A stretch of 64,000 nucleotides of DNA from Lama guanicoe (taxonomy: Eukaryota), in contig MU053557.1 in assembly GCA_013239625.1 (NCBI GenBank), positions 1,929,063-1,993,062 of the forward strand, read 5' to 3'. This document shows, piece by piece, positions 1 to 64,000 of the stretch; positions within the stretch are counted from its first letter, which is position 1, and each line of letters begins with the position of its first letter. The position numbers were made by a program, and so were the translations under genes. The notes below the pieces were generated by a model. That model was not told the DNA's origin, did not search any database, and saw nothing but the letters and a program-made list of their open reading frames with translations.

Positions 1-1369
1 GTTAAAAAAAAAAAAACAGTAAACAAATTCTGCAATACAGCCCTGACGCTGGCCCAGTTAAGCTAGCCAAGCAGAGAAACCGAGAGTCACTGGAGGAAGC
101 AGCAAAGGGCAGCAACAGCGCCTTCCGCAAGCTGTGAAGCCAGATTCATTCATTATGCTGACTAGAGGCCGGAGATTGTAATCTCATTAATGATAAGTAC
201 TAAGTATGTTTTTACCTTTGAGTCCGGAGGAACTAGTACAAATGCCTGAAACACAGTAGAAATCCAGTGAAAAATTGCTCAAAAAATTAATGAATGGACA
301 GATGTTGTGCCTTTTGAAAACATGTATTTATTTAAAATGTTTTGAAATTTAAAAAAACTTAAAAAAACATTTTTAAAAGGATACAGCATTCTTTTTATTT
401 TGACCACAGCATCACAATGTTATTTTTAACCTTCTCATTTGTTTCTAAGGCTGAAGGAATTCCTATAGTCAGAGGAGTCTTCATTGACTAGCCTTACCCT
501 AAACTTACCCCTGACACTGCCCACCACACTGGCAATGTCTGTGGTACACAAATCAGAAAGTGGATTTTTTGTGCAAACTTATTTCCACTCATAGGCAAAA
601 ACCTCCAATATGTTTTGCATACAGTAGGTCTTAAGCAGTATTTCTGAGTACAAAGGACAGCAGGTCAAACTCACGGCTCTACCTGACAAACATAGCCACA
701 ATCCAACCATTCTTACCACTTCCTCCTGGAACCACACTGGCCCAGGCCACCACTAGCTGTCACCAGAATTACTGCAGTGGTCTCCTAACTGGCCTCCCAC
801 TTCCACTTTTGCCCTATAGTCTTCTCTCAACACAGCCGTCAGAGTGGCTTATTAACACATGAATCAGATGGTGACCCTCTTCTGCTCAAAACATTTGCAT
901 CAGTTGGCAACCAGCAACCACTCTAGGTATTTCAAAGAGAGGGAATATATATTATAGGGAATTGCTGACAAAGCTTAGTAACTGCAGGGAGCCACCACCA
1001 CCCCCAGGCTGGAGGAGCAGAAGGAATATGGCGCAACATCAAATCTGCACTCAGACACTGAAGTGACTGTGGCTGGGAGCAAGCTGCCTGAGTTCCCAGC
1101 TGCCCCTGCTGCTAGTGCAGCTGCCACGTGGGGAAGGCTGCCAGGATCCTCATCGGGAAAGACACAGAAGGCTCCTCCCTCCTCCCATCTTCCAGTCCTG
1201 CCAGTACCTCCCAGTGCAGAAACTAACAGGACGCCTGCTCGCGAGGAACTCTGGGAAGTGTAGTTTTTGCAGGTGTCCTGCCCCAGCAGTGAGAGGAAGG
1301 GGTTGAAGGAGAGTGTGAGGGGGTTCAGAAAACAGACCCCATCCAGAGCAGCACCTCACTCACAGTAAC

Positions 1370-1925
1370 ACCCTCTCTTCCAGTGGTTTCAGAGGAAGGC
1401 CCCCTAGCTTGTCTCCCTGCTTGCCCGCCCCACTGACACACACACACACGCTTTCCTTTCTGACCTCCACTTGTCCTCTTGCTCACAGCGCTCCAGCCAC
1501 CTTGGCTTCCTTGCTGCTCTTCAAATATACCACACTCTCCTTCCTGTGCTGTTTCCATGGATTGGAATAATCCTACCCCAGATACCTTCACAACTCACTC
1601 CCTCACCTCCTTTAAGCCTTTATTTAAAGGACACCTTCTCAATGAGGTTTCCCTCAAAATTAATTTAAAATTGCACCCCCTCCCAACTCCCCACCCCTGC
1701 ATCCAGAAGGATTTTTTTTGTGTTAAAGCATTTATCATTTTCTAACACACTGTACATTATATACATACATAGATACTTTTATCAGATATATGTTTTATTC
1801 TGTATTGTATACATATTTTTAGTTGTCTCTAAATAAATATATTTTAGTTGTCAATATCCCCCTACCAAAATGTAAGCTCCAGATTTGCAGTCCTCAATAA
1901 ATACTTGTTGATGGAATAAATAAAC
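1370..1925 (+). mobile_element. L2 LINE 3' fragment (ancient, degenerate)
   Basis: Resembles the L2 3' region and ends in the typical terminus CTCAATAAATACTTGTTGATGGAATAAAT; boundaries approximate. Confidence 0.55.
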
Positions 1926-3372
1926 GTAATCATTAGTAGATGTGTTTATAATGAGACGAAAAGTATTAAAGGGTAAGGAAAATAAGCCAACAAGCTCACA
2001 CCTCTTCCTCTGGGAAACCTCTCTAACCCCACTTGGGCTACGCTAGGTGCCCCTTCTACATGGTCCAAATGCTCCCTGTAATTCCCCGCTCCCAGAACTT
2101 GTCAAACTATATTGTAAATATCTGTCTGTATAGCTGTAACTCTCATGAGATAGCAAAGGGCGGTACCCATCTGGGTAACACTGCACATCGTGAACCTGGC
2201 AATGCTGTCCTGCACATCCAACCAACAGATTCTGCTGTCGAGAGTTCGTGTTAAAAAGCAGAAGACTACTTAAGGTTTCTTGACATCGTTCCTTTCTGCG
2301 GTATCCTGGAAAGACAGAAGAGTCCACAGCTATGAGAAAACATAAACAGAGTCAGGAAATAGTTAAGAACAGGAAGCAAAGAATGTTGGCGAACAATAGT
2401 TCCATTGTTCTGGCTAAGAGGGAATAAGCAAAATGATTGTGATTTCAAAAAATATTTTAATCTTTTTATTGGAAGTATTTATGTTGCCTGAAAATCACTC
2501 CACTCTTAAATTATTTTAATAGTCGAATATCAGAGAATAACAAACAAATCTTGACAAAATTAAGTTATGAAAATCAAAATAATTACCATAGAAAAGCAAC
2601 GCGTCTCAACAGATAGATTTTACAGTATTATTCTCAAGGGATATGGGAGTGACTGGGAGGGCTACAAAAGTTCATTAGCAAAAGTATTTTTCTAATTTTA
2701 CAAACAAATTTAAGAGGAAAAATCATCTGACCTGTGTATTCAGTAGAAATAGTATATATAGTCAGTAGAAACTTAATTGCTAAAAATCAGCCTTTCTTAG
2801 TTTTTCTTCTAGAAATTTCCAATAGATATTTATAAAATACCTGCTGTCCTTTATGAAGACATCGTGGCTGTTAACTTAGCCTTAAAATAGATTTATTTAT
2901 TTGGTAATAACTTGGGGGCTGGAAGAAATCATATCACACACACTCATGTATTTAAGCACCAAATTTATCATAAATAGTTTTGACTTGGCTTACAACCTCA
3001 GGAGTTTGGAGGCACACAGAAATGTCTTCTCTCATCTTGTCCTAAGAAGTAGCATTGTTCATTGCCTGCATGCACATTACCCAAGCACATCACACAGGAG
3101 AGACTCAGGACTTTGAAAGAAAGGCAACAGCAAGAAGCACGGACATCCTGCTTTGTTTCCAGTGAGATACTTGAACACAGTCCTGGATGGATCATTTTAG
3201 AGCCAGTTTCCAGTTTCTAATTAAAAAATGCCTCTGCCACTTAGACCCAGAAGGAGATGTTACCAGCCTCGTGAAAAGTCATCAAGCAATGGAGTTTCAC
3301 CAGGGGAGGAAGTGATCGCAGCCACTGCGGCTTCCCTGCCAGGAGAGGGAGGAGGGGGTGGAGGAGGGGCAG

Positions 3373-3378
3373 TTTATT
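3373..3378 (-). terminator. GRXCR2: Candidate GRXCR2 polyadenylation signal AATAAA
   Basis: TTTATT on + at 3373-3378 is the first AATAAA on the minus strand, about 50 nt after the stop codon. Confidence 0.45.
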
Positions 3379-3429
3379 AGAAACGACTTCACGGAGTATG
3401 CGGTAAAAGTGGACATACAAAGCCACGGG

Positions 3430-3612
3430 CTATTGATTGCAAATCTGGCAAGGCTGCAGGCCATTCTCGTTGCAGGCAGGGCACCGCAGGGCCCGATAGG
3501 ACTCCTTAAACCTGTTGGCCAGCATCGAGAACTTGCTGCCGTGGCACAGAGAGCAGGGGGCACTGCCCGACCCTCGGCAGTGAAAACAGCTGTCCTCGGG
3601 AAGCTCCCCTTC
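3430..3612 (-). CDS. GRXCR2: GRXCR2 coding exon 3 (Cys-rich C-terminus, 60 aa + TAG)
   Basis: Translates [12 protein letters not shown]...CSLC...CPAC...CQICNQ* (four CxxC motifs), matching the recalled GRXCR2 C-terminus; acceptor CAG|GAA at 3613/3612; phase 0. Confidence 0.97.
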
Positions 3613-3939
3613 CTGCAAGAGACAGGTCAGGGTTAAGTTACAGCAGCAGTGCAAGGCCATCATTCACACGCAAGTCAAAACAGTATGAGGCGGCCAAAGG
3701 CTGGGGCAGAAGTAGAGGGAAATGATTCCACAAATGCCAAGGAAAGAACTGGCCGGAGGCACAGGATAATCCCCGCATTTTATCAGAGACTTCCCTGCTG
3801 GACCCCTCTAAGACAGCAGCCCCTCCCCCAGGGCATGCACTCCACCAGCTGACATTCATCTCTCATTCCCCTCTGACGTGTTACTCCTGTATGCACTGTG
3901 AGGGCAGGACTTAATGTTCCCCACTGCCAAACACTCACA

Positions 3940-4190
3940 GCGAACACTTGTCCAACGCCTAGGACCTGCCAGGCGCTGTCCTAAGAGTGTTCTCTGTATC
4001 AATGCATCTAATCCTCCCAACATCCCAGTGGATGGTGGAAGTATTACCGTCCCCATGTTACGGATGGGAACATGAAACCCAGAGAAGCTCAGCTGTGCGC
4101 CAGGGGTCGCACAGCTGGAAAAGGCGAAGGCCGGATTGCATCCCAGGCAATCAGATGCCAGAGCTCAAGCTCCCAGTGACAACCAGCAGC
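3940..4190 (-). mobile_element. MIR SINE
   Basis: Reverse-strand MIR core (CCCCATGTTACGGATGGGAACATGAAACCCAGAGAAG...GGTCGCACAGCTGG). Confidence 0.6.
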
Positions 4191-6389
4191 CCCTTGTCAT
4201 AGGTCTCCCATAGCAGGCGCTCAAGGGGGATTGTTTGGTGTGATTGAGAGCCGGAGCGGAGGAATGGATGGACATTACAATCCTTCAGAGCTTAGCCCTG
4301 AATTCCCGCAGCACTCTGTCTGTACTCTGAGAACTGTGAAAAGGCCCAGAGGTTAAGAGCTCTGCTCTGGAGCCGGTAGCCTGGAACTGAAGCCTGCCTC
4401 TAACACCAACTGCGCACCTTGGACGGTTCCCTTCACCTCCCTAAGTCTGTTTCTGTACCTGTGATCTGGGAGCAATACTGCTTATCCTTCTGAGTAGCTG
4501 GAATATTAAACGAGAGTATATGTAAATGCCATAATATATTATCTGGTACATTATAGGTTCTCCACTAAAGTTAGTTTATTTCTAAGCTTTGCGATAAGTC
4601 TCCAGTCCCAGACTCAGCTCCCCACCTCACCTCCCAGGGACACCAGAATCTGCCCATTTGCTATTATCATGCTCTTCCCCTAAGACATCACAAGGAAACT
4701 GGTAATCTTTGCACTCTCGTGCAATGACCATGCACAGATCATGAACCTTCTCAGAAAGAAGTGGCAATGCCACATCGATACTAGATTCATCACAAATTCC
4801 TGTCCATTTCACCTTCTGAACATCTCTCAAATTCATCCTGTTTTCCCCATCCCACAATCACAATCCTAATCCAGACACGTACCAATTCTGGCTTGAATTC
4901 AACCGAGTCCCCTGCCTCTGGTCTTGTGAGATGTTCTCCCCACCAGTGCCAGTCTCATTGTCACCTACAATGGTGCTTGACCCACAGAAAGCACCCAAGA
5001 AATCTTTCAGTGAACACTTGCTCACCAGATAAACTTCAGGTTAGAACCGAATCTCTGTAGCTGATTTACTTCTTTCATCAGATTCTCATCCTTAGGTCTC
5101 TCTCCAGCTGGCTTCCAGGGACCTTTCCCCACTCCCAACCCAGCCGACTCCTAACTGTTCTTGGATGTCAGCTTAGCAGCACTTCCTCCAGGAAGCCTTG
5201 CCGATCCGCACCTCTGGACCAGGTGTTCACGGTGCCTCTACTGCAAGGCAGGTCTCACCCTCCACTGACAATTCCTGCTGACTAGACAGGCAGTGCTCTG
5301 GGCTAGTCCCTTTCCCCATCACCTTCTGGCATCTAACACAGTGCCTGGCACAATATTTGCTGCTCATATACTTGCTGAGAGAATAAACACACAAAACAAT
5401 GATGTCTGGAGAATACCTCCTGTCCTTAAATTCTAGGGACCAACAAGACATCTGGAGCCCACTGGGTGGCTCAACCAGGCAACACAGCCTTCTCTGGTAA
5501 CCTAAGAATAAACATCGTCTCTGAAAAGGAAGGCCTACGTTCTGAAAATAGTTCCATCGTGCTGCAAAGTGCCTGGGAAGGTATTAAATCCTATTCATTC
5601 TAGAGTTAGAGAATGTAAGTGATTATCCAGTTGACAAACTCCCAAATGATGTCCATGTACCCCTTTGTTAATATTTTATTGATTGTGGTCACATTCTAAT
5701 ATATTAACAATGAGGAAATTAATTTTATTCCCTTAAAAATATATATCTGTCAAAATACTCTTAAAGCAAATTGCCATGGTCCATTTTTCTGCCAAATCCA
5801 TCATGTTTTATGTTTTGCCCTTGATCCCACTGAGATTTTAATGATACGTCAATGTTGTCAAAGGAAATACGGTAAAATCCTGCCATAATGCTATACAAGT
5901 GATCCAAAAACTCACTTGCGTAGAACGCCAGGTCAGATATTGAAAGATTACTGAAATGCCCTGCCCTAAAGAAGAATAAACCATCAGTCAAATTTCACCT
6001 CCTGTCACATGATTATTGACGCATTAGAGTTTTCACTGGCGTTTCCATTTTCCGGGGTTACCACCCTTCCTCCCAATACACTCTCAATGTTCTCTTTTTA
6101 ATGATCCGGTTATTTCAACAGGTGTTTACTGAGCCTATACCCCATCTGCATGGTATCAGTGTCTATCGTTCTCAGTATTTTTAAAAATCCTTCTCAGAGA
6201 AGATTAAGCAAGAGCACGCAGAACACAGCTGCACAGCATAGCTTAGGTTCCAGAATCCAACAGATCTACCCGAAGCACCCCTTCCTAGCTCCACGACCAA
6301 GAAAAAGGAACTCAGCCATCCCCGCGGACTCCCAGGCCCGGGTAGCCCTGGAGATGGCAACCAGCACCAACCTAGAGGCTGGTTAGCCA

Positions 6390-6620
6390 GGTGGTGAAGA
6401 TCGTAAGATTGGTAGTCAGGTGGACCTGGGTTTGCCTACTGACTCCAGTCACCTCTGGCAAGTTACTTAACTCCTCTGAGCCTTCGTTTCCCCAGCTGCA
6501 GAACAGGACTACTGATAGCACCCAATTCGCAGAGTCCTTGCGAGAATGAAATGGACTATTGCATGGACAGCACTGGGCATGCTGTCTGGCTATCGGGAAC
6601 TCTCAGAAGCTGGCAGCAAT
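6390..6620 (+). mobile_element. MIR SINE followed by (ATT)n
   Basis: ACCTGGGTTTG...GGCAAGTTACTTAACTCCTCTGAGCCTTCGTTTCCCC core; (ATT)n at ~6619-6653. Confidence 0.65.
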
Positions 6621-7435
6621 TATTATTATTATTTATTATTATTATTATTATTATCAATTACTACCACTACTTTGTTTCAAAGGTAAGAGCACATAAAACA
6701 TAAAGAAGCCCAGATGAATTATGGTCTCAAATCCACTCAATCCAGGGCCAGATTTTTCCCCTTCTACTTTTCACTGGCTCAATTCAATTATTCCTCTCTT
6801 TTTCTTTTATCATTAATACAGAGGTTCAAACACAGCCTAGCTTTTAGCCCTGCTCTGCTCTTTCATCACGGTCCTACTATTCCCCTGTTCCATATAATAC
6901 AACAAAGAGTCTCTTGGTCAGAAGGGGCTCCTTGATCTTCTTTGACCCTCTCTTTTAGAATAAAAGTTGTCTGGGCATTTACTGCATAAAAAATGGGGCA
7001 AACAAATAGCAATTTAAAAGAGACCTTAAAGAACAGGGAAGTCAAGTATAACCTTTCACGGCAACTCTCCGCCGCACACCTCTGTCCTAGTTTACGGCAT
7101 TACAGCTAAGAAACACTGTTCCCTCCAAATTGAATTTAAAGGTAATTGTCATAGCAGATCTGTCGTTGCTTTTTCACTCAGACCTGCAGTGTGACCTGCA
7201 TTTCTGGTCCCCTTCTGAAAATATACGCTCCTACAAGTTACATTAATGGTATGGACAAGAATAGAATTAATGAATTTTAAAGTGGGAAGGTAATGCTTTG
7301 GATCACAATGTTCAGCTGTCTGCTTGCTACTCTGCTAGGTTTGAAGAGTACAGCATAGAAGGCAGAGGCTGATAAAGTCTTGCCAGCTAGTACTTTGGTT
7401 TCAAATTTCAGTATTAATAATAAGTTAAATAAAAA

Positions 7436-8060
7436 CATTTATTTATTGAGCACCTATTATATGCCAGGCTCTACTTTTTGGGGGGGGGGACATTGGAACT
7501 AGTGTGTTACACCTAATGTAAATATGCTCCCTGCCCTTGTAGAAATCAAATCCTAGCAGGTAAGAGCAAACATTAACCAAACAATCGCACAAATAAATGT
7601 CAGATTGCAACTGTGTGGAGGGGGTGTGAGGTGCCCTGAGGGGTCCACCCTCAGGGATGTTATCCTCATGGAAGTCAGGAGAGGCCTCTCTGAGGCAGTG
7701 ATACGGCCACTGAGATGTCAGGGACTAAGGGCAAGGAGGTAGGAAATCTGGAGAATATTCTTGGCACACAGAAGTTGGCTCCAGTAGGAAAGAGCAAAGA
7801 ACACATACATGAGAGGTGGGCAGCTGGGCAGTGTGTCCAGGGCAGAGAGAATGGGGAGAAATGTGTAAGGAGTGAGGCTGAAGAAGCCAGGTCACACAGT
7901 GCTTTCTGGAACAAGTGAGGAGTTTGGGTTTTATCCCAAGTGGTGAGAGGCCACTGAAAGCTTTGGGCAGGGGAAAGGGTGAGGAAAGGGTGGCATGATC
8001 AGATATGCATTTCAAATGCATCTTATCAATTGTGGGAACAGGTTGGAAAGAGACAGGACC
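7436..8060 (-). mobile_element. L2 LINE fragment
   Basis: Starts CATTTATTTATTGAGCACCTATTATATGCCAGGC (reverse L2 terminus); L2-like purine-rich body. Confidence 0.6.
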
Positions 8061-9170
8061 GGTTGCGAACAGAGCTGGAGTCTGGTCATGACCTTCTCGG
8101 TCCACTCCCCTAAACTCTCCCAGGACCAGGACATCACTCAAGTGCGAGGAAGCCCCCACTGTGTTATGCCGACCCACGGGGGAGGCTCAGCTTCAAGCAC
8201 CAAGAGAAAGGCTCTGAAGAGAGAAAATTCCTTTCTGCTGCTATCCAAGCTTTTACTCTCTTGGCTTAAATTCACTGAAACTACTTTTCCCACCCTCAGC
8301 CCCGCGCTGTGAACTGTTGAAACATCATCATCCTTCCCCTCGTCTGAGCACATCTCAGCAATGGTTTCCAAGATGGGGAGTGAATGCACACCTCTGAAAG
8401 GTGTGGGGAGAAAAAGCATTCCAACTGCTTGTAGTTACTTTTTATCCAAAGAAGGCAAGAAATTAAGCTTTAAAAATGTTTTCGAAAGAAGCTGCTATGC
8501 TGACTTTTAATGAACTAGTTGACACTGGCACCCTCACTAGTTCGGGCAGTCACTAGACAAATGTGGGACCCAAGGGACCATGGCGTAAGTGCGATGTAAA
8601 GTGATGTCACTTTACGTAAAGTGACGAGGGTATCCCCATTCAGCCGTTCATTTTCAGCGTATTAGAACATATTGTGGTTAACTAACGCCTGGTCTAGTGG
8701 ATTTACAGATGATTTTGCTTAGTTTCAACTAAACTAATCTCCACAAAATCTAAAGACAAGTAGCGTTCCAAGATTTCTTCAAGGAAACTGTGGCTTCAGG
8801 ATTATCACCAACCATGGGGGCACAAGCGAGCCGCTAAGAAAAGGACAGAGCTCTTTTTCCCATCTCTAGAACAAGCTGTTCTCAGCCACACTGCAAAGTG
8901 AAAACAATACATACCTGATCAGATCCTTGAAAGAAATCATCCAACATAATTTAAATTACGAGTATTTGAAATACGGACTTATAACTATTATGGCTAACCA
9001 CGTACCATTAAAGTATAATAAACTTAAAATTCCTTCACATCTTTAATTCATTCAGACATCTTAAGGATTCCTATTCAAAAGGATTCACTTAAATAGCGCA
9101 CAAGCAAAACCACCTGGAGACCACTGCTGCAGGGCCCGCTCTGAGTGGAGAGTGAACCATTCTGACACAC

Positions 9171-9392
9171 CTGTGGGTACCGGTTATGGGGGAAAGTGCC
9201 TTCCGTCTCTGGCAAAGGCCCGTCACTCTGGTCTCCATAGATTCCTTCTTTGCTCATCAGAGACTCTTCCTCAGCCTCCTCTTCCTTCTGGAGAATCTTC
9301 CTCTTGAAGTCTCTCTTGTCCATTGGAGTTCGAATGATTTTCAGGTTATTTGTGTAGATGATTATCTTTCCAAAATCTATAATAGGCGGGGA
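9171..9392 (-). CDS. GRXCR2: GRXCR2 coding exon 2 (74 aa)
   Basis: TTCTTTAG|TCC acceptor and CAG|GTGTGT donor; translates SPPIIDFGKIIIYTNNLKIIRTPMDKRDF...PHNRYPQ; phase 0 at both ends. Confidence 0.97.
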
Positions 9393-9712
9393 CTAAAGAA
9401 TTGAAGAATGAGCGTGGTGATTGGTCACCAGTCACCAAATCTTGGGCTGCAGAACCTCTCCAGCGTCCCAGGAAACTGAGAAACCATCCAGCACTTGGGA
9501 TCCCATTGCAGCCCAAAGCTGACTCCCTAGTTTCTTTGCTCCCTCTGAACATCCTGAACACCAGCTTCTTTCTTCCTGTTGATAGTCAACAACCAAAGCT
9601 GAACTAGTCATATATCTAGGATGTAGAGCTCTGCAGGACAGGGACCAGAGCTTCTGTTCCTACTACACATCACACGAGCTGGTATAGGGTTGGGTGGGCA
9701 CACTGAGTGCTT

Positions 9713-9868
9713 TTTAATTTGGAGGGGAGATTTTTTTGTTTGTTTTGTTTTTCTTGGGGGGAGGAGGTAATTAGGTTTATTTATTTATTTTAATGGAGGT
9801 ACTGGGGATTGAACCCAGGACTTTGGGCATGTTAAGCATGTACTCTACCACTGAGCTCTACCCTCCCC
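9713..9868 (-). mobile_element. tRNA-derived camelid SINE (Vic-1-like)
   Basis: Pol III A/B-box head (AGCTCAGTGG / GGTTCAATCCC), A-rich tail, TSD CTGAGTGCTT at 9703-9712 and 9871-9880. Confidence 0.85.
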
Positions 9869-9921
9869 TGCTGAGTGCTTAATAAACATAAAGGAATGCT
9901 TTTCAAAAATAAATTTCTCTT

Positions 9922-10020
9922 GAGGGAGGGTAGAGCTCAGTGGTAGAGTGCATGCTTAGCATCTAGGAGGTCCTGGGTTAAATCCCCAGTACTTCAGTTA
10001 AAAAAAAATAAAAATAATAA
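9922..10020 (+). mobile_element. tRNA-derived camelid SINE (Vic-1-like)
   Basis: GGGAGGGTAGAGCTCAGTGGTAGAG...CCCCAGTAC plus A tail; TSD AAAAATAAATTTCTCT at 9905-9920 and 10021-10036. Confidence 0.88.
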
Positions 10021-12724
10021 AAAAATAAATTTCTCTCCAAAATTTTGGCATAAATAATGATAGTAGATACAATTTATTTTTATTTTTATTATTATTATTA
10101 TTATTATTATTAGCATTTATTGTCTGACAGGCAAAATACTAAGCATTTTACAAATATGATCTCACTTCCCTCCCAAATATCCCTATGAGACAGATACTAT
10201 GATTTCTACATTTTACCAATGAGGAGACTGACTCTCATTGGGGTTAACAGGCTTCCAAGTTTACAGAGTTACTGAGGGTTTGTGGCTGGGATTCAAACCC
10301 AAGTCTGTCTCCCTCTAAAGTCCATATTCTTAACACATACAATGAGCTATTCACAAACATTTTTCCCTTGCAAAAATAAGATCATTATATATATATGGGT
10401 ATATATGTGTATGTGTGTGTATACATGTACATATACATGAATATACACACTTGTGTACATGTACACATATATACTTGTTTTTTCATTATTCATACAATAT
10501 GAAAATCTTTTTGTGTCAATAAATACACTTCTATAGCATCATTACTAATAACTTATGTTCCCTTCCATGGATTTACCCTGTGTTACTTACTCGTTTGCTG
10601 AGAAATAATTTGGGCAATACTATAATGCAATAGAGAAGCAGAGGGAGTAAATGTTTAGACATTACTTAACTAAGAGCACATATTTCTTTGCAGAGCTAGG
10701 ATAGCTGGGAGGGGGAGAGGGGAACAACACTGGATCCCAACTCCACTGTTCACTAATTATGAGATTCAGGAAAATCATTTGGGCTCTTGGAACCTCAGTT
10801 TGCTCATGTAAATGGGCTGACATCTAATGGGTGGCCACCAACAAAGACAAACTAGTTATTAAAATATACAAATATTCATACTGGGTGGTAAACAGGATGC
10901 TGTCCTGAGACTCCTGACTGCCTTCTTGTTACCCCAGCCTCTCCTCAGGGAGCCTCTAATGTCCTAAAACCCAGGAATGTAGAAGCTAATGCTTAGGATC
11001 CCAGGTTTTAGGACCCTACCTCAACCCTCCTCTGGCTTCTATACCAATTAGGCAATGTTCCTGTGGTTAAATATTTGGACTCTTTGGTTAAATACTTTGA
11101 TTCTTGTCCCTGAGGCTAAATGTATCGACATCTAGGAGTGGGAGTGTAATGAAGAATATGTAAAACAGTCTGCAGAAGCTGAAGGTACTATGCAAATGAT
11201 GCGCATTGCTACTGTTGCATTAAAAACTGTCCTTTAGCAGGACACATGCAGTCATGCTTCACAGCTAAGTTCCCCAGCGTGAAATAGTTTTCCCTGCTTT
11301 TACAGACCTGTATAAGCCAAATCTATTTAGATGCCACGGTCAAGCAGTCTCCCATTGAAAGCCCTCATGTATTCAGTCACAGCCTGGCTTGAGCGGGACT
11401 TCAAAACTCAGGTCCCCTTCCTTGAAATATCCACGGAGTTTTTGATAATTATTTATAAAGCCACTAACTTCCTACCTGGCCCTGTTTTCTCTCCCTCTCT
11501 TCAAGGGATCATGTGGCAGCTTCCATTTCCTTCTGTTTGATGCAGGCTGGGTTCCTGTTTCACACTCTGGACTATCGGTTTCTGAACATCAGAAGATAAA
11601 GATGGTGGCACTTTTGGAAGGTTCCATTTCCAGTAATAGTCGAAGAGGTTCAGTTACTAGGAAGCTTTTTTTTTTTTTTTCACATGAAGGACTGGTTTTT
11701 CCAAGGCAAATTCTCAATATACTAAAAAAGAATCTGCAGCTATCTGGTCCAACCTCCTCCCTCAAAGCTGGTCAATATCTGAGACTCTCAGATTAGCGAA
11801 TTTATTTTTAATTTACTCCAGAGATGGAGGGTCCCAAATCACCTTGAAGATGTGTTTAAGTTTCACTCACCCTGACAGCCAAATTCTTCCTTGTGTCTAA
11901 GGAAACTCTCTGGGTGTAACTGAAGTTCATGTTATCTGGTTACACCCAATTGCCTGTGAGGAACACTCACTCTTACATGATACAGGGCCAGGATGGAGCC
12001 AGGAATTTTTGCTTCCTTCCATAGCGCCCAGAATGGCAGCTTATGTGATTAAACATTCATAAATACTCTGATGTCAAAAGCAACATGACTGGGGATTGCC
12101 ATTCAAGGACCACAAAACCTCACTGCTCTGTGTTTAAATGCAGATACGCCTTAGCGAGTACTAGAAACTCAGTGGACTTTGGAGGGAGGCAGACATGAGT
12201 CCAAATTATATTCAAATATTATTTGACCGCTGTGTGAGATCAACAAGTTATTTAACCCCAAGGAACTTCTGTTTTTTTTTTCAGTATATAAAAGAGAATT
12301 GTTGTGAAGATAAAATTGCATAATATGTACAAAGTGTATGTTCACTAACATACACTGAACATTTCATTTTTTGCTTCTTTCATTTTTTTATGAACCTTAT
12401 AAAAATGGTTTCAATTCCTTAAAATATCTGATTGTTCATTACCACTTTCTCTATCCATCATGTAAAATTTTAAAAGACTCGATATTTCTTTGATAAGAAC
12501 CTAGCCATTATCACACTGGTAGGTAACATTTACCGAGCATACACAATGTTCCAGGCACAATGCTAAGTCCTTCTTACGTATTATATATTTTTTAACCACC
12601 ACACCAATCTTCATAAGTACTTCTGTAGTCACAAGGGGAAGTGGCTTGCCCAAGCTCACACAGTTAAGTGGGTAAAATGGACAGCGAGCCCAGGTATAAC
12701 TGACATCAGAACCTTGCTTTTTAT

Positions 12725-13215
12725 TATGACTTTATTGTGGCAAAATATACATAACATAAAATTTACCGCTTTAGCCTTTTGTAAGGTACAGTTCAGTGGC
12801 TTTGGTGTGTTCACATTGTTGTGAAACTATCTCCACCACCCATCTCCAGAACTTTTTCTTATTCCCAAACTGAAACTCTGGACCTATTAAACTCCACCTT
12901 CTCCCGTCCCCAGCCCCTGGCAAGCACCGTTCTACTTTCTGTCTCTATAAGTCAATCTGATGCCACTAGGACCTCATATAAGTGGACTCAAACAATCATG
13001 TTTTTAAAAATGGCTTATTTCACTTAGCATACGTCTTCAAGGTTCATCCATGTCGTAGCATGTGTCAGAATTTCCTTCCTTTTAAGGCTGAACAATATTC
13101 TATTGTATGTATGTACCTCATTTTGTTTGCCCACCCATCTATTGGTGGACATTTGAATTGTTTCCACCTGTGGGCAATTGTGCTGCTATGAATACTGGTG
13201 TATAAATATATCTGT
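12725..13215 (-). mobile_element. Old L1M (L1MB-like) 3' end
   Basis: Typical reverse L1M 3'UTR (TTTATTGTGGCAAAATATACATAACATAAAATTTACC...TTTAAGGCTGAACAATATTCTATTGT). Confidence 0.7.
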
Positions 13216-13219
13216 TCAT

Positions 13220-13334
13220 TTTATTTATTTGTTATTAATTTTAGGGGGCAATCAGACTTATTTATTTATTTATTGAGGAGGTACTGGGGAATCGAACCCA
13301 GGACCTCCTGCATACTAAGCATGTGCTCTACCAC
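13220..13334 (-). mobile_element. tRNA-derived camelid SINE (Vic-1-like)
   Basis: Reverse head GGTACTGGGGAATCGAACCCAGGACC...CTACCACTTGAGCT and (TTTA)n tail. Confidence 0.82.
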
Positions 13335-15502
13335 TTGAGCTAAACTCTCCTCCCTTTCAGAGCCATTACTTTAAATTGTTGTGCTTAACAGCTACCCAAC
13401 ATTGCTGCAGAGTCAATATTTACCCTGGGTTGTTTTAGAGTTGGATTTGTTACTGAAAGATCATGACTTCCCAGCTCTCATTTCCTTATTTTAGCTAAGT
13501 ACCACCCTGACCACCTGTTTCAGTGGGTGGAGCAGCAAGAATCCATCCTGACCATCCTCAGACCAAAAGGGTGGCTGACAGTGGGATGTGGCATTGGATC
13601 AGATAACACAGAAAGCCGGGAATCAGATTGAGCAGAAACCAACCCCGGAACCTGGTCTCTAGAGTGCTATGTTTAAGCCCATTGTGCAGTGCAGCCGTGA
13701 AGGCTCGGTTATCTGATTTTATTAAGTTCCTGCTAATCATACTTTTACATAGATGCCAAGTTTGACACATGGCTTACGAAGGGCAAGCAGTCCAATATCA
13801 TAAACTGTGGCCTTGTACAAGGTTTATATAAACTATGATTTTGTCAATTCTAAACCTACAAATGAGATTTAGTTAAAAAGAGGTACTGTAAGCACAAGAC
13901 ACGGCCAAGTACCTAGGACACAATAAATACTCAATAAATGGTAACTATGATCATCTTCATCATTAATAGTGGCCTTTTTCTCTTAAAAGGAACATTCCAT
14001 AGGGCCAAAAGCATGGGGAATCAGAAGACCTGGGTTTTTTTTTTCTAATTTTGATTTTAGAGCTAAACTTTAATAGAATGTGGAAGTTTGAACTCTTACA
14101 CTTTTAAACAAACAAAACCTAAAAATCAGTGATTGGTTGAAAATGGTTTTATGGAAAAACAAATCCGTAACAAAAACTTGGCATTGAGTGTGAAGGCTTC
14201 ACTGTTTGAGCAAAGCGTACAGTTTCCCAGAAGACCTGGGTTTTATTCTCACTCTTCACCTAATGCCCTGATTATAGTGGGTGAGTCCCTTACAACTTGG
14301 CACTTAATTCTCCTCATTTGCCAAGTGGAAATGACCATACTACGCCTTTCTCCTCAAGGTTGTGGAGAAGATCCTATGATACAGAAGGTGATAATGTTTT
14401 GCAATGCATAAGTCACTCCACTAATGTTAGGAGTTGTTCATTCCAGTCCCCTTTAATATCAAAAAGAAACCTGGTATTAGCTTTGATAAATGTAGACATG
14501 CCCTTAATTATTCTTTCACCAATGCCAGCAAGGCCAGTACATTTGTCTGCTATAGATGTATTATCTGTTCCCCTAGGAAATTAACAATAAAAATGATTAG
14601 AGAGTAATTATCTAAACTTCACACTTTAAAGATGAAAACATAACCTGGTGTGCTATTCGTTAATAACCTGGTACATTATATAATTGGATTTCATCTTTTT
14701 TTTTTTTAAGGCATTCACGGTCCTGCTGGCAGAGAGCACACACACATCTATTAGTTTGTGGAAATCAGTGAATAATTCCCAGGTTCTTCTAGCTTAAAAG
14801 AAAATCATGTATGGGCTTTTGATTAACCCTGGTACTGGAGAAGATAACCGAAATTCACAGATAAAAATACATGTTTCAGTTGAACTATTAGCTCAAACGT
14901 CTTCCCCATGTAACATTTCGTCTGGCTAATTTGCTTTTCACCATTTCTTCCCAGGACTCCAACTACCCAGTGCTCAGGCTAATGAGCAATGGAAAGGCTA
15001 AATAAATAAATAAATAAATAAACACATTTTTAAAAAAGGAAGCAGCAGGAGGGAGATAAGAAATAAAACAAGACACGGAGAAACCACAAGCTAAATAATT
15101 GGCTGAAGTAAAATGAGCAAGCACCCTCAAACGCTTAGCTCTTTCAGGAAACAAAACAACCCATTGCCACATAATTTTCTACACCGGCAGTCTGGCAGCC
15201 TGAAAACCACTGCATCTCTATTTCATTTACTTACCGAGATAACCCAGCCAAAGACCCAATTATCATTTGTTGCCCTGGATGGAATTTGAATACTACCTAT
15301 GCTTACTGCATTTTCCAATAAGTAGTCAACCAGCATGTTATATTTTGTCCCAGAAATATTATTCTGATAGTGGCTTCACAGTTGGTGCACCTCTAGCTCT
15401 GGCTGGTACTGGAACATGAGCAGGATACAGATGGGAAACATTTAGGTGCTTCTCTAAACACATTTTCATCCTTAAAGCTTCTACGCCATGCGCAATACCA
15501 AC

Positions 15503-15838
15503 CTTATGGTCATTCGCCTTGTAATCATTGAAGAAAGGCTGGCTGCCTGCCAAAGTGTAGGCACTGCCCTCTCTAACCACGCTGATCCTCTGAGCAGTCA
15601 GCTTGGGGGAGCACGGTCGGGGCTTGGGGGCTTCCCCAGACCCGTAAACACCATCCATTGGTTCAAGGGCCTCTTGGAGAAAACTGTGAGGATATTCCTC
15701 CTTTGGCGACTCTAATTCCTGTCCATCTTCAAAGACCTGCTTCAACACCCGGCCACTGTAGGAGGAAGAGATTTTAAAGCGTATTTTCCGGGGTTTGCTG
15801 TCACTCTTCTGGCTCAGCTTCTTCTCGGGATCCTCCAT
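15503..15838 (-). CDS. GRXCR2: GRXCR2 coding exon 1 (112 aa); glutaredoxin and cysteine-rich domain containing 2, a hair-cell stereocilia protein
   Basis: ATG at 15838; MEDPEKKLSQKSDSKPRKIRFKISSSYSGRVLKQVFEDGQELESPKEEYPHSF...NDYKANDHK; donor AAG|GTTGGT. The three exons (336+222+183 nt) join in frame to 246 aa. Confidence 0.97.
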
Positions 15839-16000
15839 GAGCAGAAATTTCACCCTGTGGTTTCCAGGCTTCCGTGGAGCCAGTGGAACTTGGGGCTCTG
15901 AGAAAAAGGCATTTTATTTTCTCTCCTCCTGCATATAATTAATTCAGGTTGGTGCTGGGGTATGCTCAGTTTACAGCAACTGACACCCACACATTAAATA
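15839..16000 (-). promoter_or_regulatory. GRXCR2: GRXCR2 5'UTR / proximal promoter (no CpG island)
   Basis: Immediately upstream of the ATG; AT-rich element ATAATTAAT (15935-15943); TSS not determinable. Confidence 0.4.
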
Positions 16001-16899
16001 TTGATAGGCCCTCATGCAAAGGCAGGCAGTTGCAGGCTGGTGGAATGGATGGAGCGTAAGACAAGACTGGGTCCCCTCTGAATCCCAAACCCACCAATAA
16101 CTTCTCCCCAACCCTGGCTTTTCTTACCATGAACATGAGTAGGTTTATTTAGACTGAATAAGTAACCGGTTCAATAAGGATCAGTTAGCAAGTGTCTTGT
16201 TATTTTTACTAACAACTGACGTAGTGAACATTTCATGGGTGCCAGAGATTTTTACATGCAATATCTTTGTTCTCACAATAAAACTACAACGAGAGTGTTA
16301 TTGTCCCCATTTTACAGAGGGGAAAGTAAGGCTCAGAGCAGTTTCCCCATTTCTCTGCTCTATTGTACAGTCAAGGAACAGAGCCAAGATCTGAACTCAG
16401 TTCTAACTGATACCAAAACCCATGACCAGTCCACCAAGCTGGAGGTTTTCAAACTGTGCCTCTTGGAGCCCTGACAGGAGGAAGACACGGGTCATGGATT
16501 CTGCGCCTTCTACCCCTTACTTAGCCAGAGCAGCTTCACTTTATATCAATTTTATACTTAAGATTTCATTTGCAAGCACAGCATGAGGCCCCACTGCCTA
16601 CTGCAGACAGAGCCTGGTGAATGCCTAACACTGGGACATGGTCGCTGGGATGAATATCAGAGAAGCACAAGATGTGGGGCTTGAAATGCACAGCCCTACA
16701 ATCCAGCTTAGGAAACAAACCTAACACACATGAAATCATAGCCTCCTGCTTAGGGAGCAAACCATCCACTGCTGACTGCCAGAAGAGCTATTCTGGGAAG
16801 AGAGCGGTCCCTCGGGAGACAAGCATGGAAGAAGAAGGCTTGTAAAGGAAGAGCCCTTGCATTGGGTCTCAAAGAACAGCTGAAATGGTGGGGGTTAAG

Positions 16900-17635
16900 C
16901 CTGCCTCCCTGTCTCAGTTAATGACATCATCAGGGACTTAACTGCCCACATGGACTTCTCTTGTACTCCCGCAGCCGTTCCTATGGATTCTATCACCACT
17001 GCCTTCTTCCATCCACCCCTAACCCCCAGGCCCCAGGTCAAGCCCTCATCACTTCTGCTTTCAGAGTTGCAGTGACCTCCTGACAACTTCTCCACCCGTC
17101 CACAAGTCCATCCTCCACATAGACGCCAGAGCAATGCTTCCAAAACACAAGTCAGTGGATGTCAGTCTCCCGCATAAGAAGTCCGAACTCCTCATGAAGC
17201 CAGCAAAGATCCTCGAAACCTAACCCTGCCTTCCTTCCCAAACTGGTCCTCCATCACTCTTCCAGGTGCTGCCAGGAATTGGTGTTCCAGGCATAGTGAC
17301 AAGCTCAGCTACTTCTCAAAACCATGAGTTTCTGCCTCCTATCCAATACGTACTCTGTTTCTTGAATGAAATGTCAAGCTTCTACATATCCTTCAAGTCA
17401 CACCTGAGATGTCACTGCTCCTGGGGTGCCTTCCCACCTGCCCCAGGGAGAAGGCCATGGACATTTGGAAGCATCATTAAGTGCTTCTTGCTTCCCCTTA
17501 TCATTCCTGCGGTCCCCTCCAGTAAACTGTGGACATCTTAGAGTCAGAAGCTGCCTTCACCATTTCTCCATCCCAGGTGCTTATCAAAGTGCCTGGTATT
17601 TAACAGAACTCAGTTAATAATGGCTGAATGAATGA
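16900..17635 (+). mobile_element. L2 LINE fragment
   Basis: L2-like pyrimidine-rich body ending GTGCCTGGTATT...GGCTGAATGAATGA. Confidence 0.55.
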
Positions 17636-18919
17636 CTTCCAGGTGACAGAAATCAAATAGAGAAAACATTTGGAACAGAATTTGAGCGTATTTTGTGGAG
17701 AAGACTGAAGAAGTAGGGTCAGAAAGTTGTCAAGAAAAACACCTGCATTTCTATTAAGGAGGGGTTCACAGTTATAAGGCCTCTGTGCAATCAATACAAG
17801 CAAGGAAAAGATTAAACACACACATATACACACAGAAATAACATTTTAAAATATGAAAGATAGGCTCTTCGTAACACAGGAAGATACATTCCTCTCAGAT
17901 CCCTAGGACACAGAGCTGGCCCTGATGTACCATGAATGGATCACGGGAGGCTGAAATGTGGATCCCTGCGCCCTCAGAACAGCCAGGTGAGGCCCCGGGC
18001 TTCGAGGTGATCACCTCTGATTCCATCAGCCTCATTCATTTACTCCAGTGTAAACAAAAGAGTACCATTATTTTCTACGTGCACCACGCCATGAAGAAGT
18101 TTGCCGTGATAAACGAAGAGAATATTTTCTTCCATCCATCCCAGGAAACAAGTATTAAAAAGTGACTGAAAGTCTGCCTTCACTCGGAAAGACCAGTGAG
18201 TGGACTTCCACTGCTACTCATTAAATAGGCATTTTCGGTTGCCCAAGGAATAAACACCATTAGCAAAGGTAGCTTTTCAAAAGGGTAGACTTCAACCAGA
18301 GCCTATGCATTCAGGCATTTTTGCGCAATTGTGCTTTTGACGATTCATTAAATTTAAATTAAGTTAGAATTTTGAACACAACCGAATTGAATAGGATCCT
18401 GACTATGAAAAAAAGAATCCTTTAATTATGCAAAGAAATCAAAAGCTGGCAATGAGTTTTCCAAGTAACACGAGTTTTGTATGTTTTTATGCCCAGTCCT
18501 ATGTTCACAGACATTCAGTGAGCCAGACCAAAATCATGAATTTTGAAGTGATGGTGCTTACTTGATAATTTTAATGTTAACTGTTTTCAGAAAAGTCACA
18601 CACACTTCCAGAAGGAGGATAAATTGATAAATTGAAAGCAATTCTGGCAGTATTATCCAAAGCCTTAGAAAGGTTTGCATCCTTGAACCTTACTAAGAAA
18701 GAAAATGACTGCATAAATCAGAAGAAATCATGCCAAAAACCTCAGCATCAGTTGCCCCCAGGTGGAAGACTCTGAATGACTATTTTTTCCTTCCTAGTTT
18801 CATTATATTTTACTTGTCTGTGATAAGCTTATCTTACTTTGAAATAAACAGGGGGAACATAAATGGACAAAAATTCATTACTTTCAACCCGATAATTTCT
18901 CTCAAGCAGATGTGTGTAT

Positions 18920-21900
18920 TTTTTTTAATTTTAAGAGTTTGTGTGAGAAAATTGATCCAAATCAGGCAACACCAATGTAGAAGTTAGAAGTGGTGAGGAA
19001 GCTCCACCACCAGGGGCTTGGAGAGAGACTTTTATAGAGAAAAGGCAGAAGCAAAATAAGGAAATCACTGATTTGGCTACAGCTTAAAACCTAGCTGGCT
19101 GTTTGTGATTGGTTGTCCTTAGCGTTTTGATTTCGTATCCATGAGGTATTCACGGGCTGTGAATGAAAAATACTGCTTGCCATATCAATAAACAAAGGAT
19201 TTTGCAGCCATCAAGCTACCACACTGCAGCCTCCCCAAAGGTGCCACCATCAAGCCATCAGCCATGGTAACCACTCCCAATGTACCCCCTGAGGAGACTC
19301 AGGCTGAGACACACTGGATACTGGCCCTCAATCAAAGCAACGATTCCAATGAGCCCAGACTTCTGCAACTTCTCATATATAGAAAAATACTAAATGCCTT
19401 AACTTGAGCTATCTGGTTTTCTTTAATTAACAATAATCTTTTTTTTTTGACATGGTATTTCTTTTTTTTTTTAATTGAAGTACAGTCGATTTACAATGTT
19501 ACGTTAATTTCTGGTGTGCAGCACAGTGATTCAGTTATACATAGATACACGCACCCCTTTTCATTCTTTTTCATGATAGGCCACCACAAGCTATTGAAGA
19601 TAGTTCCCTGTGCTCTACAGTAGGACATACAATAATTTAGGACAATAACAGGATAGTACTGTCAAATTTCTAGGATACTTAAACAATTTTTGGAGTACCT
19701 ATATTGCAACATATATCCAAAAACATAGCACCTAAGAAGGTGTATCACCACTTATTATCTGACAATACTTCCCACATAATTTAACATATCATATAAACAT
19801 AATTCGTTTAACATCTCTTTTACCAGGTGAGAGACACATCCTTGGAGGTTTTCCAGGGTTCCTCTGGGAAATTTCAAAGTTATTTCGAGGTCCAAAAGAC
19901 TGCATTTATAATTTGATTTGGGGAAGTTGTCAAAATGTCAAAAGGTTTGGACATTTGACTAAACAAGACCTCAGATCACTATGAAATAATACTTAATTAT
20001 CAATTTAAATAAATTGACAATAGGTTACCTAGTTGTGAACAAAACTTCGCTCTATCACTATTGAGATGACTGGGTTTTCTTAAGTAATAAGAGATCCAAT
20101 AAAGACGAAATGAAGCACAGGAAAGGATTTTGGAAGACTCCAAACCTTTGCTTTCCAGGTGGATTACCCAAAAGGTAACCAACAACAGCAACCTTTCACA
20201 ATCAAGAGCCGACCGACATTCCAAGAACACTTTGCAAAGAGAGAAGGACAAACTCTAATTTTATATACTTTTCATATTAAAATTCATCCTTAAAAATTTA
20301 AATAAATCCATTCTCATTTTAGTCAGCTTGACCATACATAAAATTCCTTCTCCAAGGTTCCTTTTCCACTAACCTTCTACAATATTTTTATATCCATTCA
20401 GGTCTTGCCCTGTGTTTTTCTCTTCCTAACTCTGGAACAACCGGTCAGTCTATTTTCCTGTCTACTTTTAACACAATTGTTCCTTTTCACACAATTGTTC
20501 CTTTACGCTCTGATTTTTCTAAGTAGCGTAATTACATATACTGATTAGAATCCTTAACCCTTAGAACCCTTTATTTCTAGTGAAAGCTAAGAAGTAAGCG
20601 ATTGTGAACCATCTGCTACACAGCATTCTTTGGACTGGCAAATTTGTAAACACATTTCACAATTTCTACAAGTATATTCTTCCTCATAGTAAAATTTTGA
20701 ATGTGTTACAGAACATATTTACTAATACACACAAACATCTATAGTTCTCTGTAAAAGGAAATCAAAAGTGGATAAATCTATGTCGGTAATTTATATTTCA
20801 GTATTTTTCCTTATTTGGAAGTGATCTAGATACTCAACGAATATCCATCATTTAAATAATCTCATAACTGTAAGGTTTCAGTTACCAAAAATATTTTGGA
20901 AATTACTTTTAAGTAGACATACCTAAAGCATTATTATTGTTGAAAAGTTCACTTTTAGGGTTTAACCTCACTCACAGCTATTTAATTCACTTGTTTTAAC
21001 AATTATGTTTAGATTACTCATGAAAACTTCATGAGACATTAAGTAGCTAGCCATCATCTTAAGCTATCTTTCTTGCTGACAAATTCTGTAACAGAGATAA
21101 CATGAGCTTATTTGACTTCTAGTAAACCTAGGTAGAATGAAAGAATTATTTTTAATGCTGTAACTCTGAAGACATGCCTATTTTAATTAAACCAACAAGC
21201 TTCAACTAGCTTCTACTTGCCAAAGATTATCCTACATCACATGAACTTGAAAAACATTTGGGTTAGCTTCTACATTTCTGAGCGTAGACTTGATTTATAT
21301 CAATGTTTGTCTTTAAGCCAGTTGAACAGTTCTTTACAAATTACTTTTGGCAATACTATTAGGAGGTCGAAAATATCAAACATCTATAACACACATACAT
21401 ACACATACATAAACATACAGATGAATGCAGAGATCTTATAGCTTTTACTTTTAAATTTTAGCCATAAGACAGGTACAGTAATAGAATACTCACTGGTTTA
21501 TAAAAGAACAGTTGGATCCAAATTGTGTTTCTGGCAGATAGGATAAGTTGCAGTTACCTCTCAGATGGCTAAGGCTTTTACTAATATTTATTAAAAGACT
21601 TTAAGAGTTTTCATTCACTTAATTTCCAAGTATCTTTTATTTTCTGGATCAGAATTACCGCTCTTGTAGTTTGCATCTCAAGAGATGGCTCTAGGTTCCT
21701 AGAGAAGACCAGGTGGAACATTTACATCTCAAAGGCTCAGAGAAAGGATGTAAGTATCTCCAAGAAGGGCTTTCCCCCCTAGATCTATTATCTTCTACAG
21801 TATCTGCAAGGCTTTTGACATGAAAAGTGGAGATTCTGGGATTGGTAAAAAGGATAGGTGGCTTGGAATCATTCCTAGAGTTGAATTTCTGTTCTTGTAA

Positions 21901-23020
21901 AGGCTCAATTTGTAAGACAAATACAGTTGTTTTTAATTCCTCAAAGAACTGGATTGCAACTTGAATGAATGACATCAGGAGGCTGAAGCAGCCATCCAAC
22001 TACATTATGCTCTATTTGCTTCTTTATATCAATAGAAGATCTTCAACTAAGATGGGAGATCAAGAGTCCTACATTCTAGATTTAGACCTGTGTGTCTCTG
22101 GAATACAACTCCTTCCACAATGGCTTCTGAATGTTTTTCTTTCCATCTGGATACATAGTTTCATTAGTTTAAGGGAGAAGGTCTAAAACAAAAGTTCTTA
22201 TCAGGCTCTGAACATCAGCTTCCAATTTGGCCAAGTTCTGAGCAAAGAACTACTTAAAAAAAAAAAATCCTTGCAAATATTTTTTCAGGTTTCAGCTGGG
22301 ACAAATAGTAAATATTCCTGGCAGTATTGAACAATCTCTTGGATGAAGACGGATCCCCAAAGAGGGTGCAAAAGATACCACCTTCCCAAGATCCAGAGCC
22401 ACTCCCAAAAGGAAAAAGGACTTAGACAATTTCCCTGAGAGCTGACAACAGTTGGAAGGACCCTAGCTGCAAAAGGGGTGCAACCCACAGCTCTATCCAG
22501 TCATATTTAACCCGGTCCAGATTAAGTCACAACCAGTCCAACCTTGGACCCAGTCTAATGTAGGTACAGTCCAACTCCAGCAGTTTCCAGAGAGAAAAGT
22601 TCAAATAAAGTCTGAAAGTTTATAATGCAAATGATATGGATGGAGGATGGAGGAAACTTACTCACCAGCTCTAGGGGTGGCAGGAAAGCAGCAACTGAAG
22701 ATGCTCCACAGGCGCCTTCCCTGCTGTTGGTCGTTGCTCCTGGGGGCCCGCCCCCCGAGAGTCTCCTTGGGTTCTCCTGTCACCACACCTGAAAAGATAC
22801 ATTGAGGCATATTAAACATTTTGAAGTTTTTTTTTTTAATTGAAGTACAGTCAGTTACAATGCGTCCATTTCTGGTGCATAGCACAATGTTCCAGTCATG
22901 CATATACATACATATATTCATTTTCATGTTCTTTTAAAAAAAACTTTAAGAGTTTATCTGAGCAAAAATCAGTTTGAATCTAGCAGTGCCAAACCGGAAG
23001 TGATTAGGAGCACTCCTAAG
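18920..23020 (-). mobile_element. Degenerate ERV1-like (MER4-group-like) provirus remnant with nested LTR and L1 pieces
   Basis: Similar LTR-like segments at ~18928 (TTTTAAGAGTTTGTGTGAGAAAA) and ~22944 (TTTAAGAGTTTATCTGAGCAAAA); PBS-like TGGTGAC on the minus strand beside a TG..CA LTR edge near 22790; AT-rich non-coding internal region; L1 3' fragments at ~19460-19625 and ~22827-22935. Confidence 0.5.
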
Positions 23021-23604
23021 GAGAACATTTTAAGTGGAGAGAAATATTTATAGAGACAAATGTTCTCTATAACATTATTCACAATGGGAAAAAAACTGAA
23101 AACTTAAATATTTAACAGTAGGAATGCCACAAAATGAAAGAGCGCATAGTCATTTTTTAAAAAATTTACAGAGTTTGAAATAATATGGGAAAATACTTAT
23201 GAAACAAATTAAGTGGGAAAAGTTGTCACCAAAATGTTTTTGGTCTGTGATAGAGAATTTACTACATAAAATTGTAAAGGAGAAAAGACTCAAAGTTAAT
23301 CCTTTAAAATGTTAAAAATGGTTCTGTCTGAGAAGGTGATTAGAGGTGATGTTTATTTTATTTTTTATATTTTTCTATATTTTTTCCAAATTTCTCATAA
23401 TTAGTATTGTTATTAACATTACAAAAAAAACCTGTTTTCTTTTAAGGTAAACTGTGCCTAAAATTTAAGATACAGATGAATTTATGCAATTGGCTGCAGA
23501 CAATGAAATCTGCAACTTCTGTCATTTTCCCTCTGGATGAATACAACTAATAGGAAATCACATCATTTTATTGTAAAAAAAAATGTATTTTTTCATATCA
23601 TTTT

Positions 23605-24846
23605 TTCCATTCTTTTTTATTGAAAGTATAGTCAGTTTACAATGTTGTGTCAAGTTCTGGTGTACAGCACAATGTTTCAGTCATACACAAACATACATAT
23701 ATTTGTTTTCATATTCTTTTTCATTACAGGTTACTACAAGATATTGAATGTAGTTCCCTGTGCTATACAGTATAAACTTGTTGTTTATCTATTTTATATA
23801 GTAGTTACTATCTGCAAACTTGGGACTCTCAATTTATCCCTACCCACTCCCTTCCCCCCGGTAATCATAAGTTTTTCTCTGTGTCTGTGAGTCTGTTTCT
23901 ATTTTGTAAATAAGTTCATGTCTTTTTTTCAGGTTCCACATGTAAGTGATATCATATGGTGTTTTTATTTCTCTTTCTGGCTTGCTTCACTTAGAACGAC
24001 AATCTCCAGGTCCACCCATGTTGCTACAAATGACATTATTTTATTCTTTTTTATAGCTGAGTAATATTCCATTGTATAAATATACCACAACATCTTTGTC
24101 CAGTCATCTGTTGATAGACATTTAGGTTGTTTCCATATTTTGGCTATTGTAAATAGTGCTGCTGTGAACATTGGGGTGCAGGTGTCATTTTGAATTGTAT
24201 TTTTCTCCAGATACATGCCCAGGAGTGGGATTGCTGGATCATATAGTAAGTTTATTTTTAGGTTTTTAAGGAATCTTCATACTGTCCTCCACAGTGGCTG
24301 CACCAATTTACATTCCCATCAATAGTGTAGGAGGGTTCCTTTTTCTCCACAACCTCTCCAGCATTTATTTGTAGACTTCTTAATGATGGCTGTTCTGACT
24401 GGTGTGAGATGATACCTCACTGTAGTTTTGATTTGCATTTCTCTAACAACTAGCGATGGTGAACATCTTTTCATGTGCTTATTGGCCATCTGGATGTCTT
24501 CTTTGGAGAGATGTCTATTTAGGTCTTCTGCCCACTTTTTGATTGGGTTGCTTGTTTTTTTGATATTAAGGTATATGAGCTGTTTGTATATTTTGGAAAT
24601 TAGTTCCTTGTCAGTCACATCATTTGCAAATATTTTCTCCCATTCTGTAGGCTGTCTTTTCATTTTGTTGATAGTATACTTAGCTGTGCAAAAGCTTTTT
24701 AATTAGGTCCCATTTGTTTATTTTTGCTTTTATTTCCATTACTTTAGCAGCTGGTTCGAAAAAAATATTGCTGCAATTTATGTCAGAGTGTTCTATGTTT
24801 TACTCTACAAGTTTTACAGTATCTGGTCTTACCTTTAGGTCTTTAA
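23605..24846 (-). mobile_element. 5'-truncated L1 (ORF2 C-terminus + 3'UTR)
   Basis: ORF2-like peptides [15 protein letters not shown]...[12 protein letters not shown] and TCTPMFTAALFTIAKIWKQPKC; near-identical flanks TTTTCATA(T/C)CATTTT at ~23590-23604 and ~24847-24861. Confidence 0.92.
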
Positions 24847-25239
24847 TTTTCATACCATTTTAATACAAAAAAAAGTGACTTTAACTTGAGTCAAACTTAA
24901 GGTAGAATCATTTACTCAGGATTGTATCCAGTCACAGAAAATTCTGATGGGTTTTTGAAAGTAGAGATGACTTAAGAAACAAAATTAATCAATTATAATC
25001 TCATATGGGGCTTATTACCTTTTTTATTGAAGTATAGTTGATTTGCAGTGTTTCAGGTATACAGCAAAGTGATTCAATTATACATCTATTTTTTTCAGAT
25101 TCTTTTTCATTGTAGGCTATTACAAGATATCAAATATAGTTCCCTGTGCTATACAGTACATCCTTGTTTTTTTGTTTTTGTTTTGGTTTTGGTTTTGGTT
25201 GGGGGATTTATTTATTTATTTTAACAATTAGGAGTAAGA

Positions 25240-25444
25240 GTTGCACTGTCTGATATAATAGTCTCTAGCCACAGGTAGCTAGATACATTAAAATTAAAAA
25301 TAAAGAAAATTTAAAAATTCAGTTCCTCAGTTACACTATCTCCATTTCCAGGGCTCAGCAGCCACTTGCGTTGGACAATATTGTATTGGTCAGTGCAGAT
25401 ATAGACATTACCATCACCATAGAGAGTTCTATTGGACAGCCCTG
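25240..25444 (-). mobile_element. MER3 (hAT-Charlie MITE), near full length
   Basis: Reverse complement CAGGGCTGTCCAATAGAACTCTCT...ATATCTGCACTG...ACTGAGGAACTGAATTTTTAA matches the recalled MER3 consensus. Confidence 0.75.
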
Positions 25445-25449
25445 GTCTA

Positions 25450-25540
25450 AGGTACAGGCTTTGGAATTGAGCAGACTTGAGTTGGCATCTCATGTGACTG
25501 TGTGACCTTGGACAAGTCACTTGCCCTCTCTAAGTCTCAG
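25450..25540 (+). mobile_element. MIR fragment
   Basis: CTGTGTGACCTTGGACAAGTCACTTGCCCTCTCTAAGTCTCAG core. Confidence 0.75.
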
Positions 25541-25542
25541 GG

Positions 25543-26346
25543 TTTTTTTTAAAATTTTTTTTCATTGAGTTATAGTCATTTTACAATGTTGTGTCAATTT
25601 CCAGTGTAGAGCACAATTTTTCAGTTATACATGAACATACATATGTTCATTGTCACATTTTTTTCATTGTGAGCTACCACAAGATCTTGTCTATATTTCC
25701 CTGTGCTATACAGTATAATCTTGTTTATCTATTCTACATATGCCTGTCAGTATCTACAAATTTTGAACTCCCAGTCTGTCCCTTCCCACCCTCCGGCCCC
25801 TTGGCAACCACAAGTCTGTATTCTACGTCTATGAGTCTGTTTCTGTTTTGTATTTATGTTCTTTTCTTTTTTTTAAGATTCCACATATGAGCGATCTCAT
25901 ATGGTATTTTTCTTTCTCTTTCTGGCTTACTCCACTTACAATGACATCCTCCAGGGACATCCATGTTGCTGCAAATGGTGTTATGTTGTCGTTTTATGGC
26001 TAAATAGTATTCCATTGTATAAATATACCACAGCTTCTTTATCCAGTTATCTGTTGAATTTAGGCTGTTGTCTTGGCTATTGTAAACAGTGTTGCTATGA
26101 ACATTGGGGTGCAGGTATCTTTTTGAAGTAGGGTTCCTTCTGGATATATGCCCAGGAGCAGGATTCCTGGGTCATATGGTAAGTATATTCCTAGTCTTTT
26201 GAGGAATCTCCATACTATTCTCCACAGTGGCTGTACCAACCTGCATTCCCACCAGTAGTGTAGGAGGATTCCCTTTTCTCCACAGCCTCTCCAGCATTTG
26301 TCATTTGTGGACTTTTGAATGATGGCCATTCTGGCTGGTGTGAGGT
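25543..26346 (-). mobile_element. Nested 5'-truncated younger L1 with its own poly(A)
   Basis: ORF2-like [25 protein letters not shown]...DTCTPMFIATLFTIAKT; T-rich tail at 25543-25562. Confidence 0.9.
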
Positions 26347-26652
26347 TACAGTACATCCTTGTTGTTTATCTATTTTATGTATAGTGGTGTGTAACTGTTA
26401 ATCCTGAATTCCTAATTTACCCTCTCCCCTCCCTTCCCCTTTACAACCATGTTTGTTTTCTACATCTGTGAGTCTGTTTCTGCTTTGTGAAAGTTGTTTT
26501 GTGTCTTTTTTTTAGATTCCACATATAAGTGATATCATATATCTGTCTTTTGCTGTCTGACTTACTTCACTTAGGATGATAATCTCTAGGTCCATCCATG
26601 CTGCTGCAAATGGCATTATTTCATTCTTTTTTATGGCTGAGTAGTAGTCCAT

Positions 26653-26691
<39 letters not shown>

Positions 26692-29600
26692 CACATCTTC
26701 TTTATCCAGTCATCTGTCAATGGACATTTAGATTGTTTCCATATCTTTGCTACTGTAAATAGTGCTGCTATGAACATTGGGGTGCATGTATCTTTTTGAA
26801 TTAGAGGTCCCTCCAGATATATGCCCAGGAGTGAGATTTCTAGATTGTATGGAAAGTCTATTTTTAGTTTTTTAAGCAATCTCCATACTGTTTTCATAAT
26901 GGTTGTACCAAACTACATTCTCACCAGCAGTGTAGGAGGGTTCCAGTTTAGTACTTTTTTTTCATTACTTAGAGAATACTTTATCCCTAATGGTGGGGTA
27001 AACAGACATTCTGTGTCTCCTAATGTGATGCTTCATTTACAGATGGGGTGTCCAAAGGAGGACATTCTCAACACTGAAAAGCACTATTTACAGTTATACT
27101 GGGACAGGAAGCAAAGGGGAATAAATGATCACTCCACTAATGAAGAATTTTAGGCAAAAATGTTAAATATTTATGTAATCAAGTCTTTAGACCTAACTTT
27201 TGGTTAACAAGAAGCACAGGTGATGATAGATGAATGAACTAAAAGATCCCAAGAAGAAACAGATGGACAAAGCTACTATGTGGGACATCCCACAAGACAA
27301 CTAGTCTCATCCAAAAAAGTCAATATACAGGGAAAAAATGTTGAGATAAGCAGAACACTCTAGATTTAAAGAGATAAAACCAAATGCAATATATGAGCCT
27401 TGCTTGATTGGTTCCTGGAGAAACGACTCTAGAGCTGGTGTCAGATGGAATTAGAGAATTATTTTTCATTTTCATAGGCAGGATAACGTTATGTGATTAT
27501 GTATGAGAATGCCTTTTTGTAGGAGATACATGCTAGAATATTTAAAGTAAAATGTCATGGTGTCTGCAATTTATCATGAAAAAAATGTATGCCCTCACTA
27601 TATATGCATATTTAAATATATATGCATATATATGAAATGAAAATGAAAATGCTCATTAATATTCATTTATTTATTAATAAATATTCTTGATGGTCATTTA
27701 TTGTACTATTCCAGTGTTTTAATGTTTGAAATGTTAATAATACCAATTGGCGACAAAATTGCTCTCACGAAAGTATTCACAGGTATCGAGGTTTGCTTCT
27801 GTGCATTTTGATTTAGATTCTAGTATATTCTGAATCTTCACTGAGTAGAATTTTGATCCTATCCTGTCTGATGTCATTTACTGGACTTTATTTTTATGTG
27901 TACTTTGGGATTTGGGAGATTACATTAGATATGTGTCTTGATGAAAGAAATGTGCAATTATTGCAAATTGAGTATGAACATTACCCTTTAGTGATCTTTC
28001 CACATCTATCTTTTCTAATCAGTGTAGGGCTTATAAATTAAACATATCCTCTTAATCTGCTCATACATTACCATGCAGAGGTGTGTGTGTATTTAAACCC
28101 CAGTCTGGCATTTCTTTTTAAAATATTGTTATGGCAGAAGATTATTATAGCCATTGATCATTCCTAGAATGTTGTGAGAGTTCATGCAACTTTATAAAAA
28201 ACATGAAAACCAAAATCTAAGTTTCCGGTCCCCCACTGCTCTACCACCAACCATAACAGAAATTTCCAAAGCAATGTTTCAAGAGATTATCATAGCTCAC
28301 ATCACCATTGTTCAAAAAAATGTATAAGGTTGTCTAAGCTCCTTCCGGATGTAGGTGACATGGAACATAGTCTGGTGGCCTGTCCCACTTGTCCCCCTCC
28401 TGCCCCGTATCACAGGACAATCTGATGAGGAGACCAGCCTATCCAAAGTGTGGGATCAAGAGGCTCTGATTGGAAAATAAGGCATTTTCTCCCATGCCAT
28501 CTGTTCCCAAAGTGTAACCCACAGAACTAATAGTTATTTCATGGGAGGAAAAATCCCAATAAGTTTGGGAACTTCTGGGTTAAGTCAAGTGAAACTGATT
28601 TCTTTACTGCAGGACTTCCCAGAATGTTAAATATACTAATGGACTTGGTCAGTCTCCAAGTGGGGGAAACACCGTTTCTAAAATGTAGTGCCCACAAAAC
28701 TCCTAAGTTGGAATTCTATTTCATGAAACCAGTGCTCTGAGAAAAAGAATCTCAGAGATGCTGTTCTAAGATGGTTTCTGGCTTAAAAAGTCTTGCCACC
28801 TCTGACTCTCACCCTCTTCATAGTAAAGAACAGCCACTGTTTATTGAGCATTTGCTATGGACGAGGGAGGTATGTTAAAGAAAGAAGCTCAAAGAGGTCA
28901 CGCTATCTGCCCAGGGTCCCACAGCCATGAAATGTCAGCTGTTATTCTCACTCACCCAGGTCTGACCCCAAAGTTCAGGCTTCTCAACATTAATGCTTCT
29001 CTCACATCATCAAGCTGATCACTGAGAAGGGAAACGTCAAGTCTTTAAAAGTGGGACAGGAAAGGATTTTAACAAGTCTAGTCTCATCTAAAACCCATAA
29101 TAAACTTGTGAATATAGGATCAGTGAGGACTCTCTGTGGCTGGGATGTGACTTGGCTACCAGTGCGGCTGGTTCTCTAAGTTCTGCCTCAGAGGTGACCC
29201 CACGGTTGGCTTTGAAATTTAACCACCAGCATCATCTGTAAATTGCCTGCATGGAGAGATGGGCCATCTTTTTGTACTCTGAAATGGCTTTTCCTCACTG
29301 CCTCTGAGCAGAGCTGGCAGAAATCTGTGTATCACAGGCCAAAACCCCCACGTCAGAATGTAAAGGGAAGGTTCCCTGAGGACCGAGCAGAGGGTGAGTG
29401 TAGTGGAAAAGCATCAACCCTGCCAGAAACCACAGGCCAAAATCTGGGACTTCATTAAAAAATAATCACTTGGGATTATTCTCCCATTGCAACAACCCTG
29501 TCCCTGCAGCCCCTGGTTTGCCACCTAGAGAATAAGGAACTAGTTCTTCTAACTCCTTTATTCCTACCAGAGAGAAAGCAAGGAGAGCTCTCTGAGGCTG

Positions 29601-29817
29601 CAAAACAGTCCTGATTTTTCTCTATCTCAGTACTCTTCAGGAGAAATATACATATGTATGTAACATAACACACATATATTTTTTAATTTTCCAGTAGCAA
29701 TGTTAAAAAAGTAGAAAATAAACAAATGAAATTTATAATTTCATAAAATTAACAACTGACAAAGTAGACTCACATACCCACGTTGTTCCAATCATACTTA
29801 AAAGTTTTAAAAATGTA

Positions 29818-30656
29818 TGTGCAGACTCACAGACACAGGAAACAAACTATGGTTACCAGAGGGAAATGAGGGTGGAGGGATAGATTAGGAGTTCGGGATG
29901 AATAGCCAAGACATGGAAAGAGCCTAAGTGTCCATCAACAGATGACTGGATAAAGAAGATGTGGTATATTTATACAATGGAATACTACTCAACCATAAAA
30001 AAGAATAAAATAATGCCATTTGCTGCAACATGGATGGACCTAGAGATCATCATTCTGAGGAAGTAAACCAGAAAGAGAAAGAAAAATATCATATGAGATC
30101 GCTCATATGTGGGATCTAAAATAAATTAATAAATACAAAACAGAAACAGACTCATAGACACAGAATACAAACTTGTGGTTGCCAAGGGGGTGGGGAGTGG
30201 GAAGGGACAGACTGGGATTTCAAAATGTAGAACAGATAAACAAGATTATACTGTATAGCACAGGGAAATATATACAAGACCTTATGGTAGCTCACAGAGA
30301 AAAAAATATGACAATGAATATACATATGATCACGTATAACTGAAAAATTGTGCTCTATACTGGAATTTGCCACAACATTGTAAAATGATTGTAACTCAAT
30401 AAAAACTGTTAAAAAATATGAAAAAAAGGAGCTTGGGATGAATAGATACACATTACTGTACATAAACTAGATAAACAAGGACCTACTGTACAGCACAGGG
30501 AACTATATTCAATTTCTTGTAATGAGCTGTAATGGAAAAGAATCTGGAAAATATATACATATATGTACATATATGTATATCTGAATTGCATTGCTGTACA
30601 CCTGAAATTAACATTGTAAATCAACTCCAGTTCAATAAAAAATAAGAATAAAAGAA
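29818..30656 (+). mobile_element. L1 3' end interrupted by a second L1 3' end (29906-30426)
   Basis: Inner L1 bounded by AGGAG(TTC/CTT)GGGATGAATAG at 29887-29905 and 30427-30445; outer element ends AATAAAAAATAAGAATAAAA. Confidence 0.88.
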
Positions 30657-32204
30657 GTATGTGTAAATTGAATTAGATTAAAAGTTTAGTTCTTTAATCC
30701 CACTAGTCACATTTCAAGGTTCAGTGGCGGCAATCAGTGGGTGAGAGGCCAGGGAGATGGATATCCTGCAATATAAAGAGTAGTTCTGCACAACAAAAAA
30801 TTGGCCTGCCTAGGTAAAACACCTGTGTATTATTATCTCAGCCTAGAACCTGTTTGTTTTTTTGGTGAGAGTGTTGAGTGTGGCTTTAATATACAATATA
30901 TTTTGGGGGGACTGATAATGCATATAAGTTAAGAGAAGTTGGTACTTTGTTTCATTTAGTGTTTGTTCTACCAGGAATTGTCTACCATTTTGAAAAATTG
31001 CTTCAGAAATTGAAATGCTGCTCCTATATCAGACAGTATCTGTGGCTGTGCCATTCACGGGGTTCCTAGACATGTGTAAAGCATCTTCATATCTTCTAGG
31101 GAAATCACACCCAAGCATTTGCCATTAAAATACACAGTATTTTATTATCAATTACTTTCCTTTTATTTCTCTATTAAAGCAAGGGCGATGTGTTGGTTTT
31201 CGAAGTTATATTTGTAGGAGGATTATTGCATCTATTAATTTCATTCCAGAATGGTAAAGGGGTGTTGTGAAATAAGTGTTAACGGAAAGCACGCTTTGTG
31301 CCTGATGGATTGAGAGCCCTTGCTCTAGAAGTGCAGCTCGCTCCAGCCGATGAAGACTGCCACCTGCAGGGAGGAGAGCGAACTGAGGCTGCATCCCAGA
31401 CAGCCCTAGGAATTCCCATGGCTGAAAGATTCCAGGGGACAGGGAGGAGAGAGCTGCCTCAAGGAAACAAATATGTACTGTGCACCTCCTAAGTCCACAG
31501 CATTGTGCTAGAACACAGGGCTACAGCAGGGACCCAAACAATCATGGCTCTGCTCCCAAGGCGCTCACAGTATCATGTGGGAAAGTATGTGGGTCTGGTG
31601 GGGGGAATCAGGTCAAGTGGGCTAGGACACTCCATTGGTCAGAGATTCACACCTTCCATTTAAAACCTCTCTGCTAGCAACTTGTCCAGGTTAGTGGATC
31701 CCGGAAAATGTAAGAAAGAGTGCTAAATTTTCTGCACATATACTTAATTTTTTTCAAAATGTACATCAACATAGAAAATCTAAATAAAAACAGACACAAG
31801 AAATACATTAATACAGCCTTTTGTAGGATAACGTTTTAAAATTAGAGAGACATATAGAATAAAACAAAAGGTCTCCTTCATTCTTCCTGAAAAGCAATTG
31901 TTAGTATATGTCTAGAATATGGCCTTCCTAACATTTTATGTGTTTATATATGTATATTATATATATGTATGCAGATACAAATACATGGCTTTGTTTTTTT
32001 AAACATAAATGAAGTTACTATATATACATGTATGCATACATATGCAGATGTATAGATATATTATAAAATTTATATTTAAATATATATTAATAGTTTAACT
32101 TGATTTTTAAAATTTTAAAGTATATCTTGGAGATGTTTCCATGTCAATATAGGTAGAGCACCCCCCCACTGATTTTAAGATTCCATACTAACTCACTGTA
32201 AATA

Positions 32205-32880
32205 ATTTATTCATTCTTCAACAAATATTTATTAAATATCTACTATATGCCTGAATCTGTTCTAGGTGCTGAGGATGTAACAGTGAACAACAACAACAAC
32301 AAAAAAAGGCAAGGACAGAAAAAAGACAATTTGCTTCCAGTGGACAGAAAAAAGACAATATGCTTAATAAATAAGTTAATAATGTATTGTACATGAAAAA
32401 GTGATAATTTCTATGGGAAAAGCATAGAGCAGGAAAAAGGAAATTGGGAGTACTAAACTCAGAGTGGAGTGGGTTGCAATTAAAAACTGGGATGGGTGAA
32501 GCAGACCTCACTGGGAAGCAGGCTTGAGCAGATGAGAAAGGGAGCTGTGAGGACCCTGTGAGAGTTTTCCAGACGGCAGAAACAGCCTATGCAAAGGTCC
32601 TGAGGTAGGAATGTAACTAACAGGTTGAAGAAACAGCAAGGATGCTACTGCAGCTAGAAACTAGGGCAAAAGTGGACACAGGAAGACCAGTTTGAAGGTA
32701 ATGGCAAAAATCTACGAGAGAGATAATAGTGGTTTAAGATCAGGGTGGTAGAAGGTAATGAGAACTGGTCAGATTCTGCATCTATTTTGAAGGTAGAGTC
32801 AACAGGACTTACTGATGGTATTCATGCAGAGAGTGAGAGAAAACAAAAAGGAATCAAAGATGATTTATCCTAAGCCCCTG
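32205..32880 (-). mobile_element. L2 LINE fragment
   Basis: TTCATTCTTCAACAAATATTTATTAAATATCTACTATATGCC reverse terminus; contains a 24-bp direct repeat (32313/32342). Confidence 0.6.
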
Positions 32881-35800
32881 GAAATACTGTGCTGTGTTAA
32901 CTCTAATGTGCCATAGTTGATGCAACTTGTTCTTTATAAACAAATATTTAGGTTATCTCTGGGCTTTCTCTATTATAAATTATCTCGCAAAGATTATCCT
33001 CTTACATGTATCCTTATGCACATCCAGTTGGGTTTCCTAGTGAAGCATTTCACTCCTCTCTCACCTTTGAAAGGACCTGATCTAATCTAATCCACTAGGG
33101 AGGATTGGTGTGTGCTTGGGATATGCAAAGGAATTGGTGAGTGAAGTCAAATTAAGCATGAAGAAAAGGTCATCTTTTCTCTTTCACACTTTCCCTTCTT
33201 GCATCATCCCATCCCCCAGTTAATATTGTGCATGATAAAATCAAACAACAGCTAACATTTTTGAGCACTTAAGTGCTAGGCAGTGTTAGGTGACTGACAA
33301 TATTATCTCCTTTTTACCCTCATGACAACACTATGAAATAAATATATATGTCCACTGCAAAGATAAGAAGTAAAAGAAGACCTTGTACAGGTCAAAAGCA
33401 TCCCCAAGGTCACCTCGGCATAAGCGATGAACTTGGATTTTAACCTAGACAGTCTGATCCTGGAGCTCACATCCTCAACCATCAGCCATCTGCACTGTGC
33501 AGCATTTAATATAAATAAATTCCTACATATCCGTGTGATTTTTTTCTTTGGGACAAAATATCTTTGTTTCCTTTATAGTAAGAATTATGCCTAGCCCCCT
33601 AAAAGGTAGTGCGGGGTAATGTAAAAGGCACAGGCTATGGAATCAGCTCCTTCAGGCTGTGTGATCGTGGGTAACTTGCTTAACCTCTCTAAACCTCAGA
33701 GAAATGGGTCAGGACCCTTAGGAAATGAAACATATCATGGGTAATTTTCCATGGGGACTTGTGTGTATAAAAACCTCTTAAGTATTTTAGATCCAAGTGT
33801 CCTGTTTGTGGCTAAAGACTGGCAGTGAAGTCCAGAGTCCCTCCTGGAGAAATCTAGACCGTTCTCTCTCCTCTTGCTGGTCCCTCTGTTGTCAGGCAGT
33901 TTCCTTGGAAACCCAGCATCCTCCCTATCTCCCTTCTTCTTCATGACCTGCTCCCTGTCCTATGTTAGAGCTGCCATTGAAATCAAAAGATTTCAGGGCT
34001 GTGGAAAGAGGACTGGCCTCAGGCTCAGAAGATGAGAGTTGAATCCCAACACAGAATGGCTGTGTGACTGGAACAAGCCCACAGCCCTCTCTGAGCCTAT
34101 TTCGCTATCTCTAAAGTCATCAGTTGACCAGATAAACTCTAAATTCTCTCTCTGAATGAACATCCTACAACTCTATCTCCAGTGGTGATTGGAAGGAAGA
34201 GAATGATGGATACAGGGAATACGAAGAATCTGGCCTCCTACCGTATTTATTGACTTCTCAGAGGCCACAATTGATTGGCTTCCTCTGGAGCAGATGCTCA
34301 ACTGTTGCTCTTGCGGCAAGTCTTTTTTTTTTTTTTTTTTGCCCGAGGAAACAAAATGTTTCAGGAAATTTCACAAAAATTGATCTTATATTGTCTTAAG
34401 AACCACAAATTCACATCAAGCAGGGCATTACGTGAAACCTGAGGTCCCAAATGTTGTCTGTGAGTATTTCTCCCCTGCGAACAGTTCACACTTCTGAGCT
34501 GTGTCCTGGGCTGCCTGGTTTAACAATCAGCTGTGTCAGTGTGATTGAGGTGTGCGGCAGGTGTGACTGCAGCTGAGTTAGGTCTGACTGACTCCAAATC
34601 TAGGCAGCAGAGTTGTGTGTGAACTGAGTCTCTGGATAGAGGGGTGCTCGGTGCTGAACACAGCTCTGGGAGGATTACAACACCCCTCCTCGATCCCCCC
34701 CAGCAAATTTCAAAGGATCACTCTGGCTGCCACACTGAGTATTAGAAAGGGCATGACTGAAAGCAGAAGGTCAGTTAGGAGACAGAAATCAGGAAATAGA
34801 GGATGGTGGCTGGGTCCATGGCAGCCATGAAGGTGGTGAGACGTGGTCAGCATCTGAATCCATCTTGAAGGCAAAGGCCAACAGGTGTTGCAGATGAACA
34901 GGACATGGGTCATGTAAGGGAAAGACAAGTGTTATGGAGACTCCAACATTTTCCCTCAAGCACCTCAAAGGACAGAGATGTTATTAACAGATGTGGGGAG
35001 GACCGAGAGAGGAGTGAGTTTGGGGGTGAAGGTCTGACATTTGTTTTTATCATGTTAAACTTGAGTTGCCTGATAGATGTCTAAGTGGAGCCACGGAGTA
35101 GGTGGTTAAATGTTAGGGTTTCAACTGCAAAGAAGACGTCTGGACTGGAGTCAGACATCTGCACCAACCCCAGAGACAGATCAGGGGAAGCCTCAGCCTC
35201 CTCGCTCATAAGGGGAAAGATATTCTGGCTGCCTTACCTTTCCTCTGTCAAGTCCTCCTCCTCCCATTTGACACTGTAATTGCCTGGCAAGGTAGTGAGT
35301 GCAAATATGCTTTCCTCCAGTCTCAGAGGATCTGCTACATTCTAACAGTCCAATCCAAGAAGACTTCTTTTTCCTTAAGTTTTTCAGGTTTAAAGCTCAG
35401 CTCAAGAGAATCAAGAGCATAGGAACAACCTTGTGCAAAAAACAAAAACAAATTCACTGGGAGCCGCGTTTCCTACCTGAGACATCTCAGGGAAACCTAG
35501 ATGTCCTGGGATGTACACAAGGAGGAACAAGACAGGCACAGAGAGCGATGCCTGGACGACAAGTGGCAGAGGATTCAGAATCCTGGTGGGTTTCCTCAGC
35601 TGATGAATGCTCAACAGCTCTGAGGATTTTTAGCTTAAAATAGGAACAATGAATATGGAAGGATCTTTTAAATGTTAATAGAAGCGGTATTAAGGAAGAA
35701 AATTGAACCCATTGTTTCACAAACAGCTGGATCTACAGAAGCAAATTCACTGTGTATTTCTGAGGGTTCCTTTCAAAATATGCTTAATTATAATAAGCAA

Positions 35801-35918
35801 AAACTCCAGGGAGGTGCACCCTGGGAAAAAGACCTGGGGGTTGGGAATCAAAAGATCTGGCTTCCACCTCTTGGCAAATCATTGATTTCTGGATGTCATA
35901 TTCAAAAATGCAGATTCT

Positions 35919-36019
35919 GGAGGGAGGGAAATAGCTCAGTGGGAGAGCACATGCTTAGCATGCATGAGGTCCTGGGTTCAATCCCTAGTACCTCCATTAT
36001 AAAATAAATAAATAAAAAC
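35919..36019 (+). mobile_element. tRNA-derived camelid SINE (Vic-1-like)
   Basis: Full head plus A tail; TSD AAAA(T/G)GCAGA(T/C)TCT at ~35905-35918 and ~36020-36033. Confidence 0.88.
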
Positions 36020-36189
36020 AAAAGGCAGACTCTAAGATTGCTCACAGGTTGTCATGAAGTGGAAGAAAGAAAATGTACATAGTAATGACAGGACTAGGAA
36101 CACTGAGAGCTGCCACATTGAGCAGTGAGGTGCAGGCACTGACCAGGCACCTGACAGGTGCTGCTGTAAGGCTGCTACACCTGGAAGAT

Positions 36190-36445
36190 ATGGAGTAAGG
36201 CTCAGGGCTTTGGAAGCAGAGTGCTTGGATTCAGACCCCTACTCTGTCACTCATTGGCTGGGTGACCTTGACCTAGTTACTCACCCTCTCTGAGCTCAGT
36301 TTCCTCATCTGCAAAATGAGGATCATAATATTAGCTTTTAACTTTATTAAGAAGCTTAGCAAGAAGATTAAATGAACTATGATAAATGAAGCACTTAGCC
36401 CAGCACCCAGCATATAATAAATACTCAATAATTGTTAGCATTTCT
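36190..36445 (+). mobile_element. MIR SINE, near full length
   Basis: GCTGGGTGACCTTGACCTAGTTACTCACCCTCTCTGAGCTCAGTTTCCTCATCTGCAAAATGAGG core. Confidence 0.75.
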
Positions 36446-38663
36446 TACTATCACGTGTAATTCTTATAACAAGGCAATCAGGTGTGTGGTCATTATGATT
36501 GCCATGTTATAGCTGTCAATCAGAGTGATTGCTTAACTCACATTGCTGATAAATAGTATTACTGGTAAGTAGTAAATAATGTGGAAATGTTAATAATTTG
36601 TATTTTGGAGGGGATTGAGGGGTCTTTGGTTTTTTCCCTGATATTGAGCTCACATCAGGCTCACGGCCTCCCGTTTGGTTCCTTAGATGAGATGCTATGA
36701 ATTTCCCTCTCTATGCAGCTGCTTCCATCCAAACATGCACTTTTCACTCCCATGTCCCATGTTCAGAGAAGCCTTTCCTGACTGTCACCTAAAATAGCCC
36801 CTACCACCTCCATCCCCCAGCAGAGTACCTGCCTATATGTGACCCTGTTTTGTTTTCTTTACTGAAGTTATCACTCATTTGGTGGCTGTCTATCTCATCT
36901 CACCAGAATGTAAGCTCCTTGAGGGCAAAGACTTTGGCTTCTTCACACTTGATCCACATGGCCTGGAAAAGTGCTTTGCACACAGTAGACATTTTCAATA
37001 AACGAAAATGAATGACTGTCATTCTCCCCACTTATCTCAGCCTTCGGATCAGAGCATCATGTTACTTCTCCTATAAATCCTTTTCAATTAGTCATCTGTC
37101 TGAGATCTGTCGGCAAATGACCAAGGAGTTGGGATAAATATTTCTCCTCCCTTTCCACTCCCCCAAAATTAATTCCTCCCCCCCCCACACATTTGCAAGA
37201 CTAACAGGACAGTGCGATCAGACGTGATTTTCCTCCTCTCCCTGATGCTGGCGCTAAATTGTGAGGATTAATGAGATCCCTGTTGCTCTCACTCACTCTA
37301 AGTGTCACGCCGTGGCTGAACCAATATTGGGACTCGTAGAGTCCATTAGAGTTCATTTCGCTCCTATGCTACCGTACCTGCAAGCGGAGTCCCTATCAAG
37401 CCTGTTTTAATAACAGCGTTCCAGAGGGAAAATGCCAACTGAATTCATTACTAAAGTAAACTGAAGCTACAAGAGCAGGCTGGAGGGGAAGAGGCATCCA
37501 AGGAAGTTTATCTTTTCAAACTCAGGGCCACTCAGAAATTGACAAGCAGTAAAACACACACCACCTCTCCTCGCGAAATAAGTTATCTTGGGCAGCACCC
37601 CCAGACCACAGCTTGACCTTTGTGAATCTAAATTACTCTCTCCATTAGCCAAGCAAAGAGGATTGTGTTGCCTAGAGATTTTCTTTTGCCTTCTTCTAAT
37701 AATTCCCCACTGTCCATAAAACTAACATAAGTATTAATAATGACATAAGATTACAGCAGCTCTACACTGTCTACTGTTGCAACGCCCAGGATACAGTGGT
37801 GCCAAGTAAGTATGATCTATTTGCCCTCTTATAGGGGAGACAACACAAAACATGTGTTCAGTCACTTCATTATAAATTGTCATAAGTGCTATGGCTGGGG
37901 TCAAAGGACCTACTTTAGATAAAGCAGGTAAGAACTAAGCTAAGATTCAAAGGGTAAGAAGGTCAGCTTTGTGAAGTGTAGGCGTGTGTGCGCATCGTGT
38001 GACTGTGTGTGTGCGTGCGTGTGCATGCATAAGTCTGTCAGCCACCACGTCCCCAATCTGTGGATGAGGCAATCAAGGCTCTGGGAGGCTGTATGTCCCG
38101 CCCAAGGTCACTCAGTCATTATAAGACAAGGTTTTGAAATCCGTTTAGTCTAACTCCAAGTTACATGCTTTTTCCAGGGTTCTATGCTGTTTCTTGCATA
38201 AATTAGAGAAGATGAAGGGCTGACAACTCAGAAGGGGGAGGGGGTGAAGTTCCTTCCCCTTCCTCTGCACATTGTGGTGACAGCTGAGCGAGGCCACTGG
38301 GGTCGCAGAAGTAGCGGCTGGGGGTCTGCAGTTTGGAAGAGACTTTGGCTCAGCAACGTGGAGGGAGGGCAGGAGTGAGAGAGACTGAAACAAAAGGCAG
38401 ACAAGACAGCGGAGAAAAACCCTACCTGGAGAAAATGTGGCTGACAAGACGCCTAAGGAAATAGACAGAAGATAAAACACAGGAAGAACTGACCTGAGGC
38501 CAAGACAGAATGAGGCGAGGCCCCCAGTTCACATCCCCTTTGGGCCCCTCTGTTGGTGGTACTTAGACACTGGCTGAATTTCAAAGTCCACTCCTGATTC
38601 CCCCTCAGGTTCCACAACCAAACTTCTTTTTCCCATTTTTCTCCTTTATTCATCATAAAGCTT

Positions 38664-38830
38664 ATATTGAGCCGTAATGGAAAAGAATCTGAAAACATAT
38701 ATAAAATGTATGCATGTGTGTAACAATCGCTCTGCTGTACACCTGAAACTAACATTGTAAATTGACTACACTTCAATTTAAAAAAACCTTAAAAATAAAT
38801 CAATAAAACCTTAAAAATAAAAGAAGGATA
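38664..38830 (+). mobile_element. L1 3' terminal fragment
   Basis: GCTGTACACCTGAAACTAACATTGTAAATTGACTACACTTCAAT plus A-rich tail. Confidence 0.75.
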
Positions 38831-39034
38831 GAAATAAGAGGTACAGGACCTCTGGTTTCTGGCTGCACCTGTAAGGAGCTGGGAAGTGGCCACTCTGCCC
38901 TAACAAAAAGTAAAAGCTGAACAGACTAAAAGATCAACAACTCTTTTTGGATTCCTAAGGGAGGGGAGGAAACAGGGTAAACTGCTAATAACCCCAAGAT
39001 TAGACTGAATGCCAGCAATCACAGCTTACCAGAG

Positions 39035-39151
39035 GGTGGGGCTAGCTCAGTGGCAGAGCGCATTCTCAGCATGCAAAAGGTCCTGGGTTCAATCCCCAGT
39101 ACCGCTGTTAAAATAAATAAATAAACCTAATTCCTACCCCCCAACTCCCCA
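39035..39151 (+). mobile_element. tRNA-derived camelid SINE (Vic-1-like)
   Basis: Head plus (AAAT)n tail; TSD AATCA(C/T)AGCTTA(A)CCAGAG at 39017-39034 and 39152-39170. Confidence 0.85.
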
Positions 39152-39895
39152 AATCATAGCTTAACCAGAGCAGAGACTCATAGAGAAGAACAGAGAGCAG
39201 AGCGAAGCGACGGAAAGGGACAGATAGGCAGGGAAGATGCGTCAGAGTGCGTGGGCGGTGAAGGCGCTGGAGAAGAGGGAACTGCCGTGCGCAGAGCTGG
39301 AGGAAGGCTGTTCTAGACGGAGGCGGGTTGCAAAGGCCTAAGGCGGGGAGAAGCGTGGCCTGGTCGAGAAAAGGCAGGAAGGCCAGTGTGACCGGGGAAG
39401 TCAAAGGCGGAGTGGGCAGACGGGAGATGAGGTGGGAGATGAAGTGGGAGTTACAAGCAGGGCCCGGTTCACGAGGTCCTGGTGTGGATGCACGGTTTTA
39501 CTCACGGAGGAATGGGAAGTCATTGAAAGACTTTTTAAACGATGCTGATATGCTCTGATTTGCATTTTCCAAAGGTAACTGGTCGAATGGATTTTTGAGC
39601 ACATGTATGGTGACTATATTTTTAATAAACTTTTTATTTTGGATTTGAATAATTTTAGATTCACAGAAAACCTACAAAAATAGTACAGAGACTTCCTATA
39701 CCCTTCACCCACTTTCTCCTATTATTAACATAACCATCGTGTTTTCAGCACAACGAAGACTAACAATGATAGATTACCACTAATTACACTACAAACTTCG
39801 TCTGGATTTTACCAGTTTTCCCACTAATATTCTTTTTCTGTTCCAGGATCCAACTCAGAATAGCACACTCCCTTTATACTCATCATATTTTATTG

Positions 39896-40438
39896 TCTTA
39901 TTTTTTAAAAAATTTTTGCCTGGGTTATTTTTTTTCCATTTTTTAATTGAGGTATAGTCAATTTATAATGTGTTAATTTCTGGTGGACAGCATAGTGATT
40001 CATTTATACATATGTATATTCCTTTCCATATTCTTTTTCATTATAGGCCATTACAAGATACTGAATATAGTTCCCTGTGCTATACAGTACATCCTTGTTG
40101 TTTATCTATTTTACATACAGTAGTTAGTATCTACAAATCCCAAGCTCCTAATTTATTCCTCCCCACCCCATTCCCCACTGGTAACCACAAGTTTGTCTGT
40201 GAGTCTGTCTCTTTTTTGTTAAGTTTATTTGTGTCCTCTTTTTTTTTTTAGATTGCATATTTAAGTGATATGGTATTTTTCTTTCTCTTTCTAGCTAACT
40301 TCACTTAGAATGACTATCTTCAGGTCCATCTATGTTTGTGTTGCTGTTGCTGCAAATGACATTATTTTATTCTTTTTTATGGCTGTGTAGTATTCTATTG
40401 TGTGTGTGTGTGTGTGTGTGTGTGTATACACACACAGC

Positions 40439-40483
<45 letters not shown>

Positions 40484-40915
40484 TATATATACAACTTCTT
40501 TATCCAGTCATCTATTTATGGACAGTTAGGTTGCTTTCATGTCTTGGCTACTATAAATAGTGCTGCTATGAACATTGGGGTTCATATGTCTTATTTGATG
40601 GGGGAGGTAATTAGGTTCACTTATTTATTTTTAGATGAGGTACTGGGGATTAAATCCAGGATCCCATGTATGCTAAGCATGTGCTTTACCACTTGAGCTG
40701 TACCTCCACCCCTTTGCATGTATCTTTTTGAATTAGTTTCTTTTGGATATATGACTAGAAGTGGGATTGCTGGATCATAGGGTAAGTCTATTTTCAGTTT
40801 TTTAAGGCATTTCCACACTGTTCTCCATAGTGGCTGCACCAAACTACATTCCCACCAACAGTGTAGGAGGGTTCCCTTTTCTCCACAGCACCTCCAGCAA
40901 TAAGCTTTTGTAGAT
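39896..40915 (-). mobile_element. 5'-truncated L1 containing a compound microsatellite and a SINE
   Basis: L1 3'UTR and ORF2 end ([28 protein letters not shown]); (TG)/(TA)/(CA) tract at ~40399-40492. Confidence 0.85.
40593..40712 (-). mobile_element. tRNA-derived camelid SINE nested in L1
   Basis: Reverse head GGTACTGGGGATTAAATCCAGG...ACCACTTGAGCTGTACC. Confidence 0.8.
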
Positions 40916-41854
40916 TCACCATCTTTTAAATAGTCTTTCTATCTTTGAGGACACATCCAGGTCAGCTAGAATCAGCTTCTCTAAGTTGTAACTAAAAGTC
41001 CTGACAGATAAGGGGGAGAAGTGGATGCGGGCAGGCTACTTCTTGAGCTACTTCAGTTCTCCAGGCAAGAAAGGAGGGAGCCGACTCCAGAGACTGGGGT
41101 GGGGAGTCAACTGAGTCATACAGTCACATCTCTTTATAGTACCTCATAGAATAAAGGTAATTTTAATGCCCTCAAATTAGGAAGAACATTGCCTCTGAAT
41201 AGACAGCCTTTTTACATTGAATGACTTTAGCTTTATGAAAAACTTACTACACTGCTCTACATTTTCTCATTTTTTGAGAAGAATGAAACTTCATATGCAC
41301 TTACACTGGTCCAGTCCATAGAATATCATCTGGGGACAACTACCTCAAAAAAAAAAAGTGATTCACTGAATTACAGTCACTTAATCAACAAACATTTACA
41401 GAGCACCTTCTGCATTTCAGGCTCTATGCTGCTCTCAAGATCAGTATGTTTCCTGCTCTAGTAGAGTCTACAGCCTATGTGGACATCAGAAAAATTAGAA
41501 GCACGCCGTGGACCAAAGAAAATCAAATAACTAATTGCAGAATGACCTGCTTAGAGGTTTATTACCAACCTGATGGAGCAAGCGATTACAGGCAACTTGA
41601 CATTGATGAGTTGGCTGTAAATTAAGCATAACAATTGGGAGTGCCCGTGCAGGAGATTGTATCTGGGATGGGGTGGGTGGCTACTCCTCTTCTTGGGAAA
41701 AAAGCCTCCTGTGGGAGGTGGGGCTTCCAGCACAATTCAGGAGGAAACCACATCTGGGGCAACTTCAGCTGTGTCTGTACCTGAACAAGCAGCTGTCTTT
41801 ATAAGCTTTCTCTGGTGCAGTATCTCTTCCCTGCTCCTTCCTGGTCATTTCAGT

Positions 41855-42247
41855 TAGTCTAAACAGGGAGTCAAAGGTGAGGGAATCCAAACTGGGAGTT
41901 CGTGATTTGCAGATACTAATTACTATATGTAAAACAGATGAACAACAAGGTCCTACTGTACAGCACAGGGAACTATATTCAATACATTGTGGTAACCTAT
42001 AGTGAAAAAGAATATGAAACGGAATATATATATATTTGTGTGTGTATAACTGAATCAGGATGCTGTACACCAGAAACTGACCCAACATTGCAAACTGACT
42101 TCAGTAAAAAAGAATGCAAAAAAAATAATCTTGAAATGGTCTATACTGAAAAAGAATATGAAAAGGAACATATATACGTATTACTGAATCCTATGCTGTA
42201 CACCAGAAACTAACACAATGTAAATCGACTATACCTCAATAAAAAAA
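41855..42247 (+). mobile_element. Two tandem L1 3' termini
   Basis: GAAAAAGAATATGAAA...GCTGTACACCAGAAACT occurs twice (~42004 and ~42148), each followed by an A tail. Confidence 0.8.
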
Positions 42248-45187
42248 TTTTTTTTAAGTTAGGGAATCCCTTGGTAGGAGATCTTAGACCAAAAGATAAA
42301 AATCTTGCTCCTAGTTAAGAAGATTAAAAAATAATAACAAAACGCCACTGAGCTCCCACAGTAAGCACAGCAGATAAAGACGAACAGCTCCTCCCCAGCC
42401 ACAGAGGTCAAGGGTGAAGCGCAGAGTGAGGGCAGGCAACCAAGTGTTGCTGGGGTCCCAGGATTTCAGTTCCGCTCTCCGGCATCCAGAGGGGACTGCT
42501 CGAGGCAAAATCAGGTCACTACCATCTAAAGTGCTTTTTGTTTCCTTGTCCTGATGCTATAGTCTGAGAAGCAGGGGTTGCTTTTCAAGAGTGGCTTGGA
42601 GGCCTCTTGCATCAGGATCACCAAAGGTGCTTGGAAAATGAAGTCTCTGGGCCTTTCCTAGGCCTCCTGAGTCAGAATTTCCAGAACCTGCAGTTCAGAT
42701 CAGCTCCCTAAGTGATCCTGACCTGAAACGTGAGGACTGCTGTGCTAAGGGCACTCTGCCTATCTATGGATGACCGAGACGAGAGGAAGTGTGAGGAGGA
42801 TGCAAACCACCGACCAGGAAGAGGCCTTGCAGGAGCTGACAGATGGAGGCAGGTGCAGGGGGCCAATGCCCGCCACCTTTCCTGTGCTCTCCCTACTGGG
42901 AGAGAATGGCCAGGTTCAGGTCACCTTCAATGGTCTGTGGATGTTCTGTAAACCCCTCTAGTTACTGTTACTGCCTGGCTTGACCTTTCCGAGGTTACTG
43001 TCCACCTTAGTTCTCTAGGGTCCTGTGGGCTGAGAACTTCAAAAACCAGAGATTACCTACAGGTTTCCAGAACAAAACCCAAGCTGGTGAGCCCTGCCGA
43101 TTAAGAAGTTGGGCTCCGGACTCTGGACACTAGAAGGCTGTGTGTCCTTGAACATCTCCCTGTGCCTCGGTTTCCTCATGTATACAGTGGGTTTATCACC
43201 AGGACACCCCTCCTCGGGACGTTTTGAGCAGCAATTGAGACCATCCATTCTCAGCTCTCAGCCTGTGCTTGGAACAGAGTTCACGCAGGACAAATGTTGA
43301 CTTAAACATACAACCTGTCAGACATGCCGGACCCCACGGGGAATTGCCCACAGCGCACCCGGCTGATAAGAGTCACCACGGAGGTGTGGGGACCTGGGGG
43401 AGAAAGATGAGCTTATTCATGGGGACCAGATGACGCTCTGCAGGGAAGTCAGAGAGCTGTGCTAGGCTGTATGGGAGGCGAGGGGGTGGAGAAAAAGGTG
43501 GGACGCTGCTCAGAGCCTCTGCTTGTGCTGGGGCGGGAATCATGTGTGATGGGAAAGGAAAAGAAAAGGGAAGTGACAAACTCGCTGTGCATGTGTCTAT
43601 CATCCCGGATGAGCAATAAAGATGATGAGAATCCTCAAGACCAGGCTGCGTCATTCAAGGAAGAATAGAAAAAGCTTGTTATTAGGGGAAATTGATGCTC
43701 TGTGAAACCAGAGCTTTTAGAACAAAGAGAATCAGATTGGCATTTTGGGAGGCTGGGGAAGTGTGTTTCATTCAAGATTGGTTACAGGCCTTGGGGTCTT
43801 TTGTTTTCTGCTATTTCATTATTTTCCTGTCCCATTTTCTCCCCCAGGCTCCAGGCTGAACCCTGGGGTACGGGGGGCATCTATTAAAAAAAAAAACCCT
43901 TGAAGTGGAGGTATCGGGGAGGGGAGAATTTCTTGTCAGGGAAACACACACAATCTGTATTTTGAAGGGCCTTATTTGAACTGCCTAGAAAATACTTCAG
44001 AGGCAAGTCTGAACAATCTGATTGATCACAAACTCAACCTTATAATTTTCAAAGGAGGCAGTACAGAGGATGGTGGAGGACGTGGATGCAGCTCTCGAGG
44101 CCAGGATTCAAACAATGATCAGACTAAGATGACTGGCTGTGTTACCTTGGAGAAACCACTTAACCCCTCTGAGCCTCAGTTTCCTCATCTGTAAAATGGG
44201 GTCGAGATTATAACTAATCTTATAGAGTTGTCATGAGAAATGAGGGAGGGTTGTGCAGAGCAAACCCTCAAAGAAAGGGCACTGTCCTCATCAATGTCAT
44301 TGCCGCCACTATTCATAAGAGATTATGGGAAAAACAATGGAAGCCGATACAGAATCAAGATGGTCCCTGGTTTAGAATCACAGCAGCATTCAGGAAACTC
44401 ACAAACCCCCTGTTTCATCCCCAACAGCAGTGGGAGCCATCGCCAGATCTATTTTGTAAATTCCCTGTTCTTTCTGAGAAAGCACTTATTTCCAGGGCTG
44501 GAAGTCTCCAGAGCCCACGTCTCCTCTAAGTTACAGAACGGTATTGCTGGGTTGGGATAGACCAATTCTCCACAGAAAATGCCCGCTGCCCCCACCCCAC
44601 CCCACCACCAGGAACCAATTCCCAAGTCTCCTTTCTTCCCCAAAGTCAATTCCCAAGGCACAAACGGTGCAGAAAGCAAGCAATGCTTGTTGTTCTTTCT
44701 CAGGTTTCCCTGGTTTTTGGACCCACGAGTTTGTGTTTCTGTGTTCCAGTCTCCCCAGAGCTGGGGATGACTTTAAGGACATTTCAGAAAGAAAGGAGGT
44801 GTGAGAATGAGGGTACGTGTGCAGGATACAGACAAGGACCATGATCAAAAAACAACGACAACGACAAAACACTCTCCAGCTCATTGAGTTCATCGAGTCA
44901 TTCTGTAAACCCTGACAGCATCCCCAGTGTGTGGCAGGCGCTGTGCCGGGGACTGGCCAACAGAGAGAAGAGAACACGGCCCATGATCTAGAAGTTTACC
45001 GCCTGGGGTGGGGCAGGGTATAGCTCAGTGATAGAGTGCATCCTCAGGGTTGGCCCAGTGATGCCTCTTGATGAGATTACTGGGCTCTGTCCCATGGACC
45101 GGTGAACACCTAGGGATATCCCCAAATATCTCCCCATCCCTCACCTGTCTCCATGCCTGAATTCCCTCATTGGTCTCATTTAAATCC

Positions 45188-45279
45188 TTTTTTGTTTTCC
45201 TTGTAAATGGCAGTACTGGGGATTGAACCCAGGACCTCATGCATGCTAGGCATGTGCTCTACCACTGAGCTATACCCTC
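45188..45279 (-). mobile_element. tRNA-derived camelid SINE (Vic-1-like)
   Basis: GTACTGGGGATTGAACCCAGGACCTCATGCATGCTAGGCATGTGCTCTACCACTGAGCTATACCC. Confidence 0.87.
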
Positions 45280-47496
45280 GTTAGCCTTCTTTTTGGAATA
45301 AGGGACCATCCCTTGGTTGTATGCCAATAGCCCTAGGAGCTGCCATCACCAGCCACACCAAAACCACTTTCCTTAATCCCCTTCACAGAACTTTACAGTT
45401 TACAAAACACTTTATTATCTGGCAGTAGGGTAGGCAGTTTTGTCCCCACCTTCCAGATGAGGAAGTTAAATAATGAGCCTCTGGCCTCAAAGCTCAAAGG
45501 TGACAGATCTGGGACCTGAACCTGACTCCAAGTCTAGGGCCCAGCAGAGCTGGCCAGGGTCACCATTATTCTTAGCACCTGAGGTCTAAGTTCCTCTTTC
45601 CTCTCAAAAGTAGATGCTTTGTGGTTCTGATGGAGAAAGTCGACTTGGTATGGAGTTAACGTCCTACTCTGCATTCTTCAAGAGCTCCACGGAGGGAAAT
45701 GCTGAGGGGTCGTGTGTCCTTCAGTACTCACGCAGAGGCTGCCCAGCCCCGTGGGCATGGGGAGAGGTCAGGGTGGCAAGGAACAGCTAGTAATAACGGC
45801 CAGTCCCTGGGTGTGACCCTGGGGCCAGCACTCTGCAGCATGCCTCAGCTACATCCCCCAAGTGTCCCTACACCCCCCGTTCCCACCAGTACAACTATAG
45901 TCCTTCGCACCCCCATCATGTAGAGATTTCTCCCCACACAGAGGCAGAACCTTAGGAACAAGTCCCCTTGTGTTCTTCATTACTATTTACTACCCACCCA
46001 CAAGTCCCTGTGGGAATTACCTTGGCATCTCCATGGGTGCAGTGGCCTCCATGAAAACACCGCTTTCCTGCCTCCTGGGACCTTAAACCCTTGAGAAGTG
46101 AAACAGACTTGAGGTCCCTTGTGTTTTCACCCCACCCCTGGCTCCTGTGTAAGCCCTTTCCCCAACTCCACGTCGTGTCACCTCAGCCTCTGAGTTACTG
46201 AGCGTCCCACGCACCTGGGGAGAGCAGACCCTTCAGCTATGGCTCTAACCCCTGCCTTCCGGGGTCTGAGCATCAGTCCTTGGGGTCAGGCAGGGTCAGA
46301 CTCCTCACAGGCCACCGGCTGTCCCTGGGCCCCCAATTCTTTCCCCAGGCCCCACGCAAAAGACTCCACCCTTCTCTTTTCGTCCAAAACTAGATAAACA
46401 AATTGTGGAAAATGGAGAATCTGGGTCACACAGATCAACTGAACATTGCTGGATAATTCCAGAAACATGACAGCTCAGGGAGGGCATGCAGCAGTTGGTC
46501 CCAATCCTAAACTCTTACAAATCCCCCCCGTAGTAACGATAGCTGTCATTTATCAAGTCCTCACATACTTATCCAAATAACCCTCACCAGGACTCTTTGG
46601 ATTAAGTACCACAACTGCCCCCGTTTAGATAAGAAAATGGGGGTTTAGAAGGTCACTTGCTGAGGTCACCCTCTCCGAGCCAGAAGGTCAAGGGATGGGC
46701 CCCATCTATCTGATCCCAGAACCTCAACTCTGCACCCTAATGCAGCACTGAGTCCCCCCCAGCCCCCTAGCTGTGTTTGAGGAGGTTGCAGATCTAGGTA
46801 GCATTTCTTGCGACTTGATTGCTCTGAGAAACAATGACAAAGGAGAGCTTAAGTATTGGGTGGGGGGGTGGGTGGAGAAGAAACTGTTAATTTTAGCTCT
46901 GTAACTCAGACTGCTCATTAAGTGACAGAGGTGTCACCATGCCCCTTATCTTTGCCATCCACCTTCTAAAATAAAAGAGTCAGGGCCTATGATTTCCTCA
47001 GCAGGAAGATTCACCCTTCAGGGGACGATGGGGTGTTTTTCACAAGTCACCAAAAGAGACACTGGCCTGCGAAAGTCTCCTGTCATTTCTCCCAATTTCC
47101 CCCAATTGTGCCCTCAACACTTGGTAATGAGTCTTGTGCAATAGGATAATATTCCAGAAACTTGTTTTTTAATGGAGGCCTGCCCCAAGGGGGCCAGCCA
47201 AACCTGTACTGGGACCTGGTCAGTTCGGGCCCCTCATCCCCATGTCTGAATCACAGAGACGTCCTCTGCAGCAGTGACCTGTGGATTCTAACCCCCTAGA
47301 ATACTAAGTTCCTCCTCCTCACTGCTTATCTTAGTTCTACATAAAGTGAAAATTAAGCAATTATTTGACATAAGCCAAAACAAGAATCCTAAAGTTAGAA
47401 TTCGAGCCAGGGGGTGGTAACTACAATATTACCCCTACCTGAAAAAACAAAGGGTGATGGTAGCTCACACCCGTCTGGTGTTCACTGTATCCCAGG

Positions 47497-47660
47497 CCCT
47501 GTTCTCAAAGTGTAGCCGGGACCACCACATCAGCATTGCCTGGGAACTGGTGAGAAATGCAAATTCTCAGCTCCCTGCACCCAAAGACTTAACTGAATCA
47601 GAACTCCTGAGGATGGAGCCCAGCGATCTGTTTTAACAAGCTGTCTGGGTGATTCTGACA
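47497..47660 (+). mobile_element. MER5A (hAT-Charlie MITE)
   Basis: TTCTCAAAGTGT...CATCAGCATTGCCTGGGAACTGGTGAGAAATGCAAATTCTC...ACTGAATCAGAA...TTTTAACAAGC...GGTGATTCTGA. Confidence 0.75.
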
Positions 47661-48904
47661 AGGTACCTGTAGAGCAAGGTACCATATGCTCTAAAGTTGG
47701 GAATGCAGTCTGACTTCACCGAGTCCTTCCAATGACCATGGAAGGTGTAGGAACCACTGGAGAAGAAACCTATGTTTCTAAAATACCGAGCCCTGTCCAA
47801 AGTGAGTAGCAACGCCAGGATTGGAACACAAGGCATTCTGCTCCCCAAAGAACTGCGTCCCTAAACACACGTTTCCTTACTGATGAAAAGTAAGAATGGC
47901 CGAGGCAGGGAGACAGATCACTATTCCCATGGAAACCAATTAACAGTAGCTTCGGTCCAGGGAGGGGAAAGACGTTAACATCTATTGAACATCAGTTATG
48001 TGCCAGTCACTGTACATAAATATCTCGTTTCGCTCTCACAGAAGCCCAGGCCAGGTAGGCATTCTGGAATCAGATCAGGCAGGGTAAGCAACTTTCCTAG
48101 GCTCTCACACCTGCGTAAGTTGCAGAGCAGAATCTGAATCCTGCTTAGTCTGTCTCTAAAAATCCTCCCAGCCTCCCTGGGGCACACTCACCACATTCAG
48201 CATAAGCATGTGACCTCATGGCAAAAAAAAAGAAAAAAAAAAAAACTAGAAAACCAGGGATAAATGCCTATGCAGCAGCAAATGAGATCACCCCGCTCCA
48301 GGGGTAAAAACTACCTTGGCAGCAACTCTGGGGCTTTTACAGCGTCACCCGTCACCCCAGGCTGCTCCTCCCTCCCCTCCCTTTTTCCGTCTCAAAAACC
48401 ACCGACTTTTCCCTTTCACCTGTGAGACAGGGAAGTTAAGTTCTTACTAAATTAAACATGTCTGTTCTCTTCCTATAAAGTGAGTATTCATCTGCCTTTC
48501 CAGGGAAGCAAGGCCTTTCGTGGGTAATGATGCCAGAAATTGGGTGAATCGCCAGTTGAAATCCTAGCTATATTCAGCGTGGATTATCATAATGTTATGA
48601 ATGCCTTTAACCAGCTCCCCACACAGAACACATACACACCCTCGAAACTGGCGTGGAATTTACCAGCAACCTTCCCCAGTTGGTGGCTTAATGCACTTGC
48701 AGGCAATATATGACATGTCATGAAACATCTAAAATCAAGCAGCACAGGAAGATCTAAAACTTAAAGCTACAGTTTCTCTGCCCTCATTTTGCAATTTTTT
48801 TTAAACAAGTTGCTGTTTCTTTTCACTTAAAAAAACCAAAACACAGAATTTCCCCCTTTGGTTCACAGAGTCATGGAAATTCTGGGTAAAAATATTTGTT
48901 GACA

Positions 48905-49053
48905 GCAGGGTGGGGGTATAGCTTAGTGGTAGAGTACAAGCTTAGCATGCACGAGGTCGTGGGTTCAATCCCCAGTACTTCCATTAACAACAACAAAATG
49001 TTTTTTAATGTTTACCATAATAGTGAAAATGTTGAAAACAATTATATAAAAAT
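48905..49053 (+). mobile_element. tRNA-derived camelid SINE with extended tail
   Basis: Head GGGTATAGCTTAGTGGTAGAG...CCCCAGTAC; TSD ATATTTGTTGACA at 48892-48904 and 49054-49066. Confidence 0.85.
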
Positions 49054-49982
49054 ATATTTGTTGACATAAATATATAAAACAGCCCCCAAATCTCCCTAGC
49101 TTGAAAGTGGTCATTGGCTCGCGGGTCTTTTAGGGAGGAGACCAGGCATCCTGGTCTTCTTTGTCCAGCACTGTGATCAGATGGCTGCTCACACTGCAGT
49201 CTCAAAGCCTGACACCTCCTGCCACAAACTCAGTGCTCAGGTGCTACAGAGCACAGGCTGTTCCCAGAAGGTCCCAGGTCCTCTCCTGCCTTCATGCCTT
49301 TACACCTGTGGTCTCTCAACTGGAATCCCCCCTCCATGCCTTTACGGGGCTAACTACTCCTGCTCATCCCTCCGAACTCAGCCCAGGTGTCAACTCTTCA
49401 GGGAAGTCTTCCCTGACTTCTGCCACCAGAGTCCCCCAAGGGACGACGTGCTGACCCTCATCACACTACTTACCATGCGATTTTATGATAGTCATTTACT
49501 TTGGTGCCCCTTCCAAAGCTGGGAACTACCTAAAAAGATCTCACTGTTGTCAGGGCCCAACACAGGGCCAGACACAAGGTAAGCACTCAGAATATCTTTG
49601 CTGAATGAGTGAATAAACGAGTGACTGAATGACGATCTCTTCGATACTTTCCCACAAGCTCCGGATGCACAATGGAAATGAGACAGGGGGTCGTTCTCTC
49701 TCAACAGCCTTAAAATGCTGCTCCCACCCTCAGGGGCTCAAATGGCCCCACATGGCCGGAAGTGGCTCAAGGCTGCAGAAACCCTAGTCTAAAGTGTTAT
49801 CTAGATGAGCCCAGGGGTGTTCTCCAAACTCGAGATTCTTAATGTTGGTAGCAAAACCAAAGCAAGGCCAGAATCCTGGGAGTGGCTCCTGTCTGGAATG
49901 GTCTGGAAATTTACTTTGGTTCAGACCTTCTAAGCATAAGGCCAGTGCAAGCATGTGTATGTGTATTTATTATAAAAGCACT

Positions 49983-51576
49983 AGGTAGAAAAGAAAGCAC
50001 CGTTGCTCTAAAGCTCAGCAGACGGGCAGGGGAAGGGCGTGTGCAGCTATGAGCTAGAGACCTACCTGGAGTCCAAAGGCAGGACTGGACCCCAGCACAC
50101 TGTGTTCACTGGCCCTCCACACTGGGCCAAGGGAACCCCAAAGCCTCGGATCCTACCCTGGCTGGTGTGGCAGCTGGACGTGGGGCAGCCGGAGGGCAGG
50201 GTCTGGCTGGACCAGAGCCATGTGCACCTCCGCATCCTGCAGAAGCATGGTTTGCAGCAGGACGCCTAGCAAGAGGACCTCCACATCTTCCAGCCTGGGG
50301 ATGCCAGTGGTCCTACACCCCTGGGAAGGACAAGCCTGACCTGCAGACCTGGAAGAGGAATTTCCAGTCTGCCCCGAACTGGAAGGAAGTGTTGCATTCA
50401 GCCAAGAATAGAGCAAGGACCCCCGTGACCTGCACTAGATCTGAGAGTTTGTGACCTCAGGAGTTGGGGACTTTCCTGAGTCAGATACCTCTCCAGATGC
50501 CAGTGACAGATGTGGTACCTCTAATACCCCAGAGGAGTTCCTGAGTCGCACGGGCTTGGCCCCAGTACCAGACACTGGGCTCTCGTGTCTGGCTGTGGCC
50601 CCTGAGCACCCTCCTGACCTTTTGCTGAACCCCAACTTAGAGATCCCAGCTCCCTGCCCAAACTCGGACCCCCACTCCCACCCCAGAAAACCCACTGAGG
50701 CAGCTGTTGCTACTAGAGGAAGATGAGTGCCAACTGTGGAATGGGAGGGGCAGGGGCTGGGACAGTGGGTCCCCTTACACTCTCTCAGTCTCCCTTTTCA
50801 CATCACTGCTGCCACTGCTGAGAGTGGGAATTCAGGGGACCACTGTCCTCCTGGGTGCCAAGTCTTTCAGCACACTGTCCTCTGCCTAAAGGACCTATGG
50901 CTAGTGGGGTCAGAAACAGGGGACAGGACACTGCCTGGGCAGCCAATAAGACTATCAGGCCCCGGGATGTGACAGGCTACAGGCGGCATGTCCTGAGCTG
51001 CCTGGGCAGGGAGGCGGTAGGATCAGCTCCGTGGAGAGCCTGGCAGTGCTTTGGGCCCAGAGCCTGGGGCACTGTCACTGGTACTGGGCTGTGGCAGGAG
51101 CCCCTCACTGGTGCTGGTCCCCAACATGATGGCGAGGTCCCCAAGAACAAGAAGGGAGGCATGTTCGACCTGGGACCTTTTGTGGCAGATCTGATCATCT
51201 TCAAGGAAGGAAGCAGACACTCATTATCTACACCCTATAGTTCTGTGTCAGGGAGTCATTGCCCCAGGGCCAGCTGTGGATCAAGAGTCTCCTGATGGTC
51301 AAGGTGGTTCCCATGTGTCTCAGCTCCCTGCCAGATGTGGCCCAGTTAGGAGTGCCTTCTCACTGGAGAATACCAGAGACCTGTACATTTCCACCAGCCA
51401 TCCACTCCCCTTCACCTCGGACCAGTTCAAGGCCTACCTCCAAGACCTGGTCAAGGACGTGGATTTCTAGGTCACTGGAAAGGCCTGAGCCTTCCCTCCT
51501 CATGAGTATAGTCCCCACCCTGCACTTCAACCAATCAACTTTTTCTTGCCACCATCACGAAAAAACCGTCAAACAT
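49983..51576 (+). pseudogene. IRF3: IRF3 retropseudogene (semi-processed, one retained intron)
   Basis: Collinear IRF3-like peptides across frames: GTPKPRILPWLVWQLD, KHGLQQDA, GKDKPDLQTWKRNF, VTSGVGDF, QVFQHTVLC...GSETGDRTLPG, DGEVPKNKKGGMFDLGPF, MVKVVP, SLENTRDLYISTSHPL...FKAYLQDLV. Start ATG>AAG (50129), several stops and frameshifts, ancestral TGA at 51486-51488, decayed polyA signal AATCAA (51533-51538), A-rich tail, candidate TSD AAAGCA(C/A)T. Confidence 0.95.
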
Positions 51577-54500
51577 AAAGCAATGTACAGACAGTGGAAA
51601 CCCATACTCTGACAGTGGCCCATACTATGATTTTCCAGAGACAGCCATTGTTAAGAGTGTTTCAGAGGTTGACATGCAGTGAGCCTGAAAGACAAATCCA
51701 GTTTACAGATGATCGTGTACAATATTTTTAAAGATAATTCTATTAGTTGCCACGAAATAAAAAAAAATCAAGAGTTTCATGGAATTGGGATACTTTTATG
51801 GAGCTTTGAAGGTGGCAGAGAAGGAAACGGACTACTACAAAGCAGTGTGAAAAGTACTGTGATTAACAGCTTTCCTTGGAAAACTCAAAGATCCGCCACC
51901 CTATTGGCAATGATTCGCTGCAGCTGAGTGGTGCCATTTGCTTTCACATAGGGTGTGCTCCCAAGGTTGTCATAGTCCCTACCTGACCCATTTATAAAAC
52001 CAGTCTGGCCCCCATGTGCATTTGAGTTTGCAATCACTGATGTCTGTCCTTACAAAACCCTCTGTAATACTATGAGTATCGTGAGCACTGCCTATAATCT
52101 CTTTTCTATTATATCCGTGTCAGCACATACAGCTCTACCTACATATTCCTCTGGGTGACGACATTATGCTATATCGAACCAATCCCTTCCTGATGGATGT
52201 TTAGGTTAGTTCCATTTATCTCTAGTTACAAACACTGTAACAGTAAATGCTTTTGTATATATCTTTGGGTATTTGGGCATTTCTCTTGAATAAACTAAAT
52301 GTGAAATGACTTGCGTGAAAAGAAATACATCTTTAAATTTTCAGCAGATAATGACAAAATGCTGAAGATGGGTTAGAATCCAGGTCATTTTTTTTTTTTT
52401 TGCCCCAAGCAAGGGGCAAAGAGTGGCAAAGCTGGAGAGTGACATCAAGAGATGAACTGTCCAACATTTGAGCCCTTTTCTTCCATAACCATACTCCTCT
52501 ACTCCTAATCTACCCACAGCTGACTGGCACAAATACTGCAAGTGGAAGAGGCAGACTTAGCAGGACGAATGTATTTTAGAGTTCTAGCTGAAAAGTTATT
52601 TCACAGTCATAAAGTGGGCATGAAAACAAAGTGAGATAATCATTCAGGTTATATTTATGGGATTCTCCATTTGTTATTAAAAACAAAAGAAATTTTCATC
52701 CACATATATTGATTAGTCTTTAGGCTTTTGGCATTTCTTATTATTTTATCTAAACAAGATACTGTACTCCTTTACTTTCTGTTTCAGGCTTATTTCCCCT
52801 TCTGTTTGATGTATGTTAACCTGATGTTACTGAGTAAAGGCTGCTTACGTTTCCAAGGTTTGGGCTCTACTGAGTGGAACCAAAGATAAAAATCTGGGAT
52901 CAAAATTACAATAAGGAATTGACTAAAATAGCCTCTTTTTTTTTTTTTAAACATGATAAATGCAGCGAATGGGATGACTTGAAGGTTAAGAGTAGAGGTT
53001 GCCTGGGTAGACGTCCTGACCTCCCTCAAGCACTAGCTGGGGCAAAACATAACCCCTCTAAGTCTGTCGCCTCATCTATTAAGACGGGGTAATAACAGGG
53101 TGATAGTTCTTTGCAGAGAATCTGACACAAAATAATGTTCTTTGTTATTATTTATTCTAACATAATAGCCAACCCCACCCCCTCTGAATGTCCTCTAGGA
53201 TGCTGCAATGGCCAACACCACATAAGCCACTGGGCAGCTACTGTGTGAGCTGACACTTTATGTAATGGGCAAATCAGAATGAATAACTCCTTGAGGAAAA
53301 GAAGCCAGGAGTGGGGCTTAGTTTTAAACTGTGCTTTAGATGCAACACGATAGATAATAAGAGGCCTGGTAAGAGGATAATGGCTAGCCTTTACTTAGCA
53401 CTGACTCTGTGTCACACTCTTTGAAGCATTTTATAAGCATTTTCTCAGTATACGCACACAACGATCCTATGGAACAGGTGCTAGTTAGCATCCCTGTTTT
53501 ACAGATGAGAAAACCAAGTACAGAGTGTTTTTAATCAACTCGCTCTAGAGCATCCTCTTATTCAGGAAGATGGCATCGGCCTTCTGACATCAGAGCTTAC
53601 AGTCTTAACCACTAGAGTAAGTTAGAAACAATGACAGAAAGAGGTCAGTTACAGCCAGTAATATCTTTCAGTCAACTTCTATGCACCAGACACTGGGCTA
53701 CCAACACGTAGTAGGAAGTTTATTCCTTATGTCAAGCCTAAGGATTACATATTCCTCATAGCACTTTTATGGATGGGACTTAGAGCTATTGAACACCCAG
53801 AGTCACAGAGCTCTTAATGGTAGAAGTGATTTTCCAAAGCATGTCTGCAGATTCCAAGTCCTGAGCTTTCATCCTTGGAATGCAGTAAGAATTCCAAACA
53901 CAAATGAGTCATCCTCACCTCTCAGCAAATATTTATTAAGCAGAGATTTATTAACAGAGATTATGCAGAGGAGAGATAATTTATAGGGACAAGTGAGTAA
54001 ACAACATTTTCTATAGTTAATATATAATTAGCATCATCACAGGGCCCCCAAAAATCTAATTGATTTGACAAATGTCATCTACAGACAGTTACAGGAAAAC
54101 AATTCTAATTCTCATTTTAAAAAAAGAGGAAGCCTTTTGTGTATCACGTATTTTCACATTATCCTTGAAGACCTACCTGTGAAGAGAGGCATCTGGGTCT
54201 AATCAGGGCATTTAGGGAATTACTAAGTTTTGCAACTTTTCCTGCCTGCAATCACAAGTACAAAGTTGTGGTTACTCAACAGCCTAGGCAAACAGTCAGC
54301 TTTTGCACAGACTTGCCCTGAGTTTAATAGAATTAAGGTTGCATCCTGCTCAGGGTTTTGAATCAAAACATGTCCTGATTTCATCAGCAAAGAAACAGTG
54401 AAGGAAGAGAAGGAAGACGGGTTGCGATCACAGCCTTCTTCCTTTGTGAGGCGCAGTATCTGTTAGGGATTAACATCTACTTAAAGCAGTTTCAGAGCTT

Positions 54501-57177
54501 TGCAGCTTACTTTTCCTTTCTTTGGCCAGCTTATTAATTGTAATGCACAGACTATTATTGTTGGAGGATTTAACTCCACCTGTTGTAAATGTTTTAGTAA
54601 ATCTATCATGATTTAAGCTATTTTTATTATCTTTGAACAAATTTATTACACTAGTAACATATGTTCATTGTAGAACATCTACAAATACACATGAGCAAAA
54701 TGAAAAGACTAAAATCAACTAATAAGTCCAGTGGCCAGAAATGACTGTCGGTGACACTTTGGCCTACATTCTTCTAGACTCAACGTTATCTATTTCTGTA
54801 TCATTCTTGAATAACCTGGGCTCATATGGCTTGTGAGTTTCTATGTTCACTTAATTGTGAACATCCTTCATGTCATCAAGTATATATCTCCACTGTCATT
54901 TTCAATAGTTGTAACATATGGTACAATTCGTTGTAATATATATACTATATATGTTATATATAATACATATATATATATATAAACACACACACATACATAC
55001 ACAACAGTGGTTCTAAGGGCTACCAGCACATAGTGTATATTATATATATGCCACCATTTACTTACCCATTTACCCATTCCCCTATGTTGGACATGAAGGA
55101 TGTTATTAACTTTTCACTACCGTAAGTATTTAGATGAGGAACATACTTGGGTATATATCTGTTGCATTAGTATAAATTTCTAACAGTGGTATTTCAGGGT
55201 ATTGTAAGTCTTTAGCTAATTTCAACTGGTCTTTTTTTCTTGCTTGCTTGCTTTTTTTTTTTCTTTTTTTTGAAATAACTATAAGCCCACAAGAAGTTGC
55301 AAGAGTGAAAAAGTGGTACAGAAAAGTCGTTTGCACCCTTCAGCAACCCTTCCCTGAGGGATAACATTGTATGTAACAGTAATGTGGCATAAAAGCTAGG
55401 ACACTGGCATAATGCAATAACTAGACTACAGACTTTACTTGGATTTAACCAGTCGAATTTTTTTTATATTAATAGAATGGTAAGACACATTCTCACTTTC
55501 CTACTTTCTCTCTTACACAGCAGCCTTTTGAACTCCTTCCTAAACCTCTGTAGAGGAAAGATTATCAACTATGTTTAGTAGACTACTGTCTTCTATTGAA
55601 AATCAAGAGGAAGAAATGCAAGTAAGAATCTCTCATCAGATGCAGAGGTGGTTGAACCCCCAACTGAGGCACAGAAAATGGGTAGGGTTCTGCCCTCCTT
55701 TCAGTTCTTCGCATCATTCCAGTCCCTTTATGATGCACTAGAACAGAGCATCCCAAAGCCTGGGGTACCCCAACCACAAAGTAACACTGAATCACACAGT
55801 GAGGAGGTTGCTCATTTCTCCTTCACTCCTTTGATCACATCAAGGACAAAGCCTCAGTTTGGGACTAGTCGTCAATGCCTCTCTGACACTTGCTAAGTCT
55901 CCCTTTTTAACAAATTGCTCAGGCCTCAAGTTCAGATGGAGGCGGGCCATATCATTTAACTGAAATTCAATGGCATTTTATTGTAATTAAATGTACTTTT
56001 GCCTTCAAATTGCAGCAGATGAAACTGGTTTTCCATTTACAGGAATATTGTTTAAATTTCCTTTCAAAACACATTTATTTCAACAACAAAAAAGTGATTC
56101 GATATAAAAAAAATGTGATTAGGGCAAAAAACAAAAAAGGTGGAATGCTAAAAACCGAGCTTAGGGATACATGGTGTTAGAGCCTTGTGGTCGGTGAAGA
56201 ATGGACCAGCCAGCCACATAGCCTGGCATACTCCCCTTTGGGTTGAGTTTGGGCAAGAGTAAGAATCACTGGGTTCCTGGTTCTCCTATGGGATCTGTTT
56301 ACAAAACAAAAAGACAAAACGTATTTCTACATCTATTAAGCACTTCTTGGATGCCTCATTTCATTGACTCCTCAGAACAACTCAATGAGATAGATTTCAT
56401 TGGTAAACTCATTTTAAACACGAGGAGTCCAAGAGATGGAGGAATGGAGTAATTTGCGAACTAATCCATCTAGTAACTGGCAGGGCTGGGATTCAGACCA
56501 GATGGCTGCTGGTTCATACTGTTTCTCATTAAACTTAAGGACTGTCAGTCATCTCTAGAAAATGTGGGATGACTCTATACCCTTGCCAGGAGTTTGGGTC
56601 CCTTTATTGTGGGTCTGGTGATTGCATAGGAATTCCCTAAAATATACTCCTGAGCTGAAGACATCCTCCTGACTGGAAAGGGTATCTCACAGTTAACTTC
56701 ATTCTGGACCTGCATCTTTCAAAGAAGGGCAGGATGTCTAACAGCCATTCAACCCTTGCCATTCCACCTTCCTAGACATTTCCACTATTGGAAAGATGCC
56801 CAGTTTTCTCCAATCATTCCTCTCCTTGAATAGTTCCAAAGGTTTCCCAGTATCATCAGAAAACCAAATCACGGGGGCAAATTTAGCATCAAGGATACAG
56901 ATAATATAGCTCCATTTAAATATTTAAAACATATATCCAAATTTATACTAGCTACTGAGGAAAGAAAGCAAAGAATTACAAAACATGGCCTATGCCAACA
57001 AAAGTCCAATGATGGTCAAGAAAGTCTTCATGATCCTTTCAATTTTAATGCTTCAGATTTCTAGCTACCTGGACTCCTTTGATGGACTTATGGGATGGTT
57101 TACAAATGATTAATTTTAAGGCAAAGCTTCTGAGACCACTGAAGCATTAAGAGCACGTCAAGTGGAAACACACACCT

Positions 57178-57282
57178 CTAAAATTATAACTGCAATAAAT
57201 AAGTAAATTTGATTGACAAAAATTGTCTGCTAAAATTATAACTGCAATAAATAAGTAAATTTGATTGACAAAAATTGTCTGC
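57178..57282. repeat. Perfect tandem duplication, 2 x 52 bp
   Basis: CTAAAATTATAACTGCAATAAATAAGTAAATTTGATTGACAAAAATTGTCTG repeated without a mismatch. Confidence 0.95.
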
Positions 57283-57849
57283 ATCCCTGTTTTGTGATTT
57301 AATTTTAAATTTGAAAGAAATTATCTTAGGCAGGGACAAAGGTTTGCTTGCTTGGAAGTAATCTATTTGGGAGCAAGTGTTAAGGATGAAAAAGGGATAG
57401 ACGGAATGAGGGAGAGACAGTACAGTATGCATTGTTGCATTAGCCACCCAAATGGATGAGTGGTACTCATCCCACAGAACCTTTTGAAGAGCCTTATGAA
57501 ATCTCAGGATTGCCTACTCCGAAGGATGAAAGGAGGAAGCACTTATCCAAAGGTTCCCCATTAGTTAAAGGTGGTCCACACTTTTGGATCGTGCACATGG
57601 GACTGCAGAGCAAGTTCCTGTGAGTGTACCACACTGCAATATCAGAGAAGCTCTGGGGCAGGAGGCAAGAGGTACATGGCAGGGTCCTGACACCATCAGG
57701 TGGCATCCACCTGAATCTGATGAAATGTCTTAGCTTAAGAGGTGAGGCTGAGAACTTGCAAAGTGGCATGCAAAAGGTGTCCAATACAAAACCATTATCA
57801 GCAGTTTGACGTACATCTGCCCAGACACAGTTTTTAAAGGACATCATTA

Positions 57850-58480
57850 ATTCACTGATTCAGTCAATCATAAACCCATTCAACAAACACTAATTAAGCA
57901 TCAACCACGTGCCACTGACTATGTTAAGTACAAGGGATAGAGCAGATGGTCACTCATAAGCGCTTTGTTCTCTTGGAATTTGCAGGCTCTTTGGGGAAAT
58001 CAGGCATTAAATAAGACATTATAATTGTTACTGAATTACAATTGTGATAACTGTTACCAAGTGTAGGATGATAAACTTTCTAGTCAGGAGAATTAAGGAA
58101 GGCTTCCCTGAGGAAATGGCATTTAAGCTCAAACTTTCACAAGAGTGGGTGAAGAAAGCAAAGGAGGAGGGGAAAGTAACGAGGAAGAGAGGAACTAGAA
58201 AGTGTGTTGCAGACAGAAAGGAGAACATTAACAAATAACCCCACAGCAGAAAAACTTAACCTGTCCTGTGTAAAGAGGAAAACCCAGTGGGATGGAACTG
58301 GAGTGGGTGAGTGAGGGGGGGACGTGGGGTAAGTTGAGGCAGGTGAGGTGCGCAGGAGGGGGATCATGTCTGGCCTGATAGGTCAGAAAAAGGATGGGGT
58401 TTTATCCTCAGGTCACTGGGAATCCACTGAAGGATCTTGAACAGGAGAGCAATATGATCAGATTTGCTTTTTTTTCCTTA
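57850..58480 (-). mobile_element. L2 LINE fragment
   Basis: CATTCAACAAACACTAATTAAGCA reverse terminus; AAGGAAGGCTTCCCTGAGGAAATGGCATTTAAGC body. Confidence 0.55.
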
Positions 58481-59992
58481 CATAAATCAAGATATGCTTG
58501 TAAATACAAGCAGCAGAAGCTCATAAATATCACACAGGTATTTAAAGAGAGCACAGCCTGTAATCCCGACATAATCGTACAAATATAAACAGGAGTGTTG
58601 ATGAGGTGGGAGCAGTGGGGGTGATGGCCTGAGCCAGGAGTCTGGGAAGGCATGCACAGGTCACGTTTTTGTTTGTTTTTGAGGACTAGTTCATCTGATT
58701 TGACGCCAAGGTTGCATTTAGGTAAGCCCGGATGAAATCCCCGTTGAAAAACCTCCCGTTTCTTCAAAAGAAAATTTCTCCTCAAGCTTCCACCAAGACT
58801 AACCTCTTGTAGGTTGGAGACCACCTACAGGGTGTAATGTGAAAGGTGCTGAAAAACCACTCCCATTCACTGTAAACTTTCTCCGCCTTCCACCAGTGTC
58901 TAAAATTCCATGATCATAATTCTCTTCTGCTGAATTTTCAGTTGTCAAATATGCTGGCCCTAGATCTAGCCTGCCTTCCTGGGACAAAGCTGGGTTTTGT
59001 GTTTTCTCAGGGATGGGTGGATTTGAAGCTTTTTGAGACCCACACAGGGGCAGGGAGGGGCCAGGAGACTGGACAGATTACAGAGAGCAAGAGTGAAAGC
59101 AGCTTGGGCTCTCCTGTGTGTAAAGGTTGCATACATAATGTTACAGATATATCTTTACATAAACCTATGTAAACATACACAGGTGTACTTTTGGCATAAA
59201 CTTGACTTTATAACATGGGAAGCAATCATGGTGAGGAACATTGGCTCTGGGGTTGGACCAACCTGGGTTCAGATCACAATCTTTGTAACTCTAGGAAAGT
59301 TATGGCACCTACCTTCTAGGGTGGTTGGGAAGATTGCATGAGATAGTCTGTTTAAAGTCTTAGCAATGGTCTGTGGCATAAAGGTTACTTACTAAGATTA
59401 TGTGTATATTTCTCCTTGTGCAAGCCAGTGTGTGTCTGTGCATGCAGATGCCGATGTGGATATGTCAGGGAGATAAAGTGTGTTTAAGAACAAGAGAGGT
59501 GAAGAAGGGAGAATGTTGCCCATCCCTGCAGCAGAAGTGCCAGACCTGGCACTGGAGTGTGAGGGGGCTGCAGGGCTGCTCACAGAGAGGACAGCTCAGC
59601 TTTACCAAACAGGAAACAGAGGAAGGAACAGCAAAGGGTCTTGAACCATAAGGGGCTTCTTGATAAGCACAGACTGTAAAGTGGAAATTGATTGAAGGAG
59701 ACAGACAACAGAATGCCATGCAATATTGTTGAAGCTCAAAAAAACCCTCCATAAAAGGGAGACGGAAAAAAAAAAAAGGAATTGAATATGGTCTCTGAAA
59801 TTGACACGTCTCCAAATTAGGCCTCTATGCTCAGAGGACATGTGACTCCATCTGCTCCATCCTAAAGCTCTCCTCTGTTTTGAGCTTCAGGCATGTTGGC
59901 TTTTTCAGAACTGACATGGAAGAACTTTGAAAAACATATAAACCCACAATCTATTCTCAGACCTCTTGGTCCCCTCTTAAGTTTTTCCCATG

Positions 59993-60079
59993 GCGGGCAG
60001 GTTATAGCTAGTGGCAGAGCATGTGCTTAGCATTCACAAGGCCCTGGGTTCTACCCCCAGTACCTCCATTAAAAGAAAA
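59993..60079 (+). mobile_element. tRNA-derived camelid SINE (Vic-1-like)
   Basis: Head plus A tail; TSD AAG(T/A)TTTTCCCATG at ~59979-59992 and ~60080-60093. Confidence 0.83.
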
Positions 60080-60602
60080 AAGATTTTCCCATGAAGTCAT
60101 ATCTAAGTGCTCTCTGTATAATAAAGAATTGTCATCCTCACGTCTGAGAGAGAAGATAGAGTAAAAACAGAACACTCAGTATCTAGTCCCAGTTCTGCCC
60201 CTAACTCACTGGGCTACTTCAAAGAATCTCTCAACCTCTCTGGGCACAGCTGCCTCACCTGCCAAAGAAGTTGATTGGTCAGTCTGGGTCCTGATCTTTT
60301 GACTTCCTGCCATTCTAGACAAGGTTTAGCTCCCTTCAACCATCGCTCCTCCCCTTAAAGTTGTATCACCATAGGACATGGGAGTTAAGAGCACAGACCA
60401 CCTGCTTCTTGCTAGCTGTGACTCTGGGCTGAGTTCTCTAACCTCTCTGCACCTCCGTTTCCTTTTTTGTAAAATGAGGGTACAGAAAATTGTAGTGCAT
60501 GATGATGCTAGCACGGGTTGCTAAAAGGATTGAGTGAGTTAGTGTAGGTGAAGTATTTAGAACAGTGCTTGGCACAGGTGAGGGCAACTGTGGTGTTAAG
60601 TA

Positions 60603-60603
60603 A

Positions 60604-60639
<36 letters not shown>
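60603..60639. repeat. (ATT)n microsatellite at the end of a MIR (~60380-60600)
   Basis: Read directly from the sequence. Confidence 0.9.
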
Positions 60640-60640
<1 letters not shown>

Positions 60641-61049
60641 TACTTTACTGGATACTTTTGGAGTGTTACATGAAATATATTACCGCTAAATCAAGAAACA
60701 GAAGTGTAAGCATTTATTTGGGGCTATGAAAAGACTCCAGTGGGTAGGGAGGTGGGGGTGGAACTGGGACATTGCTTTTTTCTTTTAAAGCCCTCTTGTG
60801 CTTTGATTTTTCCAGGCTATGTCTGTACCATCACAACACGTTTTGTTTCATTTAAAAAGACTGAACAAAAAGATCACTAAAGTCCCTCTGAAATCTCAAA
60901 ACTCAAGGATTGACTGTGAGTTTTTTGAAGGAGCAGTACTTTCTATGTGGCTGGATTGCTATCTAGCTACCATGAATATGTTTGACCTTTTTGGGAAATC
61001 TTCATAAAAGTTCAAAACAAACACAGTCACCTTGGCAGGTTTATAACCC

Positions 61050-61610
61050 AGCGGGTTTCAACTTCGCCGACAGGAGAGAAAAACCAGAATGATGAAAATA
61101 TAAACTTTGTCAACACCGGGCCTTCCGGGCTGGCTTGCATTTTGCCCAGTGTAATGTCTTCCCAGAAACCGACCGGGCGACACAAAGGGAGGATCAGGAG
61201 CAGGGCGTGGACTCGGGGCAAAGCGCCCGGCGGTGAAAGGGTTAACAGGGCTGGGTAAGGCGATCCCTGAAATGAGTAAGACTCGAGTGGGGAAAGTTTT
61301 CAAAGCAGCCGCAGCGGCAGCTCCTGGGGAAACGGAAGCCGCCGGCTGGAGGGAGCCTGGCTGGAGCCGCGGACCGGGCTGAACTGAACTCTGCCGGGGT
61401 GAAAGCGCAAGGTTAGTGCTAGTGGCCCCCGCACACCTCCCGGCGCTGACATCTTTGGAGCGTTGTCTCGGGAAGGCCAGGCGCCCTCTCTCGTCCCCGC
61501 GTGTCGCGTTGGCTTTTCTCACCAGGGGGGCCACCGGCGCGCGTGCCAAACCTCCGCCTGCTGCGCTCACCCATGCCCTGGCGCCCGGAGGGACTGGGAC
61601 CTCTAACGAG
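61050..61610 (+). promoter_or_regulatory. SH3RF2: CpG island / SH3RF2 promoter
   Basis: Sharp rise in GC and CpG density against a CpG-poor background, about 1.1-1.6 kb upstream of the SH3RF2 ATG. Confidence 0.8.
61290..61411 (+). other. SH3RF2: Putative non-coding first exon of SH3RF2 (5' boundary uncertain)
   Basis: Donor AAG|GTTAGT at 61411/61412 inside the CpG island; the ATG-bearing exon has a strong acceptor, so an upstream exon is expected. Confidence 0.5.
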
Positions 61611-61678
61611 GAGGCTTTTCTAAACGGGAGGCTTCAGACATCCGAAAAGAAACTGGAACAAGAATTGTTTTCAGAATA

Positions 61679-61723
61679 CACACACAGACACACACAGACA
61701 CACACACACACACACACACACAC
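61679..61723. repeat. (CA)n microsatellite in the putative SH3RF2 intron 1
   Basis: Read directly from the sequence. Confidence 0.9.
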
Positions 61724-62627
61724 CTGTATATGCAGCTTGGCTTTTGCAAGCTGTGACCACGGTCCAGAGTTCCTGCCTGCTTCACTTGAAACTGGGAACA
61801 ATTGTCCAAGTAACTAAACAGGCTGTGTGACTTCATCTTATGGGAGGAATATTGTCTCTGAGGCCAAGATAATCAAGGTGTGGAGGCCAGAGGAGGAGAG
61901 AGAGAGAGAGGGAGAGGGCGAGAAGGGAGGAAGGGAGGAAGAAAAGAAAGAACGAAAAAAAGTCCAAGCCCCATGGCCTGTAGTTGAGGCAAAACACTTT
62001 GTGAAAACTAGTTTCTAGTAGAACTTTTTTTTTTTTTTGCACATTGCTTGAACAAAGTAATGGGGGGAGATATGAAGGAACTAATTCTACAACTGCAGGA
62101 GATTCAGGTAAACTTATCTATGTAAACATAACTTGTCTGCATGTGAGGCAGATAAGAGAGAAACTTAAAGGGGAAAAGAAAAAAAGAGTAGAGAGCATCA
62201 CAGGAATTGCGCCTTGAGGGGCCTTTCATTTGAGAATGGAGAGGGACCGACTGCCCGACTGCTTGGAGCCCTGGCTGGGGGAGAGGGCTTTCTGGGCCTC
62301 CTCATCAGGCCAGCTCTGTGTCCCTGCTCTTGCCTTCCACACGGAGAGGCAGTGAGTAAGTAGTCGGTCGCTGTGCTGATTGCTTCCTCAGACCCGCCAG
62401 CAGGCAGGAGCAGAGGCTTATACCTGCTAGCACTGAATCAGAATGAGTCATCTGAAACTTGGGAGCTGGAACAAAGTCCTTGCAAACTGCCTTATGAGAC
62501 AATGCCTTGATGTAGGTGGGAGACACTTCTCGGAGCAATCATCGTTTTTTCCTCCCTCTCCCTTTCTCCTTCCAGCAGGCAGACCTTCTGAAACTCTCCA
62601 GCCGCTTTGGGCTCAGCTGACCCAACC

Positions 62628-62672
62628 ATGTGGACTCTGCCCCTCCAGGTCAGGACCGGAGTTTTAAAATAA
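62628..62672 (+). other. Upstream ORF ([14 protein letters not shown]) in the SH3RF2 5'UTR
   Basis: ACCATGT at 62625-62631; 14 codons, then TAA at 62670-62672. Confidence 0.6.
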
Positions 62673-62674
62673 AA

Positions 62675-63052
62675 ATGGATGATGTGACCTTACTTGATCT
62701 TCTGGAGTGCCCCGTGTGCCTTGAAAAGCTCGATGTCACAGCCAAAGTCCTCCCTTGCCAGCACACCTTCTGCAAACCATGTCTCCAGAGGATTTTCAAG
62801 GCCCACAAGGAGCTGAGGTGCCCCGAATGCCGGACCCTGGTGTTTTGCAGCATCGAGGCACTGCCGGCCAACCTGCTGCTCGTGCGTCTCCTGGACGGGG
62901 TGCGCTCGGGGCCAGGCTCGGGCAGACGGGGCTCCTTCCGCAGGCCCGGCGTGCTGGCCTCGCAGGACGGCAGGAAAAGCAGGACTCAGCCCGGAGGTCT
63001 GCAGTGCAGCCCTTTCCGGCCGGTGCCGAACATCAGAGTCCACATGGATGGG
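62675..63052 (+). CDS. SH3RF2: SH3RF2 first coding exon (126 aa, C3HC4 RING E3 ligase domain); gene continues beyond the window
   Basis: AAAATGG start; [36 protein letters not shown]...CPEC...[13 protein letters not shown]; donor GGG|GTAAGA at 63052/63053; polypyrimidine tract and CAGCAG acceptor at 62573-62578; GRXCR2-SH3RF2 adjacency agrees with recalled human synteny. Confidence 0.95.
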
Positions 63053-64000
63053 GTAAGAAAGATCTGATTTGTTCACATCATCGTGTCCACTTGGAGGCTG
63101 GGTTTGTGTGCATCGCCCGTGAGAGGTTCTCTTCTTTTAGTTACATTTCAGAGAGCGCCGCGGAGGATTCCCTGGGGATAGATTTCTGTGGGCGGCGATA
63201 GTTGTGCTAGGATTTGGTGGAATCCTGAGCCTCTCTAATCCATCCGGGAATTCTTAGCATTGTTACAGCTTCCTAGGTTCTCCCTGCTTCTTGTCCAGAA
63301 AGTGGTAGGTCAAGGAAAGCCTTCTTGCTTAGATTTTTGGTCTCTCATTTCTGCTGTTCTGAGGCCAACCACAGCAGGGGAAATGCAGAGGGTGGGAAAA
63401 AGAGAGAAAACAAATCTAACCGCTTGCTGCTTTTGAGATCTCTGAGAAGTTTCCAAACGTCGGGTTTTGCTTGTATTTTACCCAGATCCATCTTTCCACT
63501 CCCAGTCATAAAGCAACATTATGACAATGCTCGTTCTTAATCGTTCGAGGTTATCAAAGACACCTGATGCCCAAAGTTCATGCGGGAAGGAAGCGGGTAT
63601 GTGGGTGGAGTGACTGGCAGGACAGGCTGGGCTGTGAAAGTACAGCAGAGGTGTCCAGGAGCCGTTCTTTAACAAATGCATAGAACACACACAAAATGCA
63701 CATCGGAGGCTGCAATAAAAAACAAACAGACCCAGTCGAGCCTCTCAGGAGATCACCCAGCAATGCTTTGGGGGGTTTGGATAATGGGAATTGCTCTGTC
63801 CAGCCTTGCAAGCCCATCTTAGGACTTTAACCTGGCTGTGAGTCTCGTTGTGGGGATCCTGGTAAAGGCACATCTCAAGAGAGGGACGTGGTCTTTGTGA
63901 CTCCAGCAGGATTATTTGCTGTCACCCCTGGAGTTAGTGTGTCCAACTGGACATGGCGAGCTGTGGCCTGGATGGTTGGCATTCTTCGAAAGTCTGAGCT

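Follow-up and report, generated by a model that had tools for sequence, protein, structure and literature searches.

The genome of Lama guanicoe carries, at positions 49983–51576 of the window analysed here (64,000 nucleotides of contig MU053557.1, positions 1,929,063 to 1,993,062, assembly GCA_013239625.1), a stretch that resembles interferon regulatory factor 3 (IRF3) across many broken reading frames. What is this stretch, how was it made, and when did it enter the genome? An earlier note on this DNA had described it as a full-length IRF3 retrocopy, dead as a protein. Based on the analysis below, we conclude that the locus is a dead IRF3 retrocopy, that it is a semi-processed pseudogene, and that it was most likely inserted early on the cetartiodactyl stem; we put the probability of this reading at about 0.88. 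Coordinates refer to the window and, unless marked otherwise, to its forward strand.

An IRF3 copy spanning the coding region and both untranslated regions

Three frames in 50012–51609 have IRF3 as their best structure match in the PDB, with E values of 5e-14 to 3e-7 and better. Moreover, a frameshift-aware alignment with alpaca IRF3 (XP_006208513.3) covers residues 2–419 of 421, with 261 of the 400 aligned residues identical, and takes in the DNA-binding domain (DBD), the linker, the IRF-association domain (IAD), and the Ser-rich tail. Both the identity of the copy and the presence of the entire coding span, as first proposed, are thereby borne out. The Pfam matches of the copy to the IRF and IRF-3 families are weak and lie under the curated cut-off, and a homologue search with a 47-residue piece of its DBD returned no match.

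The copy begins with a 5'UTR (49987–50128, its 5' edge being fixed to within about 15 nt). By tblastn, the N-terminal extensions that lemur isoform models of IRF3 carry match 49969–50102, with an E value of 3e-6 for 49992–50102 when the subject is 236 nt long, and the spacing from this match to the start codon agrees with those models, which upholds the 5'UTR presumed before. At 50129–50131 the copy reads AAG where IRF3 has ATG, followed by GTPKPRILPWLV. The DBD remnant (50132–50462, exons 2–3 spliced) shares 77 of 109 residues with alpaca IRF3, and the linker remnant (50463–50722, exons 4–5 spliced) 43 of 83. Beyond a 100-nt segment at 50723–50822, the IAD remnant (50823–51345, exons 6–8 spliced) is identical at 112 of 168 residues and the Ser-rich C-terminal tail (51346–51470) at 29 of 40. 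The 3'UTR copy (51471–51559) contains AATCAA at 51533–51538, probably a decayed AATAAA; 21 nt on, at 51560, an A run opens a tail of six A followed by A-rich sequence (51560–51576). Poly(A) signal and tail are both present and both decayed, as had been noticed from the letters alone.

A reading frame disabled throughout

The copy encodes no protein today. Besides the lost start codon, it has four in-frame stops, namely TAG at 50267, TAG at 50436, and TGA at 50442 in the DBD, and a further stop at 51238 in the IAD. Frameshifts lie near 50312 and 50413 in the DBD, near 50849, 50958, 51047, 51094, and 51224 in the IAD, and near 51352 in the tail, and a 10-nt insertion interrupts the linker at about 50670–50679. 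In total, nine small frameshifts and one 100-nt insertion break the frame into 11 segments. Additionally, DBD tryptophan W38 is replaced by CAG and W57 is out of frame. An intact ORF with the five DBD tryptophans and the IAD, as a functional retrogene would have, is absent, and the longest ATG-initiated ORF in the copy, at 132 residues, mixes frames. The earlier note had recorded the AAG and the three DBD stops correctly and had missed the stop at 51238; its picture of a heavily split frame holds, with 11 segments by alignment in place of about eight, and to the one DBD tryptophan that it counted as lost (W38), W57 has to be added as gone from the frame.

The tail remnant closes with TAG at 51468–51470. 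Within 51468–51488, the reading past this TAG continues as V-T-G-K-A-stop, which resembles the few residues by which IRF3 of deer, raccoon dog, sloth, and hominid type is extended at the C-terminus. We read this as a trace of a longer ancestral IRF3 end.

The copy retains intron 5

The coding junctions of IRF3, as deduced from indels among isoform proteins, fall at alpaca residues 55, 112, 135, 198, 325, and 364. In particular, 19 isoform proteins skip residues 198–325, which matches the skipping of exon 6 that takes out 127 residues of IRF3 in the isoform account of PMC8636596. In the copy, five of these six junctions are spliced, and the sixth, between exons 5 and 6 (residues 198/199), holds 100 extra nucleotides. 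At the same junction, ORF P0180 reads through 96 nt (32 residues); we take P0180 to be a hominid-type IRF3 ORF. Both ends of 50723–50822 match both ends of this read-through with an anchored score of 49, a value reached by none of 3354 GC-matched window pieces, whose maximum was 25. The segment starts with AT where P0180 implies the donor GT, and it closes with an intact acceptor AG. P0180 and P0207, which hold intron 5 in frame, were used for the intron sequence only and not as evidence that such an isoform occurs naturally; they probably derive from genomic or unspliced sequence, since both run on beyond the end of exon 6. Judged by this homology, 50723–50822 is intron 5 of IRF3. Introns 3 and 4, which are similarly short (28- and 45-residue in-frame read-throughs in isoform models), are gone from the copy.

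Because it kept intron 5 and lost the introns at the five remaining coding junctions, the copy is a semi-processed pseudogene. The description as a full-length retrocopy thus stands in so far as this is a dead IRF3 retrocopy, and the idea that it is fully processed is overturned by the intron. The presence of one intron could also be read as the mark of an IRF3 duplication at the DNA level that lost its introns later. However, five coding introns are absent at their junctions, the homology appears to end where the mRNA ends, with an A run, and copy and parent lie on different dromedary contigs. The multiple clean junctions exclude this origin, and we give it practically no weight.

Insertion signature and genomic setting

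The boundaries of the copy may be those of a transcript, with the edge of the 5'UTR homology at 49969–49992 and the 3' end at the A run. Its location is new: the dromedary copy is on a 120.7-Mb contig, and dromedary IRF3 (KAB1273305.1, also XP_010991480.1) is on a 77.3-Mb contig. The candidate target-site duplication singled out before amounts to the 6-nt AAAGCA (49975–49980 on the 5' side, 51577–51582 on the 3' side), and is no better than chance: among 4962 random pairs of flanks with matched GC content, 3390 do equally well. The LINE-1 signature is weak, with a chance-level duplication and only six A, as expected of an old insertion.

On one flank, a GRXCR1/2 C-terminal domain is encoded at 3433–3663 (reverse strand), and on the other, a RING exon at 62675–63052 (forward strand). 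These genes are presumably GRXCR2 and SH3RF2. An Atlas search with the presumed GRXCR2 exon gave sub-threshold histone matches only, and a PDB search with the right-hand RING gene gave generic RING proteins only. The site proposed by the earlier note is accordingly supported at the level of the two gene families.

Several probable repeats surround the copy. Rfam reports only a tRNA-like SINE in 47000–55000, and ARAGORN marks five tRNA-like elements in the window (13275–13350, 35924–35996, 45208–45279, 48911–48984, and 59997–60068), which we take to be camelid tRNA-derived SINEs, probably not tRNA genes. ORFs at about 23965–26365 and 40621–40938 (reverse strand) resemble, to our reading, C-terminal fragments of LINE-1 ORF2. 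Furthermore, the flank stretches 49189–49576, 45714–46491, and 43172–43546 match proteins of other genomes at 39–59%; they probably represent either ancient repeats or orthologous non-coding DNA that was taken for ORFs.

Probably the same copy in dromedary, pig, and whales

A dromedary entry of 1125 residues, KAB1281075.1 (UniRef100_A0A5N4ECJ0), is named 'Interferon regulatory factor 3 [Camelus dromedarius]'. It aligns with the window over 39.3–51.5 kb (39276–51467) in 28 gapless segments, in flanks and copy alike, and the flanks of the copy are therefore the same in dromedary. Identity is 310/326 in the copy and 525/557 in the flanks (p=0.65), equivalent to about 2.5% DNA divergence. No Pfam family is found in the protein at E 0.01. 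This entry is the dromedary counterpart of the locus, and it differs from IRF3 itself in being a spurious gene model, in which upstream non-coding DNA is joined to mostly out-of-frame pieces of the pseudogene.

A homologue search over 1.84 billion representatives gave 26 matches, among which are models from fin whale (KAB0392840.1) and gray whale (KAJ8777224.1) and a pig-containing cluster (UniRef100_A0A8D1UCF8); no ruminant counterpart was identified among the 26. These three share 12 of the 58 covered residues that are private to the window sequence, compared with 20 of 5711 for a control set of 112 IRF3 proteins, where two of the 12 shared states stem from one frameshift and the controls are mutually related. 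Intron 5 is read through in the dromedary, fin-whale, and pig models, and the change of the donor from GT to AT is common to the camelid, fin-whale, and pig copies. Collectively, the shared derived states point to a common origin, and the dromedary, pig, fin whale, and gray whale models appear to represent one and the same copy, which would place it at an identical chromosomal site in pig and whale. The databases list the whale and pig proteins as uncharacterised, not as an IRF3 pseudogene. Separately, the Logan protein P0187 matches 51005–51202, shares one of three covered private residues, and resembles an IRF3 pseudogene of another species.

These models largely refute novelty in the terms that the earlier note had set, namely that the copy is already annotated and widely shared. 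The check proposed at the time, presence across species, comes out positive in the gene models of dromedary, pig, fin whale, and gray whale, the same flanks being seen in dromedary.

The common AT donor raises the question of whether intron 5 was retained because the transcript stemmed from an allele of IRF3 in which the donor of this intron had been lost beforehand, which would make the copy the fossil of a splice-null allele. The sharing of the donor change by all three copies speaks for such an origin, as does the removal of introns 3 and 4, which are of similarly small size. However, by a rough clock with an assumed total divergence of 0.18–0.24, the probability that one of the two donor bases was struck by chance between the insertion and the split of the lineages is 7–16%. 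Moreover, incomplete splicing of short GC-rich introns is a common source of intron-retaining templates, far commoner than such an allele. We regard the splice-null template as very unlikely, and favor incomplete splicing of an IRF3 transcript.

Age and phylogenetic placement

At 15 cetartiodactyl-diagnostic columns, the copy shows the outgroup state in eight, the cetartiodactyl state in four, and another state in three. At 15 camelid-specific columns, it has the ancestral state in seven (three of which are one event), the camelid state in one, and another in seven. In the protein tree, built from 34 of 57 aligned rows, the copy is sister to crown Cetartiodactyla with support 97/85, and the AU test rejects its grouping with camelid IRF3 (p=0.0125). 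CpG decay may account for two of these four cetartiodactyl-like states (TGC and ATG). In a tree of 25 rows from which the two CpG-prone columns were dropped, the copy still falls outside the crown, with no resolved position there; the AU test again rejects the camelid grouping (p=0.017) and leaves the stem position standing (p=0.27). By this second tree, the copy may be older still. Because the retrocopy branch is long (0.54), the attachment point is imprecise.

A fully processed, camelid-specific retrocopy, with the 100-nt segment as a later unrelated insertion, would account for the raw identities, whose highest values include camel (0.668) and alpaca (0.662) alongside fruit bat (0.671), and for the one matching column among the 15 camelid-specific ones. 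However, the segment lies on the exon junction and its two ends both match IRF3 intron 5, both AU tests reject the camelid grouping, and the intron, the donor change, and the private residues are common to the pig and whale models. The intron homology and the sharing with pig and whale refute this alternative, which is barely credible. A single insertion early on the cetartiodactyl stem, rather than a camelid novelty, is most likely. A cetartiodactyl-stem insertion would predate about 60–65 Mya. The earlier expectation that an older IRF3 sequence is preserved here is borne out.

Eight of the nine small frameshifts lie in segments that are gapless with the dromedary model, and the copy was therefore dead before the Old and New World camelid tribes split, an event placed at about 15.8 Mya in PMC13603154.

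Decay, expression, and confusion with IRF3

The CpG observed/expected ratio of the copy is 0.18, as in methylated DNA, and in the dromedary comparison its conservation is no higher than that of the flanks. In two reproductive-system RNA-seq runs of one study, 0.24–0.25 of the words of 49000–52500 are present, a word share that is compatible with genomic carry-over; in two further runs, the share is 0.07–0.08. Many Logan contigs, of RNA or DNA source, contain ORFs that belong to the pig copy. The reproductive-system share of about a quarter and the Logan contigs would fit a locus that is dead as a protein but still yields a transcript, in reproductive tissue for instance, and that this non-coding RNA regulates IRF3 or the neighbouring gene. 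However, the word share fixes neither the part nor the strand, the conservation and CpG values are those given above, an identity to the parent of at most 86% limits base-pairing, and Rfam offers nothing but the tRNA-like SINE. We consider such an RNA very unlikely, and function at the RNA level is probably absent. The broader proposition that the copy is the fossil of a splice-dead-allele transcript from an early cetartiodactyl ancestor, a still transcribed IRF3-related non-coding RNA in reproductive tissue, or both, is unlikely.

Even with every synonymous site matching, the nucleotide identity between the copy and alpaca IRF3 is at most 85.9%, with 10 frame-breaking indels and one run of 18 identical residues. 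Given this identity and these indels, confusion of reads or PCR products with IRF3 appears unlikely from the sequences, and the confound for camelid immunology that had been suspected is weak. Confusion in annotation is real, as KAB1281075.1 demonstrates.

Proposed origin and relation to known retrocopies

The favored reading can be set out as follows. A polyadenylated IRF3 transcript, from which all introns but the short intron 5 had been removed, would have served as the template. It would have been reverse transcribed and inserted, most likely by the LINE-1 machinery, at a new locus in the germline, early in the lineage from which camels, pigs, and whales descend. Reverse transcription by LINE-1 is an established route to processed pseudogenes. 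Without a promoter, the copy would have decayed neutrally, with some changes, including that of the intron donor from GT to AT, probably fixed before the camel, pig, and whale lineages split, and most frameshifts before the split of Old and New World camelids. The germline IRF3 mRNA that was earlier deduced from the copy is indeed implied and unremarkable, because any inherited retrocopy entails it.

Semi-processed pseudogenes are a known class. In the retrocopy definitions given by PMC3449122, murine preproinsulin I is the example, and the likeness is close: it too is derived from mRNA, lost most introns and kept one, and has a poly(A) signal and tail at a new location. In contrast, preproinsulin I still has a promoter and works as a gene, whereas the IRF3 copy has no start codon, four stops, and nine frameshifts, and its retained intron, intron 5, lies in the coding region. 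With functional IRF3 and the isoforms covered by PMC8636596 (IRF3a, -nirs3, -CL, and 3b–3f), the copy shares exon junctions and domains; it encodes none of these isoforms, and none in the table of that paper retains intron 5. A search of the open-access literature by title and abstract found no paper on an IRF3 pseudogene, and the portion of PMC12220609 consulted does not mention retrocopies; an existing RefSeq or Ensembl LOC annotation is possible, and the locus is already in the databases in the form of mis-predicted proteins.

The significance of the copy is modest, and knowledge of interferon signalling is unchanged by it. It has already produced wrong entries, namely the 1125-residue dromedary 'IRF3' and the uncharacterised whale and pig proteins, which are a risk for name-based comparative immunology. 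The copy would also be a time capsule of an IRF3 that predates the split of camels, pigs, and whales, with its 5'UTR and intron 5 included. As such, it may be useful to polarise changes in cetartiodactyl IRF3 and as a neutral reference, and, scored as present or absent among ruminants, hippos, horses, carnivores, and bats, it would serve as a ready phylogenetic marker.

Follow-up and report, generated by a model that had tools for sequence, protein, structure and literature searches.

A decayed copy of IRF3 lies at about 49985-51580 of the 64,000-nt stretch of Lama guanicoe DNA analyzed here (the window), and is a real, well-supported semi-processed pseudogene, that is, a pseudogene of a known kind. 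Exon-like IRF3 sequence runs up to 50722 and again from 50823, and the 100 nt in between (50723-50822), starting with ATGAGT and ending in GAG rather than CAG, are IRF3 intron 5 as judged by homology to rodent read-through sequences. Five G-runs occupy the 5' half of this segment, and a stretch with 84% pyrimidines extends over 50773-50797. A previous reading made from the sequence alone had placed the break in IRF3 homology at exactly these coordinates, and the ATGAGT start, the G-runs and the pyrimidine-rich tract that it listed are all seen in the letters; its statement that the segment ends in AG is correct, and the exact end GAG, with the decay of CAG, had been missed. The copy is long dead and likely of stem-cetartiodactyl age. 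Its parts are as follows.

49985..50128 (+): 5'-UTR equivalent, exon 1 joined to the start of exon 2; 5' limit approximate, N-terminal extensions of parental proteins align here
50129..50293 (+): coding part of exon 2, interrupted by one in-frame stop and with the start codon decayed to AAG
50294..50460 (+): exon 3 equivalent, 167 nt vs 172; several frameshifts
50461..50722 (+): exon 4 and exon 5 equivalents, joined without an intron
50723..50822 (+): retained IRF3 intron 5, 100 nt; donor +1 G>A, acceptor decayed to GAG
50823..51188 (+): exon 6 (IAD) equivalent, 366 nt vs 381; frameshifted, matching PDB IRF3 chains at E about 1e-16
51189..51303 (+): exon 7 equivalent, 115 nt vs 116; the preceding 1.1-kb intron is absent
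51304..51470 (+): exon 8, coding part, to the stop codon
51471..51559 (+): 3'-UTR equivalent, in which 51533-51538 (AATCAA) is what remains of the poly(A) signal
51560..51579 (+): decayed poly(A) remnant, six A and then A-rich

The IRF3 identity of the copy is firm on the alignment evidence: alpaca IRF3 residues 49-466 align to 50132-51467 in shifting frames, and the exon-6 frame gave eight matches in the PDB, all of them IRF3 (best E 6.6e-17). Pfam matches were weak and under the curated cut-offs, the IRF domain giving an E of 0.0013 for the exon 2 part, and no relatives of the 82-residue read-through frame were found in the PDB or among longer proteins. The 100-nt segment is real and no assembly artefact, because a DNA contig (run X1) spans it, covering 49900-50939 unbroken, with no gap and only 2 other letters.

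The exon equivalents measure 165, 167, 72 and 190 nt before the 100-nt segment, and 366 and 115 nt after it; human exons 3, 4, 6 and 7 are given as 172, 71, 381 and 116 nt in the accessible part of a supplement (PMC11914300). An isoform review assigns 127 residues to the IRF3 “exon 6” in its accessible text; as 381 nt correspond to these 127 residues, the numbering is fixed and the retained piece is intron 5. Frameshift-aware alignment against 12 IRF3 proteins gave a sole large insertion, at the exon 5/6 junction, which the aligner reported as three pieces (17, 48 and 33 nt); no indel elsewhere is longer than 19 nt. By their exon joins and lengths, the five other coding introns are absent from the copy. 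The sequence-only reading, which had proposed that the five other coding junctions are spliced, agrees with both the exon lengths and the alignment, and the presence of further parental introns, which it had named as contrary evidence, was not observed. Divergence from the parent is considerable: 63 of the 437 parent-fixed sites differ (374/437 match), with a K2P distance of 0.16.

Both ends of the copy also follow those of a mature transcript. At the 5' side, the N-terminal extensions of a lemur-type protein (P0083), a Peromyscus protein (P0043) and a buffalo protein (P0024) align at about 49985-50130; the extension of the alpaca X1 isoform, for which no match was found upstream of 50132, may consist of intron-1 sequence, and intron 1 (the 5'-UTR intron) was probably spliced out too. 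At the 3' side, likeness to the read-through isoforms P0045 and P0089 extends to about 51558 and ends there; the parental match stops about 21 nt beyond the decayed poly(A) signal, and the A-run starts at 51560. The copy thus ends in an A-rich tract past a decayed poly(A) signal, in support of the polyadenylated template previously proposed. On the other hand, the best candidate for a target-site duplication matches at 7/9 nt, a score reached by 84% of 150 shuffles; decay could have erased one.

The homology of the segment to the parental intron was assessed through back-translated rodent read-through proteins, not through parental intron DNA. The 326 proteins scanned form a redundant set that reveals only frame-keeping retention; 254 of them carry the exon-5 end motif. 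In 233 of these, exon 5 is joined to exon 6; in 13, exon 6 is skipped; and the remaining eight differ, among them four (two from mole-rat, two from marmot) in which the exon 5/6 junction is the precise site of an in-frame insert. Besides, one partial record from mouse starts inside intron 5. Against the mole-rat insert, the segment matches 39 of the 50 codon-fixed positions (17.5 bits, shuffle mean -21); the corresponding values are 34/50 for marmot (28.2 bits, shuffle mean -17) and 36/45 for mouse (28.2 bits, shuffle mean -15). In each of the three rodent tests the score was equalled by none of 300 dinucleotide shuffles, and none of 300 GC-rich 97-mers from the window reached the score in the mole-rat test. 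At the junction, the spliced mole-rat form has Gln and the retained forms have Arg; the Arg for Gln in the rodent read-throughs implies that the parental intron begins with G, and that the A in the copy is derived. These results uphold two claims made from the sequence alone, namely that the segment is the intron preceding the IAD exon in the parent (three rodent inserts match, each with 0/300 shuffles) and that its donor G>A is a derived change; a lack of likeness to the parental intron, which would have spoken against the first of them, is not what was found, the homology being far above chance. Wider searches gave no parental intron DNA: the exon-6 profile produced 110 pattern matches in metagenome contigs and 94 in viral contigs, none confirmed; the donor-site pattern occurred at 40 metagenome loci, none of them IRF3-related; and plasmids yielded no match. 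Among the reads of four runs placed at 80% likeness, only one is less than 90% alike, and is perhaps parental.

Regarding its class, the copy shows what is expected from a processed pseudogene (PMC4151081): similarity to the transcribed part of the parent, which aligns from the 5' UTR through the poly(A) site; absence of most introns; a poly(A) tail, now decayed, at the last transcribed base; and a site away from the parent. As for this last point, a dromedary model over the same copy (KAB1281075.1, P0001) lies on a contig of 120.7 Mb, and the intact dromedary IRF3 (KAB1273305.1) on a different one of 77.3 Mb; likewise, the fin whale copy record (KAB0392840.1, P0002) is separate from the intact IRF3 record, and neither a second IRF3 piece nor an intron-complete duplicate was found in the 64-kb window. 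The remnant intron is homologous to that of the parent, as seen via the rodent read-through proteins, which makes the copy a semi-processed one. Parental introns and flanks are not kept, as they would be in a segmental duplicate, and the reading frame is broken (start codon lost, stops present, 11 deletions), as is not the case in a functional retrogene. A DBD-only protein made from the copy was considered and rejected, the start codon being lost and exons 2-3 bearing a stop and frameshifts. RNA-library contigs (run X15) cover 49900-50537 and 51122-51700; they differ from the window at 2-6% of letters, extend beyond the copy on either side and leave the intron uncovered. Such contigs cannot show transcription, and DNA carry-over, or read-through, from a related animal is suggested as their source.

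Semi-processed pseudogenes are an established class in the accessible text of several papers (PMC4151081, PMC2850357, PMC5470649), having been described by Zhang, Cayting, Weinstock and Gerstein (2008), as quoted in PMC2850357, and the class also being described by Kazazian (2014; PMC4151081). Like the members described in PMC2850357 and PMC4151081, the IRF3 copy is mRNA-derived, has lost most introns and keeps a remnant parental intron; unlike them, it keeps an internal intron whole, along with the exons on either side, and its age is such that camelids and a whale have it in common. The rodent Ins1 (preproinsulin I) retrogene also keeps one parental intron, but is a working gene (PMC4151081), whereas the IRF3 copy has lost its start codon, its frame and both splice sites. 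Closer in fate are ovine RPSAP8/RPSAP9 (PMC2850357) and the TMF1 insertion in CYBB (PMC4151081), reported there as dead retrocopies with intron sequence; nonetheless, RPSAP8/9 keep part of a snoRNA-bearing intron (PMC2850357), and TMF1 stopped at a poly(A) site within an intron (PMC4151081), whereas the IRF3 copy is full length and ends at the normal poly(A) site. The same intron as in the copy is retained in models from Fukomys damarensis (X1 and X2; XP_010639013.1, XP_033621781.1), Marmota monax (P0270, P0271) and mouse (CRA_c; EDL22784.1), but these belong to the live gene, of which they are annotated as isoforms and which has G at +1; in mole-rat and marmot the frame is kept. A literature search, which covered few subscription papers, found no publication on this IRF3 copy.

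The dead copy has been annotated as a protein gene in two species, under the name IRF3 (1125 aa) in dromedary and as a hypothetical protein in fin whale, the fin whale model KAB0392840.1 reading through intron 5 in another frame. Its junction reads Lys-Met-Ser, so the donor G>A is common to camelid and whale; the whale intron ends in Gln (CA-G kept), and the acceptor is thus intact there. The camelid and whale copies have 6/142 derived sites in common, against 0/250 and 0/320 for the parents as controls; these controls are partly circular, the fixed sites having been defined from close relatives of the same parents. Parallel CpG decay could account for the three G>A changes among the six sites in common, and the orthology of both copies rests on shared changes, not on synteny. 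Agreement between camelid and whale is 47/56 readable sites in the intron and 117/142 sites in the exons; on these counts, intron 5 is kept no better than the exons. Three unnamed fragments (P0085, P0087, P0102) have 4/66, 3/59 and 4/65 derived sites in common with the copy; P0122 and P0106 hold intron 5 but have 0/42 and 0/18, respectively. In a tree of 24 rows, the copy is sister to eight cetartiodactyl IRF3s (83/84), with 96/93 for the cetartiodactyl crown; the branch of the copy is long (0.5), its placement is not starred, and the stoat row is a frameshifted isoform that was left in. Fourteen diagnostic columns show the outgroup state at five, the cetartiodactyl state at two, and unreadable or other states at seven. 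Altogether, the tree and the common derived sites suggest that the copy likely arose on the cetartiodactyl stem, before camels and whales diverged. That stem dates to over about 60 million years ago. Regarding other fragments, P0122 and the cluster of P0086 represent another fragment of an IRF3 pseudogene, which keeps intron 5 and has lost the intron between exons 6 and 7; it is closer to the parent just after intron 5, and is either an outgroup ortholog or an independent capture of intron 5. P0081 and P0084 are further pseudogene-like IRF3 fragments, from orthologous or independent copies.

As to the origin of the copy, we hold it to be probable that intron 5 was retained by leaky, unregulated splicing, and that the resulting RNA was copied once by L1 in the camel-whale ancestor and decayed neutrally afterward. 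The template would have been a polyadenylated IRF3 RNA in which intron 5, short, G-rich and the last one left, was simply unspliced, and the L1 machinery would have reverse-transcribed it, likely in a single event in the germ line of that ancestor; after insertion, neutral decay would explain the present state of the copy. L1 is inferred as the agent from the class of pseudogene, because the target-site duplication is not recoverable. Retention presumably came first and mutation later, the donor G>A being likely among the few percent of sites changed before the camel-whale split; the chance of donor death in the shared stem is about 4% per site or less (6/142). There remains the oddity that the sole retained intron is the one whose donor died early.

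A different view of the template is that it was a stable, regulated intron-5-retaining IRF3 isoform (an NMD target, a detained intron or an insert-bearing protein) conserved among placentals, of which the copy would be a fossil; we consider this unlikely. Reading retrocopies as records of old transcripts is in itself established, to judge from the title of Shemesh et al. (2006). In favor of the regulated isoform, in-frame retention of intron 5 is seen in four of the 254 proteins that carry the exon-5 end motif, the mouse partial record starts inside the intron, two of the three mole-rat isoforms listed retain it, and intron 5 is unusually recognisable between rodents and artiodactyls. Furthermore, all other introns, the 84-nt one included, were removed, which leaves intron 5 as the last, and the rodent models show that the live gene can retain it; these read-throughs are gene models whose underlying RNA support is not visible. 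On the other hand, both published regulated IRF3 retention events that were found concern other introns, which are spliced here. In the pig, LPS is reported to raise the retention of “IRF3 intron 5” (PMC7352703), which was rejected as support since, in the accessible text, that intron is one of 1115 nt between exons of 380 and 116 nt, after the IAD exon; similarly, the in-frame IRF3 intron retention of human T cells (PMC11914300) was set aside because the accessible text places it in the 84-nt intron that follows exon 3. These events (1115 and 84 nt) do not sustain what the sequence-only reading had hinted at, an old regulatory isoform. The accessible part of the IRF3 isoform review lists no isoform with intron 5 retained; no statement on IRF3 intron 5 was found in the accessible passages of PMC11602592 or the reference list of PMC12391537, although long-read isoform tables in their supplements may bear on it, and no study of IRF3 intron-5 retention was found in a search covering few subscription papers.

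The length of the intron also argues against regulation, since it is not tied to one frame: the present copy has 100 nt and the whale copy, by implication, 99, against about 98 in mouse, 102 in both P0106 and marmot, and 123 in mole-rat. It had been proposed that retention would shift the frame, giving a DBD-only product or an NMD or detained-intron target. This holds for 100 nt, with a TGA at 51127 in the shifted frame, 59 nt before the exon 6/7 junction; it does not extend to the 99 nt of the whale copy or the 102 nt of another copy, which would keep the frame, and the frameshift/NMD argument is thus unsafe. In addition, four other IRF3 proteins from baboon, Peromyscus and rabbit (P0075, P0263, P0294, P0297) contain about 25-30 additional in-frame residues in the region of exons 3-5, probably from retention of the short introns 3 and 4; as such inserts occur in other annotated isoforms, the leakiness of short introns in IRF3 looks general, which speaks against a regulated event. 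We give little credence to the broader proposal that intron-5 retention is an ancient, conserved placental IRF3 isoform, abundant in the germ line before the camel-whale split and recorded in the copy as a dated fossil. If true, an in-frame intron 5 would put 33-41 residues between exon 5 and the IAD, an unstudied IRF3 variant. The copy itself does not count as evidence of a regulated isoform.

The order of events could also be reversed relative to leaky retention, the +1 G>A having occurred first, in a splice-dead IRF3 allele or in a transcribed, decaying duplicate, and having forced the retention of intron 5. The early loss of the donor speaks for it: the only retained intron has the dead donor, the change is common to the whale (Lys-Met-Ser, P0002), which the sequence-only reading had not recognized, and with 6/142 comparable sites changed in the shared period the coincidence would be about 1 in 25 or rarer. 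Nonetheless, no intron-complete duplicate was found in the window or among the proteins, and wild-type rodent genes are annotated as retaining intron 5 with G at +1. An IRF3 null allele would, moreover, be far rarer than leaky wild-type transcripts on population-genetic grounds, which counts against the mutation coming first; we judge this order improbable. Far less likely still is that a fully processed copy regained intron 5 later, by gene conversion or recombination with the parent. Long homology in exons 5 and 6, either side of the intron, would have allowed it, but intron and exons are equally diverged between the camelid and whale copies, and residues in the outgroup state occur in exons 4-7 on either side of the intron, with no sign of a younger tract. 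Finally, an unrelated insertion, an assembly error or a segmental duplicate, suggested at most by the present non-canonical splice ends (ATG at the start, GAG at the end), is ruled out by the intron-5 homology in three rodents, the unbroken DNA contig and the absence of the other coding introns.

On the preferred reading, the copy is a dated record of a polyadenylated IRF3 RNA, spliced except for intron 5, of which a copy was made in an early even-toed ungulate, in its germ line. It shows no new mechanism, but points at an IRF3 intron for which no retention study was found in the literature searched, and may serve as a presence/absence marker for cetartiodactyls. Its annotation as a protein gene in dromedary and fin whale can also mislead searches for camel IRF3.

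Concerning the surroundings of the copy, a coding exon of a neighboring gene with a RING domain lies at 62675-63055 (+) of the window, and a coding exon of a second neighboring gene at about 15500-15835 (-); searches gave a RING domain but named neither gene, and they are putatively SH3RF2 and GRXCR2, respectively. A tRNA-like SINE head is present at about 48908-48985, about 1 kb upstream of the copy.
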